Source: an uncultured Gammaproteobacteria bacterium (GTDB taxonomy: Bacteria > Pseudomonadota > Gammaproteobacteria > Steroidobacterales > Rariloculaceae). Taken from it: 64,000 bases of DNA. The DNA lies in contig CAWJDS010000017.1 of assembly GCA_963841645.1 (NCBI GenBank), positions 300,732 to 364,731 of the forward strand. The letters run 5' to 3'. Position 1 is the stretch's first letter, and every line of letters begins with the position of its first letter. A model generated the notes under the pieces. That model made no database searches and was not told the DNA's origin. It was given only the letters and a program-made list of their open reading frames with translations. Below are positions 1-64,000 of the stretch, one piece after another. The translations under genes were made by a program, and so were the position numbers.

Positions 1-448
1 GTGCCCTGAGGTCCGCGCAGCACCTCGACTCGCTCGATGTCGGTGAAGTCGAACGCCGCGGTCGCGGGACGGCCGTGGTAGACCTGGTCGACGTAAAAGC
101 CGACGCCCGGCTCTATACCGTCGTTCGCAGCGCTGATCGAGAGCGTGTTCGAGCCGAGGCCCCGGATCGTGTAGGCGGTGTTTCTAGGGTTTGCGGAGTT
201 GTAGTAAAGCGACGGCACGAACTGGGTGAGCTGCTGCGTGTTGACGGTGTGCGAGCGATCCAGTGTTTCACCGTCCACTACCGAAGCGGCCACGGGAATC
301 GCTTGTAGATTTTCCTCGCGGTAACGAGCGGTTACGATGACCTCTTCGAGTGCTTGCTTCGCGACCCGACCCTGTGGAGTCTTGAGCGTCCAGCGAAAGC
401 ACGACGGAACACGCGATCGCAGATGCGATCGCAACAGTGGATACGCAT
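1..448 (-). CDS. TonB-dependent receptor, N-terminal part (signal peptide, TonB box, plug); runs off window; two apparent indels near the 5' end
   Basis: Manual minus-strand translation ALEEVIVTARYREENLQAIPVAASVV...IRGLGSN...GVGFYVDQVY...DIERVEVLRGPQG is a classic TBDR plug. ATG at 448 with GGGAG upstream. Confidence 0.85.
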
Positions 449-488
449 GGGAGACTCCCGGGCTGTGGTTGCGCAGCCGCTACGCCGT

Positions 489-506
489 TATATTTCGTGA
501 AATATA
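489..506. promoter_or_regulatory. AT-rich inverted repeat TATATTTC-GT-GAAATATA, candidate operator upstream of the TBDR gene
   Basis: Perfect 8-bp arms in a high-GC background, about 40 bp upstream of the TBDR start. Confidence 0.55.
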
Positions 507-594
507 GCGATTGGCGAAGCGCGAGGTCAATGGAGGCACCCATGACTCGCACGCCCGTCGGTCTTACGCCGCGCGTGCCGCTCGGTTGAATTTC

Positions 595-1071
595 CTATCC
601 GCCGTGCGACTTCTTCTTCAGATGCACGACGTACTCGCCGTCGAACGCGACCGCGCGCTTGCCGTCCTGATCGATCGTGCACGCGAGCGGCAGGCTCGCG
701 CGGCCCGACTGCGTGAGGCTCGCGAGCCGTTGCTCGACGAGATCGAGGTCCGGGCGGCAACGGCAGACGAGGTCGCCGGTCACGGCTTTGCGGTACTGGA
801 TCCGGCTGTCGGAGACGACGATGACGCCTTCGATGCCGCGCTGCTCGAGCGCGAGCCAGGCCGCGCCCCAGCCTGTCAGCACACAGACGGAGAACAGGCT
901 GCCCGCGAACGCCGTGCCGTGAAGATTGCGATTCGGCGCGAGCGGCGCGCGGAGTGCGAGCTCGTCGCGCGCACACACGGCGACTTCGATGGCGAGCGAG
1001 GCGGCTAGCGGTATCTCCCGCTGCCAGGTCGATTGGAGCTCGCGGCCTAGCGCGTCGAAGGTCGTCACCAT
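595..1071 (-). CDS. Hotdog-fold thioesterase, YiiD C-terminal domain family
   Basis: APLAPNRNLHGTAFAGSL..GW and IQYRKAVTGD motifs. Confidence 0.8.
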   Translation of the reverse strand: MVTTFDALGRELQSTWQREIPLAASLAIEVAVCARDELALRAPLAPNRNLHGTAFAGSLFSVCVLTGWGAAWLALEQRGIEGVIVVSDSRIQYRKAVTGDLVCRCRPDLDLVEQRLASLTQSGRASLPLACTIDQDGKRAVAFDGEYVVHLKKKSHGG

Positions 1072-1252
1072 CCGAGTATCGCACGAGGGCGCCCCGGCGA
1101 TCGGTGCCGACGCAGGAGCGACGCGAAGAGCGTAGCGCGACGGTAGTGTGTGCGCGTCGTGCTGGAACCCGTGCGCCGTCGCTCCGTCGAACAGATCATC
1201 GGCGCCGCAGCGACGCGGTCGCCGCGCGCGACAAGGAGGTTGCTAGGTCGCT

Positions 1253-1618
1253 ATGCGCAAACGCATTCTCGCTCTCGGTCTCGATCCCGCGGTCGTCGAT
1301 CTTTCGCAGACGCCGGACTTGACGCCCCAGCTCGTCGCCGTGTTCATCGAGCAGCAGCTAGAACGGCTGCGCGCGGCGGGTTACGACGTCGTGAGTTGCC
1401 TGGTCGATCTCGGCGCCACCGCCGAAGCCGTGACCGGGGAGGCGCTCGGCGCGAGTCGGTTCGACTGCGTGCTGATTGGCGCCGGGTTGCGCGCCGCGCC
1501 GCACCTCTTGCTGTTCGAGAAGCTGCTCAACCTCGTTCACGAGCGAGCGCCGCACGCCAAGCTCTGCTTCAACACGACGCCGGCCGACAGCACTGAAGCT
1601 GTTCGGCGCTGGGTCTAG
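1253..1618 (+). CDS. Hypothetical protein (121 aa)
   Basis: Protein-like composition; FDCVLIGAGLR...LFEKLLN...FNTTP; high-GC codon pattern. Confidence 0.7.
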   Translation: MRKRILALGLDPAVVDLSQTPDLTPQLVAVFIEQQLERLRAAGYDVVSCLVDLGATAEAVTGEALGASRFDCVLIGAGLRAAPHLLLFEKLLNLVHERAPHAKLCFNTTPADSTEAVRRWV

Positions 1619-1778
1619 GCGCGCGGGCTCGAAGCAGGCGGTCGCTGCCCGAACTTGGGGCGGCGCGCGCCGCACGCGCACTTCCAATGGGCGGCCGGTG
1701 CGTGCATCGCGCGCCATTACGCGGTCATGAGCCGCATGCATGCTGGCGTCATTGCGCCGCTCCGCAGACTGAAACGAT

Positions 1779-1794
1779 GGGCATGCTTCTTGCT
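1779..1794 (+). promoter_or_regulatory. Sigma-54 -24/-12 promoter candidate upstream of glgP
   Basis: GGGCATG-CTTC-TTGCT with exact GG-N10-GC spacing. Confidence 0.5.
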
Positions 1795-1870
1795 CGCATC
1801 GCCTTGCGACGGCGTCCATGAACGCGTGCGGGGGGCTCGCGCGCGACGAGCCGGTCAAAAGGGAAGAACA

Positions 1871-4422
1871 ATGTCGAATCTCGGCGCCGGTGCGTCGCCG
1901 CTCCGCTCTCCGCAACCCGATGTCGGCATCGACAAGGAGGCGGTGAAGCGCGCGTTCCTCGACAAGCTGTTCTCGATCCAGGGCAAGTTCCCGAAGCTCG
2001 CAACGCAGAACGACTACTACATGGCGCTCGCGTACACGGTGCGCGACATGATGCTGCGGCGTTGGGTCAGCACCGCCGCGACTTACACGGCCCAGCGCGT
2101 CGCGCACGGTTTGCTATCTCTCCGCCGAATACCTGCTCGGGCCTCACCTCGGCAACAACCTGATCAATCTCGGCATCTACGAGGAGGTTCGCGGCGCGAT
2201 CGGCGAGCTCGGCCTCGACTTCGATGCACTGCTCGAGCAGGAGCCCGAGCCCGGGCTCGGTAACGGCGGCCTCGGGACGGCTCGCGGCGTGCTTTATCGA
2301 TTCGCTCGCCACGCTCGAGATCCCGACGCTCGCGTACGGCATCCGCTACGAGTTCGGAATCTTCCAGCAGGAGATCGTCGACGGTTGGCAGGTCGAGAAG
2401 ACGGACAAGTGGCTCACTTTCGGCAACCCGTGGGAGATCGCGAGGCCCGAGTGGGTCGTCGAGGTGAAGCTCGGCGGCTACACCGAGCGCTACGTCGACG
2501 ACCTCGGGCGCTTACGGGTGCGCTGGGTGCCGAGCAAGCTAGTGAACGGCGTGCCGTACGACACGCCGATCCTCGGCTTCCGCAACAACACCGCTAACAC
2601 GCTGCGCCTCTGGCGCGCCGAGGCGCCCGACTCGTTCGACTTCGCGATCTTCAACCGCGGCGACTACTACGGCGCGGTCAATCAGAAGATCATCTCGGAG
2701 AATCTGAGCAAAGTCCTCTACCCGAACGACGACCAAACGCGCGGCAAGGAGCTGCGGCTCGAGCAGCAATATTTCTTCGTCTCATGCTCGCTGCAGGACA
2801 TGTTCCGGGTCTTGAGCGTGCAACGGATTCCGCTCGAGCGGCTCCACGAGAAGTTCGCGGTGCAGCTCAACGACACGCATCCCGCGATCGCGGTGGCCGA
2901 GCTCATGCGGCTGCTCGTCGACGTGCACGGCGTGCCGTGGGAGACCGCCTGGGACATTACCTGCCGCACGATGGCGTATACGAACCACACGCTGCTGCCC
3001 GAGGCGCTCGAGTGCTGGTCGGTCTCGCTGTTCGGTCGCGTGCTGCCGCGCCACCTCGAGATCATCTACGAGATCAACGCGCGCTTCCTCGACGACGTGC
3101 GGCTCCATAGCTTGGGCGACGACCGCATTGTCGCGGCGCTCTCGCTGATCGACGAGAACGGCGAGCGCTACGTGCGAATGGCGCATCTCGCGTGCGTAGG
3201 CAGCAGCGCGATCAACGGCGTCGCGGCGCTACACACCGAGCTCCTGAAGAGCAGTGTGCTGTCGGAGTTCCACAAGCTTTGGCCGCAACGCTTCTCGAAC
3301 AAGACGAACGGCGTAACGCCGCGGCGCTGGATCGTGCTCGCGAATCCGCGCCTCACGAGCCTGCTCAACGAGACGATCGGCGAAGCGTGGATTCGCGACT
3401 TGGACGAGCTACGCGCGATCGAGCGCTACGCCGACGACCCGAGCTTTTGCGAGCGCTGGGCCGGCATCAAGCGCGCGAACAAGGAAGAGCTCGCGGCGGT
3501 CGTGATGCAAGCGACGGACACGGCCGTCGATCCAGACTCGATGTTCGACGTGCAGGTCAAACGCATCCACGAATACAAGCGCCAGCACCTCAATATCCTG
3601 CACGTGATCGCGCTCTATCATCGGCTCAAGAACGGCGCGACGGACATCGAGCCGCGCACGTTCATCTTCGGCGGCAAGGCGGCGCCCGGCTACCGGACTG
3701 CGAAGCTCATGATCAAGCTGATCAACTCGGTCGGCGCGGTGCTCAATCGCGACCCGCAGACGCGCGACGTGTTGCGCGTCGTGTTCCTGCCGAACTTCAA
3801 CGTGACGAACGGTCAGCGGATCTATCCCGCGGCCGACCTGTCCGAGCAGATCTCGACGGCGGGCAAGGAGGCGTCGGGCACAGGCAACATGAAGTTCTCG
3901 ATGAACGGCGCGCTCACGATCGGCACGCTCGACGGTGCAAACGTCGAGATTCGCGAGGAGGTCGGCGCCGAGAACTTCTTCCTGTTCGGACTCGCGGCCG
4001 GCGAGATCGAGCAGTTGCGTCGTTCGGGATACGACCCTCGCGCATGGTGCGCGAACGAACCGGAGCTCGAGGGCGTGATCGATCTCGTGCGCAGCGGTTT
4101 CTTCTCGCGCGGCGATCCAGAGCTGTTCGAGCCGCTGCTCTATGGCTTGCTGAACTACGACCCGTACTTCGTGTTCGCGGACTTCGCGGCCTACGTGCAG
4201 TGTCAGCGGCGCGTCGGCGCGACGTTCCGCGATCGCGCGCTCTGGACGCGGATGTCGATCCTGAACGCGGCGCGGACCGGCAAGTTCTCTTCCGACCGCA
4301 CGATCCGCGAGTATTGCGACGACATTTGGCGCGTGCAGCCCGTGCCGATCCAGCGCCTACAGAGCGAGACGCATTACGACTTCGAAGAGCTCACCCCGGT
4401 CCGCTCGATCGCGGCGCTCTGA
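1871..4422 (+). CDS. glgP: Glycogen/starch phosphorylase (indels near 2095 and 2275)
   Basis: [25 protein letters not shown] and PLP-lysine motif [10 protein letters not shown]; N-terminus split across ORFs 1655-2263, an intermediate frame and 2224-4422. Confidence 0.95.
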
Positions 4423-4494
4423 GCGCGTGCGCGAGGACGCGCCGCGCGGCGTTCGGCCGCGCGCGCGAGAGAACGCGAGAGAAGCCTCAGTTTG

Positions 4495-4806
4495 TCAATA
4501 ACGTCGGCCGTAGCCGCCGCCACCGCCGCCGCCGCCATCGCGCCGGCCGCCACCCGATTCCTTCGGCTTGGCTTCGTTGACCTTGATTTGGCGGCCGTCG
4601 ATAGACTGGCCGTTCATGGACTGAATGGCCCGTTGTGCTTCGCTGTCCGAAGACATCTCGACGAACGCGAAGCCTTTGCTTTGTCCCGTGTCGCGGTCCG
4701 TGATCACGCTGACCGAATCGACGGTGCCGCTGGCGGCGAACGCCTCTCGCAGCGAAGCTTCGGTGGCCGTGTACGGAAGATTCCCGACGTAGAGTTTCCT
4801 GCCCAT
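4495..4806 (-). CDS. RRM-domain RNA-binding protein with Gly-rich tail
   Basis: RNP2 LYVGNL, RNP1 KGFAFVEM, tail GGGGGGGGYGRRY; GGAGG RBS before ATG 4806. Confidence 0.95.
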   Translation of the reverse strand: MGRKLYVGNLPYTATEASLREAFAASGTVDSVSVITDRDTGQSKGFAFVEMSSDSEAQRAIQSMNGQSIDGRQIKVNEAKPKESGGGRRDGGGGGGGGYGRRY

Positions 4807-4937
4807 ATACCCTCCTAAGGTATGTGATTCGCCTAAAGAGGATGTAGGCACCATGCCTGCAGTCTGCTGAAAGCGTTGGATCGGAGTGTGCAGATTACGC
4901 CTTTATGCGCCAGGCTGCTGCGATTTTCGATCGTCGG

Positions 4938-5276
4938 CTATGTGTCCGCGTCTTCCGAGCGATCCACCGGCGGCGAAGGTTGCGGTGGCGTAGCCTTCGG
5001 GGTCGGTTTGGGAGGCGGTTGCCGGCCCTTCTTCGAGATCCGCCGATCGTTCAGCCCCAGCACGATTTTTTCCACCTCGGCCGTGACGGACGGTAGATCG
5101 CCGCGGCGGTATCCCGTGATCAAGTTCGCGCCCTGCGCGATCTCGTACACGAGCCAATCGCGCCCGGCGCAACCCTCCGGAGTACGCGCGGCACGGATCG
5201 CGACGAGGCGAAACGATTCTTCGTCGTTCGCGGCCGCCGGACTCGCGGGCGGGCTTAGGCCACGCCGGTAAGGCAT
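4938..5276 (-). CDS. Hypothetical protein with Pro-rich C-terminus
   Basis: Globular-looking core WLVYEIAQGANLITGYRRG...LNDRR; fills the gap between neighbouring genes. Confidence 0.55.
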   Translation of the reverse strand: MPYRRGLSPPASPAAANDEESFRLVAIRAARTPEGCAGRDWLVYEIAQGANLITGYRRGDLPSVTAEVEKIVLGLNDRRISKKGRQPPPKPTPKATPPQPSPPVDRSEDADT

Positions 5277-5512
5277 TAGCGAGCCGCTTCGGCGCGCTTG
5301 CAGAGCGGGGTGCGGATTCCCATCTTCTCGGGTGACGCGGTCGCGAATCGGACCTTCCCCATCTTATACGAATGACGGGATGGAGCGCTGAATTTTGGCT
5401 TAGCGAAGAGCGGCCCCGATCTCGCGCGACGCCATGGCCGATTGCTGTGGCAAGATCGACATAAGCCCGAAGCGCTCGGCCTCGGCTCACGGCTCGTCAC
5501 CACCAGCACGCG

Positions 5513-6340
5513 ATGTCTACGATCGGAGCGTCTACCACCGTTGCGTTGTCCGTGCTGCTCGCGGCCGGCGCCGTTTGCGCGCAGGAGTCGTTCCGCGAGT
5601 ATCCGACCATCGAGCATGGCTGGTCGCCGCCTTTTCAATGGGATCATCGAGAGCACGCGGAATTCGTCGTGGGCCGGCTCATGTTCCCACAATCGCGCAG
5701 CCGCTACGTGCTCGGCGCTGGCTATGGCGACTGGCTCCGCGGCGGCACCGCGTGGACGGTCGACTATCCCGAGGCCGATCGCACGCTCGCGCGTCTACTG
5801 TCGCGGCTCACGCGGATGGACGTGCGCGCGGTCGAGCAGCCCGTGAACCTCGACGACGGCATCGACCCGTTCTACTGGCCGTTCCTGATCTCGGGGCTCG
5901 TCGGCGCGTGGGACCTCACGGACGCGCAAGCCGTGAAGCTGCGCGAGTACCTGCTTCGCGGCGGCTTTCTGCTGTGCGACAGCTTCTACGGCACGCCCGA
6001 ATGGGAGGGGTTCGTCGAAAGCTTGGAACGCGTGTTCCCGGACCGGCCGATCGTCGACCTGACGGACGAGCATCCGATCTTTCATCTGGTCTACGATTTG
6101 AACGATCGCCCGCAGATCCCGACGCTACAACACCTGCCTCGCGGCTACCGCAACGATGGCGCGCAGCCGCATTGGCGCGCAATTCTCGACGACGACGACC
6201 GTGTGATGGTGATGATCAGCTACAACAACGACATCGGCGACGGTTGGCAGTGGCAGGACGAGCCGCGTTACCCGGCCGACGCCGCGCATCTCGCAGTCGA
6301 GCTGGGTGTGAACTTCGCAGTCTATGCGCTAACACATTGA
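5513..6340 (+). CDS. Secreted DUF4159-family protein
   Basis: Signal peptide; WTVDYPEAD, LREYLLRGGFLLCD, HPIF, NNDIGDGW, LGVNFAVYALTH. Confidence 0.85.
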   Translation: MSTIGASTTVALSVLLAAGAVCAQESFREYPTIEHGWSPPFQWDHREHAEFVVGRLMFPQSRSRYVLGAGYGDWLRGGTAWTVDYPEADRTLARLLSRLTRMDVRAVEQPVNLDDGIDPFYWPFLISGLVGAWDLTDAQAVKLREYLLRGGFLLCDSFYGTPEWEGFVESLERVFPDRPIVDLTDEHPIFHLVYDLNDRPQIPTLQHLPRGYRNDGAQPHWRAILDDDDRVMVMISYNNDIGDGWQWQDEPRYPADAAHLAVELGVNFAVYALTH

Positions 6341-6360
6341 CCAAGGGAACGACGAGGCTG

Positions 6361-7470
6361 TTGCGTAAACGAACCGTTCGCGAGACCGCTCGCCCTTCGA
6401 TCTTCCCACCACGCCCGCGCGGTATGAAGGGACGTGGCGCCGAGCTCGAGACGCTCGCGCGTACGATTACCGCCGCACGCCCGACGCGCATCGCGCTCGT
6501 CGGTCCCGGCGGCAGCGGCAAGTCGATGTTGGCGGCCGCGCTTGGGTCTAGGCTGCGCGCCGCTTTCGGCGGCCGCATCGACTGGTTCCGCACAGCCGCG
6601 TGGGGCTTCTACACGCTGAGCGAGATGCTCGCGCTACGTTTCGGCACGGGGCTCGGCGAAGGTCGCGTGCAGCGACTGCGGCGATTCTTGTCGAGCGGTC
6701 CACAGCGGCTGATCGTGCTCGACAACCACGAAGACGACGAGGCCGTCGTCCGCCTGTTCGCGGCGTTCGAAGGCTCGAACGCGACGTTCGTGATCACCGC
6801 GCGCCGCTGCCTGCTCGCGGGTGTGTTCATCTTTCCCGTCGTTGCGCCGCTCGTCACTTCGGGCCGCACCCCGTTCCCGAGGGTCGCGTCCCTGACGCGT
6901 CTCTTGCGCTGGAACCCGCTCGCGCTCGACATCGCCGACAGCGTCGTGGCGTCGCGCGCAGCGAGCGTGAAGGCGCTCGGCAACTTCTTGCAGGATGCGG
7001 GCGTCGCCGCCGTCCGCACGCTCGCGCACGAGGACGACTTGCCGGAGATCGCGGTGCTGATCGATTGGGCGTGGCCTCGCTTGAGCGTTGCGGCGCGACG
7101 CGCGCTCGCGGTGCTGGCGCACGTGGAAGGTGATCACGTGGATGCGGTCTCGCTCGCGAAGCTCGCACGGGTCAAGCGGCTCGGGTCGGGGCTCGCAGAG
7201 CTCGAGCGCTGGCACCTCGTGCAGGAACCGCTGCGCGGCCGCTACGCTCTGCATGCGGTCGTCCGCTACGCCGTCGCGCGCCGCACGAGGCCGGCGGCCG
7301 AGCGCGTCTTCGAGCACTACGTGACGCTGCTCGAGCGGCACCCGGAGCGCCTGGAGCTCGAGCAATCGCATCTGTTCGCCGCGATGGAGCACGCCTACCG
7401 GAAGAGCGACATGAACGCGCTTCTACGCGTCAACGCCCTTGCCGAGAGGCTGGAGCGCGCACAGGGCTGA
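6361..7470 (+). CDS. Stand-alone STAND/NB-ARC-type P-loop NTPase (start uncertain, 6337-6424)
   Basis: KGRGAEL, Walker A GPGGSGKS, Walker B LIVLDN, FVITARR, NPLAL (GxP), LHAVVR (MHD-like). Confidence 0.75.
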   Translation: MRKRTVRETARPSIFPPRPRGMKGRGAELETLARTITAARPTRIALVGPGGSGKSMLAAALGSRLRAAFGGRIDWFRTAAWGFYTLSEMLALRFGTGLGEGRVQRLRRFLSSGPQRLIVLDNHEDDEAVVRLFAAFEGSNATFVITARRCLLAGVFIFPVVAPLVTSGRTPFPRVASLTRLLRWNPLALDIADSVVASRAASVKALGNFLQDAGVAAVRTLAHEDDLPEIAVLIDWAWPRLSVAARRALAVLAHVEGDHVDAVSLAKLARVKRLGSGLAELERWHLVQEPLRGRYALHAVVRYAVARRTRPAAERVFEHYVTLLERHPERLELEQSHLFAAMEHAYRKSDMNALLRVNALAERLERAQG

Positions 7471-7475
7471 AACCC

Positions 7476-8192
7476 TCATCGGTCGGCGGCGGCTTGCCGG
7501 TTCGCGGCGGTGCGATCGTCATGCGACGGCGACGTCCCCACGGCCCGCAGCGCAACGAGCTTCTTGGTCACACGATTGACGATCGATTCCGTGGTTGCTT
7601 TGAACTCGGCGTCGTCCATCGTCTCGGTCTTCGCGGTCCACACGAGCTGATCCTTGTCCGCGTCGTAGAAGGAGCTCTCGACGACCACGAAGCTATGCGG
7701 TTCCCAGTAGCCCGGCGAGTGAGTGACGTCCCAGGTCGAGCGCCAGTAAGAGTAGTAGTCTGCGCGCGGATGGTAATACCAGTTGAACGGATCGCCGTGG
7801 CCGAAGCCGCTCGGCATGCGCAGATTGGGTGCCGGCGGACGATAGTACTGACGCTCGTCGACCGCGATCAGGCGATAAATCAGAATCGCGTCGACGTTCG
7901 CGCCGGCAAGCTTTCCGCGCAGCTCGTTCTGCTCGAGCATCCGCTCTTCGCCGACGATCGTATGAGCCTCGACGGCATCGGCGCCCTTCGCCTCGAGCGC
8001 ACGCGTCGCCTGCTGCTCGAACGAGCGACTCTCGGCGTCCGTGTCGAACAGCGCAACGACGGCGACGCGCCGGAAAGGGCTGCGATCGAACGTGGGATCC
8101 ACCCAGCTCGACTGGACCGTCGTTGGCGTAACGCAGCCGAAGAGCGACGCGAGAGCACCCAAAGGAAGAATGCTTTGCAGCGGCGTTTTCAT
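7476..8192 (-). CDS. Lipoprotein of unknown function (DUF4136-like)
   Basis: Lipobox LFGC; aromatic-rich loop; VESSFYDADKDQLVWTAKT. Confidence 0.75.
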   Translation of the reverse strand: MKTPLQSILPLGALASLFGCVTPTTVQSSWVDPTFDRSPFRRVAVVALFDTDAESRSFEQQATRALEAKGADAVEAHTIVGEERMLEQNELRGKLAGANVDAILIYRLIAVDERQYYRPPAPNLRMPSGFGHGDPFNWYYHPRADYYSYWRSTWDVTHSPGYWEPHSFVVVESSFYDADKDQLVWTAKTETMDDAEFKATTESIVNRVTKKLVALRAVGTSPSHDDRTAANRQAAADR

Positions 8193-8203
8193 GAGCTTCT
8201 TGC

Positions 8204-8219
8204 AGCAACATTTGTGCCG
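8204..8219 (-). promoter_or_regulatory. Sigma-54 promoter candidate; predicted start site lies next to the ATG (leaderless)
   Basis: Minus strand CGGCACA-AATG-TTGCT; no Shine-Dalgarno before ATG 8192. Confidence 0.55.
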
Positions 8220-8479
8220 CCGAAGTCGTTTTGCAGCAGAGTCACGCGCCCCTGCACGCGACGCGACCGGGAGATACGGCCGCCCCATTCGGGCGCTCGC
8301 ATCCGACGTCATCCCAGTTTTGCTGCCGTTTTCTCGAAAGCTCGATCGTCGACGGGTGGTCCGGTCGCCCGCCGAGTCGGCTCGCGCTTCGAGAGAAGTG
8401 CTCGACGAGGCAGCGTGTCGTAGTGACGCGGCGAGGTCCCAGGGCTCGGGCTAGGGTTCTAGGGATAGAGATCGACCGG

Positions 8480-8510
8480 ACGGGCCGGAAGGCGTCGCCC
8501 TCCGGCCCGT
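8480..8510. terminator. GC-rich hairpin downstream of the 8527-9072 gene
   Basis: ACGGGCCGGA...TCCGGCCCGT; the T-run is on the + side only. Confidence 0.4.
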
Positions 8511-8526
8511 TGTTTTGCCCCGGCGC

Positions 8527-9072
8527 TCAGCGGTCGCCGTACTCTTTACGCCAATCGATGTCGTCGAACCGCTCGGCCCGCCTCAGCGAGTCCCAGTGCG
8601 CGGTCGCGAAGACCTGCGCCTCGCGGTCGCCCGGCGCGTGCGACAGGCCGACGGCCTTCCAGTTGACGTCTGCGAACGAGTTCGCGTCACGGATCTTCGA
8701 CCAGATGGCGCTGAGCTGACGAGCTTCATCGCGAGTGAACGGCCCCGTCTCCTCGTCGTAGCGTTGTGCCGACGTTCGGTTGCCGCTGTCCCGGATGGTG
8801 CTCCAATCGATGTCGTCGAACCGCGGCGCCGTTCGCAGGCGCGACCAGTTATCGGCTATCAGGCGCTGCGCGCTGGAGTTGCCCGGCGGGCGCGCCAGCC
8901 CGACGGCTTTCCAGTCGATGTCGTCGAAATCGGCTGCCTCCCGAATCTTCGGCCACACGCTGCTCATGAGCTGCTCGTCTTGCCGCGAGAACGGGCTCGA
9001 CGACGAGTCCGCCTGTGCCATACCGATAGCCGACAGCATGAGAATCGTGAATGTCGCTAGCTTGAGTGCCAT
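8527..9072 (-). CDS. Secreted protein with internal tandem duplication (four W-x2-[IL]R-x-A-x2-F-x-D-[IV]-[DN]-W units)
   Basis: AAGGAGG RBS, signal peptide ending AQA, two similar halves of about 67 aa. Confidence 0.85.
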   Translation of the reverse strand: MALKLATFTILMLSAIGMAQADSSSSPFSRQDEQLMSSVWPKIREAADFDDIDWKAVGLARPPGNSSAQRLIADNWSRLRTAPRFDDIDWSTIRDSGNRTSAQRYDEETGPFTRDEARQLSAIWSKIRDANSFADVNWKAVGLSHAPGDREAQVFATAHWDSLRRAERFDDIDWRKEYGDR

Positions 9073-9108
9073 AAATGCCTCCTTGAATGGTCGCTGTCCC
9101 CTGACACG

Positions 9109-9124
9109 AGCAAGTCGCGTGCCA
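9109..9124 (-). promoter_or_regulatory. Consensus sigma-54 promoter
   Basis: Minus strand TGGCACG-CGAC-TTGCT, about 37 nt upstream of ATG 9072. Confidence 0.75.
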
Positions 9125-9229
9125 GGTGGCGAGCAAGCCATCGCATCGCGCCAATGCCGGCGCGGCCGTGTGGCGGCGTGGCTTCACCGCGTCATAGAAT
9201 CGCCACCCCGAATCCGGATACTGGACTCG

Positions 9230-10333
9230 ATGCCGGCCGACCCCGCCGCTCGCGAATTCCTCACGACCACGGAGATCGTTGCCGCGGCCCGTGCACGTCT
9301 CTCCGGCGAGGTGTGGGACTACATCTGCGGGGGTGCGGAGACGGAGACGACGCTGCTTCGCAATCGCTACGCGCTCGACGCGATCGCTTTTCGTCCGCGT
9401 GTGCTGCGCAACGTCGACAAGGCCGACACCGCGACGACCGCGTTCGGCGCGCTGCGCCGTTTGCCGGTGCTGCTCGCGCCGCTCGGCGGCATGACCGTGT
9501 TTCATGACGCGGGCGCCCTCGCGAGCGCCCAAGCCGCGAGCGACATGGACTGCTTGATGATGCTGAGCAGCGTGACGGAGCCGGGTCTTGACCACGTCGC
9601 ATCCGCCGCCGGCGAGCAGCTGATCTATCAGCTGTACGTGCATGGCGACGACCGCTGGGTCGGCGATCGCGTAGAGAAGGCCGTCGCGGCCGGAGTGCAG
9701 GCGTTCTGCTTGACCGTGGACGTGCCGCATTACGGCCGGCGCGACCGGAGCTTGCTGCACCGCTTTCAGCTGCCGGGGCGCCCGTTCGCCGGTTTGCGCA
9801 CCGGCGAGGAGTACGCCATGCGACTCGACTGGTCAGTGGTCGCGAAGCTCAAACAGCGTCTCGGCAAGGTGCCGCTGATCGTGAAGGGGATCGCGACCGC
9901 CGACGATGCGACGCTCGCGCTCGAGCACGGCGTCGACGCGATCTACGTGTCGAATCACGGTGGTCGCCAGCTCGATCACGGCCGCGGCGCGATGGACATC
10001 TTGCCCGAGGTGGTTGCGGCCGTGCGCGGTAAGGCGACCATCATCGTCGACGGCGGCTTCTTCCGCGGCACCGATGTGCTCAAGGCGCTCGCGATGGGCG
10101 CGGACCTCGTCGGGCTCGGCCGCCTGCAGGCGCTCGCGGTCGCGGCGGGCGGTCGCGGCGGGGTGCGGCGGATGCTCGAGCTCATCGAGGGCGAGCTCAT
10201 CGTCGCGATGAAGCTGCTCGGTGCGAGCAAGCTCGCCGATCTCGACGGCAGCTTCCTGCATCCGACGATCCCGATAGCGATGCCGCGTGCGCTCGGCGCG
10301 CTGCCGCAGCTCGACGAGCTTCCTCCTCGCTAG
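9230..10333 (+). CDS. FMN-dependent alpha-hydroxy acid oxidase/dehydrogenase
   Basis: WDYICGGA, FRPRVLR, IVKGI, VSNHGGRQLD, DGGFFRGTDVLKALAMGA. Confidence 0.92.
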   Translation: MPADPAAREFLTTTEIVAAARARLSGEVWDYICGGAETETTLLRNRYALDAIAFRPRVLRNVDKADTATTAFGALRRLPVLLAPLGGMTVFHDAGALASAQAASDMDCLMMLSSVTEPGLDHVASAAGEQLIYQLYVHGDDRWVGDRVEKAVAAGVQAFCLTVDVPHYGRRDRSLLHRFQLPGRPFAGLRTGEEYAMRLDWSVVAKLKQRLGKVPLIVKGIATADDATLALEHGVDAIYVSNHGGRQLDHGRGAMDILPEVVAAVRGKATIIVDGGFFRGTDVLKALAMGADLVGLGRLQALAVAAGGRGGVRRMLELIEGELIVAMKLLGASKLADLDGSFLHPTIPIAMPRALGALPQLDELPPR

Positions 10334-10444
10334 CGAGGCGATCGGCTCGCCGCCGGACCGGTCGGTTCGACGCCGCGTCGCTGCGGCGCGGTGCTATGAT
10401 CCGAGGCGGATTGCGGCGCGCGGCGCCGTGGGGGGAAAAACAAC

Positions 10445-11380
10445 ATGCAACGGCTCATCAGCTCGGTATTCGGCTCGCTCTCGGTCGGCGTGCTCGCGTC
10501 GACGGCGCTCGCGCAAACGCCTGCGCCACCCGCGCCGGCGGCGCAGCCCGATTTCTCCAAGGTCGAGATCAAGACGCACCAAGTCGCGAGCAACTTCTAT
10601 TACCTCGAAGGGCAGGGCGGCAACATCGGCGTGCTGGTCGGCGACGACGGTGTGCTGATGATCGACGATCAGTTCGCGCCGCTCACCGACAAGATCATGG
10701 CGGCGGTGAAAGCGCTATCGCAGAAGCCGGTGCGGATGCTCGTCAACACGCACGTGCATGGCGATCACACCGGCGGCAACGAGAACGTCGGCAAGCTCGG
10801 GATCAACATTCTTGCTCAGGACAACGTGCGCGTGCGGCTGCTCAAGGGTGTGAATGGCGCGGCGCCGGCGGCCCCCGTCGCGCTGCCGCTCGTTACGTAC
10901 AGCGATAAGGTCCAGCTGCACCTCGACGGCGAGGACGTCCAGATCGGCAAGTTCCCGCCCGCGCATACCGACGGCGACAGCTACATTCGCTTCCCGAAGA
11001 TCGACGTGATTCACGTCGGCGACGTGTTCCGCACGGTCGGCTACCCGACGGTCGACGGCCCGAACGGCGGCACTGTGAAGGGCACGATCGAGGCGCTCCA
11101 GATGATCGTCGACATGGCGGGCCCGAATACGAAGATCGTGCCCGGCCACGGCGTGGTCGTGAACCGCGACCAGGTCGCGTCGTTCCGCGCGGCCACGATC
11201 GAGGCGCAGAAGCGGATGACGGCCGCGATCAAGCAGGGTATGACCGTCGAGCAGGTCATCGCCGCGAATCCGCTCGCGGATCTCGTGCCGAAGTTCGTCA
11301 CGACCGGCCCGCCGCCGGACGCGGCCGGCACCGCGCGTGCGCTCACGCTGTTCTACAACGCGCTGAAGGCCGAGCTCTAA
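10445..11380 (+). CDS. Secreted MBL-fold metallo-hydrolase (cyclase-like)
   Basis: Signal peptide; NTHVHGDHTGGN, AHTDGD, HVGD, PGHG. Confidence 0.9.
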   Translation: MQRLISSVFGSLSVGVLASTALAQTPAPPAPAAQPDFSKVEIKTHQVASNFYYLEGQGGNIGVLVGDDGVLMIDDQFAPLTDKIMAAVKALSQKPVRMLVNTHVHGDHTGGNENVGKLGINILAQDNVRVRLLKGVNGAAPAAPVALPLVTYSDKVQLHLDGEDVQIGKFPPAHTDGDSYIRFPKIDVIHVGDVFRTVGYPTVDGPNGGTVKGTIEALQMIVDMAGPNTKIVPGHGVVVNRDQVASFRAATIEAQKRMTAAIKQGMTVEQVIAANPLADLVPKFVTTGPPPDAAGTARALTLFYNALKAEL

Positions 11381-11414
11381 GACGGGCCGCGCGCGCGCGC
11401 ACGACGAACACCAC

Positions 11415-12462
11415 TTGGGCCGCCCGCGCGTCCTGATCTACCGGCCGATCGACGAGACGCGGCGCGTCGCACGCGGAGCTCGAAGCCGCGGGCTGCGACG
11501 TGATCGTCGCGTCGGCAGGCGCGGAGCGCGCCGAAATCGCGAAGCTCGCGCGGGGCGCAGACGCGTTGCTCGGCGCGACGTTTCGCGGCGTGATCGATCG
11601 CGAGCTGCTTACGATTTCCCCGGCCTTGAGGATCGTCTCCAAGTACACGATCGGCGTCGACGACGTCGATCTAGAAGCCGCGAGCGCGCTCGGCGTGCTC
11701 GTGACGCATTGCCCGACCGAGGCGAACTGGGGCGGCGTGGCCGAGGGGGCGATCGCGATGATGCTTGCGATGCTGAAGCGGATCCGCGAGCGCGACGCGA
11801 AGGTGAAGGCCGGCGGCTGGCGCGAGCCGCCGTTCTACGGCACCTATCTCGGCCGACGCGCGGACGGCTACGGCGGCGTGACGATCGGCATCGTGGGACT
11901 GGGCCGCGCGGGCTCGCGCGTGGCCGAGTTGCTCGCGCCGTGGCGAGTGCGTGTGCTCGCCGCCGATCCGTACGTCGATGCCGAAAAATTCGCACACCTC
12001 GGCGTCGAGCGCGTCGACCTGGAGACGCTGCTTCGCGAGGCCGACGTCGTGACGCTGCACTGCAATCTCACGGCCGAGACGCGCGGGCTCATCGACCGGC
12101 GACGGCTCGCGCTGCTGAAGCGCTCGGCCGTGCTGATCAACACCGCGCGCGGTCGCGTCGTCGACCTCGACGCGCTGTGCGATGCGCTCGCGGCAGGCGC
12201 GCTCGCGGGGGCCGCGCTCGACGTGCTGCCCGAGGAGCCGCCGCCGCGCGACGCGCGGATCTCGACCTTCGGCGATCGCGTGCTGCTGTCGCCGCACATG
12301 GTCGCGGCCAATCAGGGCGGGACGCTCGGGCCGGCCATTCCATGGGCGACGGCGGCGACGCTCGCGGCTCTGCGCGGCGAAACGCCCGACAACGTTTACA
12401 ATGCCGACGCCGTCGCGAGTTGGCTGGCGCGTTTCGGCGGCAAATCGCTGCTGAAGCGCTGA
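11415..12462 (+). CDS. D-isomer-specific 2-hydroxyacid dehydrogenase (indel near 11460)
   Basis: GIVGLGRAG, LINTARG, AALDV..EEP, LLSPH. Confidence 0.88.
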
Positions 12463-12498
12463 GTCGAAGCGGCGCTCCGCACCGGGAGGCTAAGCGTA

Positions 12499-13296
12499 AT
12501 GATCAAGGTTCAGAACCTCAGCAAGACGTTCGGCGAGGTCAAGGCCGTCGCCGACGTCACGTTCGAAGTGCAGCCCGGCGAGATCTTCGCGTTCTTGGGG
12601 CCGAACGGGGCCGGTAAGACGACGACGATTCAGATGCTCACGACGCTGCTGCGCCCGACGAGCGGCACGATCGCGATCGACGGTCTCGATCCGGTCGCAA
12701 AGCCGCTCGAGGTGCGCAAGCGGTTCGGCATCGTGTTCCAGGACCCGAGCCTCGACCAAGAGCTGACGGCATACGAGAACATGGACTTGCACGGCGTGCT
12801 CTATCACGTGCCGCGCAAGCTTCGAACGGAGCGCATCGAGACGTTGCTCAAGCTCTTCGAGCTCTGGGATCGGCGCACGTCGCTCGTGAAGACGTTCTCG
12901 GGAGGCATGCGGCGCCGACTCGAGATCGCGCGCGGCCTCCTGCACACCCCGAAGATCCTGTTCCTCGACGAGCCGACGCTCGGCCTCGATCCGCAGAGCC
13001 GCAACCAGCTGTGGACGCACGTGAAGTACCTGAACGAGACGGAGGGCGTCACGGTCTTCCTCACGACGCACTACATGGATGAGGCGGATCGCGTCGCGCA
13101 GCGCGTCGCGGTGATCGACCACGGCAAGATCGTCGCGATCGGCTCGAGCGCCGAGCTCAAGGCGCAGACGGGTGCGGATTCGCTCGAGGGCGCGTTCCTG
13201 AAGCTCACGGGAACGACGATCCGCGACGAGGCGGCGAACAGCGCGGACGCGATGCGGCAGATGGCACGGATGTGGAGCAGGGGGCAGCGGCGATGA
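12499..13296 (+). CDS. ABC-2 (DrrA-like) exporter ATP-binding protein
   Basis: GPNGAGKTT, FSGGM, LFLDEPT, TTHYM. Confidence 0.95.
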   Translation: MIKVQNLSKTFGEVKAVADVTFEVQPGEIFAFLGPNGAGKTTTIQMLTTLLRPTSGTIAIDGLDPVAKPLEVRKRFGIVFQDPSLDQELTAYENMDLHGVLYHVPRKLRTERIETLLKLFELWDRRTSLVKTFSGGMRRRLEIARGLLHTPKILFLDEPTLGLDPQSRNQLWTHVKYLNETEGVTVFLTTHYMDEADRVAQRVAVIDHGKIVAIGSSAELKAQTGADSLEGAFLKLTGTTIRDEAANSADAMRQMARMWSRGQRR

Positions 13297-14039
13297 ACGT
13301 GATCTTCGTGTTGTGGCTACGCGAGGTGAAACGGTATCTGCGCTCGAGGCCGCAGATCATCGCGTCGCTCGGCCAGCCGCTCTTGTATCTGCTCGTGCTC
13401 GGCTTCGGGCTCGGCCGCGTCACCCAGATCCAAGGAACGGCGAGCTACCTGCAGTTCGTCGCGCCCGGCGTGATCTGCATGGGCATCCTGTTCACGTCGA
13501 TCTTCTCCGGGATCGGCCTGCTCTGGGATCGGCAGTTCGGATTCTTGAAGGAGACGCTCGTCGCTCCGGTGCCTCGACTGCAGATCATGGCCGGTCGCAC
13601 GCTCGGCGGCGCGACGATCGCGATGATTCAGGGCGCGCTCGTGCTCGCGGTGTGTCTGATCGCGGGCTTCAGGCCGCAGGGCTTCGCCGCGATTCCGCAG
13701 GCGTTCCTGTTCATGGCGCTCATCGCGATCGTGTTCGCGGCGCTCGGCACCGCGATCGGGTCGACGCTGCGCGACATGCAGGGATTCCAGATGATCATGA
13801 ACTTCTTGATCATGCCGATCTTCTTCTTGTCGGGCGCGCTCTTTCCGCTCGGGAACCTGCCGACGCCGCTCTGGGTCGCCACGCGGCTCGACCCGCTGTC
13901 GTACGGAGTCGACGGTGTGCGCGGCGCGCTCATCGGCCTCGCGCAGATCGGCGTCGCGTTCGACGTCGTCGTGCTCGGCGTGCTCGCGACCGCGTTCGTG
14001 ATACTCGGCGCATGGGCGTTCTCGAGGATCCAGGTGTAG
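13293..14039 (+). CDS. ABC-2 exporter permease
   Basis: Six TM segments; DRQFGFLKETLVAP, FFLSGALFP, PLSYGVD; ATGA overlap with the ATPase gene. Confidence 0.92.
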   Translation: MNVIFVLWLREVKRYLRSRPQIIASLGQPLLYLLVLGFGLGRVTQIQGTASYLQFVAPGVICMGILFTSIFSGIGLLWDRQFGFLKETLVAPVPRLQIMAGRTLGGATIAMIQGALVLAVCLIAGFRPQGFAAIPQAFLFMALIAIVFAALGTAIGSTLRDMQGFQMIMNFLIMPIFFLSGALFPLGNLPTPLWVATRLDPLSYGVDGVRGALIGLAQIGVAFDVVVLGVLATAFVILGAWAFSRIQV

Positions 14040-14094
14040 GCAATGAGCGCGCGACGCGCATGTCCTGGACCAAAGCAAGGGCGCGCGGTTTGCA

Positions 14095-14490
14095 TTGCGC
14101 GCCGTGGCGGTCTTGCTCGCGCTCGGTGCGACAGCCGGCGCGGCCGCGCACCATTCGTTCGCGGTGCACTTCGTCGCCGACAAGATCGTCACGGTCAAAG
14201 GCACGGTGGAAGAGTTCACCTTCCACAATCCGCACGGGTTGTTGATGCTGACTGGGAAGGACGCGAGCGGAGTTGAGCAACACTGGCGCATCGAGACGAA
14301 CTCGCCGAACATCCTGCGTCGGCGCGGCTGGTCGGAGGACTCGATCAAGGCCGGCGACCAGGTGACGGTCGAGGGCTACCCCGCGCGCGACGGCTCGCCG
14401 TCGATGCGCGTGTACCGCGTGACGTTCCCGGACGGCCGCGAGCTCGTCGGCCAGCGGCCGGATCCGAGCATCGTGCCGGGACAGGACTGA
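14095..14490 (+). CDS. DUF6152-family secreted protein (copy 1)
   Basis: Signal peptide then HHSFAVHF; FHNPH; WRIE; GDQVTVEGYPAR. Confidence 0.85.
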   Translation: MRAVAVLLALGATAGAAAHHSFAVHFVADKIVTVKGTVEEFTFHNPHGLLMLTGKDASGVEQHWRIETNSPNILRRRGWSEDSIKAGDQVTVEGYPARDGSPSMRVYRVTFPDGRELVGQRPDPSIVPGQD

Positions 14491-15212
14491 TGCAGCGCCT
14501 CGCGCCAATTGCACTGGCGCGCTCGCGTTCGCGACATGCAATGCGGCGAGCGCCGCGCCGAGCCTCGACGGCTTCTGGACGGTGAAGTTCGAGCGCAAGC
14601 CGTCGGGCCAAGCGCTGATCGACTCGTTGCCGAAGGGCGCGGTGCTGATCAACGATACGGGCGCGGGCGAGCTGGCCGCCGGGGATTTCGCGGGGCTGAA
14701 GCTGAAGCCCACCGCGATCGAGCAGGTCAAGAAGTACGACTACGCGCAGGAGCTCAAGCGCGAGAACACCTGCGTGCCGCCGTCCGTCGTCTTCTACATG
14801 CAGGCGCCGTTTCCGATGGAGATCTATCAGGGCCGCGATCTGATCGTGCTCAAAATGGAATACTTCGACATGGTCCGCGTCGTTTTCCTCGACGGACGCG
14901 CGCACCCGCCCGAGAGTCGCGCCGCACTCGAAGTCGGGATTCTCGACCGGTCGCTGGGACGGCGACACGCTGGTCGTCGAGACGTCGCACATCGAGCCGG
15001 GCACGTTCATGAACAACGGCTTCAGTCACAGCAAGCACATCAAGCTCAGCGAGCGTTTTCGGATGAGCCCGGACGGCAACACGCTCTGGCTCACGCAGGT
15101 CTACGAGGACCCGGAGACGTTCGAAGGCGTCGCGGCGCGCTACATGGCCTGGACGCGTAAGCCCGGCGAATTCGTGTTCCCGTACGAATGCGACCCGAGC
15201 TACGGCGAATAA
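14490..15212 (+). CDS. Secreted partner protein of DUF6152 (copy 1; indels near 14520-14550 and 14910-14930)
   Basis: ATG overlaps the upstream TGA; NTCVPP, GFSTGRWDGDTLVVET, LSERF, EDP, FPYECDP. Confidence 0.7.
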
Positions 15213-15270
15213 CGATGCCGACGCCACGCTCACGGCCGCCGTCCGGCGCGGCGCAATCGGGTTCGCGAAG

Positions 15271-16560
15271 ATGAGCGCCGTCGCGGCCGGAAAAGGCGCC
15301 GGCACGCGCGCGATCGTCTCGTGGGCGCTGTTCGATTTCGCCGGCGCGCCGTTCACGACGCTAGTCGTCACGTTCATCTACGCGACGTACTTCACGCAAG
15401 CGATCGCTTCCGACGCGATCCATGGCACCGTGCTCTGGTCGCGCGCGGTGTCGGTCACGGCGCTCATCGTGGCGCTCGTGCTCGCCACTGCTCGGCGCGT
15501 TCGCGGATCGAGGCGGCTATCGCAAGCGGATCCTCGCCGTCACGACGCTCGTCTGCGCCGTCGGGCTCCGCCGCGCTCTACTGGGTCATGCCGGGGCAGG
15601 TGTTGCTCGCGCTCGGCGTGTGTCGTCGTTGCGAACATCGCGTTCGAGTTCGCCGCCGTGTTCAACAACGCGTTCCTTCCGGACATCGCGCCGCGCGACC
15701 GGATCGGCAGATTGTCGGGGATCGGTTGGGCCTGCGGGTACGTCGGCGGGCTGCTCGCGCTCGTGGCTGCGCTCGTGATGTTCGTGCAGCCCGCCACGCC
15801 ATGGTTCGGCTTCGCGAAGGCGGGCGGCGAAAATATTCGCGCGACGAACTTGCTCGTCGCGATTTGGTACGTCGTGTTCAGCATTCCGCTGTTCCTCTGG
15901 GTGCCCGAAGACCGATCGCGCGTTTCGCGCGCGGGCCATGTGGTCGCGGACACGTTCGCGCAGCTCCGACGCACGTTCAGCGAGATCCGCAAGTATCGCC
16001 AGATCGTCCGCTTCCTGTTCGCGCGGCTGATCTACAACGACGGCCTCGTCACGGTGTTCGCGTTCGGCGGCATCTACGCCGCCAATACATTCGGCTTCAG
16101 TCTGCAGCAGGTGCTCGAGTTCGGCATCGTGATCAACGTCGCCGCGGTAGTCGGCGCCGTCTCGCTCGGCTTCCTCGACGACAAGATCGGGGGTAAGCGC
16201 ACGATCGCGATCTCGTTGGTCGGGCTCATGGGCGCGACGGTGCTCGCGATGCTCGCAACCTCCGCCACGATGTTCTGGATCGCGGGAATCGCGATCGGCA
16301 TCTTCGCCGGCCCGAATCAGGCCGCGAGCCGCTCGCTGATGGCGCGCTTTGTGCCGCCCTCTGTCGAGAACGAGTTCTTCGGCTTCTTCGCGTTCTCGGG
16401 GAAACTCACTGCGTTCATCGGGCCGTTCCTGCTCGGCGTGCTGACCGAAATATCGGGCTCACAGCGCGTCGGCGTGGGCGTCGTCGTGCTGTTGTTCATC
16501 GTGGGACTGATTGCGCTCACGTTCGTCGACGAGCGCGAAGGCGCCCGCATTCGGGGTTAG
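15271..16560 (+). CDS. MFS transporter, UMF1/ATG22-like (local frameshifts 15480-15620)
   Basis: SWALFDFA, NNAFLPDIA, IYNDG, QAASRSLMARFVP, FFGFFAFSGK. Confidence 0.85.
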   Translation: MSAVAAGKGAGTRAIVSWALFDFAGAPFTTLVVTFIYATYFTQAIASDAIHGTVLWSRAVSVTALIVALVLATARRVRGSRRLSQADPRRHDARLRRRAPPRSTGSCRGRCCSRSACVVVANIAFEFAAVFNNAFLPDIAPRDRIGRLSGIGWACGYVGGLLALVAALVMFVQPATPWFGFAKAGGENIRATNLLVAIWYVVFSIPLFLWVPEDRSRVSRAGHVVADTFAQLRRTFSEIRKYRQIVRFLFARLIYNDGLVTVFAFGGIYAANTFGFSLQQVLEFGIVINVAAVVGAVSLGFLDDKIGGKRTIAISLVGLMGATVLAMLATSATMFWIAGIAIGIFAGPNQAASRSLMARFVPPSVENEFFGFFAFSGKLTAFIGPFLLGVLTEISGSQRVGVGVVVLLFIVGLIALTFVDEREGARIRG

Positions 16561-17410
16561 GGCTGACCGGCCGGTGGCTGCCGCGCTCCGGAGGCGACGT
16601 CGTCGAGCCACGGGTCGACGTCGAGCACCTCGAGCGGCGCGCCGTTCGTCACATCGACAATGAACGATAGGTCGCGGTTGCGCGCGATCAAGGGCAGGAA
16701 ACCGAGCCGCTCCTCGGGGATGCCGAGACGCGCGGGCAGCGCGCCGATCGCCGCCGCCGCTTGCGGTCTCGCTGCTTTCAACAGCGTGAGGGGGCGAGCT
16801 CGCGCCGCGACCTCGGTTGCAGCTCCTCCGCGTACGGCGCCCAATAGTCGGGGCGGCGCTCGAGATCCGGCTTGCCTTGAAATACGGTCTCATCGAGCAG
16901 GCGCTGCGCGCCGGCGGGATCGCTTGGTCGTTCGGCAGCGACGAGCAGCGGGCCACGTAAGGTCTTGCGAAGCCAATCGTTGCGCTCGTGGCGCTCGAGC
17001 TCGTCACGGACGATGTCTCCGCGCGCCAGCACGTAGAAGCGATCGACCGCGAACACGGTGAAGTATGGACGACCGCCGTAGATCGTCGTCACTCCGTAGA
17101 CGAACGCGGCGACCTGCACGAGTGCGATTACCGCGAGATCGAACTTGAGGCCGCGTTTGCCGGGCTTGAAGACGATCGCCGTCAGCAACGGGCCGAGCAC
17201 GAGATCGACGCCGATCAGCACTCGGAGTACTTGCCAGGCGCCAGCCGCGAGGAAATAGGGGTGCGGATACCAGAGGAAGAAGATTAGCGCGCACGCGGCG
17301 CCGACGAACGTCGCACTCACACCAAGATGTGTGAGCACGGCTCGCGGCCGGCTTATCTCGAGCCAGCTCGAGCGACCAAGCGAACGATCCTGCTGCATGA
17401 CAGCCGCCAT
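16557..17410 (-). CDS. TfpX/TfpZ-family type IV pilin accessory protein (indel near 16800)
   Basis: HLGVS...WYPHPYF...VDLVLGPLLT..VFKPGK...DL..IALVQ...RP...FAVDRF. Confidence 0.8.
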
Positions 17411-17572
17411 GGACTTGCCGCGTGAGCCTCCGAATTCCAGAGCGCAATAGGTTAGCGACTGCACCGGTCCGCGCGGCGAGAATTGGTCCTCATTTTTTGC
17501 GCGCCCCTTGGCTTGGGACCGGGGTTCGGGCATCGTATGCGCCCCGATTCGGCGGGTGGACCTCGTAACGAC

Positions 17573-18550
17573 GTGTCTGGCAAGAAGATCCTGTACGTTT
17601 TCCCGGGACAAGGCTCGCAATATCGCGGCATGGGGTTGGACCTCGCCGCGGAATTCCCGGCCGCCCGCGCGCTCTACGATCGCGCCAGCACGGCACTCGG
17701 CTATGACCTCGCGGAGCTGTCGTTCCGAGATCCGCGCGACGAGCTCAAGCTCACGCGCTTCACGCAGCCGGCGCTGCTGACGCATCAAGTCGCCTGCCTC
17801 GAGGTGTTTCGCGAGCTCGCGGGCGACGCGGCGCGCCCCGCGCTTGCGGCCGGGCACAGCGTCGGAGAGTACGCCGCGCTCGTCGCGGCCGGCGCGCTCG
17901 GCTTCGAGCAGGCGCTAGGGCTCGTCGCACGCCGCGGCGAGCTCATGAGCGAGCTTGGCCGCGGTGGCATGCTCGCAACGACGCTCGACTGGCCGACTGC
18001 CGCTGCGCTCGCGGACAAGCACTACTGCGGAATCGGCGCAAGCAATCTGGCCGATCAAACGGTGATCGCTGGCGAATCGGCCGATCTCGACAAGCTTGCG
18101 GCCGAGCTCGAGACGGCCTTTCCCAACAAGCGCGGCGTACGCTTGAACACCGAGGGCGCGTTTCACACCTACTTGATGGTCACGGCCGCGCAGGAATTTC
18201 GGAAGGTGCTCGATCAAACCGAGTTCGCGAGCGTCACGATCGACGCGCTTTCGAACTACACCGGCAAGCTACACGAAAATTCGCCGGCAGCGATTCGTTC
18301 GCGGCTGTTCTTCCAGTTGTTCAATCCGGTCCGCTGGGTGGACTGCATGAATGCCGCGATCGACGCGGGCGTCGACACGATCGTCGAGCTCGGCGGCGGC
18401 ATCGGGAAGGGCGACGGACCGGATGGCAAGCGTCCCAATCTCGAGTCAATTGTCAAAAAGTCGTTGAAAGCACGCGAGCATCAAGCACAGTATCTGCCCG
18501 CCATTAATGCAGCGAGCCTGCGCGCGACCGCGCAGCAGTTGCGAAACTAG
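17573..18550 (+). CDS. fabD: Malonyl-CoA:ACP transacylase (FabD-like)
   Basis: FPGQGSQ, TQPAL, GHSVGEY, RRGELM, GAFHT, PVRW. Confidence 0.88.
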   Translation: MSGKKILYVFPGQGSQYRGMGLDLAAEFPAARALYDRASTALGYDLAELSFRDPRDELKLTRFTQPALLTHQVACLEVFRELAGDAARPALAAGHSVGEYAALVAAGALGFEQALGLVARRGELMSELGRGGMLATTLDWPTAAALADKHYCGIGASNLADQTVIAGESADLDKLAAELETAFPNKRGVRLNTEGAFHTYLMVTAAQEFRKVLDQTEFASVTIDALSNYTGKLHENSPAAIRSRLFFQLFNPVRWVDCMNAAIDAGVDTIVELGGGIGKGDGPDGKRPNLESIVKKSLKAREHQAQYLPAINAASLRATAQQLRN

Positions 18551-18560
18551 GAGTGATCAC

Positions 18561-20273
18561 ATGGGAGCCTTGACGGAACCCCACGGAGGGGAGCTGAAGA
18601 ATTTGTACCTCGACGAGGTTGGCGCGCGCGCCGAAAAGACGCGTAGCCGCGACCTGCCGTCGTGGGACCTCTCGATGCGCCAGACTTGCGATATCGAGAT
18701 GTTGCTGAACGGCGCATTCTCGCCGCTCGAAGGCTTCCTCGGCGAAAAAGACTATCGCTCCGTGCTCGCAAAGACGCGCCTCGCGTCCGGAGTCATTTGG
18801 CCGATGCCGATCACGCTCGACGTGACGCCGGCGTTTGCGGACAAGATCAAGGAAGGCGACACGATCGCGCTCCGCGACGCCGAAGGCGTGCTGATCGCGA
18901 CGATGGACGTGTCGAGCATCTACCGCCCTGACAAGGCGGCCGAGGCGAAGGCCATTTTCGGCACGACCGACGAGCTGCACCCGGGCGTCAGCTATCTGAT
19001 GCGGCGCGCGAACGAGGTCTACCTCGGCGGCAAGCTTCGCGGCGTCGAGACTCCGAGCCACTACGATTTCAAGCACTTGCGAGATACTCCTCGCGAGCTT
19101 CGTGAGCGATTCCAGAAGCTCGGCTGGCGCCGCATCGTCGCGTTCCAGACGCGCAACCCGATGCACCGCGCGCACCAGGAGCTGACGTTCCGGGCGGCCA
19201 AAGAGGTCGAGGCGAATCTGCTGATTCAGCCCGTCGTCGGCATGACGAAGCCCGGCGACGTCGATCACTACACGCGCGTGCGCTGCTACGAGCATCTGAT
19301 CAAGGCGTACCCGGAGCAGACGACCACGCTCTCGCTGCTGCCGCTCGCGATGCGCATGGGCGGACCGCGCGAGGCGCTCTGGCACGCGATCATTCGCAAG
19401 AACTACGGCTGCACGCACTTCATCGTCGGCCGCGACCACGCGGGTCCGGGCAAGGACAGCACGGGCAAACCGTTCTACGGCCCGTACGACGCGCAGGATC
19501 TCTTGAAGGAGCACGAGAAGGAGCTCGGCATCACGATGGTGCCGTTCAAGAACATGGTGTACGTCGAGGAGAAGGCTCAGTACTTCCCCGACAACGAGGT
19601 CGAGCCCGGCATGCGCACGCTCGACATCTCCGGTACGGAGCTGCGGCGCCGCTTACAAGAGGGCGCGGATATCCCCGAGTGGTTCTCGTTCCCCGAGGTG
19701 GTCGCGGAGCTGCGTCGAACGCATCCGCCGCGGCACCGGCAGGGCTTCACCGTCTTCTTCACGGGACTCTCGGGCTCCGGCAAGTCGACGGTTGCGAATG
19801 CGTTGATGGTCAAGCTCATGGAGATGGGTGGGCGGCCCGTCACGCTGCTCGACGGCGACGTCGTTCGCAAGCACCTCTCGAGCGAGCTCGGCTTCTCGAA
19901 GGAGCACCGCGATCTCAACATCCAGCGGATCGGCTACGTCGCGAGCGAGATCACGAAGAACGGCGGCATCGCGATTTGCGCGCCGATTGCGCCCTACGCG
20001 GCGACTCGCAAGCTCGTGCGCGAAATGATCGAGCCGCTCGGTGGCTTCCTCGAGCTTCACGTCGCGACGCCGATCGAAGTTTGCGAGGCGCGCGACCGCA
20101 AGGGTCTGTACGCCAAGGCGCGCGCGGGCATTCTCAAGGGCTTCACGGGCATCGACGATCCGTACGAGGTTCCGGAGAAGCCCGAGCTCAGGCTCGACAC
20201 GGCCGAGCTCACACCGGACCTCGCGGCTCACCGCATCATCGTCAAGCTCGAGTCACTCGGCTTCATCCGCTAA
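18561..20273 (+). CDS. sat: Bifunctional Sat-type sulfate adenylyltransferase / adenylylsulfate kinase
   Basis: FQTRNPMHRAH, IVGRDHAG; C-terminal GLSGSGKST, LLDGD, RDRKGLY, FTGIDDPYE. Confidence 0.95.
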   Translation: MGALTEPHGGELKNLYLDEVGARAEKTRSRDLPSWDLSMRQTCDIEMLLNGAFSPLEGFLGEKDYRSVLAKTRLASGVIWPMPITLDVTPAFADKIKEGDTIALRDAEGVLIATMDVSSIYRPDKAAEAKAIFGTTDELHPGVSYLMRRANEVYLGGKLRGVETPSHYDFKHLRDTPRELRERFQKLGWRRIVAFQTRNPMHRAHQELTFRAAKEVEANLLIQPVVGMTKPGDVDHYTRVRCYEHLIKAYPEQTTTLSLLPLAMRMGGPREALWHAIIRKNYGCTHFIVGRDHAGPGKDSTGKPFYGPYDAQDLLKEHEKELGITMVPFKNMVYVEEKAQYFPDNEVEPGMRTLDISGTELRRRLQEGADIPEWFSFPEVVAELRRTHPPRHRQGFTVFFTGLSGSGKSTVANALMVKLMEMGGRPVTLLDGDVVRKHLSSELGFSKEHRDLNIQRIGYVASEITKNGGIAICAPIAPYAATRKLVREMIEPLGGFLELHVATPIEVCEARDRKGLYAKARAGILKGFTGIDDPYEVPEKPELRLDTAELTPDLAAHRIIVKLESLGFIR

Positions 20274-20362
20274 CCGCGCTCGCGGTCGCGCTGCGCCGGC
20301 TGTCGTTCTTGCATGGCCGCCGGCGGGCCGCGGCCGCGCGCTGTCCCCCGAATTGGCACGGA

Positions 20363-20490
20363 GCCGTCGGGCTGTGGACGCACGGCCCCGTTCCCGAGAC
20401 CTTGTGAGCACAGGGATGTGCGAACAGAGCCCCAGGGATGGCGTCTTGGCGTGTCTCGGGAACGGGTCCGTGCGGCCGCAGCCCGACGGC
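20363..20490. repeat. Palindromic element copy A: 38-bp inverted arms around a 52-nt core
   Basis: Arms 20363-20400 and 20453-20490 (3 mismatches); core GCACAGGGATGTGCG..GAGCCCCAGGGATGGCGTCTTGGCGT shared with copy B. Confidence 0.85.
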
Positions 20491-20526
20491 GGCCGAATAA
20501 CAACGATGGCGATGAGTCCGTCGGCG

Positions 20527-21894
20527 CTACGCGGAAGCGGGGAAGTACGCGCCGAAGTACTGGTTGAGCATGCGATCGTGCGGATCGAGCTCACGGCGCA
20601 CCTTGTTGAAGAAGGCGAGCCGGCTGCCGAACCGCTGCGTCACGAGGTCGGGCGCCGCGTTGCGCGTCTGATTGAAGAATGGGGTGCCGCGATTGGTCGC
20701 GGCGAAATCGGCGAAGTCGAAGACGAAGTCGTCCCAGCCCTCCGTCTGCGTCGACAACGGGCTGATCGTGAACATCGCCGAATCGAACGACGGCGATAAG
20801 AGCGCGCTCCGGTCGCGATTGATTCTGAAGCTCACGCTCGGCATGTCGCAGCGAAACCCCGTCGTCGCGTAGTGCTCCTTGCAGAACAACTTATACGCGA
20901 GCACGGTCGTCGCGAACTCGGCGGCGGGGAAGGCCCATGTGGTGTATGAATAGCGGGCCTTGGCGCCGATGCGCCAGCGTCCGCTCTGCTCGACTGAGTT
21001 GCTGCCGGTTTTGACGAGCGCGCCGGTGATGAAGCTCTGGGTGACCTCGCTCAGGCTGTCGATCAACGGATAGCGCAGCTGGCGGATCGGCATTGCGCGG
21101 CCGAGCGAGCGCGCGGCCTCCGGCAGCGCGGAGTTCACGGCCCAGTCCTTCATGCGCCACGCGAAGCGCTTGCCGGGGTCTCCGTCGGCTGCCGGCCGGC
21201 GCAGCTCGAGATAAATGCGGTCGCGGAACGGGAGCAGATAGAGCTTCACGCCGGCCGCCGCCGATAGCAGCTTCGGCCCGAGCTTGCCGAAGTCCTTGAA
21301 CGACGTCTTCGCGGTTTGCACCGCGAAGCCTTGGATCGGCCGAACGCGCAGCGTGACCTCGTACACGACACCGAGCAGCCCATAGCTGAGTCTCATGACC
21401 GCGAGAAGGCTCTTGGTCTTCTCGCTCACCACGAAACGTTTGCCGCTCGGGCTCAACACCTTGAGCTGGACCGCATGCGCCGCGAATTGTCCCACGTCGC
21501 CTGCCATGGACGCCTCGAGCCCCGCTGCACAGACCGCGCCGCCGACCGTTCGGCTCGCGAGATCGAAGCCGCCGACGAGCTCGAGCCCTTCCTCTGCGAG
21601 CACTTCGGCGAGGTCGGGTAGCGAGATTCCGGGTTGAACCGTAACCGTATCGCGATCGATCTTGAGCACTCGATTCATCGCGGAGAGATCGAGCTGCGTG
21701 CCGCCGTTCGCCGTGATGCAGCGCGTCATCGAGCTGCCCGAGCCAATCGGGCGAACGGGTGAGGGGCAGCGCTTTCGATCGTTGAGGACCTGAAGGATCT
21801 CGGTCGGCGTGCTCGCTTGAATCGTGACGGCCGGGCCGGCCGATACTGCCGCGGGTGTTGGTACGCTGCGTCTGCGCGCGACGGCGGTGTTCAT
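20527..21894 (-). CDS. FAD-binding oxidoreductase, aldonolactone oxidase (VAO/ALO) family
   Basis: VRPIGSGSS, VTVQPGI, TVGGAV, GLLGVVYEVTL, RRELDPHDRMLN. Confidence 0.8.
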   Translation of the reverse strand: MNTAVARRRSVPTPAAVSAGPAVTIQASTPTEILQVLNDRKRCPSPVRPIGSGSSMTRCITANGGTQLDLSAMNRVLKIDRDTVTVQPGISLPDLAEVLAEEGLELVGGFDLASRTVGGAVCAAGLEASMAGDVGQFAAHAVQLKVLSPSGKRFVVSEKTKSLLAVMRLSYGLLGVVYEVTLRVRPIQGFAVQTAKTSFKDFGKLGPKLLSAAAGVKLYLLPFRDRIYLELRRPAADGDPGKRFAWRMKDWAVNSALPEAARSLGRAMPIRQLRYPLIDSLSEVTQSFITGALVKTGSNSVEQSGRWRIGAKARYSYTTWAFPAAEFATTVLAYKLFCKEHYATTGFRCDMPSVSFRINRDRSALLSPSFDSAMFTISPLSTQTEGWDDFVFDFADFAATNRGTPFFNQTRNAAPDLVTQRFGSRLAFFNKVRRELDPHDRMLNQYFGAYFPASA

Positions 21895-22134
21895 GGATGC
21901 TCCCTCTCCCAGTCGTTCTTTTGCTGCCGGCGTGGGGCTTCAGCACGACGAGCGGGAGAGGGACGCGGCGCGCTTCGCGCGGCGTGCCGGCAACCCCGCT
22001 GTCATAGGACGAGTCCCTTAGACCGGAAGCTTTGCGTCCCCGGCTTTCGCCGGGTTTACCGTGATCAGCCGAGCGACTATCTCTCAGAAGTGCGTCGTCG
22101 GCAAGCGACGTCCGTCACTTGCGACAACGTTATG

Positions 22135-23221
22135 TCAATGCGGTGGCTTGGAATCGGCGCCGGTCTCGAGCGCCTTGTCGAGAAAGTGGTAAATCTTGCG
22201 GCGCGTGAAGTTAAGTCCGAGCGGCGTGAGCGAGTAGAACGCCGTGCGATGGTGGTAGAGCAGTGTGATGCGCTGCGGCCGCCCGGTGACCTCCCAAAGC
22301 GCCGCACGCGCCGACTCCGGCATGCAGTCGTCGAAATACGTGTCGATCATCAGGATCTTGTTAGGGTCGTAGTGGCCCGCGTACATCGTGGGATCGGCGG
22401 TATCGAATAGGCTGGCGAAGAAATTTCGGTACTGATCGAGCGTCCAGCCGAAGCTCTTCATCGTATGGTCGCGGACCTCGGCGACTCGGTCGCCGCAGCT
22501 CGCGAACACGTCCGCGTAGTGCGCGGCACCCATCATGAACACCGCGGCATCGATGCGCGAGTCGTTGCCGAGCAGCGTCGCGGTCACGAGCGCGCTCATG
22601 CTGAAGCCGACGAACGCGATACGCGTGGCGTCGATCTCCGGCTGTGTCGCGGCCCAGTCGATCAACCGGCGCATGTCGACGACGGCCGACCGATAGCGCT
22701 CGGCGCTGTCGCGCGCCATTGCCATGAACTCGGCCTCGGTCTTCGCCGCGCGCAGCGTGGGCCACGGGAACAGCGGTGCTGCGTCGTAGATCCAGATCAC
22801 GTTGGCGTCCTTGCCGGCATGGCGCGCGTAGCCGTGCGAGATCTTGTCGGGCGGGTAGGTGCTGGTGCCCCAGATCGGCATTACGACGACGAGCTTCTTG
22901 GGGCCGGGATCGCGGCTGCGCAGGTACAGCCCCTCGACGATGTTCTGCGGATGGCCATTGTGTCCGCTCGAGGCGTACTCGAACCGGAGGATGTCGTGCG
23001 CGTGCGTCTGGTCCATCGGCGACAGACGGACGTCGGGCGGATTGCCGGCGCGGGTCGGTGAATTCGGGATGGCCCTGCCCGGTCGGGGTGTACGTGAACC
23101 CGACCGGCGGCGCGAGCTCGCGGTTCACGTGGAGCACGCAGCCAGTGCTCGCGACCACTATCAGCAGAGCCAAGATGCGGAGCAAACGCGTCGAGAGCAA
23201 CTTTCGTTTCCGTGAATCCAC
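22135..23221 (-). CDS. Lipoprotein alpha/beta hydrolase (indel near 23020-23050)
   Basis: Lipobox STGC in the upstream frame; PEIDATRIAFVGFSMSA nucleophile elbow. Confidence 0.7.
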
Positions 23222-23307
23222 TGTGGTCACGCGCCGGCGAGTGCGCGAGGCGCGCATTCTACCCGAGCGCAGTGTGACGCCGTGCAAACGATTGGACGCG
23301 TGCGCCT

Positions 23308-24518
<1,211 letters not shown>

Positions 24519-24655
24519 CGAGGGCACCGGACGCCGAAATTCGGGCGCTAACGCTAGCAGCGTCGGCCGCGTCGAGGTCGAGACGCTTCCAGCTTTCTCC
24601 AGGTTAGGACTGTTTCGTTGCGGGTGCGAGCGGGGTCGTATAGATTCGGGCCCTT

Positions 24656-24901
24656 ATGCGAGGCGCCCGCAAGATCGAGCAGACGAGCCTGCGCGAGCAA
24701 GTCGAGCGGCTCTTGCCGAGCTGGAGGCAGTGGTATCCGAGCTTGTTCGACGCGGCCTCGGACCTCGGCCTGATTCGAGCGCGTGTGTGCCCGCCGGGCA
24801 GCCTGCTGCTGAGCCGGCGCCATGCCGACGTGCGGCGCGAGGCCGAAGAAGCCCACCGCGAGAAGTGGGGCGTCGGGCCGGAAGAGGCGCGCGAGGAATG
24901 A
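24656..24901 (+). CDS. Small hypothetical protein (81 aa)
   Basis: Protein-like core [17 protein letters not shown]; ATGA coupling to the next gene. Confidence 0.6.
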
Positions 24902-25357
24902 GCGCGGCGCCGGGCCGGCCGCCGTTCCCGCCGTTCACCGCCGAGACCGCGAAGATCAAGGTCAAGGCCGCCGAGGACGCATGGAATACGCGCGACCCGG
25001 CGCGCGTCGCGGCGGCTTACACCGAGGACTCGGAGTGGCGCAACCGCGACGAGTTCATCCGCGGCCGCGCCGAAATCCAAGCGCTTCCTCGAGCGCAAGT
25101 GGGAACGAGAGCTCGACTACCGGCTACGCAAGGCGTTGTGGGCGTTCACGGACCGCCGGATCGCGGTCCGCTTCCAGTACGAGTGGCACGACAAATCCGG
25201 GCGCTGGTTCCGGTCCTACGGCAACGAGCTCTGGGAGTTCGCGGACAACGGCCTGATGCGCCGCCGCGAAGCAAGCATCAACGACGTGTCGATCGGCGCC
25301 GACGAGCGCCGGTTCGCGAGCGCGAGCTGGCTCACGGACGAGATCCCGCTTCGCTAG
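24898..25357 (+). CDS. DUF1348 / SnoaL-like NTF2-fold protein (indel near 25082)
   Basis: [59 protein letters not shown]. Confidence 0.9.
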
Positions 25358-26252
25358 CGTCGCTCGCGAGGTTGCGGCGCAGGTGCTCGTCGAGGAACGC
25401 CGCGACGAGGCTCGTGCGCTCCGCGTCGAAGAACGCTCCGCCGCCGTGCCCGGCCCCGTGCACCACGATCAACTTCGCGTCGAGACCGGCGCGTTCATAC
25501 GCACCCTCGAGCTCGTGGGACTGGTTGATCGGCATCTGCGGGTCTTGATCGCCGTGCAGCAGGAGCAGCGGCGGATCGCGGGCGTCGATCTGGAATACCG
25601 GGCTCGCGAGTCGCGCGAGCTCTTCCTCCTCGTTCGGCAGCCCGCCGAGCAGCGTCTTGAGCGCGGGCTCGCGGATGCCGAGCCCGTACGGCGTCGATTG
25701 GGCGAGGATCGTGAGCAGATCGGACGCGCCGAAGTAGGACACGATCGCGTGCACCTCGGACGAAACGCCGAGATGCTCGCCGAGCGCGCCCTCGAGCTCC
25801 GCGCGGCCGTTGGTCGTGCCGACGAGTGCGGCGAGATGGCCGCCCGAGGACTCGCCGAGGATGCCGATGCGCGTCGCGTCGTACCCATATTCCGGCGCCC
25901 GCGCGCGCAGGTAGCGCAGCGCCGCCTTGATGTCATGCACCTGGCCCGGGAAGCGTGCTCGCGACGCGGGCCGAAAATCGAGGCTCGCGATCGCATAGCC
26001 GCGCTCGACGAGCGCACTGAGGGGCATCCGCTCCTTCGAGCCGACTTCCCAGCGGCCGCCGTGCAGCCAGACGAGCAGCGGCGCATGGGGCGTGGAGGGC
26101 TGGTAGAGATCGAGCTTGAGCGCTTGGCCGCCGGCCTCGGCGTATTCGAGGTCAGTGACCTTCTGCGCGCCTTGCGCGACCCCGGCGGCACTCCAGGCGG
26201 CGCCTGCGGCCAGCACCGCGGCCGCTCGTAGAACCCTCGAACGAGTTGTCAT
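25332..26252 (-). CDS. Secreted alpha/beta hydrolase (BD-FAE/HSL-like esterase)
   Basis: HGGRW, GESSGG, HGDQD, GAGHG; signal peptide. Confidence 0.88.
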
Positions 26253-26328
26253 GCCCGCGAATTCCCCCCAGAAGTCGAGCGGATCCACTATAGCGGCGTC
26301 GCGCGCCGTCCGCTAATTGGCGCGAAGG

Positions 26329-26543
26329 CTGTCCACAGTCGGAGGCGGGAGAGATCGGCCGTTCTAGGCGGCTCCGGGTTGAAGCGCGATCACGACTAGG
26401 AATTAGGGGAAAGCCTTGATGGCCGTGCGCTGGATCGATTTTGACGCTTTTTTGACCATTCCAACGCGGCACGAGAGCGCTGCCCGGCGCGCGACTGCTT
26501 TCAAGTCCTTTTCCACAACGTTATCCACAGATTCTGTGGATTG
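26329..26543. promoter_or_regulatory. Cluster of DnaA-box-like 9-mers
   Basis: TTATCCACA 26521-26529 (perfect), TTTTCCACA 26509-26517, inverted TGTGGATTG 26535-26543, CTGTCCACA 26329-26337. Confidence 0.6.
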
Positions 26544-26576
26544 GTTGCGGCACGACGAAGCGGCGTGTCGGCGGCG

Positions 26577-27896
26577 TCAGCGGGGGGTGGCGCCGACGCG
26601 AAAGGTCATTTGGAGCCGGATCTCGGTCTCGGTCGCATGCTTCGGGGCGCCGTACGACGCGTAGAAGAACGCCCAGTTGTCCCGCGCCGAGTCGATCTGC
26701 AGCCACTCGATGCCGCCGCTCCAGCGGGCCGAGTGCTCGTAGCGGTAAGCGAGTGTCCAGGCATGGCCGTCGTCCGACCGAAGACCCGCCGGTTGGCCCT
26801 CGGTACGGTGCATGTCGAATGCGTCGTAGCGCAAGGACACGCGGTGCGCGCCGCGCACGAGCCGCGTGAGCATCAGGAATTTCGCGTCGAAGTCGTCGCG
26901 CACGAGCGAGGCGACCGGGGAGAGCGTGCCGTCGGCGCGTGCGCCTTGAACCCAATACGTCTCGCCTTGGAGCCACTGAGCGACGAGCCCGAGGTCCCAC
27001 GGCAAGCCGGCTTGCAGACCGAGGTGATTGAACGACGTGCCCCAACCCCATTGGCCGCTGGAGTAGGCATACGGGTCGGCACGGTTGTCGTAGCGCGCGA
27101 GCTGGACGAGCACGCGGTGCGCATAGCTCCACTCGACGCCCGCATAGGCGCCGGGCCGGTGATCGATCTCGTCGATCGGATCGACGGACTGAGCCGCGTG
27201 ACCGACCACGGAGCCCGTGAAATCGAAGATCGGGCGCGGCGGCATCGGCAGCGTGTCGCCGAGTCGCGTCTGGCGGTCGTGCAACGACCAGCCGCGCCAG
27301 AAGAGCAGGGTGCCCGCGGGGTCGTTGCCGTAGAAGGCCGAGGCGAACGCGCGCAGCTCGTGCGGTGAGCCTGCGAAGCCGATTCGGCGATGCAGCGACC
27401 ATTCGACGCCGATAGGCCGCACTTCCTCGCCGAGCCACGTGTTGATGGCCGAATACGAATACGTGAACGGGCTCTGCCAGCCGAGGTCGACGTTCTCGAG
27501 CGAAAGCGGTGGGTAGAACGCGCCGAAGCGGATCTGCTGCTGATTTTCCGACTTCGGTATCGGACGCCAATCCATGTAGGCCTCGGTGACGTCGAGGCCG
27601 GACGAGGCGTCGGACTGGTAGTCGGCGATCACGGTCGCCGACAGCGTGCTGGCGATGCGGCCGCGATACTGCCCGAACACTCGCGTCGACTCGAGGCCGT
27701 CGTTCGTCTCTGCATAGCGCAGCTTGCCGAGACCGCCATCGGTCCACGCGCCGAGAGGACTGTCGGCGTGCACATAGCTCGCGTCGATCTCGAGCTGGAA
27801 GCGGTTACGGTCGCTCCCGGAGTCGTCCGCGAGCGCGGCGCCCGCGAGCGCGGCAGCGGCGGCTGCGACCGCGACGTGCCTTAGTACTTTGTCCAT
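26577..27896 (-). CDS. Putative outer-membrane beta-barrel protein
   Basis: Signal peptide, alternating aromatic strands; GAFYPPLSLEN, SAINTWLGEE, GTLLFWRGWSLHDRQ. Confidence 0.7.
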   Translation of the reverse strand: MDKVLRHVAVAAAAAALAGAALADDSGSDRNRFQLEIDASYVHADSPLGAWTDGGLGKLRYAETNDGLESTRVFGQYRGRIASTLSATVIADYQSDASSGLDVTEAYMDWRPIPKSENQQQIRFGAFYPPLSLENVDLGWQSPFTYSYSAINTWLGEEVRPIGVEWSLHRRIGFAGSPHELRAFASAFYGNDPAGTLLFWRGWSLHDRQTRLGDTLPMPPRPIFDFTGSVVGHAAQSVDPIDEIDHRPGAYAGVEWSYAHRVLVQLARYDNRADPYAYSSGQWGWGTSFNHLGLQAGLPWDLGLVAQWLQGETYWVQGARADGTLSPVASLVRDDFDAKFLMLTRLVRGAHRVSLRYDAFDMHRTEGQPAGLRSDDGHAWTLAYRYEHSARWSGGIEWLQIDSARDNWAFFYASYGAPKHATETEIRLQMTFRVGATPR

Positions 27897-28558
27897 GGCA
27901 GCGAGCTCACGCGCCCGCCCTCGTAGAAGTCGGGAGCGAGCTTCCCTTCGAGCTTGATCGAGAGGGTCTGCGTGCCGTCCGTGGCGACCTTGATGGTCCT
28001 CGGCGCGGGCATCTCGTTCGGGCGCAGACGCGGCGTCCAGACGTGCAGGGAGTAGTCGTCGGCCGAGAGGCCGTCGAGTGACAGCGAGCCCTGCGCGTCA
28101 GTCGACGCGAAATGCGGCGTGTCGACCACGAGAATGTAGCCGAGCATGCTGTCGTGAATGTTGCAGCCGAGCACGACGACGCCGGGTCGGTCGAACACGA
28201 GCGGCGGGTGCGCGTTGCCCTTGTACAGCGGAAGCTCGAACGTCTTCGGCTCCGAGAACGAATAGACGTGGTGGCTAACGACGTCGTTGTTCGGAAACAG
28301 CACCGATGTGCCGGTTTGAACGATCAGGATGTGCGGCACGAACGCGTTGTGGGCCTGGTCCATGACCGAGCTCGGCGTGCTCGCAGCTGGTGCGGCCGGC
28401 TTGCTCGGCACTGCGTACACGACGACGTGCGCGACGGGGCCGTGCTCGTCGACGACGGTAACGCGCAGCGAGCCGGCTTGCGCCGACGCGCCGAGACTGA
28501 GCGCCAGTATCCATACAGCGCTGCGCGACTTGCTCGACCGTAGTACGCCGGTCGTCAT
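27881..28558 (-). CDS. Secreted cupredoxin-like protein (family often labelled 'methylamine utilization protein')
   Basis: FVPHIL, FPNND..HHVYSFS, GCNIHDSM (type-1 Cu-like ligand set). Confidence 0.8.
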   Translation of the reverse strand: MTTGVLRSSKSRSAVWILALSLGASAQAGSLRVTVVDEHGPVAHVVVYAVPSKPAAPAASTPSSVMDQAHNAFVPHILIVQTGTSVLFPNNDVVSHHVYSFSEPKTFELPLYKGNAHPPLVFDRPGVVVLGCNIHDSMLGYILVVDTPHFASTDAQGSLSLDGLSADDYSLHVWTPRLRPNEMPAPRTIKVATDGTQTLSIKLEGKLAPDFYEGGRVSSLPWTKY

Positions 28559-28722
28559 GCTGGAGCTCGCGAGTGGGTAGCGTCGGAATATGTTAGAAGC
28601 CGCGGCCTGCCTTATCCGTGAACGGTCGCACACTCCGCGCGCCGCGAGGCCGGTAGCATCGATAACTGCGTTGCAGTTTCAGCCGATCGGCCGCGCGGCG
28701 ATGAGCGCGGGCGCGGGGTCCG

Positions 28723-31088
28723 ATGAGGCAGTTCAGCTTCCGTCGCAAAGTGCTTTTTCTCGCCGTCGCGCTCGTGATGGCGATGCAGCTCGTGACGCTT
28801 TTCCCCGTTCTCAATGCGATCCGCGCCGACGTCGACGAGCGCACCGAGCAGACTGTCGGCCTCGCCGGCGTCTTGTTCGACGAGTACATCCACAACCGCA
28901 ACGAGCAGCTGCTCACGACCGTGAACGCTCTCGTTTCCGACTTTGGGTTCAAGCAGGCGGTCGCGAGCGGTGACCACGCAACGATTCGCTCGGCGCTGCT
29001 GAATCAAGCGGGCCGAGTCAAAGCGACGGTCGCGGTGCTGCTCGATCTCGACGGCCGCGTCGAGGTGAGCTCGTCGGACGACGCGGTGTCGGCGATCGGC
29101 TCCGGGTTCACGCCGCTGCCGGAGGGCGCCGCGCTCGAAACCGTGAGCCACCGGGTCGTCTATCTCGGCGGCGTTCCTTATCAGACGGTTACCGTCCCGT
29201 TGCGCGCGCCGGTAACGGTCGCCTGGGTGATGCTCGGATTCCCGATCGACGAAGCGCTCGCGGCCCGGCTTCAGAGCCTCACCGGGCTCGCCGTTTCGTT
29301 CGTTCACTTCACGGGCTCCGCCCCGCACGTGCTCGCATCGACGCTGCCGCGCGACGCGATCGGCAGCGCGCTGTCGGGCATCGACCCGATGCGCTACGAC
29401 GCGCAACAGACGGGCAATGAGCGCGCCGCTTACCTATCGTTGCTGCGGCCGTTCCTGAACGACGCGAGCGACGTGCATGTGGCGTTGCAACAGCCGATGG
29501 ACGAAGCGACGGAGTCATACCGCGCGATCCGCAACATCTTGCTGATCATCACGGGTTTGTCGCTCGCGCTCGCGATCGGCGGCTCGTTCTGGCTCGCGAA
29601 CACCGTCACGCGCCCCGTGCAATTTCTCGTCGCCGCGGCCCGGCGCATGCGCGAGGGCGTGTACACCGAGGAGATCGACGTTCGCTCGTCGGACGAGCTC
29701 GGCGAGCTCGCGGGAAGCTTCAACGCGATGCAGCACGCGATCGCGGACCGCGAGCGGCACATCTACCATCAGGCGCATCACGACGGCCTATCGGGCCTTC
29801 CGAACCGCGAGCTCCTGATGAATCAACTGCGCGCCGCGATCGAGCGCGAGCGCTGCGTGAGCGTCGTGAGCCTAGCGCTCGACCGTTTCGACGGCATCGT
29901 TTCCTCGCTCGGCCACCACGCGGGCGAGCAGACCGTGAAGCTCGCGGCGGCGATGCTGCGCGATCGCGTGTCGCGAAGGGCAGATCCTCGGCCACTTGAG
30001 CGGCCAGGAATTCATCATCGGCCTGCCAGGCTTCGACGCGCAGCAGGCGAGTCAGTGGATCGATTACCAGACCAATCTGCTGCGCGCGGGCGTGCATGGT
30101 GGACGGCGCCAATATCTCTCTGGCCGCGACCGGCGGCATCGCATGCTACCCGGAGCACAGCCGTGATCCGGCCGAGCTGTGCTGGCGCGCGTCGAGCGCG
30201 CGCGCGGACGCTCTCGCGCGTCACGAGAAGAGCGCGATCTATCGGCTCGGGCAAGAGGACAAGCTTCGGCACCAGATTCGAATCCTCGGCGACTTCCCGC
30301 TCGCGGTTGAGCGCAACGAGCTGCGGCTCGCGTTTCAGCCGAAGGTCGACTGTCGGACACGCGAGGCATACGGCGTCGAGGCGCTCGTGCGCTGGCAGCA
30401 TCCCGAGCTCGGGTTCCTGATGCCGGACTCGTTCGTAAGCGCCGTCGAGCAGGCGGGCGCGATCGCGCATCTCACGCGCTGGGTTCTCCGCGAGTCCGTT
30501 GCGCAGCTGGCGGCATGGCGTGCCCAAGGCATCCAACTCACGGTGGCGGTCAACATCTCGGTCGACGACCTCGTCGACGAATATCTGCCGTACTACCTGC
30601 TCGACCTCGTTAAGCGGCACGGCGTGCCGCCGAACCAAGTGACGCTCGAGGTGACCGAGAGCGCGATGATGCACAACGTCTACAAGTCGCTAGCCGTCGT
30701 GTCGTGCATCCACGAGCTCGGTTTCAGGATTTCGATCGACGACTTCGGCACCGGCCAGTCCGCGCTCACTCAGCTCAAGCGGCTGCCGGTAGACGAGCTC
30801 AAGATCGACCGCTCCTTCGTGAGCGCGATCAACGACCCCAAAGACGAGGCGATCGTCCGCGCGACGATCGGCCTTGCCCATGAGCTCCGCTTGAGCGTCG
30901 TCGCCGAGGGCGTCGAGACAGCCGACACATTGACGCGGCTCGCGTCGCTCGGTTGCGAATACGCGCAGGGCTACTTCATCGGCAAGCCGCTGCCGCCGCA
31001 CGAGCTGCCCGCATGGTCGGCGCAGTGGCGCGGCAAGCCGCACGCTGTTGTGCCGTTCGGAGGCCGGGGCATCGCCGTTCCGGGCTGA
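28723..31088 (+). CDS. Membrane c-di-GMP phosphodiesterase: Cache-like, HAMP, degenerate GGDEF, EAL (indels near 29975 and 30095)
   Basis: Two TMs; DELGELAGSFNAM; HDGLSGLPNR; SGQEF in place of GGDEF; EALVRW, EVTES, IDDFGTG, AEGVE. Confidence 0.88.
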
Positions 31089-31197
31089 CGCGCTTTTGCG
31101 CCGCGAGCGCGGAATATCCAACGTCGCGTTTCTTATAACCTTCGGCGCGGACCGGCCGTGTAGAATGGCCCCTTTCAGACCCGGTCCAGATACCCCG

Positions 31198-31570
31198 ATG
31201 CCGCAGATGATTATCGCGAACCGCCTCGTGGACGGCGCCGTCGTCTTTCTCGCGCCGGGCGCGGGCTGGACCACCGCGATCGCGTCCGGCGTCGTGATCG
31301 ACGACGAGGCCGAGGCGCAGAGGTTGCTCGAGGCGGCGAAGCAGCTCGAGGCGCGCTCTCCGGTCATCGATCCGCAGGTGATTCAGGTGAAGGTGGAGGA
31401 CGGTGCGGTGTGGCCCATCGAGATCCGCGAGCTGATCCGCGCGTTTGGGCCGACGGTGCGCACGGATCGCGGCGACACGGACTGGGAAGCCATCGCCCGG
31501 CATCACGAGGCAGACCGGCGATCGACGCGAGCCCGGCATGGCTCGGGTCAACAAGAACAGCAAGGAATAG
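31198..31570 (+). CDS. DUF2849-family protein (3' end uncertain)
   Basis: IIANRLVDGAVVFL...W...RELIRAFGPTVR directly upstream of cysI. Confidence 0.75.
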
Positions 31571-31574
31571 GGAG

Positions 31575-33249
31575 ATGTACCGATACGACGAGTTCGACCA
31601 GCAGTTCGTCGCGCAGCGCGCGGCGCAGTTTCGCCGCCAGGTGACGCGCCGTCTCGCGGGCGAGCTCACCGAGGACCAGTTCCGGCCGCTGCGGCTGATG
31701 AACGGGCTGTATCTCCAGCTGCATGCGTACATGCTGCGCGTGAACGTGCCGTACGGCACGTTGTCGTCGCGGCAAATGCGCCAGCTCGCGCACGTCGCGC
31801 GCAAGTACGACCGCGGCTTCGGCCATTTCACGACGCGCCAGAACATCCAGTACAACTGGATCAAGCTCGCAGAGGCGCCGGACGCGATCGCCGATCTCGG
31901 CGAGGTCGGCGTCACCTCGATCCAGTCGTCGGGCAACTGCGTGCGCAACATCACGTCGGACCAGTACGCGGGCTGCGCGAAGGACGAGCTCGCCGATCCG
32001 CGCGTCTACTGCGAGCTGCTGCGCCAGTACTCGTTCCTGCATCCCGAGTTCTCGTACCTGCCGCGCAAGTTCAAGATCGCGATCACGGGCTCGCCGAACG
32101 ATCGCGCCGCGGTCGCGGTCCACGACATCGGCCTGCGGATGCACAACAACGAGCGCGGCGAGATGGGCTTCGAGGTGCTCGTCGGCGGCGGTCTGGGGCG
32201 CACGCCGTACATCGGCCAGACGATCCGCAAGTGGCTCGCGCCGGAGCACCTGCTGTCGTACGTCGAGGCGATCCTGCGCGTGTACAACATGCACGGCCGC
32301 CGCGACAACATTCACAAGGCGCGGATCAAGATCATCGTGCAACCAGCTGGGCATCGACAAATTTCGCGAGCTCGTCGACCAAGAGTGGGAGCAGACGAAG
32401 GACGGCGTGCTCAAGGTTCCGGACGACGAGGTGGCGCGCATCGAAGCGTATTTCGCACCGCCGCGCGTACGAGAAGCTCGCGGACCGCACGGCCGAGCTC
32501 GCCAGCTCTGCGCAAAGCGGACCGCAGCTTCGACCGCTGGGTCCGGGGCAACGTGATCGCGCACAAAGTGCCGGGCTACGCGATCGTCAACGTGTCGCTC
32601 AAGGCGCCGGGCCGCGTGCCGGGCGACATCACGGCCGAGACGATGGACGCGGTCGCGGATCTCGCGGACCGCTACAGCTTCGGCGAGATTCGCGTGAATC
32701 ACCGCCAAAATCTCGTGCTCGTCGACGTGAAGCAGAGCGAGCTGCACGCAGCTTTGGCAGAAACTCGTCGCGCTCGAGCTCGCGACGCCGAACTTGGGCC
32801 TCCTCACGGACATCATTTGCTGCCCGGGCCTCGACTACTGCGCACTCGCAAATGCGCGCGCGATCCCGATCGCGCAGGACATCGCGCACGCGTTCTCGGA
32901 CATCGACGAGATCCAGAGAATCGGTCACTTCACGATCAACATCTCGGGCTGCATGAACGCATGCGGGCACCACCATGTAGGCCACATCGGCATCCTAGGA
33001 GTCGACAAGCGCGGCGAAGAGTTCTTCCAGCTCACGCTCGGCGGCTCTTCGGACCAGCACGCGTCGCTCGGCGACCGACTCGGTCCGGGTCTGCCTCAGG
33101 CCGCGGTGCCGGGCGCGATCCGCAAGATCGTGGACACGTATTTCACGATGCGCGCGAACGACGAGCGCTTCATCGACACGTACCGGCGCGTCGGCATCGA
33201 GCCGTTCAAAGCTTCCGTCTACGGCGCCGAAACGGCGCACGCGCACTGA
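31575..33249 (+). CDS. cysI: Sulfite/nitrite reductase hemoprotein (about four indels, 32340-32750)
   Basis: MYRYDEFD, FRPLRLMNGLY, TTRQNIQ, SGNCVRN, LPRKFKI, CPGLDYC, SGCMNACGHH. Confidence 0.9.
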
Positions 33250-33747
33250 TGTCGCTGATCAAGGGAGGCGAGCTGGTCGAGGACACGTTCTTCGACGCGA
33301 GCGGCACGGAGACGATTCCGCCGTCCGGCCCCGTGATCGTGAGCCTCGCGCAGTGGCAAGCGCAGCGCGACGCGCTGCTCGCAGCGCGGCGCGCCGCTCG
33401 GGCTGCGCCTGCACAGCGACCAGTCGCCCGAGGCGATCGCCGACGACGTCGGTCACTTCGCGCTGATCGCGCTCGAGTTTCCGAAGTTCCGCGACGGCCG
33501 CGCGTACTCGTACGCGCGGCTCCTGCGCGAGCGTTACGGCTTCAAGGGCGAGCTTCGCGCCGTGGGCGACGTGCTGATGGAGCAGGTGTTCTTCATGGTC
33601 CGGACCGGCTTCGACGCGTTCGATCTACAACAGAGCCCGGATCCTGTCGCGGCGTTCCAAACCGCGCTCCACGACTTCTCGGTCTGGTATCAGCCGACCG
33701 GCGACGGCCGGCCGACCGCGATGCAGCTGCGGCATCGGACGCAGTAA
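33249..33747 (+). CDS. DUF934-family protein (indel near 33385)
   Basis: IALEFPKFRDGRAYSYARLLRERYGFKGELRAVGDVL; coupled to the cysI stop. Confidence 0.88.
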
Positions 33748-33789
33748 ACGCTCCGGTCCGCCGCTCTCGATCCAGACGGCTCGCCCTTT

Positions 33790-34239
33790 TCATTTTGCGG
33801 GTGCCGCCGCGCGCTGTGCCGCTCGCAGCCGCCGATCTTCCTCGATCGCGTTCAGTCTATCGCCGCCGCGCACGAGCTCCGTGCCATCCGCTCTCACGAG
33901 CTTCGAGAAGAAAATGCTTGGCGCACCGGTTCGCTCCGGATTGCCGGATATCTTCACGTGCTCGCCAGGCCTGATCGTCGCCTCGGTCCAGCCGAAATTC
34001 GTGAGGTTCAACCGCCCGTCGAACTCCACCGTCCATTGCTGCACGGCGCCCTTGTCGTCGGCGACGTCGATCTTCGCCAGCGCGTGCGGATTCACGAACC
34101 GAAATTCCTTGACGGTACCGTCGAGCGTAACGGTGTTGCTGCCGTCGAACTGGGCCGCGAACGAGTGATGAGCGAACGCGGGCGCCAGCGCGGCGACGCC
34201 GAGCGCCGTCGCGAGCAGCCCGAGAGCAGCTGGTTTCAT
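33790..34239 (-). CDS. DUF6152-family secreted protein (copy 2)
   Basis: Signal APAFA then HHSFAAQFD; FVNPH; WTVE. Confidence 0.85.
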   Translation of the reverse strand: MKPAALGLLATALGVAALAPAFAHHSFAAQFDGSNTVTLDGTVKEFRFVNPHALAKIDVADDKGAVQQWTVEFDGRLNLTNFGWTEATIRPGEHVKISGNPERTGAPSIFFSKLVRADGTELVRGGDRLNAIEEDRRLRAAQRAAAPAK

Positions 34240-35042
34240 GGCGTCTTCCCTTCCGCGGCTTTGGGGGCCGCGGGCTCGCAATCGTAAGGCGCGATCTCCT
34301 GATCGGGCGCAGAGCGCCAGATCTTCTTCAGCTCGAGAGGCTCGCGAAACGTCGACGGGTCGGTCAATCTGGCCGTGAGCTCGAGACGCTCCGGCGTCGG
34401 CCGCCGATAACGTTCGACGGCCGTCAGCTGGTCGCTGTGCAGACCCTCCCAAAGTCGCGTCGGACCGAAGTTCGCCGTGATCAGCGTGGTTTCGACGACG
34501 AGCGTATCGCCTTCGTAGTGCCCCACGGAGTAGCCCATGGGAACGTGGGCACGATCCGCCGGCGGTGCACGCTCGCCGAGATGCACGGTTCGATGCGCGT
34601 CCCACTCGCCATAGTGGAGCTCGACGCGATCGGGATACTGCTTGATCTCGAGTTGATGCGGCGCGAACAGCTGCCGTGCGAAGCCCCACGGCTCGCAGTT
34701 CAGGTAGCCGGGATCCTTCATCGGATCGGGCATGGGTGCGGCAAGCGCCGCGTCGGTCAAGTGCGGACGCAGGTACTCGTCGAGCTGATGCTGCGCAGCG
34801 TCCTCCGACAGCGCGGGATACGGCTTCGCGTCGTTGGCCGGATCGTCGAGCAGCGCCGCGAGGCGCCGGAGCCCGAGGTCGGTGCATGCGAAGAAACAGA
34901 ACATGTCGAGAGCCGTGCTGGGCGGATCGCTGTACATGCCGGCGAGATCCGGTGCAGGTGAGGTTGGAGTGGCAGCGGGCGGTGCGCCGCAGGCTGCGAC
35001 GGCGAGCGTGAGCAAGAGCAAGAGAACTGCGCGGTAGAACAT
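34236..35042 (-). CDS. Lipoprotein partner of DUF6152 (copy 2)
   Basis: Lipobox VAAC; LNCEPWG, MGYSVGHYEGDTLVVET, VERY, TDP, PYDCEP. Confidence 0.8.
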   Translation of the reverse strand: MFYRAVLLLLLTLAVAACGAPPAATPTSPAPDLAGMYSDPPSTALDMFCFFACTDLGLRRLAALLDDPANDAKPYPALSEDAAQHQLDEYLRPHLTDAALAAPMPDPMKDPGYLNCEPWGFARQLFAPHQLEIKQYPDRVELHYGEWDAHRTVHLGERAPPADRAHVPMGYSVGHYEGDTLVVETTLITANFGPTRLWEGLHSDQLTAVERYRRPTPERLELTARLTDPSTFREPLELKKIWRSAPDQEIAPYDCEPAAPKAAEGKTP

Positions 35043-35307
35043 AGCTATGCCAGCCAGCGAATGAAGCCTTGTGTGAAGGCCGGTCTCCAGCTCCACGCCG
35101 AGGAGATGGAGCGGGCCAAGGTTAGCGCCGACGGCGCCGCGTTTCGAGCGCCACGATGTTCTTGGCTTCGCTCCTCTGCCTCGAAGCGGAAAAGCACGAC
35201 GGCGAAGACCGCCCGGTCGGCACCCCTACGAGGAGTCGGTGTTAACATGCGGCCCCGGTGAGCGGCTGCGTCCCGGACGCGGCTTTGCCGGTTGAGCCCG
35301 AGCAGAC

Positions 35308-36933
35308 ATGGCACGAATACAGATCTACGACACGACGCTACGCGACGGCACGCAAGCCGAGGACGTCGCGTTCACGCTCGACGACAAGCTGCGCATCGCC
35401 GCGGAGCTCGACGACTGCGGAATCAGCTACGTCGAGGGCGGTTGGCCAGGCTCGAATCCGCGCGACGAGGAGTTCTTCGCGCGCGTGCGCAAGCTCAAGC
35501 TGAAGCAGGCTCGAGTCGCGGCGTTCGGCTCGACGCGGCGCGCGAACGTCGCGGCCGCGGACGATCTCAACCTGCGGCAGCTGCTGAAGGCCGAGACCCC
35601 GGTCGTCACGATCGTCGGCAAGACCTGGGTGCTGCACGTGCGCGACGACCTGCGGATCTCGAAGGAAGCGAACCTCGAGGTGCTCGGCGACTCGGTCGCG
35701 TATCTGAAGCAGCGCGTCGACGAGGTGATCTTCGACGCCGAGCACTTTTTCGACGGCTTCCGCAGCGATCCCGACTATTCGCTCGCGTGCCTGCGCGTCG
35801 TGACCGAAGCGGGCGCCGACGTCGTCGTGCTCTGCGACACGCGCGGCGGCAGCCTGCCGAGCGAGATCAGCGCCGGCGTCGAAGCCGCCAGAGCGGCGGG
35901 TGCGCTCTCGCTGGGAATTCACTGTCACAACGATTGCGAGCTCGCGGTCGCGAACTCGCTCGCCGCCGTCGCCGCGGGCGCGATGCAGGTGCAGGGCACG
36001 ATCAACGGCTTCGGCGAGCGCTGCGGCAACGCGAACCTGTGCTCCGTGATTCCGAATCTACAGATCAAGCTCGGCTTCGAATGCGTGAGCGAGGCGCAGC
36101 TCAAGGGGCTCGCGACGCTGTCGCGCACGGTCTACGAGCTCGCAAACATCGAGCCGTACAAGCGCCAACCGTACGTCGGCGCGAGCGCTTTCGCGCACAA
36201 GGGCGGTCTGCACGTCGCGGCGGTACAGAAGAACGCCGAGACGTATGAGCACATCCGTCCCGAGCTCGTCGGCAACCGCCAGCGCGTGCTCGTGTCGGAT
36301 CTTTCGGGCCGCAGCAGCGTCGTCTACAAGGCGAAGCAGTTCGGGCTCGACGTCGACACTGCGAACCCGGCCGTCAAAGCGGTGCTCGACCGCGTGAAGC
36401 AGCTCGAGAGCTCCGGCTTTCAATATGAGGGCGCCGAGGCGTCGTTCGAGTTGCTGATCCAAGAGGCGCTGCACGGCAAGGTGCAGCACTTCAAGCTCGT
36501 CGCGTTCCGCGTGAGCGACGAGAAGATCAAGGAGAACGAGCCGCCGCTATCGGAAGCCTCCGTCATGATCGAGGGCCCGGACGGCAGCGCTCAGCACACC
36601 GTCGCGCGCGGCAACGGCCCGTTGAATGCGCTCGACCTCGCGCTGCGCAAGGCGCTGCTGCCGTACTACCCTCAGCTCAAGAGCCTCGAGCTCCACGACT
36701 ACAAGGTCCGCGTGCTCGGCGGCGGCGAGGGCACGGAGGCGACGGTCCGCGTGCTGATCGAGTCGGGCGACGAAAGCGGCATGTGGGGCACGGTCGGCGT
36801 TTCGCCGAACGTGATCGACGCGAGCTGGCAGGCGCTCGTGGACAGCTTCGAGTACAAGCTCTACAAGGACGACAAAGAGAAGGCTAGGCCCAAGCGCGCG
36901 GAGGATGCACCGGCGCGGACGACGAAGAGCTAG
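35308..36933 (+). CDS. cimA: Citramalate synthase
   Basis: YDTTLRDGTQ, EGGWPGSNP, DAEHFFDG, HCHND, GERCGNANL, AFAHKGGLH, DYKVRVL. Confidence 0.92.
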   Translation: MARIQIYDTTLRDGTQAEDVAFTLDDKLRIAAELDDCGISYVEGGWPGSNPRDEEFFARVRKLKLKQARVAAFGSTRRANVAAADDLNLRQLLKAETPVVTIVGKTWVLHVRDDLRISKEANLEVLGDSVAYLKQRVDEVIFDAEHFFDGFRSDPDYSLACLRVVTEAGADVVVLCDTRGGSLPSEISAGVEAARAAGALSLGIHCHNDCELAVANSLAAVAAGAMQVQGTINGFGERCGNANLCSVIPNLQIKLGFECVSEAQLKGLATLSRTVYELANIEPYKRQPYVGASAFAHKGGLHVAAVQKNAETYEHIRPELVGNRQRVLVSDLSGRSSVVYKAKQFGLDVDTANPAVKAVLDRVKQLESSGFQYEGAEASFELLIQEALHGKVQHFKLVAFRVSDEKIKENEPPLSEASVMIEGPDGSAQHTVARGNGPLNALDLALRKALLPYYPQLKSLELHDYKVRVLGGGEGTEATVRVLIESGDESGMWGTVGVSPNVIDASWQALVDSFEYKLYKDDKEKARPKRAEDAPARTTKS

Positions 36934-36981
36934 GGCGGCTGCGAGCCTCAGCCAGCGGAATCCCGAGAATCAGGAGCCGCC

Positions 36982-37644
36982 GTGCCCGACGTCCACGTTC
37001 CGAAGCTCGAGGGCCACGGCCGCGGCAAGACGACGCTCAAGCTCGTGCTCGAGGTTGCGCTGATCAGCGTCGGCGTGTTCCTCGGTCTCCTTGGGGAGCA
37101 ATCGCGCGAGAACGCGCACCAGCGGGATCTCGCGAGAGACTCCCTGCGGCGATTCCGCGTCGAGATCGTCGAGAACCGCAAGGCGGTCGCCGACGTCATG
37201 GAATACCACGCGATGGTGCAGAAGGAGCTCAAAGCCGCTCTCGACAAAGGGTTGGAGCATCCGTCCGGCGAGGGCATTCATTTTCACGGTGTTCAGCCGT
37301 CGCGCTTCGATCGCTCCGCATGGGAGCTTGCGATCGCGACTCAGTCGCTCTCGTACATCGACTCGGATCTCATGCTTTCGCTCGCGAGCATCTACAACCT
37401 GCAGGGGACGGTGACAGACCTCACGCGTGGCCTGGCGCAGGCGATGTATACGACGCCTCCGATCGACGAGAAAGGCCAGATTTCGTTCTTCGGCGCCGTG
37501 CTGTTCTACTACGGCGACGTCACGATCTATGAGCCTCACCTGCTCGAGATGTACGACGCGATCCTGCCGCGGATCGACACGGCTCTCGGCGAGAAGAAGG
37601 CGCTCCACGAGGACAAGACGGCGGCCGAGGAGGGGAAGAAGTAG
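36982..37644 (+). CDS. Hypothetical protein with one N-terminal TM and a helical domain
   Basis: LEVALISVGVFLGL; SAWELA; AGGAG RBS before GTG. Confidence 0.7.
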   Translation: MPDVHVPKLEGHGRGKTTLKLVLEVALISVGVFLGLLGEQSRENAHQRDLARDSLRRFRVEIVENRKAVADVMEYHAMVQKELKAALDKGLEHPSGEGIHFHGVQPSRFDRSAWELAIATQSLSYIDSDLMLSLASIYNLQGTVTDLTRGLAQAMYTTPPIDEKGQISFFGAVLFYYGDVTIYEPHLLEMYDAILPRIDTALGEKKALHEDKTAAEEGKK

Positions 37645-37668
37645 AGCTCGCGGTGCGGCCGGCAGCGC

Positions 37669-38541
37669 TCAGGTCGACAGAGGTGAAGGCTGCCCACTCG
37701 TCGCGAGTGCTTCGCAGAGCACCGTGACGAGCGGCTTCATCGAGTAGCTCTGGGCCGGCATCGCGTCGACGCGAATGCCGGAAGCCTGGAGCTCGGCAGC
37801 CACGACGGGGCCGATCGCTGCGACGCGTGCGGCCTCGAGCCCATCGCGCAGCTCCGCGTCGAGATTTTTGTCGCGCGCGAGCTTCTTCAGCCGCTGCACC
37901 TGCGCTTTGCTCGTGAACGCGATCGCGTCGATCTCGCGCCCCGCGAGCTTGACTATGAGCTCGATCACCTGCGCGTCCTCGGCGGCCGACGCGTACACGT
38001 ACGGCGCGACGCAGTCGGGCTCGACGCTGCGCCGGCGCAAGTAGTCGACGAGCCGCGTGTCCTGATCGGGCGAATAGAGCTGGACAGCGACGCGCCGGTG
38101 CGGCAGCTCGAGCTTCATCAGGGTCTCGATCAAGCCGTCCGTCGTCGGCGCAGCCGCCTCGAGCTCTGCGTCGAGAGCGAGCTTGCGCAACGCGCGTCTC
38201 GGCTTCGGGCCGCGCGTGAGCTTGCGCGTGCGACGCAGCGCGGCGACGAAGTCGGCCTCGATGCCCGCGCGGCGCGCGCAGTTGTACAGCCGCTCCACGC
38301 CCTCGCCGGTATAGAACACGATCAGGTCGTCCGACGGCGTCGCGAGTCGCCGCTTGAGCCACGCGACCACGGGCGGCTGCTCGGGCGCATCTCGAATCCC
38401 GACGAGGGGGCAGCGGATGACCGCGGCCCCACGACGCTCGAGCAGGCCCGCGAGCACGTCGAGCTGGCGGGTCTCGGGTACCGCGATGGTGCGGCCCGCG
38501 AGTACGGTGGAGTCGTCGCCGGCGGCTTGAGAAGGGCTCAT
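37669..38541 (-). CDS. hemD: Uroporphyrinogen-III synthase
   Basis: LAGRTIAVPETR, TGEG, RGPKP, IDAIAFTS, AAIGPV. Confidence 0.85.
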   Translation of the reverse strand: MSPSQAAGDDSTVLAGRTIAVPETRQLDVLAGLLERRGAAVIRCPLVGIRDAPEQPPVVAWLKRRLATPSDDLIVFYTGEGVERLYNCARRAGIEADFVAALRRTRKLTRGPKPRRALRKLALDAELEAAAPTTDGLIETLMKLELPHRRVAVQLYSPDQDTRLVDYLRRRSVEPDCVAPYVYASAAEDAQVIELIVKLAGREIDAIAFTSKAQVQRLKKLARDKNLDAELRDGLEAARVAAIGPVVAAELQASGIRVDAMPAQSYSMKPLVTVLCEALATSGQPSPLST

Positions 38542-38575
38542 CGCAGCGAAGATTACGCCCGCAGGGCGCGTCGCG

Positions 38576-40877
38576 TCAGTTCGCGCGGTCGGCGATGGTC
38601 TGCGCGGTCGCCGACGCAGGCTGCGCGGCAGAGTCCGAATCGACCATGCGCAGTTTCGGGAATTTCACGACGACGCCCGGCATCACCCGGTCGAGATTCA
38701 AGTCGGGGTTGTACTGGCGGAGCAACCAGACCGGCACTTTGTACGTGCGCTCCGCGAGCACCCAGAGCGACTCGCCCGGTTTGATCACGTGGCTCGCGAC
38801 GTCCTCGATCTGGTAGGCCGCGAAGAATTCGTCTTGGCGTTGTTGCTGGTAGGAACGCCGGCGCTGCTCGAACGTCGCGGCGTCGACTTTCGAGAAGTCG
38901 AGCTTTAGCGTCTGGCCGATCACGACGGCCTCGCGTGCCTTGATGTGATTGAGATCGCGCAGCTTCTGCGTCGGCAGGCTCGAGCCAATCCGCATAGTGG
39001 CCGAGCGTCTCGAGCGCCTGCACCGTGATCTCGTTCGACGCCGAGACGGAGTAGTCGCTCGGGTCGGCTGCGAGCTCGGGTTGCGTGCTCGCGAGCGCAT
39101 TCTCGGTCGTATCCTCGGCTTCGCCTTGGCCCGCGTTGTCCGGCGCGCTCGGGTTGCCGTCGGCGAGAACGGCCGGCGTGAGCGCGGCTTCGAGCTCCTC
39201 TTCTTGCAGCGGGCCCTCGAACGGCGAAGTCGCAGGCGCGACCACGGCGGCGGCCGGCACGAGCTCGGGCGCGGCGAGCGGCGAGATTCGCCGCTACCAC
39301 GCCGGCGCTCGCGAGCTCGGTGCTGCCCGGCACGCGCAGCGTCTGGCCGGCGAAGATCTTGTCCGTGCTCGATAGCGAGTTCGCGGCGAGCAGCGACTGC
39401 TCGCTCATCTTCAGACGCTTCGCGATCTTCGCGATGCTGTCGCCGCCGCGGACGGTGTAGGTTCCGGGCGCGCCCGCAGGCAGCACTGACGGACGTGGGC
39501 GGTTTCGCCTCGGGCTCGTTGCTCGCGAGCAGCGTCGGCACGGGCGCGCCGCCTTGCGCGCCGGTCGGCAGATTGATGACCTGGCCGACGCGAATCGTCT
39601 CGCGGCCGCTCAAGCTGTTCGCTCGCATCAAAGCCGCGAGGCTCACGTGGTACTGCGTCGCGATCTCGGAGAGCGTATCGCCGCCGCGCACGCGGTACTG
39701 GTTGTCGAGGACCTGCGAGGCATAGCGCTCGCCCTTGTCGAGCGCCGCCAGGAGCTCGTCCGCGACCGCGGCGGTCGAGCGCGGCACGCGCAGCGGAAAG
39801 CCCTTCGGCACGTACTTGCTGCCGCGCCCAGACGGCGTCCATCAGTGCCGGGTTCAGGTCTTGCAGCACGCTTTCGCGCAGATTCAACGCGTCGGCGAGC
39901 CTGCGCGATTTCACGAAGTCGGGGACGGCGACGACGGCGGTATCCGAGGGCGCCCGCAGGTCGACGCCAGGGAAGTACTTCTCCGCGTGCGTGTCGATCT
40001 CGAGCGCTGCGAGGAACGCGGTGTAGAAATTGCGCGATGCGAATTGGAACGAGCGGCTCTGATACTTCTTGACGATCGTCGCGATGTCCGTGGTGCCTTG
40101 CTGCACGACCGCGCGGCGCATTCCTTCGAGCCCGTGGTTGTAGGCCGTCAACGCGAGCGGCCACGTCTGCACGACGCTGAAGTTGTCCGCGAGGAGCCGC
40201 GCGGCCGCGTCGGTCGCAAGGAACGGATCGCGGCGCTCGTCGACGACGTGGTCGATCTGCATGTAGCGCGCGCCGGTCGAGCGCGTGAACTGCCACATGC
40301 CGGCCGCGCCGACCTTCGAGTAGGCCGTCGGATCGAACGAGGATTCGACGTGCGGCAGCGATGCGAGCTCGCGCGGCAGGCCATGCTTGTCGAGCACGTC
40401 GTAGATGTACTGCTTCCAAGTGCCGGAGCGGACGAGGCCCGCGCGGAACCGGTCCGATTGTCCGAGCTGGAAGCGCACGCGGTCCGCCGCGGCTTTGAAC
40501 TCCGCGTTCGGAGTGCCGGCGGGGAACAACGCGAGCACCCGTTGCTCCTCGTCGCTGAGACGCTCGCGCGCGCCCGAGCCGAGCTTGTTGAGGATCGCCT
40601 CGTAGGTATCGATCGCGTGCTCGACGTGCCGCCTACGCTCGCGCGTGCTCAGGTCGTCTGCGACTTTGATCGTCTCGTAGACGATGTCGAGCCGCAGGTC
40701 GTCGTGGATGAAGCCCGAGTGCGTGTCGACCTCGGTGTAGACGCGCGTCCAGAATTGGACGGCGGGCTCGAGCTCCGGCGGACGCGGGAATAGGGACTCT
40801 TGTGCCAGCGCTCCGACGGACCAGACGACCGCCGCGACGGTCAAGACTAGGGCGGTGGCGCTACGCGCTCTGCTCAT
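38576..40877 (-). CDS. Lytic transglycosylase (SLT) with multiple LysM domains, MltD-like (about four indels)
   Basis: LPHVESSF, AAGMWQF, ALTAYNHG; LysM YRVRGGDTLSEIA, YTVRGGDSIAKIA, HVIKPGESLW. Confidence 0.88.
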
Positions 40878-41104
40878 GGCTCGCTGTCATCCCCAGATGC
40901 CGGCGCGCACCTACGCGCCGAAGTTATCGAAAGGTCGGATTATGTGCATCGACCGGATCGTCGTCTCGGACTCAGTTCACGCCTCGAGGGTCGCCGGTCC
41001 GCATGTCGGTGACTCTTGGGGCCGATGGCGTTTCCCCTGTGTTTCTATCGGCTTGCGCCGCGAAAGTACAGGAGTGCTCGAACCGCGTCAAAGCTTACAA
41101 GCGC

Positions 41105-41730
41105 TCAGCTGAGCGGCAGCATGACGTGGGTGCGAAAGCCGAGGCGCTGCCTCCAGGCGCGCGTGCCAGGCTTCGAGCGCCGGCAGCGGCGGCCGCTCGA
41201 CGCCGGTCAGCGCAAGCCAGCGGTGCACGGTCGCGCCGACCGGAATGTCGCCCATCGAGAAGTGCGCGCCCGCCACGAACTCGTGCGTCGTCAAATGCCC
41301 GTCGAGGATCGCGCACGCGCGGTTCGCCTCTTTCGTCGACTTCTCGATCGCCGCGGCGGTCCGGTCCCGTCGCCGGCGTGCGGATCAGGTTCCAGAACAC
41401 GATCGACACGGGGTTCACGAGCACCGAGAGTTGCCAATCCATCCAGCGTTCCGCGTGCGCGCGCGTCTCGAGCGGCTTGGGGCATAGGCGCCCGAGCCCG
41501 TGCTTCGACGCGAGGTAACGCACGATCGTGTTGGATTCCCAGAGACTGAAGTCGCCGTCTTGCAGGAGCGGCACGCGGCCATTCGGATTCAGCGCGAGGT
41601 ACCACGGCTCGTCGTTCTTGCCGTACGCGAGCCCGGCGTCGACGCGCTCGTACGGCACGTCGAGCTCGGCGAGACACCAGAGCACCTTCTGCACGTTGAC
41701 CGAGTTGGTGCGCCCCCAGATCTTCAGCAT
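41105..41730 (-). CDS. Glutathione S-transferase, GstB/YliJ-like (two indels)
   Basis: IWGRTNSVNVQKVLW, LNPNGRVP, LWESNTIVRYL, FSMGDIP. Confidence 0.9.
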
Positions 41731-41733
41731 CGC

Positions 41734-42243
41734 CTACGATCTCGTGAGCTCGCGCACGATGCGCTCGTGCTCCGGAAACGAGGCGAGCAGCTCGGCGACC
41801 GGCGGCATCTCGAAGTCGGTGAACTCGAAGCCCGGCGCGACGGTACAGCCGCAGAGCGCCCACGGAGCGCCGGGCGCGAGCCGCGCGGCTTGCCAGCAAT
41901 CGGCGGGCACCACGACCGCCGGCGTCCCGCGCTCGAGGTCGTTCGTTAGCAAATGGCGTTCGTGCCGCCCGGCGAACGCGTCGATCGTGTGCAGCTCGAG
42001 TGGTCCGCCCGCGTAGAGGTGCCAGATCTCGTCGGCGCCGCGAACGCGATGAAACGCGGAGAATTCCTGCTCCGCGAGCAGGAAGTAGATCAGCGTGCCG
42101 CCGCTGCGCGGCAGGCCGCGCGCGTGCCCAGGTCCGGCCCGTTCGACGCCAAGCCGCGAGCGGAATACTTCGCGAAAGTGCCCGCCTTCCGGGTGGGGAA
42201 CGAGGCCAAGTCGCTCGACGATGTTGCGAACGTCTTTTCGCAC
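41734..42243 (-). CDS. Cupin_5 (DUF985) protein
   Basis: LGLVPHPEGGHFRE, IYFLL, FHRV..DEIWHLYAG, CTVAPGFEF. Confidence 0.9.
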   Translation of the reverse strand: MRKDVRNIVERLGLVPHPEGGHFREVFRSRLGVERAGPGHARGLPRSGGTLIYFLLAEQEFSAFHRVRGADEIWHLYAGGPLELHTIDAFAGRHERHLLTNDLERGTPAVVVPADCWQAARLAPGAPWALCGCTVAPGFEFTDFEMPPVAELLASFPEHERIVRELTRS

Positions 42244-42358
42244 GCTGCGATTGCCCAAGGGCTCGGGATCAACATGATATTCTCGCACGACGCGTACGGC
42301 GGTTCGAGGCGCTGCCTCGATCGGGCGGCTCGCGTCGCGACGGATGGAATTCCACGGC

Positions 42359-43027
42359 ATGCGCAAGCTCCTCGGTTGGTCGTTCGTCTTGATCGTCGTG
42401 CTCGGCGCGCTCGCCGTCGTTCTGCTGTCGGCGTCGGTGTACACCTACCACCGACTGAGCGGCGAGACACTTATCGCCGAGTTGCGCTTCGATCAATCCG
42501 GCGATCGCGAATACGCCGCACACTTGCGCACCGGCGATCGCTGCGACGAGCGCGTGCTGACCGTCTACGGCGATCAATGGCGCGTCGACGCGGAGTTCCT
42601 CAAATGGAAGTACTGGGCGCTGTTGCTCGGTCTCGACTCGCAGTACCGCCTCGATAGGCTCGAAGGCCGTTATCGGTCGGTCGTCGACCAGAACTCGCAG
42701 CCGAAGGTCGCGCACGACTTGCGCGACGAGACGGCGGTCGACGTCGTGAGCCTCGCCGAGGGGCTCGGCCGGTGGAATTTCCTGATCGACGCGTCGTATG
42801 GCAGCTCGACGTACCAGGACATCGACCCGGCCAACGTCTATTACGTCTACCGCACGCAGACGGCGATCATCACGCGCTCGAAGCCGCGACCCGTGCCCGA
42901 GCAGGGTGCGCCGATCGCGGTCGACGTCGACCGAGCATGCGGCGCGCCGCAGCCGGTCTGGTACAGAGTGACGACCTGGACCGACGAGCGGGCGAAAGAA
43001 GCGCTCGCGTACGTCCAAACTAAGTGA
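42359..43027 (+). CDS. Membrane-anchored hypothetical protein
   Basis: N-terminal TM; GDQWRVDAEFLKW, YRLDRLEGRY, IDASYGSSTY. Confidence 0.7.
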   Translation: MRKLLGWSFVLIVVLGALAVVLLSASVYTYHRLSGETLIAELRFDQSGDREYAAHLRTGDRCDERVLTVYGDQWRVDAEFLKWKYWALLLGLDSQYRLDRLEGRYRSVVDQNSQPKVAHDLRDETAVDVVSLAEGLGRWNFLIDASYGSSTYQDIDPANVYYVYRTQTAIITRSKPRPVPEQGAPIAVDVDRACGAPQPVWYRVTTWTDERAKEALAYVQTK

Positions 43028-43046
43028 ACGACAACTAGGGGGAACC

Positions 43047-43628
43047 ATGACCAAGAAGACACTCGGCGCATTCGGCGTCGCCATCGCGCTCGCGCTCGGC
43101 TTCGTCGCGGGCCGCGTCGAGCTACAAGGGGCGGCCGCCGCAGACACCGGCAAGCTCACGGCGCTCGACTACGACGAGATCACGCAGCTGATCAACCGCT
43201 ACGCGTACGGCATCGATACGTGCGGCGGCAACGGCTACGACTACGCGAACGTGTTCACGACGGACGGCATGTTCATCGACAAGAACTCCGACGCGGGCTT
43301 CGCCGCGGGCGGCCGCGTGCTCGCGAAGGGCCGCGATGCGCTCGCGGAGCTCGTCGGCGGCGGCTCGAAGGGCTGCAAGACGAAGCTGCCCTGGACTGGC
43401 TGGAGCCACCTGATGCTGAACCACGAGATCACCGCGACGCCCGACGGCGCCAAGGGCCGGATCTACCTCGTGCAGCTCGGCATGCGCGGCCCGGGCAGTG
43501 TCGACCGCCACGGCGGCTATGAAGACGTCTACGTGCGCACGCCGGAGGGCTGGCGCATCAAGTCGCGCACGCACGTGCGCGAGCGGGCTTGGTACGCGCC
43601 GGACTGGCAGACGCCGGACCTGAACTGA
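43047..43628 (+). CDS. Secreted SnoaL-like (NTF2-fold) protein
   Basis: LTALDYDEITQLINRYAYGID, FTTDG, GGYEDVYVRTPEGWRIKSR. Confidence 0.85.
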   Translation: MTKKTLGAFGVAIALALGFVAGRVELQGAAAADTGKLTALDYDEITQLINRYAYGIDTCGGNGYDYANVFTTDGMFIDKNSDAGFAAGGRVLAKGRDALAELVGGGSKGCKTKLPWTGWSHLMLNHEITATPDGAKGRIYLVQLGMRGPGSVDRHGGYEDVYVRTPEGWRIKSRTHVRERAWYAPDWQTPDLN

Positions 43629-43631
43629 GGT

Positions 43632-44569
43632 CTAGAAGTCCAGCTCGCCTCGTGCGCGTCGCTCGAGCGGCAGCAGCGACGCGTATAAGAAGGAGTGCAT
43701 AGGCGTCGGCACGCCGAGCTTCGTGCCGAGCCGTACGACCGCGCCCGTCCACGCATCGAGCTCGGAGCGTTTGCCGGCCGCGATGTCGCGCTGCAGCGAA
43801 GACGTGCCCGTCGGCGTCGTGCGGTCGAGCAACGCGAGCGTGCGCTGGACCGCGTCGGGTGAAAGCCGCACGCCCTGCGCGAGCGCGACGGCCGCGATCT
43901 CGCCGCATGCCGGCCTCGATCAGCCCGCGAGTCTCGCGCGTCTTCATCATCACTCCGATCGGCGCGCGCGACACCGCGCCGACGCCGCCGAACGGCACGA
44001 CGAGCATCAGCTTCTCCCAGAGCGCGACGCGAATGTCGTCGGGCACCTCGACGTCGACCTTCGCGGCCGCGAACTCCGCGCGCAGACGCTCGACGCGCTC
44101 GGACTTCGCGCCGTTGAGCTCGCCGAACTTGATGAACGTGACGCCGCCGATGTGCTTCACGTGCCCCGGCGCGACGATGAAGCAGAACCCTCCGCAGAGG
44201 CCGCCGACGCACGTGCTCCGGGCCGAGCGAGTTGGCGAGCAGATCCGGCGTGTCGACGCCGTTCTGGAGCGGTACCACGAACGTGTCGCGGCCGAGCAGC
44301 GGCTTCAGAGCGGCCGCGACGTCGGCAACTTGCCAGGTCTTCACGCCGAGCAGCACCGCGTCGACCGGTCCGATGTCGGCGGCCGACGCGCTCGCTACTT
44401 TCGGCCGGACGAGCATGTCGCCGAAGACGCTGTCGACTCGCAGGCCGTGCGCACGGATCGCGTCGAGCTGCGCGCCGCGCGCGACGATCGAAACTTCGTT
44501 GCCCACCTCGGCGAGCCGCGCGCCGAAGTAGGCGCCCACGCCGCCCGCGCCGAATATCGCTATGCGCAC
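43632..44569 (-). CDS. panE: 2-dehydropantoate 2-reductase (indels near 44210 and 43900)
   Basis: IAIFGAGGVGAYFG, VKTWQ, LQNG, LWEK, SSLQRD...SELDA. Confidence 0.88.
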
Positions 44570-44613
44570 GCCCAAGCCCTCCTGATGTTCGTTGCCGTAG
44601 TAACGCGCACGGC

Positions 44614-45176
44614 TCAGAGCGGGTCGGGAACGACGCGGTCCGAGCGGACTCGCCAGTGCTCGCCGTAGACAGACGAGTATTCGATCTCGAGCACGGCCTT
44701 CTCGGGGGCAGTCGCCGAGCCTTCCCCCGAGGACGGGCCATCCTCTACCGCGACGAACTGGAACGTGCGCAAGAGCTCGGCGCTCATCTGGGATGGGTCT
44801 ACGGAGCCGAGCATATTGCGTTGGATTGCTGCCGGCAGGGATCAACATGCCCGGCAGGACCCGGTCGCGGTAGACGTTGTTCGGAGGCACCTTGGCGTCT
44901 CCCAGCGACGCGTAGTACGCGTACGGATCGCCGTCGAACGCTTTGCCCTGATGGATGATTCGAATTCGGTCGATCAGCGCGGGGCCGAGCCCCACGTTGC
45001 GCAACGCGATATACGAGCCGTCGTTGTTCGTATTGAAAGCAATCAGTCAGATACGGCAGCACCGACGCCTTTGACTGCTCGCGCATCAGCGTCGTCTGGT
45101 AGAGCACGATGAATAGGCTCCCGAGACCCACGAGCATCGCGCTGATGCTCACGATGCGATCGGTATCCCATTTCAT
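44614..45176 (-). CDS. Hypothetical protein with N-terminal TM (two indels)
   Basis: Three frame segments join: MKWDTDRIVS...ASVLPYL / NVGLGPALI / LEIEYSSVYGEHW. Confidence 0.6.
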
Positions 45177-45230
45177 TCGTCATTGTCCGCACCGGCCCTG
45201 CCTCGACGGCGAAAGTCTACTCAAACCGCC

Positions 45231-45258
45231 CTTGAAAGGGGGAGCGCGACCTAACAAC
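45231..45258 (+). promoter_or_regulatory. Possible RpoH-type promoter of the hsp20 pair
   Basis: -35 CTTGAAA is good; the -10 match is weak. Confidence 0.3.
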
Positions 45259-45300
45259 AGGGTCCATCGTTTTCTTGGTCGGCACAAAGAGGAGGCCACC

Positions 45301-45726
45301 ATGGTCCTTAGAATGAGAGATCCGTTCGCGACGCTCCTGTCTGTGCAGCGCGCGATGGACAACGCGATGCAGCGCGATTGGTTCGGGCCGCTCACGAGTG
45401 GGCGCGGCGCGTATCCGCCCGTCAACGTGTTCGAGCGCGGCGAGGACTTCGAGATCGTCGCCGAGTTGCCCGGCGTGAAGAAGGAAGACCTCGACATCCA
45501 GGTCAAGGGCGCGACCGTCCGGATCCACGGCAAGAAGACCGTGGAGTACGCGGATGGCGCGAGCGCGCATCGGCGCGAGCGCGTCGGCGGAGAGTTCGAT
45601 CGAACGCTGACGCTACCGGCGCAGATCGACGCGGCGAAGGTCACGGCCGATTACCGCGACGGCGTGCTCACGCTCAAGCTGCCGCGCGCAGAGAGCGAGC
45701 GTCCGCGCTCGGTCACGATCAACTAG
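45301..45726 (+). CDS. Hsp20/alpha-crystallin small heat shock protein
   Basis: YPPVNV, AELPG, ERVGGEFDRTL, YRDGVLTLKLP; GAGGAGG RBS. Confidence 0.92.
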   Translation: MVLRMRDPFATLLSVQRAMDNAMQRDWFGPLTSGRGAYPPVNVFERGEDFEIVAELPGVKKEDLDIQVKGATVRIHGKKTVEYADGASAHRRERVGGEFDRTLTLPAQIDAAKVTADYRDGVLTLKLPRAESERPRSVTIN

Positions 45727-45754
45727 CGATTTGCAGGAACAGCGGAGACGAAAC

Positions 45755-46150
45755 ATGGCTACGCAAGAAGTTGCGCTGCAGGGCAAGAAAGAGCTCGCAC
45801 CGGCGCAAGAGCGAACCGAGGCCGGCAAGTTCTACAGCCCGTACACCGATATCTATGAGACGAACGACGCGGTCGTCGTTGCGATGGAGGTTCCGGGCGT
45901 CGAGCGCTCGGCGATCGACATCCGGCTCGACAAGGGCGTGCTGACCGTCACGGGCAACGTCGATCCGAAGCGGTACGAGGATGTGGCGCCGATCTATTCC
46001 GAGTACAACGTCGGCAACTTCGTCCGCAGCTTCACGCTGTCGACGAAGATCGCGAGCGACGAGATTTCGGCGAGCGTCGCCGACGGCGTGCTGACGGTGC
46101 GCCTGCCGAAGGCGAAGGAAGCGCTCGCGCGCCGCATCGAGATCAAGTAA
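45755..46150 (+). CDS. Hsp20 small heat shock protein (second)
   Basis: PYTDIYE, EVPGV, FVRSFTL, DGVLTVRLPK, RRIEI. Confidence 0.92.
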   Translation: MATQEVALQGKKELAPAQERTEAGKFYSPYTDIYETNDAVVVAMEVPGVERSAIDIRLDKGVLTVTGNVDPKRYEDVAPIYSEYNVGNFVRSFTLSTKIASDEISASVADGVLTVRLPKAKEALARRIEIK

Positions 46151-46165
46151 TCGCTGCGTCTCGCG

Positions 46166-46294
46166 CGTCCGTCGCCGCTCGCGCGAGGCACGCCTCCCGG
46201 GGGACGCCAAAACACCATCCCTGGGGCTCGACGGCGCACATCCCTGTGCGCCGACGCCCCCGGGAGGCATGCCTCGCACGAGCGGCGACGGACG
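46166..46294. repeat. Palindromic element copy B (opposite orientation): 38-bp arms, 53-nt core
   Basis: Arms 46166-46203 and 46257-46294 (2 mismatches); core reverse complement GCACAGGGATGTGCG..GAGCCCCAGGGATGGTGTTTTGGCGT. Confidence 0.85.
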
Positions 46295-46298
46295 AGCG

Positions 46299-48173
46299 TC
46301 ACGTCACTCGACGGCCGAACGCGAGCAGCACGTTGCCGGGCGTGCCGACGAAGCCCGCGTTGCCGGCCGTCACGTACAACATGCCGTCCGCGACGACCGG
46401 CCCCGGGCCGTCGATCGAGCCGCCATTCGCCTTGACGTTGTTGACCGTCGCGAAGTCGCGGTTCGTGTCGTAGGTCCACAAGATCTTGCCCGTGTCGCTC
46501 GAGTACGCGCGCACCGCGCCGTCGGCCGAGCCCGCGAACACGACGCCCGGTATCGACGTGAGCGCCGCGGACTGCGCGGCGCTGCAGCCGGGTCCCGCGC
46601 GGCAGACGGGCGGCTCCGGCGGCGCGTACCAGACGCGCTGGCCGGTCGTGAGATCCACGGCGTGCACGCCGCCGGGCGCGGGCGTGAGCTGATCCGCGAC
46701 GGCGAAGTACGCGCGCTCGCCGTCGCTCGTCGCACCCCAGACGCCGCCGACCGGGCTGCCTTTGCCCCAGCGGTATTGCCACAGAATCTTGCCGCGCTTG
46801 TCCGGATCGAGCGCGTAGCCGACGCCGGACTTTTGCGTCGCGACGAGCACGTCCTTGCCGTCCGCTTTCGTCACGAGCATGGGCGACGCGGAGAAGTCGA
46901 AGTCGGGCCCGACATCCTTCGGGGCAGTTCGGATTCTCGCCGAACTTCGCGCCGGCGGCGGCCGGGGGTGCGCCCGCCGGCGGCGGCGAGCAGCCTAAGA
47001 TCCACGTGTCGGGCATGATCTGGTTCACCCAGCGGATCTTGCCGGTCTTCAAGTCGAACGCGACGATCGCGTCGCTCGTCTTCGGCGCGGGGTCCGCGTA
47101 CGCGTTGCCGGTCGCCGCGTAGATCAGGCCGCGCTTCGCGTCGATCGTCGGCGCGCTCCAGATTGGCGCGCCGGCGGGGCCCCAGAGCTGCTTGCCGGTC
47201 GTGCTCTTGCCGCGGGGCTTCGGCTCGCCGACGGTGTAGGTCTTCCAGACCACGGTGCCGGTCTTAGCGTCGAGCGCCGTGAGGCTCCCGCGGAACTTGC
47301 AGCACTCGTAGTCCGGCATCGCGGCTGAGCTCTCCTCCGACACGCCCGAGAGCACGACGTAGAGCCGGCCGTCGTAGTACGTGGGTGACCCCGTCGCGCG
47401 CGCGGCCGGGTGATCATCGATCTTCGTGACCCAGAGCTGCTGGCCGGTCCTGAAGTCGACCGCGTACGCGCGCGCCTGTGCATCGGAGAAGAACACGGCT
47501 GGCGCGCCGCCCCCGGCGTTGCCGTTCGGGCCGAGCGTTCCGACCGAAATCGCGGTGCGCACGCCCGCTTGGGCCTTGAACGACCAATACGTGCAGCCCT
47601 TCGCCGGGTCGAGCGCATAGACCATCCCGCTTTGGCTCGCCATGAATAGGCGTCCGCCGACCACGGCCGGCTGCGAGCGCGACTGCGTCGCGTTCGGTAC
47701 GCCGAACGCCCACTTGAGCTTGAGGTTCGCGACGTTCGCCGCGGTGATCCCCGCGGCGTTGGTTTGGAAGCGCGCGTTGCGCACGTCGGGGCCCCAACCG
47801 TTCCACACCGATGTCGCGTTGCGCAGGTCGAGCGGCCCGCCGGTGCACAGCCCGGTCGGAGCGCTCGCGGCGCCGGCAGTCGCGGCCGTGAGCGGTCGGC
47901 CAGCGACGCGCTCCGCGACCGTCTGGCGTTCGGCGGACGTGAGCGGCCTGGCCCTGGATCCGCATGTTGCCTTCGGTCAGCGACGCGAAGATCGCGTCGG
48001 GCCCGAGCGTCGCGAGCACGTCGCGAGGCGGCGCCTTGTTCTCGGGCGTCGGGTGCTCGTGACAGATCGCGCAATGCTGCGCGAAGACGGTGTCACCGTC
48101 CGGCGTCTGTGCGCGCACGCGACGATGCGGGGGCGATCGCGACGGTGAGGGCGAGCGGCAGTACGAAGCGCAT
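46299..48173 (-). CDS. Quinohemoprotein: N-terminal cytochrome c plus PQQ beta-propeller, PVA-dehydrogenase-like (several indels)
   Basis: CAICH heme motif; WNGWG, LKLKWAF, YECCKFRG, IWSAPTID, DFDFSASP; Trp-docking repeats. Confidence 0.85.
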
Positions 48174-48340
48174 GCGTTCTCCGGCGAGTCGAGGTGTTTT
48201 TGAGCACGACGCGCTCGAGCGCGCCCGTTTTTCGACCGCGCGCAAGGATAGCAAGGCGACTTCGCGGATGCGAAAAAGCATGCGGGCGCCACTGGGGCGC
48301 CCGCGCTTGCGTCGAAGCAGGGCACTCGGCCCGCGAACGG

Positions 48341-49021
48341 CTACTGCTGGTCGAGCATCTTCACGATCGCGCTGATCCGCTGCACGTTCGCGTAGCGGTC
48401 GACGATGATCAGCTGCCGGCAGCTCGTGCAGTTCTGCGCGCCGGGCTCGCAGGTGCCGCACATTGCCGATAAGTGGGCTGCCGGTGGCAGAAGGGGCCGG
48501 AGTATCGGCACCATCGACGACGCCTCCTTCTTCGACGTCGTCACGATGCGCGAGATCCACTCGTCCGCCGGGATGCTCGAGTCGTCGTTCTGCACGAGCG
48601 GCACTGCGAGCGAGCGAATCTCGAACAGCGGCACGATGTTCACGCGCCCTTCGATCGTCGTCGCCGCCATTCCGTTCGCGCGCAGGATCGCGAGCAGCGT
48701 CGGGTAGTTCACGTCCTCCGATTTGATGCTGCCGAGGTAGACCTGCTGGGCGGCTCGGCTGTCGATCAAGAATGTTTTCTTCGCGCTGCGCGCGACGCGG
48801 TCGACGAGCGACTCGAGCGACACGGTCGGCAGCGGCGGACCCGCCGGTATCGGCGGTGCACCGGAACTCTCGGGCGGCGGCCGCTGGGCCTCGCCAGGCG
48901 AGCCGCCTTGGGGATTCTGTTGAGCGGGCTGCGGTCGCTGCCCCTGGGCGTGCGCAGCCGCGGCGCCGAGGAAGAGCAGAACCACGAGTGCGAGCGAGCG
49001 GCGAAGACGTGTCGGATTCAT
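48341..49021 (-). CDS. Secreted stand-alone secretin N0-N1 domain protein with CxxC-CxxC insert
   Basis: Signal AHA; N0-like LVDRVARSAKKTFLIDSR...LLAILRANG...NIVP; N1-like DEWISRIV...MVPILRPLLP..AHL...LIIVDRYANVQRI..IVKMLD; stop follows immediately. Confidence 0.75.
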   Translation of the reverse strand: MNPTRLRRSLALVVLLFLGAAAAHAQGQRPQPAQQNPQGGSPGEAQRPPPESSGAPPIPAGPPLPTVSLESLVDRVARSAKKTFLIDSRAAQQVYLGSIKSEDVNYPTLLAILRANGMAATTIEGRVNIVPLFEIRSLAVPLVQNDDSSIPADEWISRIVTTSKKEASSMVPILRPLLPPAAHLSAMCGTCEPGAQNCTSCRQLIIVDRYANVQRISAIVKMLDQQ

Positions 49022-49046
49022 CCTGGTGCTCCGATGAGGTGATGAG

Positions 49047-50043
49047 TCATTGCAATGCGAAGTCGGGTCGGACGGACGTCGCGCGATTGTCCGCGCGCGC
49101 ATCGCGGAGGGCCGGCGTCCCCGCGGCGCGCGCGCGAGGTTCCGGATCGATGAGCGCAGCCGTGATCGCGTCGCCGATCTCGGCCGCGAGAGGCATGAGC
49201 TCCTCGGCCGGACGCTCGTACTCGGCGTGCCAAATCCGCTCGTCGGTCGCGGCGTCGAGCAAGTCTGCGGCGATGCGAATCTGGCCGTCGTGCTCGGCGA
49301 GCTCGCCGACGACGATACCGCGCACGCCGAGCTGCTCCCCGAGCTCGGACGCGTCGAGCTCGGTGGCGAGATAGGCGGCGGCGCGCGGCGCGCCGACGAC
49401 GTAGATCCCCGGCAGCGCGGCGAGCGCCGAGCCGATATCGCGTGACAACGAGACGGCGAGTACGCGCGTGGCACGCGGCTCGTCGGCTGGCGCGCCGAAT
49501 GGCAGCACGGCGATCGAGCTCGCGTCGACGACGCCGCCGCTCGGCAGGCGTGCGATCGGATAGGCCGCAGCCGCGGCCGCGATGCTCGCGCTGCGCTCGG
49601 CAGACGCCGCCGGGTCGAGCGGGGGCACGGTCTGCTCGAGCGCGACCGGATTTGTCGCAGGTGCATGCGCCGGCGAGCGCGGCGTCGTGCACGAGCCAAA
49701 GCGCGGCGGCTACCGTGAGGGCCGCGGCTGCGAGCGCCGCGCCCCAGCCGAATCGCCGCAGCGTGCGGAGCGGGAGCGCGCTTTGGACCGCCGCGGGGTC
49801 GCGTTTCGCGAGCGCCGCTGCCTCGTCGAAAGCCCAACGCAGCTCCGGATCGTCGGCGAGGCTCCGCGCGATTTCGGCGGCGGCGTCGCAGCGCTCGAGC
49901 TCTTGCTCGTGCTCTGGCGCGCGGTCGAGCCACGCGGAGAGGCGCGCGGCGGTGACCTCGTCGGATCGCCGCGACTCGAGCGCGACGAACCACTCGGCCG
50001 CAGTCACGGGCTCGCGCTCGGGCTTGCGCGTCTCGCCACTCAT
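49047..50043 (-). CDS. Anti-sigma-like protein: FecR N-terminal (DUF4880-like) domain, TM, TolB_N/FlgO-like domain (indel near 49660)
   Basis: AAEWFVALE...LSAWLDRAPEH; TM WGAALAAAALTVAAALWL; SIAVLPF...LGEQLGVRGIVVG...IRIAADLLDAATDERIW. Confidence 0.75.
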
Positions 50044-50600
50044 TCGGGTTTCCCTCCGAGCCGTCGTTGACAGACCTCGAGCGCGTGCTGCATCTCGCGC
50101 TCCGCGGTTCGGCGGCTGATGCCGAGCCGCTTCGCGATCTCGTCGTAGCCGAGCTCGGCGGAGGCGCGCAGCAGGAAAACCTGCCGACAGCGCGGCTTGA
50201 GGTCGAGCAGCGTGCGCTTCACGATCTCGACCCCTTGCTCCAGCGCGACGACTCGATCGGGCGCGGGCAGGTTCGCGGGAAGGTCCGCGAGCTGCTCGTC
50301 GTCGCCGTGCGGACCGCGCGCGCGCCGCTGCCGGAAACGGTCGTACGCGAGATTGGTCGCGACCTTGAAGATGAGAGCGCGCACGCGTCCGACTTCGATG
50401 TTCTCGATCTGCATGAGACGGAGATAAGTCTCCTGCACCAAGTCCTCGGCCTCGTCGCGCCGCGAGAGCAAGTCCGTCAGGTAGCGGAGCAGAGGAGTGC
50501 GAAAGCGCTCGAAGGTTCGCGCGACGAGCTCGTGCCGTCGCCCGACTAGGTCCATCGACTCGGGTTGATCGGTCATCCGGTCGGCGGGGTCGCTGCCCAT
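50040..50600 (-). CDS. ECF sigma factor, FecI-like
   Basis: LLRYL, AEDLVQETYLRL, IFKVATNLAYD, RCRQVFLL, YDEIAKRLGISRRT; ATGA coupling to the anti-sigma gene. Confidence 0.92.
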   Translation of the reverse strand: MGSDPADRMTDQPESMDLVGRRHELVARTFERFRTPLLRYLTDLLSRRDEAEDLVQETYLRLMQIENIEVGRVRALIFKVATNLAYDRFRQRRARGPHGDDEQLADLPANLPAPDRVVALEQGVEIVKRTLLDLKPRCRQVFLLRASAELGYDEIAKRLGISRRTAEREMQHALEVCQRRLGGKPE

Positions 50601-50817
50601 CGTCCTGTGTTTGGCTACCACGCGGTTAATACGTTCGGGCGGCCGGCGCCCGCCAACTTTCTCGCCAGCGCCGGCCGTCTCGGGGCCGGGCGGGCTCGCG
50701 CAGCCTAGCCGCGAGGTCCAAGCCGGACAAGGAAACGCAGCCGCTCGGTCGGTAAGAACGGCGCGCCTCGGCGAGAGTTGGTATCGTGGCGCCGTCGTTC
50801 GGCAGCGCAGGCCAGCT

Positions 50818-51738
50818 TTGTCATCGGCTCATTCGCATCGGCACCGCCCCGTCCTCGGCGTTTTCCTCAAGCTCACGTCCGTGGTCCTGCTCTCGAGCAT
50901 GGCCGCGTGCGTGAAGTACCTCGGCAGCGCGATCCCGAGCGGCGAGACGATCTTCGTGCGCGGCGTGATCTCCGTCGCCGTGCTAGCGCTCATCGCGTGG
51001 CGAGTGGAGGGGCTCGGACTGCTGAAGACGAGCAATCTGCGCTCGCACGCGCTGCGCTCGCTGTGCGGCACCGCGAGCATGTTCTGCTGGTTCTACGCGC
51101 TCACGCTGATTCCGCTGGCGGAGTTCTGGGCGATCGCGTTCACCTCGCCGCTGTTCCTCACGCTGCTCGCGATGCTGTTCCTCGGCGAGCGGATCCATCG
51201 CTATCGCTGGACGGCGCTCGCGATCGGGTTCGTCGGCGTGCTCGTCATCGTCGGACCGCACCTGAGCTTCGGCGCGGGCTCGCTTGGAGTAGGGATGGCG
51301 CTCGCCGCGGCCGTGTTCTCGGCGTTCGCGGTGATGTTTCTGCGCAGCATGAGCGGCAGCGGCGGCGAGCACCCGATCACGATCACCTTCTATTTCTCGG
51401 TGACGACGATGGTGTGCGCCGCGTTCACGGCCGTCGCGGGCTGGCCGATGCCGACGCCGGAGCAATGGTTGTTCATCGTGCTCGCGGGCGTGTTCGGCGT
51501 GTTCGGCCAGTTGTTGATGACTTACTCGTACCGCTTCGCCGAAGCGTCGACGATCGCGCCGATCGACTACGTGAACCTGCTGATCGCGATCGTCTACGGC
51601 TGGTTCTTCTTCGACGAGCTGCCGGATCGCGCGACCTGGATCGGTGCGCCGCTCGTGATCGCGGCCGGCGCGATCATCCTCTGGCGCGAATACAGGCTCA
51701 TGCTGCCGCGCGAGCCCGCCGTCGCTCCGAACGTCTGA
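50818..51738 (+). CDS. DMT/EamA-family transporter
   Basis: Ten TMs; ETIFVRG, AFTSPLF, FLGERI, AEASTIAPIDY. Confidence 0.88.
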   Translation: MSSAHSHRHRPVLGVFLKLTSVVLLSSMAACVKYLGSAIPSGETIFVRGVISVAVLALIAWRVEGLGLLKTSNLRSHALRSLCGTASMFCWFYALTLIPLAEFWAIAFTSPLFLTLLAMLFLGERIHRYRWTALAIGFVGVLVIVGPHLSFGAGSLGVGMALAAAVFSAFAVMFLRSMSGSGGEHPITITFYFSVTTMVCAAFTAVAGWPMPTPEQWLFIVLAGVFGVFGQLLMTYSYRFAEASTIAPIDYVNLLIAIVYGWFFFDELPDRATWIGAPLVIAAGAIILWREYRLMLPREPAVAPNV

Positions 51739-51835
51739 GCGCGCCGCGCGCGCGCTGGGCAGTGGCGGTCCTCGGCGCCCGTCGGCCGCGCGCGTCGCTT
51801 GCCCGCTCGCGGCCGGCTCGACTAGAGTGCGCGCC

Positions 51836-51922
51836 ATGTCGCACGTACGCCGCTCGTTCTTTACCGGCCCCGGCCTGCTCCAGGCCTCGGGGGTTTCCGG
51901 TCGCGCGTCGATTTCTCGCTGA
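51836..51922 (+). CDS. Putative leader peptide MSHVRRSFFTGPGLLQASGVSGRASISR
   Basis: Short ORF with tandem Phe codons (TTC TTT, 51857-51862) upstream of a PheRS paralogue. Confidence 0.5.
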   Translation: MSHVRRSFFTGPGLLQASGVSGRASISR

Positions 51923-52032
51923 TCTCTCCGCCGCCGTTCTCTCCCTGACAGCCTCAGCAGGACCGGGGTGACCGCCGTCCGCTGCGCTCGCGCAGCGCCC
52001 GCAACCCAACGTTCTGCACGAGAGGTGTGTCA
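51862..52032 (+). promoter_or_regulatory. Putative attenuator with mutually exclusive stems
   Basis: 51868-51879 pairs with 51956-51968. Alternatively 51946-51969 pairs with 52004-52032, covering the SD GAGG and the start codon. Confidence 0.45.
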
Positions 52033-53155
52033 TGTCAGTTCGACTGCTCGATACCGAGGCTTATGGACGCGCGCTCGCGCTGCGCGATCTCACCGACACG
52101 GCGCTCGGCCCGCACGCAATGCAACTGCTCGTGCGCGACGCCGTCGCGGCGCTCGCCGCGCGCTGGCGTTGCGCGGTCGTCGTGCACCGCGCGCCGCCTG
52201 TCGTCACGATCGCCGAAAACTACGACTCGCTCGGCTATCCGGCCGACGGCGCGGCGCGTGATGCGCGCTACACGCGGTACGTGTCGCCCGATCGGTTGCT
52301 CCGCACGCAAACGTCCGCGATGGTCCCGCCCGCGCTCCGGATGCTCGCGCCGGCCCGCTACGACGACGTGTTGCTCGTGTGCCCGGGGCTCACTTACCGG
52401 CGCGACGCGATCGATCGGCTGCACGTCGGCGAGCCGCACCAGCTCGATCTCTGGCGCGTCGCGCGTCGCCCACTCGGACGCGCGGCGCTCGAGGAGATGA
52501 TCGACGTCGCGGCGCACGCGATGTTGCCCGGCGCGCCGCTCAGGCTTTCGCCTGCGTGCCACCCGTACACGGTCGACGGGCTCGAGGTGCACGGCGGAGA
52601 TCGACGGACGCACGGTCGAGATCCTCGAGTGCGGTCTCGCAGCGCCGCGGATCCTCCACGACGCCGGCTGGCGATCCGGCGAGCATCACGGGCTCGCGAT
52701 GGGCATCGGGCTCGACCGGATGCTGATGCTGCGCAAAGGCGTTGCCGATATTCGCGAGCTGCGCTCGGCCGATCCGAGAGTCGCTGCGCAGATGCTCGAC
52801 CTCGAGCCGTATCGGCCGGTGTCGTCGCAGCCCGCGATGCGCCGCGATCTCTCGATCGCGGTGCCCGCCGAGACGGCGCCGGAGGAGCTCGGCGACCGCG
52901 CGCGTCAGGCGCTCGGCGATCGCTGCGCGAGCGTCGAGGCGATCGAGGTGCTCAACGAGACCCCGTACGCGGACTTGTCGCCCGTCGCGCGCGAGCGGCT
53001 CGGGATCGCTGCGGGCCAGAAGAACGTGCTGCTGCGCGTCGTGATCCGCGATCTCGAGCGTACTCTGACCGCCGCCGAGGCGAATTCGCTGCGCGACGAG
53101 ATCTATGCGGCGCTGCACGCGCGGCAGCGCGCACACGTGGGCGCCGAACGCGTGA
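52032..53155 (+). CDS. Monomeric PheS-related ligase: class II aaRS catalytic domain plus FDX-ACB anticodon-binding domain (indels near 52590 and 53120)
   Basis: ENYDSLG, LLRTQTS, YRRDAIDRLH..HQLD, HPYT, EILECGL, GLAMGIGLDR, P.MRRDLS, RDLERTLT..EAN. Confidence 0.8.
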
Positions 53156-53203
53156 GTGCTAAGCTTCGACGGCTCCTCCCAACGAACCACAAAGGAGTCC
53201 CGC

Positions 53204-53715
53204 ATGCTGCATCACATTTCGATCGGCGTCGCCGACGTCGCGCGCGTCCGCCCAGTTCTACGATCGCGTCCTGCAAGAGCTCGGCTTCAAGCGCGTCATG
53301 GAGGTTCTGCCATACGGTATCGCGCTATGGCGACAAGCAGCCCGCGTTCTGGATCGGGTTGCCGCACGATCAGCGAGCGGCGTCGACGGGCAACGGCGTG
53401 CACGTCGCGTTCAACGCGACGAGCGAAGAGATGATCCGCGCGTTCCATCGCGCGGCGCTCGAGGCGGGCGGTACCGACGACGGCGCGCCCGGACCGCGGC
53501 CCGACTATGGCCCCGACTATTTCGGCGCGTTCGTGCGCGACCTCGACGGCAACAAGATCGAAGCCGTGCTCGTGCGACTGCCCGCGGCGGCGAAGAAGAA
53601 GGCCGCGAAAAAGGCACGCAAGAAGGCAAGCGCCAAGAAGGCGAAAAGCGCGAAGAGGGCAGGCGGCGCGAAGAAGAAGGCCGCTCGCGGGAAGAAACGC
53701 GGCAAGCGCGCTTGA
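53204..53715 (+). CDS. VOC/glyoxalase-family protein with Lys/Ala-rich tail (two indels)
   Basis: MLHHISIGVAD, HVAFNA, ALEAGGTDDGAPGPRPDY..YFGAFVRDLDGNKIEAV, then AAAKKKAAKK... Confidence 0.85.
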
Positions 53716-53731
53716 CTGAGCGAACGCGGGA

Positions 53732-53759
53732 TCGGACCGGGGCGCTCGCCCCGGTCCGA
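53732..53759. terminator. Hairpin between convergent genes
   Basis: TCGGACCGGGGCG-CT-CGCCCCGGTCCGA. Confidence 0.6.
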
Positions 53760-53772
53760 AGAACCGTGCCCG

Positions 53773-54718
53773 CTATTTCTTGCCGAGCTTGATGAACGCC
53801 AACGCGTTGTTGTTGTTCATCGGGATCACGAGCTGGTTCTGCTTCGAGTCGTAACACATCGATGCGGGCGATGGGATACCGCTTGCGATGATTTCCGCGT
53901 CCTTGCCCGGCCGGATCCGCGACACGCTGCCAAATCGCACGCTCGAGACGTACTTGGTGCCGTCAGGGAGCACGACGAGGCCATCGTTACCGGACTGGTT
54001 CGAGTGCTCGGTCTTGATGAGCTTCGCGCTCTTGTCGAACGTAAGCACGGTGTTGTCGCCGATGTTGATCACGACGATGTTGCCCGCGGGATCGAGCGCG
54101 ACGCCGTTTGGTTGCGCGAGCGGTGCGCCGTTGACGAAGATCGACGACTTGCCGTCCGGCGTCACCTTGTATATGCGCTGCGGGTCGCGCGTGTTCGAGA
54201 CGTAGACGGTGCCGTCGGCCGCGGCTGCGATGCCGTTCAGCACATTGGCCTCGGGGATCGTGACGGCGGCCTTCGGCGCGCCGGTCTTGAGATCGAAGCT
54301 GCGAACCGTGTCGATGTCGGCGGCGTAGAGCGTGCCGTTCGCGATCGCGCTGCCGAGCGGCTGGTTCAGCGTGAGCCCGTCGCGAGTCACGCCGATCCAC
54401 TTCGATGTGTGCACGCGAGCCGTCCGGATTGATCAACGATACGAAGCCGTCGTTCTTTTCGATCGCCTCCGCGTTGCCGGCGTTCATGGCGACGATCAGA
54501 TTGCGCGCGGGATCGAACGTGCAGCTTTCGGCGAAGCGGAAGCTGCCGTAGACCTTCACGTTGCTCGACATCGTCTGCGTGACGCCGGCCTCATTCGTCG
54601 CGCTGAGCGGCGTCCCGGCTTGAAACGGCTTCGGCGCCGTATCCGCGGCGGCCGCGGGCTGCTGCGAGTGCGCGGTCGGAGCGAGCGATAGCACCACGGT
54701 CCCGACGAACGCGGGCAT
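53773..54718 (-). CDS. Secreted SMP-30/gluconolactonase-like beta-propeller (indel near 54420)
   Basis: Signal peptide; FAESC, NDGFVSLI, LNGIA, QPNGVALD, NDGLV. Confidence 0.75.
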
Positions 54719-55019
54719 TGTTCTGATTTTCACGATTTCCCCCGGTAGCAAGAATGGTCCCCGCGCGAATCATGGCCGATCGTCGATTGGCCTGAAAGCC
54801 CCACACGGATGCGCTTCGTACGTCGATGGTCGCGGCTCGTGCGCCGCGGCGTCGGTAGCGTCAGACAGGCGTCTGCCGGTATCCTGTCATGCTGCTCGAC
54901 GGCTTATCGCGGGGGCGTTTCCGATGAACTCGACGATGTGGAAATCGCGTTGCGAACGCTCGCGCGCGACAGAGCCTACGCGCTCCTATAGGTAGGTCGC
55001 CTTGAGCACGCGCGCCAGG

Positions 55020-55745
55020 ATGGCGACTCGTCGATTTCGCGAACGCGGTTGGCCCGCGTTGCGCGTTACCGCGTACGCGCTGCTCGTCGCGCTGCTCTCG
55101 ATCGGCGCAGGCGCGCGCGCCGCGAACCAGCCGCTGCCCATCGTGAAAGTCTCGGCGCCGAGCGGCTCGCACGGGCCGCTGCTACTCGTGCTGAGCGGCG
55201 ACGGTGACTGGACCGGATTCATGAAAGAGCTATCCGAGATGGCGGCGGCGCATGGCGCGCCGGTACTAGGTCTGAAGATGCGCACGTACCTCTCGACGCC
55301 GCATACGCCGGAGCAAGTGGCGGTCGACCTCGAGCCGGTCGTGCGCGGACAGCTGAAGGAGTGGGATCGAAACGACATCGTGATCATCGGCTACTCGCGC
55401 GGCGCCGACACGGCACCGTTCATCGTGAATCGCTGGCCGAGCGACCTGCGCGCGCGCGTGCGATCGCTCGGCCTCATCGGCTTGAGCGACAACGCGAGCT
55501 TCGAGTTCCATTGGGAAGACCTCGCGATCGACGTGTCGAGGCCCACGGACATACCGACGCGCCCGGAGCTCGAGAAGCTCGCGGGCCTGTCGATCCTCTG
55601 CTTCCGCGGCGAGGACGAGCAGAAATCGGCGTGCGCCAGACCGGTCGGCGCCATGCGGATGATCGTGCACGACGGCAAGCATCGCGCGAAGGCCGGCGAC
55701 GGCACCAGCGAGCTCGTGCTGCGAGCCCTCGGCCTCGTTCCCTGA
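55020..55745 (+). CDS. acvB: AcvB/VirJ-family aminoacyl-phosphatidylglycerol hydrolase
   Basis: LSGDGDW, IIGYSRGAD, CFRGEDE..SAC, GKH; adjacent to mprF. Confidence 0.85.
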   Translation: MATRRFRERGWPALRVTAYALLVALLSIGAGARAANQPLPIVKVSAPSGSHGPLLLVLSGDGDWTGFMKELSEMAAAHGAPVLGLKMRTYLSTPHTPEQVAVDLEPVVRGQLKEWDRNDIVIIGYSRGADTAPFIVNRWPSDLRARVRSLGLIGLSDNASFEFHWEDLAIDVSRPTDIPTRPELEKLAGLSILCFRGEDEQKSACARPVGAMRMIVHDGKHRAKAGDGTSELVLRALGLVP

Positions 55746-55749
55746 GTCG

Positions 55750-58311
55750 ATGACGTCGACAAGCGGCGAAAGGCTCCGTTGGCTCAAGCCGCTGCTTGCG
55801 CTCGTGGTGTTCGCTGGCGCCGCGTTCGTTCTTTATAGAGTCCTCGCCCACATCCGCATACGCGAGGTCGTGGCGAGCTTCCGCGCGATCCCCGCGCGTT
55901 CGATCGGCTTAGCGCTGCTCCTGACGTGTGTGAGCTATTGGCTGCTCGGGTTCTACGACGTGCTCGCGCTGCGCTACGCGCGCAAACAGGTCGCGTACAC
56001 GCGTGCACTGTTCACGGCGTTCATCGCGTACGCGTTCGGCCACAACTTCACACTCGCGGGAGTCACCGGCGCCGCCGTGCGGCTGCGCCTGTACTCCGCG
56101 CGCGGGCTCACGGCGATCGACGTCGCGACGGTGTCGGGGTTCTGCTCCCTGACCTCGATGCTCGGTCTCGGCGCGCTCGCGGGCGTCTCGCTGTTACTCG
56201 AGCCGAACGCGACCGCCGTCGCGCTGCACTTCCGGCACGCCGAAGCGTTGCTCATCGGCGCGGTGCTGGTCCTCGTCGTGCTGAGCTATCTCTACTGGGC
56301 GTCGTTCGTGCGCACGCCGCTCGAGATCCGCGGCTGGGCGCTGCGCCCGCCGGGGGCGCTGATTGGGCTCGCGCAACCATTGCTCGGCGCGCTCGACTTC
56401 GCGGTCGCTGGCGCGGTCGTCTGGGTGCTCTTGCCGCCGTCCGCGCACATCGGCTATTTCGCGTTCGCGGGGCTGTACGCCGCCGCCATCACGGTCGGCC
56501 TTCTAAGCCACGTTCCGGGCGGGCTCGGCGTTTTCGAGGCGATGCTCCTACTCATGCTGCCCGAGGTGCCGACGGAGGAGCTGCTCGGCTCGCTGCTCGC
56601 ATTCCGCGCGGTGTATTACCTCGCGCCGCTCGTGGTCGGCGGGCTCGCGTTCCTCATCGAGGAGCTGCGCGCACAGAGCTCGCGCTGGGCACGCGCGCAA
56701 GCGGTCGCGTCGGCGTACATCGCGCCCGTCGTCCCGCAGGTCGCTGCAACGCTCACGTTCATCGCCGGGGCCGTGCTGCTCCTCTCCGGCGCGACGCCCG
56801 GCGTCGACGCGCGCATCGAGGTGCTCCATCGGATGCTGCCGCTCGCGATTCTCGAGGTATCTCACCTCGTCGGCAGCCTCGTCGGGCTAGGGCTGATCGT
56901 GCTCGCGTCGTCGCTGCGGCGGCGCGTGAGCGCCGCCTATCACATCGCACTCGCGTTGATCGCGGCCGGTATCGCGGCGTCGTTGCTCAAGGGCATCGAC
57001 TTCGAGGAGGCCGTGCTGCTCGCGATCGCCGGAGCGGTGCTCGTGCTCGGCCGCAGCTCGTTTTATCGGCCCTCTTCGATCCTTGCCGAGCGCTACACGC
57101 CGGCCTGGGTCGTGAGCATCGTCGGCGTGATCGCTGCGACCGTCTGGGTCGGCTTCTTCGCGTATCGCAACGTCGAGTACTCGAGCGACCTTTGGTGGAC
57201 GTTCGCGTTCAACGCCGATGCGCCGCGCATGCTGCGCGCCGCGCTGATCGTGGGCGTAGCCGCCGCCGCTCTACTGCTCCTGAACTTGCTGCGCCCCGCG
57301 CGTCCCGAGCCCGTGACCGCGAGCGCGGACGATCTCGCGAAGGCGCGCGGCGCGGTCGAGCGCTCCGAGCAGTCGCTCGCGAACGCGGCACTGATGGGCG
57401 ACAAACGCCTGCTCTTCAGCGACGACCAGAACGCGTTCGTGATGTATCAGGTCTCCGGGCGCAGCTGGATCGCGCTCGGCGACCCGGTCGGCGAGCTACG
57501 CTACAGCGAAGAGCTCGTCTGGCGCTTCCGCGAGCTTTCGGACCACCACGCGGGCTGGACGGTGTTCTATCAGGCGAGCCGCACGCGGCTGCCGCAGTAC
57601 ATCGATCTCGGGCTCGCCGCGTTCAAGCTCGGCGAAGAAGCGCACGTTCCGCTCCAAGAGTTCTCGCTCGACGGCAGCGCGCGCGCGGAGCTGCGTCAGG
57701 ACCACCGCCGCGCGGTTCGCGACGGCGCTACGTTCGAGATCGTGCCGGCGGAGCGTGTGCCGCGAATGCTGCCGGAGCTGCGCAAGATCTCGGACGCGTG
57801 GCTCGCCGACAAAGCCACCGCGGAGAAGCACTTCTCCGTCGGCGCGTTCGATCCCGCGTATCTCGGTCAGTTCGACTTCGCGCTCGTGCGTCGAATGGGC
57901 GTGCTCGTCGCGTTCGCGAATCTTTGGGAGACGCGGACGAAGCGCGAGCTGTCGGTCGATCTGATGCGATTCGGTCCGGACGCACCGCGCAGCGCGATGG
58001 ACTTCCTGTTCGTCGAGCTGATGCTCTGGGGCCGCGAGCAGGGCTACGAGTGGTTCAACCTAGGCATGGCCCCGCTGGCCGGCCTCGAGCAACATCCGCT
58101 CGCGCCGGCGTGGCATCGCGTCGGCAACTTCGTGTTCCGTTACGGCGAGCACTTCTACAACTTCGAGGGCTTGCGCCGCTACAAGACGAAGTTTCGGCCG
58201 GTATGGGAGCCGCGCTATCTCGTCGGTCCGGGCGGCATCGCACTACCGCGGATCTTGCTCGACGTGTCGGCGCTGATCTCAGGTGGGATCAAGGAATTGT
58301 TCGCCAAGTAG
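55750..58311 (+). CDS. mprF: Bifunctional aminoacyl-phosphatidylglycerol flippase/synthetase
   Basis: VPGGLGVFE, LMGDK, ALGDPVG, KLGEEA, SVDLMR, NLGMAPL, FYNFEGLRRYK.KF.PVWEPRYL. Confidence 0.95.
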   Translation: MTSTSGERLRWLKPLLALVVFAGAAFVLYRVLAHIRIREVVASFRAIPARSIGLALLLTCVSYWLLGFYDVLALRYARKQVAYTRALFTAFIAYAFGHNFTLAGVTGAAVRLRLYSARGLTAIDVATVSGFCSLTSMLGLGALAGVSLLLEPNATAVALHFRHAEALLIGAVLVLVVLSYLYWASFVRTPLEIRGWALRPPGALIGLAQPLLGALDFAVAGAVVWVLLPPSAHIGYFAFAGLYAAAITVGLLSHVPGGLGVFEAMLLLMLPEVPTEELLGSLLAFRAVYYLAPLVVGGLAFLIEELRAQSSRWARAQAVASAYIAPVVPQVAATLTFIAGAVLLLSGATPGVDARIEVLHRMLPLAILEVSHLVGSLVGLGLIVLASSLRRRVSAAYHIALALIAAGIAASLLKGIDFEEAVLLAIAGAVLVLGRSSFYRPSSILAERYTPAWVVSIVGVIAATVWVGFFAYRNVEYSSDLWWTFAFNADAPRMLRAALIVGVAAAALLLLNLLRPARPEPVTASADDLAKARGAVERSEQSLANAALMGDKRLLFSDDQNAFVMYQVSGRSWIALGDPVGELRYSEELVWRFRELSDHHAGWTVFYQASRTRLPQYIDLGLAAFKLGEEAHVPLQEFSLDGSARAELRQDHRRAVRDGATFEIVPAERVPRMLPELRKISDAWLADKATAEKHFSVGAFDPAYLGQFDFALVRRMGVLVAFANLWETRTKRELSVDLMRFGPDAPRSAMDFLFVELMLWGREQGYEWFNLGMAPLAGLEQHPLAPAWHRVGNFVFRYGEHFYNFEGLRRYKTKFRPVWEPRYLVGPGGIALPRILLDVSALISGGIKELFAK

Positions 58312-58417
58312 CCGCTGCGTTCCCTACGCAGCGCTCGCTGACGGCAATCCCTTGCCCTGCGTCGCCGACCGCGGCCGGCTCAAGAAGGCCGCCGGCCGCG
58401 GCCTCGAAGGTCAGCCG

Positions 58418-58738
58418 TTACTGACCAAGTCGCTGGTCACATCGGTGGCCAGATCGCTGGCCAAGTCGCGAGCGATCGCGTCGCCGGGCCGCTCGATCAT
58501 CGAGGCCCTCGAACGGCGCGCGCGGGTTGCGGTTCGGAGCAATCGCCGAGCCACGGGCTCGACGGTCGGGCCAAACCATGGGGTTACCGAGGTAGCGAAC
58601 GCCGCGTTCGCGCATCCATTTCAGCTGCGCCTCGCGCTTCGCTCGCAACGTATCGGCTTCGCCGCCCGGCACGCAGACGGCCGGTAGCTTCAGCAGCGCG
58701 GAGTCGAAGTTACGCCAGGAGTTGAATAGCGAGCTCAT
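58418..58738 (-). CDS. Small hypothetical protein (probably frameshifted in the 3' half)
   Basis: GAGG RBS; protein-like N-terminus LRAKREAQLKWMRERGVRYL. Confidence 0.45.
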   Translation of the reverse strand: MSSLFNSWRNFDSALLKLPAVCVPGGEADTLRAKREAQLKWMRERGVRYLGNPMVWPDRRARGSAIAPNRNPRAPFEGLDDRAARRRDRSRLGQRSGHRCDQRLGQ

Positions 58739-58993
58739 TGTTATTGTCCTCGAGAGATGCGGTGTACGGCTAACATTTTGGGCGAAAGCGCAGCACGGTC
58801 CAGTGTGCAGCGCGAGACGCGCTGTTCTCGGCGCGTTCCCGCGAAATCAAGAGGCTTATGGAAAACCTTGGCCGCGCGCGATGTGACGCGTCGCGCGGAT
58901 TGGGTGTGCGCGGCGCAAACGATCAGCGGTTGCGACGTGTGGCTCGATGCGTCGCGCGATAGGAAAGCAAAGCGCGTTGCGCGCAGTTTTGCG

Positions 58994-59797
58994 TCAGCTC
59001 TTGCGCGGTTCCAGGTCCAAGCGCGCTATCCATCCCGCAGTCGACTTGGATGCCGCCGGATAGCGCTCGAGCACGAGCGGATCGTGCCCCGGGATGACGT
59101 GCGCCTTGGAGCTCGCGAGTCGCTCGAGCGTGTTGTAGCCCTCGACCATGTCGGCGAGGTTGTAGAGCACTCGGAAAACGCGTCGGGTGTCGATGTGCTG
59201 GTAGAAGTGCGTCGCGTCGGATGCGAGCACGACGTGGCCGCGCGCCGTGGGCACCCGCACGCACTGGAGGCCTTTCGTGTGGCCGCCGATCTTGTGCACG
59301 GTAATACCGGGAGCGACCTCGTCGACCCCGTCATGAAACTGCACGTGGCCGGCGAACACGCGATAGACCATCCGCGACACGTCTTCGGGCTCGAACGCGT
59401 GGTTGATCTGGTGGTGGCACATGCAGCGGCCCGTGACGTACTCCATCTCGGTGTCCTGCATGTGAAACCGCGCGTTCGGGAACAGCGCCCCGTTGCCGCA
59501 GTGGTCATAATGCATGTGCGTGATGATCACGTCCTTCACGCCGGAGTGCGCGATGCCGGCCGCCTCGAGCCCTTCCTCGACCGGGTGGACGATCTTGCGT
59601 TGGCGCTTCTTCGCCATCGTGCCGTCGAAGCCCGTGTCGACCACGATCGTGCGGCCGTCGCCGACGATCGCCCAGACGAAGTAGTCGAGCGGCATGTCGG
59701 AGTCTTCGTGCGGGTCGCCGTCGACGAAGTTGCCCCAGGCTTTGCGTCCGACCTCGGCGTACTTGATCGCGAAAATCTCGTAGGACGGCGTGCTCAC
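58994..59797 (-). CDS. N-acyl homoserine lactonase-family MBL hydrolase
   Basis: PLDYFVW, VDTG, ITHMHYDHCG, GGHTKG, LASDA, IPGHDP. Confidence 0.88.
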   Translation of the reverse strand: MSTPSYEIFAIKYAEVGRKAWGNFVDGDPHEDSDMPLDYFVWAIVGDGRTIVVDTGFDGTMAKKRQRKIVHPVEEGLEAAGIAHSGVKDVIITHMHYDHCGNGALFPNARFHMQDTEMEYVTGRCMCHHQINHAFEPEDVSRMVYRVFAGHVQFHDGVDEVAPGITVHKIGGHTKGLQCVRVPTARGHVVLASDATHFYQHIDTRRVFRVLYNLADMVEGYNTLERLASSKAHVIPGHDPLVLERYPAASKSTAGWIARLDLEPRKS

Positions 59798-59966
59798 GAT
59801 GCTCCCCCGGTCGGCGACGCGACGGTCGGCAGATGGTAGCAGATCGGTCGCGCGCGCTTGCCGGCGGCGCGTGCTCGTGCCCGACCCGACAGCCCCGATG
59901 TGCGCCGCCCCGATGACGCAACCGCGGCGCCGTGGTGCTAGGATCAATGACAACGGGAGACGTGCA

Positions 59967-60974
59967 ATGAGCGTGCGAGTGTCGACGCTGACATTGGTTG
60001 TCGTCGTAGCGACGGGTACCGTCGCGACGGCGGGGCTCGGGCGAATTCCGACTGCGAACGCCGCGGACAAGCCTTCGTTCAAGGTGCCCCGAACGACTTG
60101 GGGTGACCCCGATCTACAGGGCGTTTGGGACTACCGCACGATCACGCCGTTCGAGCGCCGAGCCGAGGTCGGCGACCGCGAGTACTACACCGACGAGGAA
60201 GTTGCGCAGCTCGAGGGCCGCGCGGCCAAGCGCCTCGACGAGGCGCCTGACACGACCGTGCAGACCGGCCTCGTGCATGCCGACTATCTCACCGACCCCG
60301 GCCGCCATGTCGACGAGTCGCGGCGCACGTCGCTGATCGTCGATCCGAAGAACGGCCATATGCCGCCGCTGACGCCGGAGGCGCAGCAGCGCCAAGAAAA
60401 GGCGAACGCGGCGCGCACGGCGGCGGGCGCTGCCGCGCCCGCGGGCGGACGCGTCGATTCGTATCACGATCGACCGCTCTACGAGCGCTGCATCACGCGC
60501 GGCCTGCCGGCGACGATCCTGCCGACGCTCTACAACAACAACATCCAGATCCAGCAATCGCCGGGCTACGTCGCGATCGTGCACGAGATGATTCATGAAA
60601 CGCGGGTCGTGCCGCTCGGCGGCTCGTTCGGCCACGTGCGGAGCTACCTCGGCGAGTCGCGCGGCCACTTCGAAGGCGACACGCTCGTGATCGAAACGCG
60701 CAACTTCAACGGCAAGGCTGGCTTTCGCGGCTCCTCCGGCGAGAACCTCGTGTTGACCGAGCGCTATACGAAGGTAGCCGCCGACAAGATCGATTTCCGG
60801 CTCACGTTCAACGACCCCACGCAGTGGACGCAGCCGTGGACCGTCGCGTATTTCATGCGGACGGGGGAAGGCGACATGTACGAGTACGCGTGCCACGAAG
60901 GCAACTACGGGCTGCGCAACATCCTCCAGGAAGCGCGCGACGCCGAGCGCGAGGCCGCGGCGGCGAAGCGCTAG
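59967..60974 (+). CDS. Secreted partner protein of DUF6152 (copy 3)
   Basis: PRTTWGDPDLQGVW, ERCITRG, LGESRGHFEGDTLVIETRNF, TERY, NDP, YEYACHEGN. Confidence 0.85.
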   Translation: MSVRVSTLTLVVVVATGTVATAGLGRIPTANAADKPSFKVPRTTWGDPDLQGVWDYRTITPFERRAEVGDREYYTDEEVAQLEGRAAKRLDEAPDTTVQTGLVHADYLTDPGRHVDESRRTSLIVDPKNGHMPPLTPEAQQRQEKANAARTAAGAAAPAGGRVDSYHDRPLYERCITRGLPATILPTLYNNNIQIQQSPGYVAIVHEMIHETRVVPLGGSFGHVRSYLGESRGHFEGDTLVIETRNFNGKAGFRGSSGENLVLTERYTKVAADKIDFRLTFNDPTQWTQPWTVAYFMRTGEGDMYEYACHEGNYGLRNILQEARDAEREAAAAKR

Positions 60975-60985
60975 GGCGACCAGCG

Positions 60986-61420
60986 ATGACACGGCAGATC
61001 GTTGCGGCATTCGGCTCGGTCGCTTTGCTGTGTGCCGGCGCGCGCCCGGTCTTGGCTCACCACTCGTTCGCCGCGGAATTCGACGCCAGCAAGCCCGTCA
61101 CCCTGCACGGCACGATCACGAAGCTCGAATGGATCAACCCGCATTCGTGGTTGCACGTCGACGTGAAGAACGACGACGGGACGACGACGGAATGGATGGT
61201 CGAGGCCGCCACGCCGAACACGCTGCTGCGACGCGGTTTCACCCGCGACACGGTGAAGGCGGGCACCGAGATCACGGTGATCGGCTATCAGGCGAAGAGC
61301 GGCGCGCACCGGGCGAACGGCCGCGACCTGATCTTGGCCGACGGCTCGCGGTTGTTCATGGGCTCGGCGGACACCGGCGCACCGGGCGACGCGGCGAAGA
61401 GCGAGCCGGCCCAGCAGTAA
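60986..61420 (+). CDS. DUF6152-family secreted protein (copy 3)
   Basis: Signal PVLA then HHSFAAEFD; WINPHSW; WMVE; PNTLLRRG. Confidence 0.88.
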   Translation: MTRQIVAAFGSVALLCAGARPVLAHHSFAAEFDASKPVTLHGTITKLEWINPHSWLHVDVKNDDGTTTEWMVEAATPNTLLRRGFTRDTVKAGTEITVIGYQAKSGAHRANGRDLILADGSRLFMGSADTGAPGDAAKSEPAQQ

Positions 61421-61421
61421 G

Positions 61422-62910
61422 TTAGCGGATCACGAACGGGTTCGGCGTGTCCGCGCCCGTCGTCTCGATCCAGACGCTCTTCTCCTGCACGAACTCGCGG
61501 ATCGCGAGCAGGCCGCTCTCGCGGCCGAAGCCCGAGCGCTTGTAGCCGCCGAACGGCGACAGCGGGCTCGAAACGCGATAGGTGTTCGTCCAGACCGTGC
61601 CGGCCTCGAGCTCGTGCGCCATCTTCAGCGCGCGGCCGATGCTCGACGTCCAGACTCCGGCCGCAAGGCCGTAGATCGAATCGTTCGCGATCGCGAGCGC
61701 TTCGTCGTCGCTATCGAACGGGATGATCGACAGCACGGGGCCGAACACTTCTTCCTGCGCGATCCGCATCTGCGGGCGTCACGCCCGTGAACACGGTCGG
61801 CTCGACGAACCAGCCGTCGCCGAGCTCCGGTCGCCGCGCTGGGCCGCCGCCGAGCACGCACTTCGCGCCTTGCTGCTTCGCGATGCTCGATGTAGCCGAG
61901 CACCTTCTCGTACTGCGGCTTCGTCGTGATCGGCCCGACCTGCGTCGTCTCCTCGAGCGGGTTGCCCATGCGCGCCGTGCGCGCGAGCGTCAGGAATCGC
62001 TCGACGAACGTCGTCGTGAATCGAGCGATGAATCAGCGCGCGCGAGCCCGCGACGCAGGTCTGGCCCGTGGCGGCGAAGATGCCGGAGACGACGCCCTTG
62101 ACCGCGTTGTCGAGGTTCGCGTCGGCGAACACGATGTTCGCGGACTTGCCGCCGAGCTCCATCGTCACGGGCTTGATGTGCTTCGCCGCGGTCTTGGTAG
62201 ACGAGCGCGCCCGTTGCGTCGCCGCCGGTGAATGCGATCTTCGCGACGTCCGGGTGGCGTCACGAGCGCGTCGCCGATCTCGTTACCGAAGCCCGTCACG
62301 ATGTTCACGACGCCGGGCGGCAGCCCGGCCTCGGCGAACAAGTCGGCCATCTCGAGCGCGGACACGGACGAGTGCTCGGAGGGCTTCCACACGAACGTGT
62401 TGCCGGCCGCGAGCGCGGGCGCCATCTTCCAGCCCGCGAGCATCAGCGGCGAGTTCCACGGCACGATCGCGGCGATCACGCCGAGCGGCTCCTCGAGCGT
62501 GAAGTTGAAGAAGCCGGGCCGGTCGATCGGGATCACGCGGCCTTCGAGCTTGTCCGCGAGGCCCGCGAAGTAGCGGAACCACTCGGGCAGATAGCGCGTT
62601 TGCGCGCGCATCTCGAGGATCAGCTTGCCGTTGTCGGTGGTCTCGATCGCAGCCGAGTTCGTCGGCGCGCGCCGCGATCAGGTCCGCGATTCTTGAGCAG
62701 CAGCTTGCCGCGCGCCGTCGCAGTCAGTCCGCGCCACTCCTTGCTCTTGAACGCCGTGCGCGCGGCCGCGACCGCGGCGTTCACATCTTCCGGCGATGCG
62801 CGCGGGATCAGCGCCCACGGCTTACCGTTGTACGGATTGAACGATTCGAACCACTCACCCGAGGCTGCGTCGACGCGCTGGCCGCCGATCAACATCTGAT
62901 ACTTGCGCAA
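61422..62910 (-). CDS. NAD(P)-dependent aldehyde dehydrogenase (about five indels)
   Basis: IVPWNSP, KPSE, MELGGKS, GQTCVAGSR, EEVFGPV, PFGGYKRSGFGRE. Confidence 0.9.
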
Positions 62911-63071
62911 GGGACGATCTCCGTGGAGTGACGCACGCGCCGATTCGCGAACGGAGTCGAACGCCGGCGGCGCGTCGCGTTGCGGCGCATCGTCACACAT
63001 TTCGCGGGGTCTAGACAGCGCGGCGCGCCGCGGGCGCACGAACCTCGCGTGCGCCGAATGCGGCGCGCGGC

Positions 63072-63518
63072 TCAATCGGGTTCGCGATTCGCGGGGCGCC
63101 AGAGTGCGGTGCCGATGAGAGTCAGCGGCCAGGCGCCGAACAGCGTGCCGAGCAGTAGCCTCGTCTGAGCGTCGCTCGCGCCCGTGTGCCAACGAGCGGC
63201 GTCCCACGGCGCACCGCCGAGCAAGATGAGCCCCGCAGCGAGCAACACGACGAGCACGGCCGCGATCGCCGCCGCGGCGCCGGTGTGCGCACGCGCCGCG
63301 AGGCCGAGCGCGAGCAGCGGCGGTCCGCCGTAGACGACGAACGCGATCGGTGCGGTCAGCACGTCGATGAGTGCGAGACCGTGCGCTTTCTCGATCGCAA
63401 TCGCACCCACGGCGAACAAGACCGCGGCGGCTGTCGCCATGGCTATCGCGGCCGCGATGAGACGCACGAGCAGCAACGTGCCGTTCACTGGCGTCTCGGG
63501 CATGGCGAGAGTCCTCAT
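63072..63518 (-). CDS. Hypothetical membrane protein (about four TMs)
   Basis: Four hydrophobic segments; fills the intergenic space. Confidence 0.55.
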   Translation of the reverse strand: MRTLAMPETPVNGTLLLVRLIAAAIAMATAAAVLFAVGAIAIEKAHGLALIDVLTAPIAFVVYGGPPLLALGLAARAHTGAAAAIAAVLVVLLAAGLILLGGAPWDAARWHTGASDAQTRLLLGTLFGAWPLTLIGTALWRPANREPD

Positions 63519-63588
63519 CGTTGTAGCCGGCGCAACGAGATGCGCCGAAGCCGCGGCCATCGTACTCAACGCCGGCCGACGACGCTCG

Positions 63589-63604
63589 TGGCACGCACAT
63601 TGCA
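63589..63604 (+). promoter_or_regulatory. Consensus sigma-54 promoter
   Basis: TGGCACG-CACA-TTGCA, 38 nt upstream of ATG 63643. Confidence 0.75.
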
Positions 63605-63642
63605 TTTGCACTCATCGAGCGTTGTTGCAAGCAGAGGAAGGT

Positions 63643-64000
63643 ATGAGTGCGGCGATTATCGATCCCATCACCCGAGTGGACATTGCTGCCGCGAGGGCGC
63701 CCGGCGCTGGTGTCGTGGGGCGCGATCTTGGCCGGCGGCGCGGCCGCGGCCGCATTGTCCCTCGTGCTGCTGATCCTCGGCACCGGCCTGGGATTCGCAA
63801 TCGTTTCACCGTGGAGCTCGCAAGGTGTGAGCGCCACGACTTTTGGAGTGTCGACGATAATTTGGATTACGTTCACGCAGCTCGCGGCCTCGGCTGTCGG
63901 CGGCTATTTGGCCGGGCGGCTGCGCTCGAAGTGGGCCGATACGGCTCGCGACGAGGTGTACTTTCGCGACACGGCCCACGGCTTCCTCGCGTGGTGCGTC
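63643..64000 (+). CDS. Conserved membrane protein, N-terminal part (indel near 63705; runs off window)
   Basis: VSWGAILAG...LSLVLLILGTGLG...SPW...GGYLAGRLR..W...DEVYFRDTAHGFLAW. Confidence 0.75.
   Translation, partial: MSAAIIDPITRVDIAAARAPGAGVVGRDLGRRRGRGRIVPRAADPRHRPGIRNRFTVELARCERHDFWSVDDNLDYVHAARGLGCRRLFGRAAALEVGRYGSRRGVLSRHGPRLPRVVR

What the first reader, a model, noticed from the sequence alone, without database searches (positions are those of the whole stretch)
51836..53155. Mitochondrial-type monomeric PheRS paralogue with a remodelled amino-acid pocket, behind a Phe-Phe leader peptide and attenuator-like stems
Seen: a roughly 370-aa gene joining a PheS catalytic core (LLRTQTS, YRRDAIDRLH..HQLD, GLAMGIGLDR) to an FDX-ACB anticodon-binding domain, with no pheT nearby. 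The canonical Phe-clamping F-P-F is H-P-Y here. A 28-codon uORF with tandem Phe codons ends 110 nt upstream, followed by mutually exclusive stems, one of which buries the SD and AUG. Known: this domain layout is that of organellar PheRS; pheM-type leaders sense charged tRNA-Phe; auxiliary drug-resistant synthetases such as Streptomyces TrpRS1 use similar leaders. From memory it resembles the NCBI 'PheS-related mystery ligase SrmL' family of unknown function (unverified). Inference: an inducible back-up or inhibitor-resistant PheRS, or a ligase for a non-canonical substrate, switched on when Phe-tRNA falls.
Basis: partly seen in the sequence, partly recalled or inferred. Interest (0 to 1): 0.82.

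Follow-up and report, generated by a model that had tools for sequence, protein, structure and literature searches.

The report
Spare tRNA-Phe ligase lacking phenylalanine
The gene encodes a second, single-chain phenylalanine-tRNA ligase that contains no phenylalanine itself and lies behind a tiny upstream reading frame with a conserved phenylalanine codon, so it looks like an emergency enzyme the cell can still make, and switches on, when charged tRNA-Phe runs out.

Summary
Window 52032-53155(+) encodes a member of NCBIfam NF051887, 'PheS-related mystery ligase SrmL': a PheS catalytic core fused to an FDX-ACB anticodon-binding domain. Its best fold match is human mitochondrial PheRS. The window copy carries two 1-nt insertions (52593, 53121/22). 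These are probably assembly errors, because the same assembly also splits its canonical pheS and pheT.

Two new results support the 'back-up PheRS' reading:
- **SrmL proteins are almost free of Phe.** 99 of 109 unique full-length homologues have none (0.03% Phe, against 3.06% in neighbouring proteins). The 'remodelled' H-P-Y pocket is part of this removal of Phe from the whole protein.
- **The upstream ORF is conserved across phyla.** In 85 of 85 leaders with a recognisable -10 box and start codon, the start is in frame with the conserved TTT Phe codon, at nine spacings that are all multiples of 3. It is followed by two mutually exclusive pairings that each show covariation. The leader occurs once per genome and always in front of srmL.

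Not upheld: the tandem Phe-Phe (near clade only), a specific SD-burying stem, and a terminator. How stalling changes expression is unresolved. There is no biochemistry, and I found no paper on SrmL.

The parts
51799..51828 (+). Promoter-like -35 (TTGCCC, 51799-804), 18-nt spacer, -10 (TAGAGT, 51823-28). The -10 ends 7 nt before the uORF ATG, so the uORF may be leaderless.
   Evidence: Sequence. A TAnnnT box 5-9 nt before an in-frame ATG/GTG is present in 85 of 119 unique leaders and again in Actinomycetota, Planctomycetota and Dormiibacterota loci. The transcription start is not shown: RNA-library contigs of relatives run across this region.
51836..51922 (+). Leader ORF, 28 codons plus TGA (MSHVRRSFFTGPGLLQASGVSGRASISR). 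The sensing Phe codons are TTC 51857-59 and the conserved TTT 51860-62, and there is a conserved Pro codon CCC three codons later.
51863..51901 (+). Local hairpin directly after the Phe codon. Outer pairs are ACCGG/CCGGU. Inner pairs are CCCCGGCCUG (51868-77) with CAGGCC..GGGG (51881-92). Loop is CUC.
   Evidence: Covariation count on A4: 77.8% of cells paired, 4 of 10 pairs with changes on both sides.
51868..51879 (+). Region 1, the shared 5' strand (CCCCGGCCUGCU). It pairs either locally or with region 3. A ribosome held at TTT would cover its first bases (inference).
51950..51968 (+). Region 3, the 3' strand of the long-range helix (AGCCUC AGCAGG A CCGGGG).
   Evidence: RNAalifold. On A4: 86.8% paired, 6 of 15 pairs with changes on both sides. 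On A5, which spans phyla: 19 of 24 pairs with changes on both sides against a shuffle mean of 13.4, with 0 of 500 shuffles as high.
51980..51997 (+). Conserved GC-rich hairpin CGCUGCG-CUCG-CGCAGCG. No conserved U-run follows it.
   Evidence: 7 of 7 pairs with changes on both sides on A5.
51856..52001 (+). Extent of the leader RNA match to covariance model R1.
   Evidence: This is the only match in the 5.2-Mb genome, E 1.7e-20.
52022..52027 (+). Shine-Dalgarno sequence (GAGGUG) of srmL, 4 nt before the ATG.
   Evidence: Nearly invariant AGGUG in alignment A3.
52032..53155 (+). srmL coding sequence, 373 aa once two 1-nt insertions are discounted. Catalytic core to about 52800, FDX-ACB domain about 52820-53130. 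It has no Phe codon in frame.
52593..52593 (+). Extra G (CACGGCGG where relatives have CAC-GCGG). First frame break.
   Evidence: Absent in 5 of 5 relatives and in 2 of 2 covering contigs, X2 and X8.
53121..53122 (+). One extra base (CACGCGCGG where relatives have CACGCG-GG). Second frame break.
   Evidence: Absent in 4 of 4 relatives and in 3 of 3 covering contigs, X1, X2 and X3.

Best explanation
srmL encodes a single-chain auxiliary phenylalanyl-tRNA ligase of the SrmL family. It consists of a class II PheS core plus a tRNA-Phe anticodon-binding domain, with no beta subunit and no editing domain, and it has been purged of phenylalanine. It can therefore be translated when Phe-tRNA-Phe is missing, a condition under which the normal PheS/PheT cannot be renewed (the PheS pieces of this genome carry 19 Phe in 290 residues). 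Expression is set by a leader of about 200 nt. A short ORF, probably leaderless, carries one conserved Phe codon just before a structured element whose 5' strand can pair either locally or with a distant segment. When charged tRNA-Phe is scarce, the ribosome waits at that codon, covers the start of the shared strand, and changes the fold, and srmL output rises. What is shown: family, fold, Phe depletion, conservation and reading frame of the uORF, the two competing helices, and the exclusive link between leader and srmL. What is inferred: that the enzyme charges tRNA-Phe with Phe, that stalling occurs, the direction of the response (ON at low charge, argued from the Phe-free product), and the output step (translation, termination or stability), which remains unresolved.
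For: Family and fold:
-.
- Intact homologues score 470-504 bits on NF051887 against a cut-off of 300.
- The AlphaFold2 model has pLDDT 82.3. Its top Foldseek hit is human mitochondrial PheRS 3cmq, E 9.8e-21 over 378 columns.
- The class II motif 2 and motif 3 arginines (YRRD, GLDR) are invariant in 14 of 14 sequences.

Extra copy:
- Canonical pheS and pheT are present in this genome.
- One pheS above cut-off plus an SrmL-like match is found in 5 of 5 other srmL genomes.

Phe-free:
- 99 of 109 unique intact SrmL ORFs have 0 Phe, 7 have 1, 2 have 2 and 1 has 3.
- Phe is 0.03% against 3.06% in 497 neighbouring proteins. Only 1 of 291 neighbours of 300 aa or more has none.
- There are 14 Phe in 30,810 residues of the 120 database hits.
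- The same genome's PheS pieces have 19 Phe in 290 aa.

Leader:
- GATTT-N3-7-CCCC is present in 111 of 156 loci, against a background of 0.0004 per 250 nt.
- In 85 of 85 leaders with a -10 box and start codon, the start is in frame with TTT, at spacings of 15-45 nt that are all multiples of 3. Upstream ATGs number 129 in frame against 19 and 13 in the other two frames.
- uORFs are 19-32 aa, and the peptide is conserved only as (R)-F-x-x-P.
- The same pattern, sometimes with the synonymous codon TTC, occurs in Gaiellales, other Actinomycetota, Planctomycetota and Dormiibacterota loci.

Switch: two exclusive pairings, both with changes on both sides of the pair.

Specific to srmL:
- Model R1 hits once in the own genome.
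- It hits once in each of 4 of 4 large genomes, each time next to srmL.
- Among 41 related genomes it hits only the two that carry srmL, plus one weak hit at E 0.07.
- It hits 61 of 80 genome loci at E <= 1 and 62 of 82 sources at E <= 0.01.
Against: - There is no enzymology for any family member, and I found no paper.
- The residues that hold the substrate differ from canonical PheRS: HQxE becomes HQxD, HTS becomes QTS, and FPF becomes HPY. Phe specificity is therefore assumed, not shown.
- The output step is not resolved. Pairing of the SD with the uORF segment is no better than for shuffled segments (0.347 against 0.293; observed above control in 35 of 79; p 0.28). Masking a stalled ribosome raises predicted SD accessibility only from 0.35 to 0.41. 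No conserved U-run follows the hairpin.
- One reading of the helices would give termination on stalling, which is the wrong direction.
- The synonymous sites of TTT-ACC-GGC-CCC are nearly invariant. An RNA-level constraint therefore exists, and the Phe codon might owe part of its conservation to it.
- RNA-library contigs of relatives extend upstream of the predicted -10 box, so the leaderless start is unproven.
- The selection of leaders required TTT by regular expression, so 'TTT in 79 of 79' is circular.
Confidence: 0.6

Rival explanations
1. SrmL does not make Phe-tRNA-Phe. It loads tRNA-Phe, or another acceptor, with a different amino acid (Tyr, a hydroxylated or otherwise modified aromatic), or it has a non-translational role as PoxA, GluQRS or HisZ do.
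For: Pocket and amino-group contacts are altered: H-P-Y, HQxD, QTS, GLAMG. There is no editing domain. NCBI's curators left the function open ('mystery ligase'). [quoted passage not shown]
Against: All Phe positions are replaced, not only those in the pocket, which general Phe avoidance explains. Human cytosolic PheRS has Asn/Tyr at the two pocket positions and still uses Phe. The FDX-ACB domain is kept. No dedicated tRNA lies in the window and no partner gene is conserved across phyla. A Phe-codon sensor fits a product that restores Phe-tRNA.
Confidence: 0.17
2. The leader is a ligand-, protein- or tRNA-binding structured RNA (a riboswitch-like or T-box-like element, or an operator bound by SrmL itself), and the short ORF is incidental.
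For: There is nucleotide-level invariance at synonymous sites of (CGA)UUUACCGGCCCC. Two conserved alternative folds are present. After F-x-x-P the peptide changes with 1-nt indels while the RNA is kept (L157-L161).
Against: The start codon is in frame with TTT in 85 of 85 leaders at nine spacings. Phe is kept through synonymous TTC in L040 and L091. There is no Rfam match, T-box included, at E <= 1.
Confidence: 0.12
3. The physiological trigger is not Phe starvation but loss of the housekeeping PheRS to an inhibitor or a Phe analogue from competitors or plants. SrmL would be an inducible, insensitive replacement, like the indolmycin-induced TrpRS1 of Streptomyces.
For: It is found in soil bacteria with large genomes, such as Myxococcota, Steroidobacteraceae and Longimicrobiaceae. 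A Phe-specific ligase is of little use if Phe itself is absent. The two residues that hydrogen-bond the meta-OH of m-Tyr in human mitochondrial PheRS (Gln124, Glu159) align with Ile/Val and Asp in SrmL (alignment, numbering offset worked out by me).
Against: No biosynthetic cluster or resistance context is conserved next to the gene. Nothing has been tested. This is a variant of the best explanation rather than a contradiction of it.
Confidence: 0.3
4. In this particular genome srmL is a dead gene. The two frame breaks are real.
For: There are two 1-nt insertions in 1.1 kb. The only other copy in the genus (G017) is also split into two frames.
Against: The same assembly splits its essential pheS into 2 or more frames and pheT into 5 pieces, as well as the glyoxalase gene next door. 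Completeness is 72.8% at 36 contigs. Both halves keep full-strength family scores. All near-identical contigs that cover the sites are intact.
Confidence: 0.1

Closest known systems
NCBIfam NF051887, 'PheS-related mystery ligase SrmL'
   Same: The window protein is a member. The two halves score 231.4 and 249.8 bits and cover profile positions 1-348 of 349. Intact relatives score 470-504 bits.
   Different: The family name states no function. I do not know whether NCBI's family text mentions any of them.
Human mitochondrial PheRS (FARS2; PDB 3cmq, 3tup)
   Same: The same two-domain single chain: PheS-type catalytic module plus FDX-ACB (B8-like) anticodon-binding domain. It is the best full-length fold match. 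It also lacks an editing domain.
   Different: Sequence identity is about 20%. TIGR00469 scores 97-119 bits against a cut-off of 258, and the catalytic part scores no worse on bacterial PheS (TIGR00468, 102-116 bits). Specific kinship is therefore not shown. Mitochondrial PheRS keeps F-P-F (alignment) and is the organelle's only PheRS. PMC3275996 (passages read) calls it the only known monomeric class II core.
Streptomyces coelicolor auxiliary TrpRS1 with a leader-peptide attenuator (Vecchione and Sello 2010; Kitabatake et al. 2002)
   Same: A second synthetase for one amino acid, induced through a cognate-codon leader peptide when the main enzyme fails.
   Different: I saw these papers only as entries in the reference list of PMC4787780. 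The 2010 paper is not held. Details are recalled, and I do not know whether TrpRS1 avoids Trp. Here no terminator is evident and the leader ORF appears leaderless.
E. coli pheST attenuator (pheM leader peptide) and pheA leader (pheL)
   Same: Phe codons in a short upstream ORF sense Phe-tRNA-Phe (recalled knowledge).
   Different: Those leaders carry 5-7 Phe codons and an intrinsic terminator. Here there is one conserved Phe codon (0-2 more nearby in 79 leaders), no conserved U-run, and no Rfam leader match.
Leaderless polycysteine short ORFs of mycobacteria acting as Cys-responsive attenuators (bioRxiv 10.1101/834739)
   Same: A leaderless short ORF at the 5' end of an operon mRNA whose cognate codons tune downstream expression (title and start of abstract seen in the listing).
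   Different: A different amino acid, different taxa and a different downstream gene. Here the leaderless start is only inferred from -10 box spacing.
Stress-proof duplicated synthetases, e.g. the cyanobacterial ThrRS T2 active at low zinc (PMC4787780)
   Same: A duplicate aaRS adapted to work when a resource the main enzyme needs is scarce (abstract and passages read).
   Different: There the scarce resource is a metal cofactor. Here the protein avoids its own substrate amino acid.

Membership tests
NCBIfam NF051887 (SrmL) | HMM score at or above the curated cut-off (300 bits) over the whole profile | tested here: met
   The halves score 231.4 bits (profile 1-172) and 249.8 bits (176-348). 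Each is below 300 alone because of the frame break, and together they total 481. Relatives 73-78% identical score 470-504 bits.
NCBIfam NF051887 (SrmL) | PheS-type catalytic core fused to an FDX-ACB domain in one chain | tested here: met
   Pfam PF01409 and PF03147. Two-domain model.
Bacterial PheRS alpha subunit (TIGR00468) | Score at or above the cut-off of 237.45 bits | tested here: not met
   44.2 and 41.2 bits for the window halves. 102-116 bits for intact relatives.
Bacterial PheRS alpha subunit (TIGR00468) | Adjacent pheT and the F-P-F Phe-clamping motif | tested here: not met
   No pheT is within the neighbourhood. The motif is H-P-Y. The genome's real pheST is on contig C5.
Mitochondrial PheRS (TIGR00469) | Score at or above the cut-off of 258.35 bits | tested here: not met
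   46.6 and 65.7 bits. 97-119 bits for intact relatives.
Mitochondrial PheRS (TIGR00469) | Single-chain CAM plus B8-like domain architecture | tested here: met
   Foldseek top hits are 3cmq, 5mgh and 3tup over about 378 columns.
Active class II aminoacyl-tRNA ligase | Motif 2 and motif 3 arginines and the ATP-binding core are kept | tested here: met
   R94, R95, D96 (YRRD) and G195, G197, D199, R200 (GxGLDR) are invariant in 14 of 14 sequences. They are present in the window. Activity itself was not tested.
Ribosome-mediated leader-peptide attenuator | Conserved short upstream ORF with cognate codon(s), with its reading frame kept | tested here: met
   85 of 85 starts are in frame. ATGs number 129 in frame against 19 and 13 in the other frames. 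uORFs are 19-32 aa. Other phyla are covered.
Ribosome-mediated leader-peptide attenuator | Mutually exclusive RNA pairings overlapping the stall site | tested here: met
   Local hairpin against long-range helix, sharing 51868-79.
Ribosome-mediated leader-peptide attenuator | Defined output element: an intrinsic terminator with a U-run, or an SD-sequestering stem | tested here: inconclusive
   No conserved U-run follows the 51980-97 hairpin. SD pairing is not above the shuffled control, and accessibility shifts only from 0.35 to 0.41.
T-box riboswitch / any Rfam family | Covariance-model match | tested here: not met
   0 matches at E <= 1 in window 51000-53600.
Leaderless short-ORF attenuator | Transcript begins at the start codon of the short ORF | tested here: inconclusive
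   A -10-like TAnnnT lies 5-9 nt before the start in 85 of 119 leaders. RNA-library contigs of relatives nevertheless cover the promoter region, and contigs cannot show 5' ends.

The most novel reading that the evidence does not exclude
SrmL is not a faithful PheRS but a programmed stand-in loader. When Phe-tRNA-Phe collapses, the Phe-free enzyme is induced and charges tRNA-Phe with another aromatic amino acid, Tyr for example. It lacks an editing domain and has His/Tyr where PheRS has the Phe clamp. Ribosomes stalled at Phe codons are released at the price of regulated mistranslation.
Probability: 0.12. Interest if true: 0.92.

Novelty: new variant of a known kind. Interest (0 to 1): 0.8.

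Why it matters
A curated family with no known function gets a concrete, testable job. If PheRS activity is lost, a cell cannot remake PheS/PheT because both are full of Phe codons. A ligase with no Phe, controlled by a Phe-codon sensor, would break that deadlock. I found no described synthetase purged of its own amino acid (searches found none). This would add a design principle to auxiliary synthetases, namely cognate-free 'bootstrap' enzymes, and it can be looked for in paralogues of other synthetases.

The finding also adds a leader RNA/uORF that is absent from Rfam and shared by at least six phyla. It shows that the single-chain PheRS layout, described as unique to mitochondria (PMC3275996), exists in at least 510 loci among one-genome-per-species bacterial and archaeal genomes.

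Tried and rejected
- **Tandem Phe-Phe as the conserved feature.** Only 12 of 156 loci have an ATG uORF with FF. This was replaced by the single conserved Phe codon.
- **T-box or any Rfam family.** None found.
- **Dedicated tRNA near the gene.** No tRNA in the 64-kb window.
- **Conserved partner genes.** The largest neighbour cluster is in 24 of 74 loci and is confined mainly to Steroidobacteraceae-type loci (response regulator-cyclase at -1, then PrpD- and citrate-synthase-like genes, named by eye). Nothing is shared across phyla.
- **uORF 5' segment as a specific anti-SD.**
  - Duplex z-score mean is -0.79.
  - The SD partner is predicted there in roughly 13-15 of 25 representatives.
  - This is not above shuffled controls: 0.347 against 0.293, 35 of 79, p 0.28.
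  - Accessibility rises only from 0.35 to 0.41, up in 40 and down in 7 of 79.
  - I therefore do not claim an SD-burying stem.
- **Intrinsic terminator.** A U-run after an extended stem is seen only in a few sequences, L110 and L112 for example.
- **Rho loading site.** The middle of the leader is C-rich (C 36%, G 24%; C>G in 70 of 79), which is too mild to conclude.
- **Alignment of the 3' half across all clades.** It gave no consensus structure.
- **tRNA-Phe mimicry and extended codon-anticodon pairing.** Considered by eye. No supporting pairing was found.
- **Specific kinship with mitochondrial PheRS.** Profile scores are no higher than to bacterial PheS. No tree was built, because I had no mitochondrial sequences from a tool.
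- **Literature.** SrmL/'PheS-related' (the listed papers use SRML in unrelated senses), PheRS paralogue/monomeric, PheRS+FDX-ACB (1 unrelated paper), cognate-depleted synthetases and Phe-free PheRS gave nothing on this family. Supplements were closed and were not consulted.
- **Sequencing runs.** No run holds half of the sampled words (best 0.34). I laid four of them. The RNA-library contigs (X3: 51780-52074, 52280-52536, 52630-52832, 52908-53180; X8: 51791-52011, 52493-53038) show only that near-identical sequence is present in two soil metatranscriptome libraries. They do not show transcription, a 5' end or a level.
Full report
**What is there.** Window 52032-53155(+) is a PheRS-like gene read in three frames.
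- The first frame (P0001) carries LLRTQTS, YRRDAIDRLHVGEPHQLD and CHPYT. The second (P0002) carries GLAMGIGLDR and the C-terminal domain.
- Pfam finds tRNA-synt_2d on both pieces and FDX-ACB on the second.
- NCBIfam NF051887, 'PheS-related mystery ligase SrmL', matches at 231.4 and 249.8 bits over profile positions 1-172 and 176-348. Canonical pheS and mitochondrial pheS models score only 41-66 bits.
- Intact relatives score 470-504 bits against the cut-off of 300.
- An AlphaFold2 model of the 78%-identical P0009 (pLDDT 82.3) is most similar over its full length to human mitochondrial PheRS (3cmq, E 9.8e-21, 378 columns, about 20% identity). Bacterial PheS alpha chains match the catalytic half only.

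**The frame breaks.**
- Against close relatives the window has one extra G at 52593 (5 of 5 relatives lack it) and one extra base at 53121/22 (4 of 4 lack it).
- Near-identical contigs from other runs that cover the sites also lack them: X2 and X8 at 52593; X1, X2 and X3 at 53121/22.
- With both discounted the protein is 373 aa and stops at 53153-55.
- The same assembly (5.2 Mb, 36 contigs, 72.8% complete) also splits its canonical pheS into at least two frames and pheT into five pieces. It splits the glyoxalase-family gene just downstream as well.
- I therefore read the breaks as assembly errors (about 0.9), not as gene decay.

**Distribution and context.**
- The gene is an extra copy. This genome has pheS-pheT on contig C5. 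Five of five other srmL-bearing genomes (Sorangium, Archangium, Minicystis, Povalibacter and a Gemmatimonadales MAG) have one pheS above cut-off plus the SrmL-like match.
- It is patchy. Among 41 genomes (this one plus 40 relatives, including the unpublished G039), only G017 scores over the cut-off, and G000 has the two halves.
- A pattern scan of one genome per species found 510 loci that encode a relative. The best 80 come from Steroidobacteraceae and other Gammaproteobacteria, Myxococcota, Longimicrobiaceae/Gemmatimonadota, Gaiellales and other Actinomycetota, Dormiibacterota, Planctomycetota and a Melainabacteria MAG.
- No neighbouring gene is conserved across phyla, and there is no tRNA gene in the window.

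**The protein has almost no phenylalanine.**
- Of 109 unique intact full-length SrmL ORFs in the fetched loci, 99 have no Phe, 7 have one, 2 have two and 1 has three.
- Phe is 0.03% of residues, against 3.06% in 497 neighbouring proteins of the same loci. Only 1 of 291 of those neighbours of 300 aa or more lacks Phe. Other residues, including Tyr (2.8%) and Trp (1.3%), are ordinary.
- The 120 database hits hold 14 Phe in 30,810 residues. The window copy has none.
- The PheS pieces of the same genome have 19 Phe in 290 residues, including YFPFTE and GYAFGMG.
- Every classic PheS Phe is replaced in SrmL: NFxxL becomes NYDxL, FHQ becomes PHQ, FPF becomes HPY, GFAFG becomes GLAMG, and RDxxF becomes RDLSI.
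- The 'remodelled pocket' is therefore one instance of removal of Phe from the whole protein.
- It is also not diagnostic of a new substrate. In human cytosolic PheRS the two clamp positions are Asn410 and Tyr412 and the enzyme still recognises Phe (PMC3275996, passages read).
- At 3.06% Phe, the chance that a 345-aa protein has none is about 2e-5. Here the absence holds across phyla.

**The leader ORF is real and conserved.**
- The srmL start at 52032 is conserved (ATG in 31 of 32 close loci).
- Upstream, the nearest clade keeps the whole 28-codon ORF with FFTGPGL.
- More distant loci lose the tandem Phe (12 of 156 have FF) but keep a core. TTTACCGGCCC is exact in 60 of 156 (background 0.0018 per 250 nt). 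GATTT-N3-7-CCCC is present in 111 of 156 (background 0.0004). Most of the remaining loci have TTT/TTC-N-CCCC variants.
- Among 119 unique leaders, 85 have a -10-like TAnnnT 5-9 nt before an ATG/GTG. In 85 of 85 that start is in frame with the TTT, at spacings of 15, 18, 24, 27, 30, 33, 36, 39 and 45 nt. ATGs within 90 nt upstream number 129 in frame against 19 and 13 in the other frames.
- The ORFs are 19-32 codons and end 91-153 nt before srmL. The shared peptide is only (R)-F-x-x-P. 47 of 79 have one or two more Phe in the five preceding codons.
- Loci from Gaiellales, other Actinomycetota, Planctomycetota and Dormiibacterota show the same short ORF with F-x-x-P and a -10-like box. Two of them (L040, L091) use TTC.
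- TTT makes up 7.8% of Phe codons, and CGA (the usual preceding codon, 62 of 79) makes up 6.1% of Arg codons in neighbouring genes. Note that my selection of leaders required TTT, so its count in that set is circular.
- The near invariance of synonymous sites shows that RNA-level constraint acts on the same bases.

**An RNA switch follows the Phe codon.**
- The segment CCCCGGCCUGYU (window 51868-79) can pair locally with 51881-92, forming a hairpin directly 3' of the Phe codon. It can also pair with a distant segment (51956-68, extended by CAGGCS with SGCCUG). A GC-rich hairpin (51980-97) follows.
- On 48 sequences, the long-range helix is 86.8% paired with 6 of 15 pairs changed on both sides. 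The local hairpin is 77.8% paired with 4 of 10.
- On a model-fitted alignment spanning phyla, 19 of 24 pairs show changes on both sides (shuffle mean 13.4, 0 of 500 shuffles as high). The covariation score is 0.246, against 0.02-0.08 for slid partners. That alignment leans towards the model's structure.
- A covariance model of the element (R1) gives these results:
  - It finds exactly one copy in the own genome, at window 51856-52001.
  - It finds one copy in each of 4 of 4 large genomes, each time beside srmL.
  - Among 41 related genomes it finds only the two with srmL, plus one weak hit at E 0.07.
  - It hits 61 of 80 genome loci upstream of srmL at E <= 1, 39 of them at E <= 0.01.
  - It hits 62 of 82 further sources at E <= 0.01.
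- Rfam has nothing here.

**How it most likely works.**
- Shown: a Phe-free PheRS-like ligase with intact class II catalytic motifs and a tRNA-Phe-type anticodon domain; a translated-looking leader ORF whose one constant codon is Phe; two exclusive folds starting 3-8 nt after that codon; strict linkage of leader and gene.
- Inferred: when Phe-tRNA-Phe is short, the ribosome waits at TTT, covers the first bases of the shared strand, prevents both pairings, and raises srmL output. The product, which needs no Phe-tRNA to be made, then restores charging.
- The direction (ON at low charge) rests on the logic of a Phe-free product, not on the structures.
- The output step is open.
  - The window's minimum-energy fold pairs the uORF's 5' codons with the SD.
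  - Across 79 leaders this pairing is no better than with shuffled segments. Masking a stalled ribosome opens the SD only slightly.
  - No U-run is conserved after the hairpin.
  - The C-rich middle leaves Rho-dependent control possible.
- Whether the trigger in nature is starvation, an inhibitor or a Phe analogue is unknown. The two residues that bind the meta-hydroxyl of m-Tyr in mitochondrial PheRS align with Ile/Val and Asp in SrmL. This is only a hint.

**Comparison with what is known.**
- It is a member of NF051887. It is not a member of the bacterial PheS or mitochondrial PheRS equivalogs by score, although it has the mitochondrial architecture.
- In regulation it works like leader-peptide attenuators (pheM, pheL, the TrpRS1 leader). 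In its apparent leaderless start it resembles the mycobacterial Cys short ORFs (10.1101/834739, listing seen). It lacks their defined terminator.
- As a stress-proof duplicate it resembles the low-zinc ThrRS T2 (PMC4787780).
- I found no paper on SrmL or on a synthetase depleted of its own amino acid. The library does not hold most subscription journals, and supplements were closed.

**Verdict.**
- Two features lift this from a 'mystery ligase' to a specific, testable model of a bootstrap PheRS: cognate-amino-acid avoidance, and a leaderless-type Phe-codon uORF with an RNA switch that is conserved across phyla.
- Confidence in the model as a whole is 0.6. Confidence is about 0.98 in family membership, about 0.95 in the conserved leader, and about 0.75 in translation-based Phe sensing.

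Noticed in passing
window 53206-53640 (+): The gene just downstream is a glyoxalase/VOC-family protein (Pfam PF00903 on the second part). Its start (MLHHISIGVADV...) and its remainder lie in different frames. This is another sign of 1-nt indels in this assembly.
   Followed up: partly
G000 contig C5:559918-563151: The canonical pheS and pheT of the same genome are each split over several frames: pheS into 3 matched pieces in 2 or more frames, pheT into 5 pieces. With completeness of 72.8% at only 36 contigs, this points to uncorrected indel errors across the genome.
   Followed up: partly
window 55002-58311 (+): A VirJ-family gene (PF06057) is followed by an MprF-like phosphatidylglycerol lysyltransferase (PF09924 and PF03706). 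MprF-type enzymes use aminoacyl-tRNA to aminoacylate lipids (recalled). They lie 1.8 kb from srmL, but this is not seen in other srmL loci, so it is probably coincidence.
   Followed up: partly
window 50854-51738 (+): An EamA/DMT-family transporter (PF00892) ends 98 nt before the uORF. Its C-terminal coding end is kept upstream of the leader in the nearest relatives L105-L113 but not in more distant clades. Some DMT proteins export aromatic amino acids (recalled). Not examined.
   Followed up: no
window 45109-46150 (+): Two adjacent small ORFs cluster with a small heat-shock-protein-like gene (named by eye, not scanned). That gene lies 3-5 genes upstream of srmL in 12 Steroidobacteraceae-type loci. 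This is a remnant of shared gene order and hints at the window's lineage.
   Followed up: no
window 51908-51914 (+): The nearest clade lacks the CGA codon before TTT but carries a second UCGAUUU about 45 nt downstream, in a different frame of the uORF. The same heptamer is the most conserved string of the leader in other clades. Unexplained.
   Followed up: no
window 51780-52074: Contigs from two soil RNA libraries (X3 record 16, X8 record 24) cover the leader and continue upstream of the predicted -10 box. This could be read-through from the transporter gene, DNA carry-over, or a start site further upstream.
   Followed up: partly
window 49018-50621 (-): An ECF sigma factor (PF04542, PF08281, PF07638) has an overlapping downstream ORF that looks like its anti-sigma partner (by eye). 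The region 48.3-50 kb is full of long overlapping ORFs on both strands, which is typical of about 70% GC and not evidence of genes.
   Followed up: no
L122, L125, L044, L038 and other Steroidobacteraceae-type loci: In these leaders the triplet in the loop of the local hairpin is an in-frame TTC (G-L-F-Q), and the five codons before the conserved TTT hold two more Phe (F-A-F-R-F). This clade therefore has up to four Phe codons in the uORF, closer to classical Phe leaders.
   Followed up: partly
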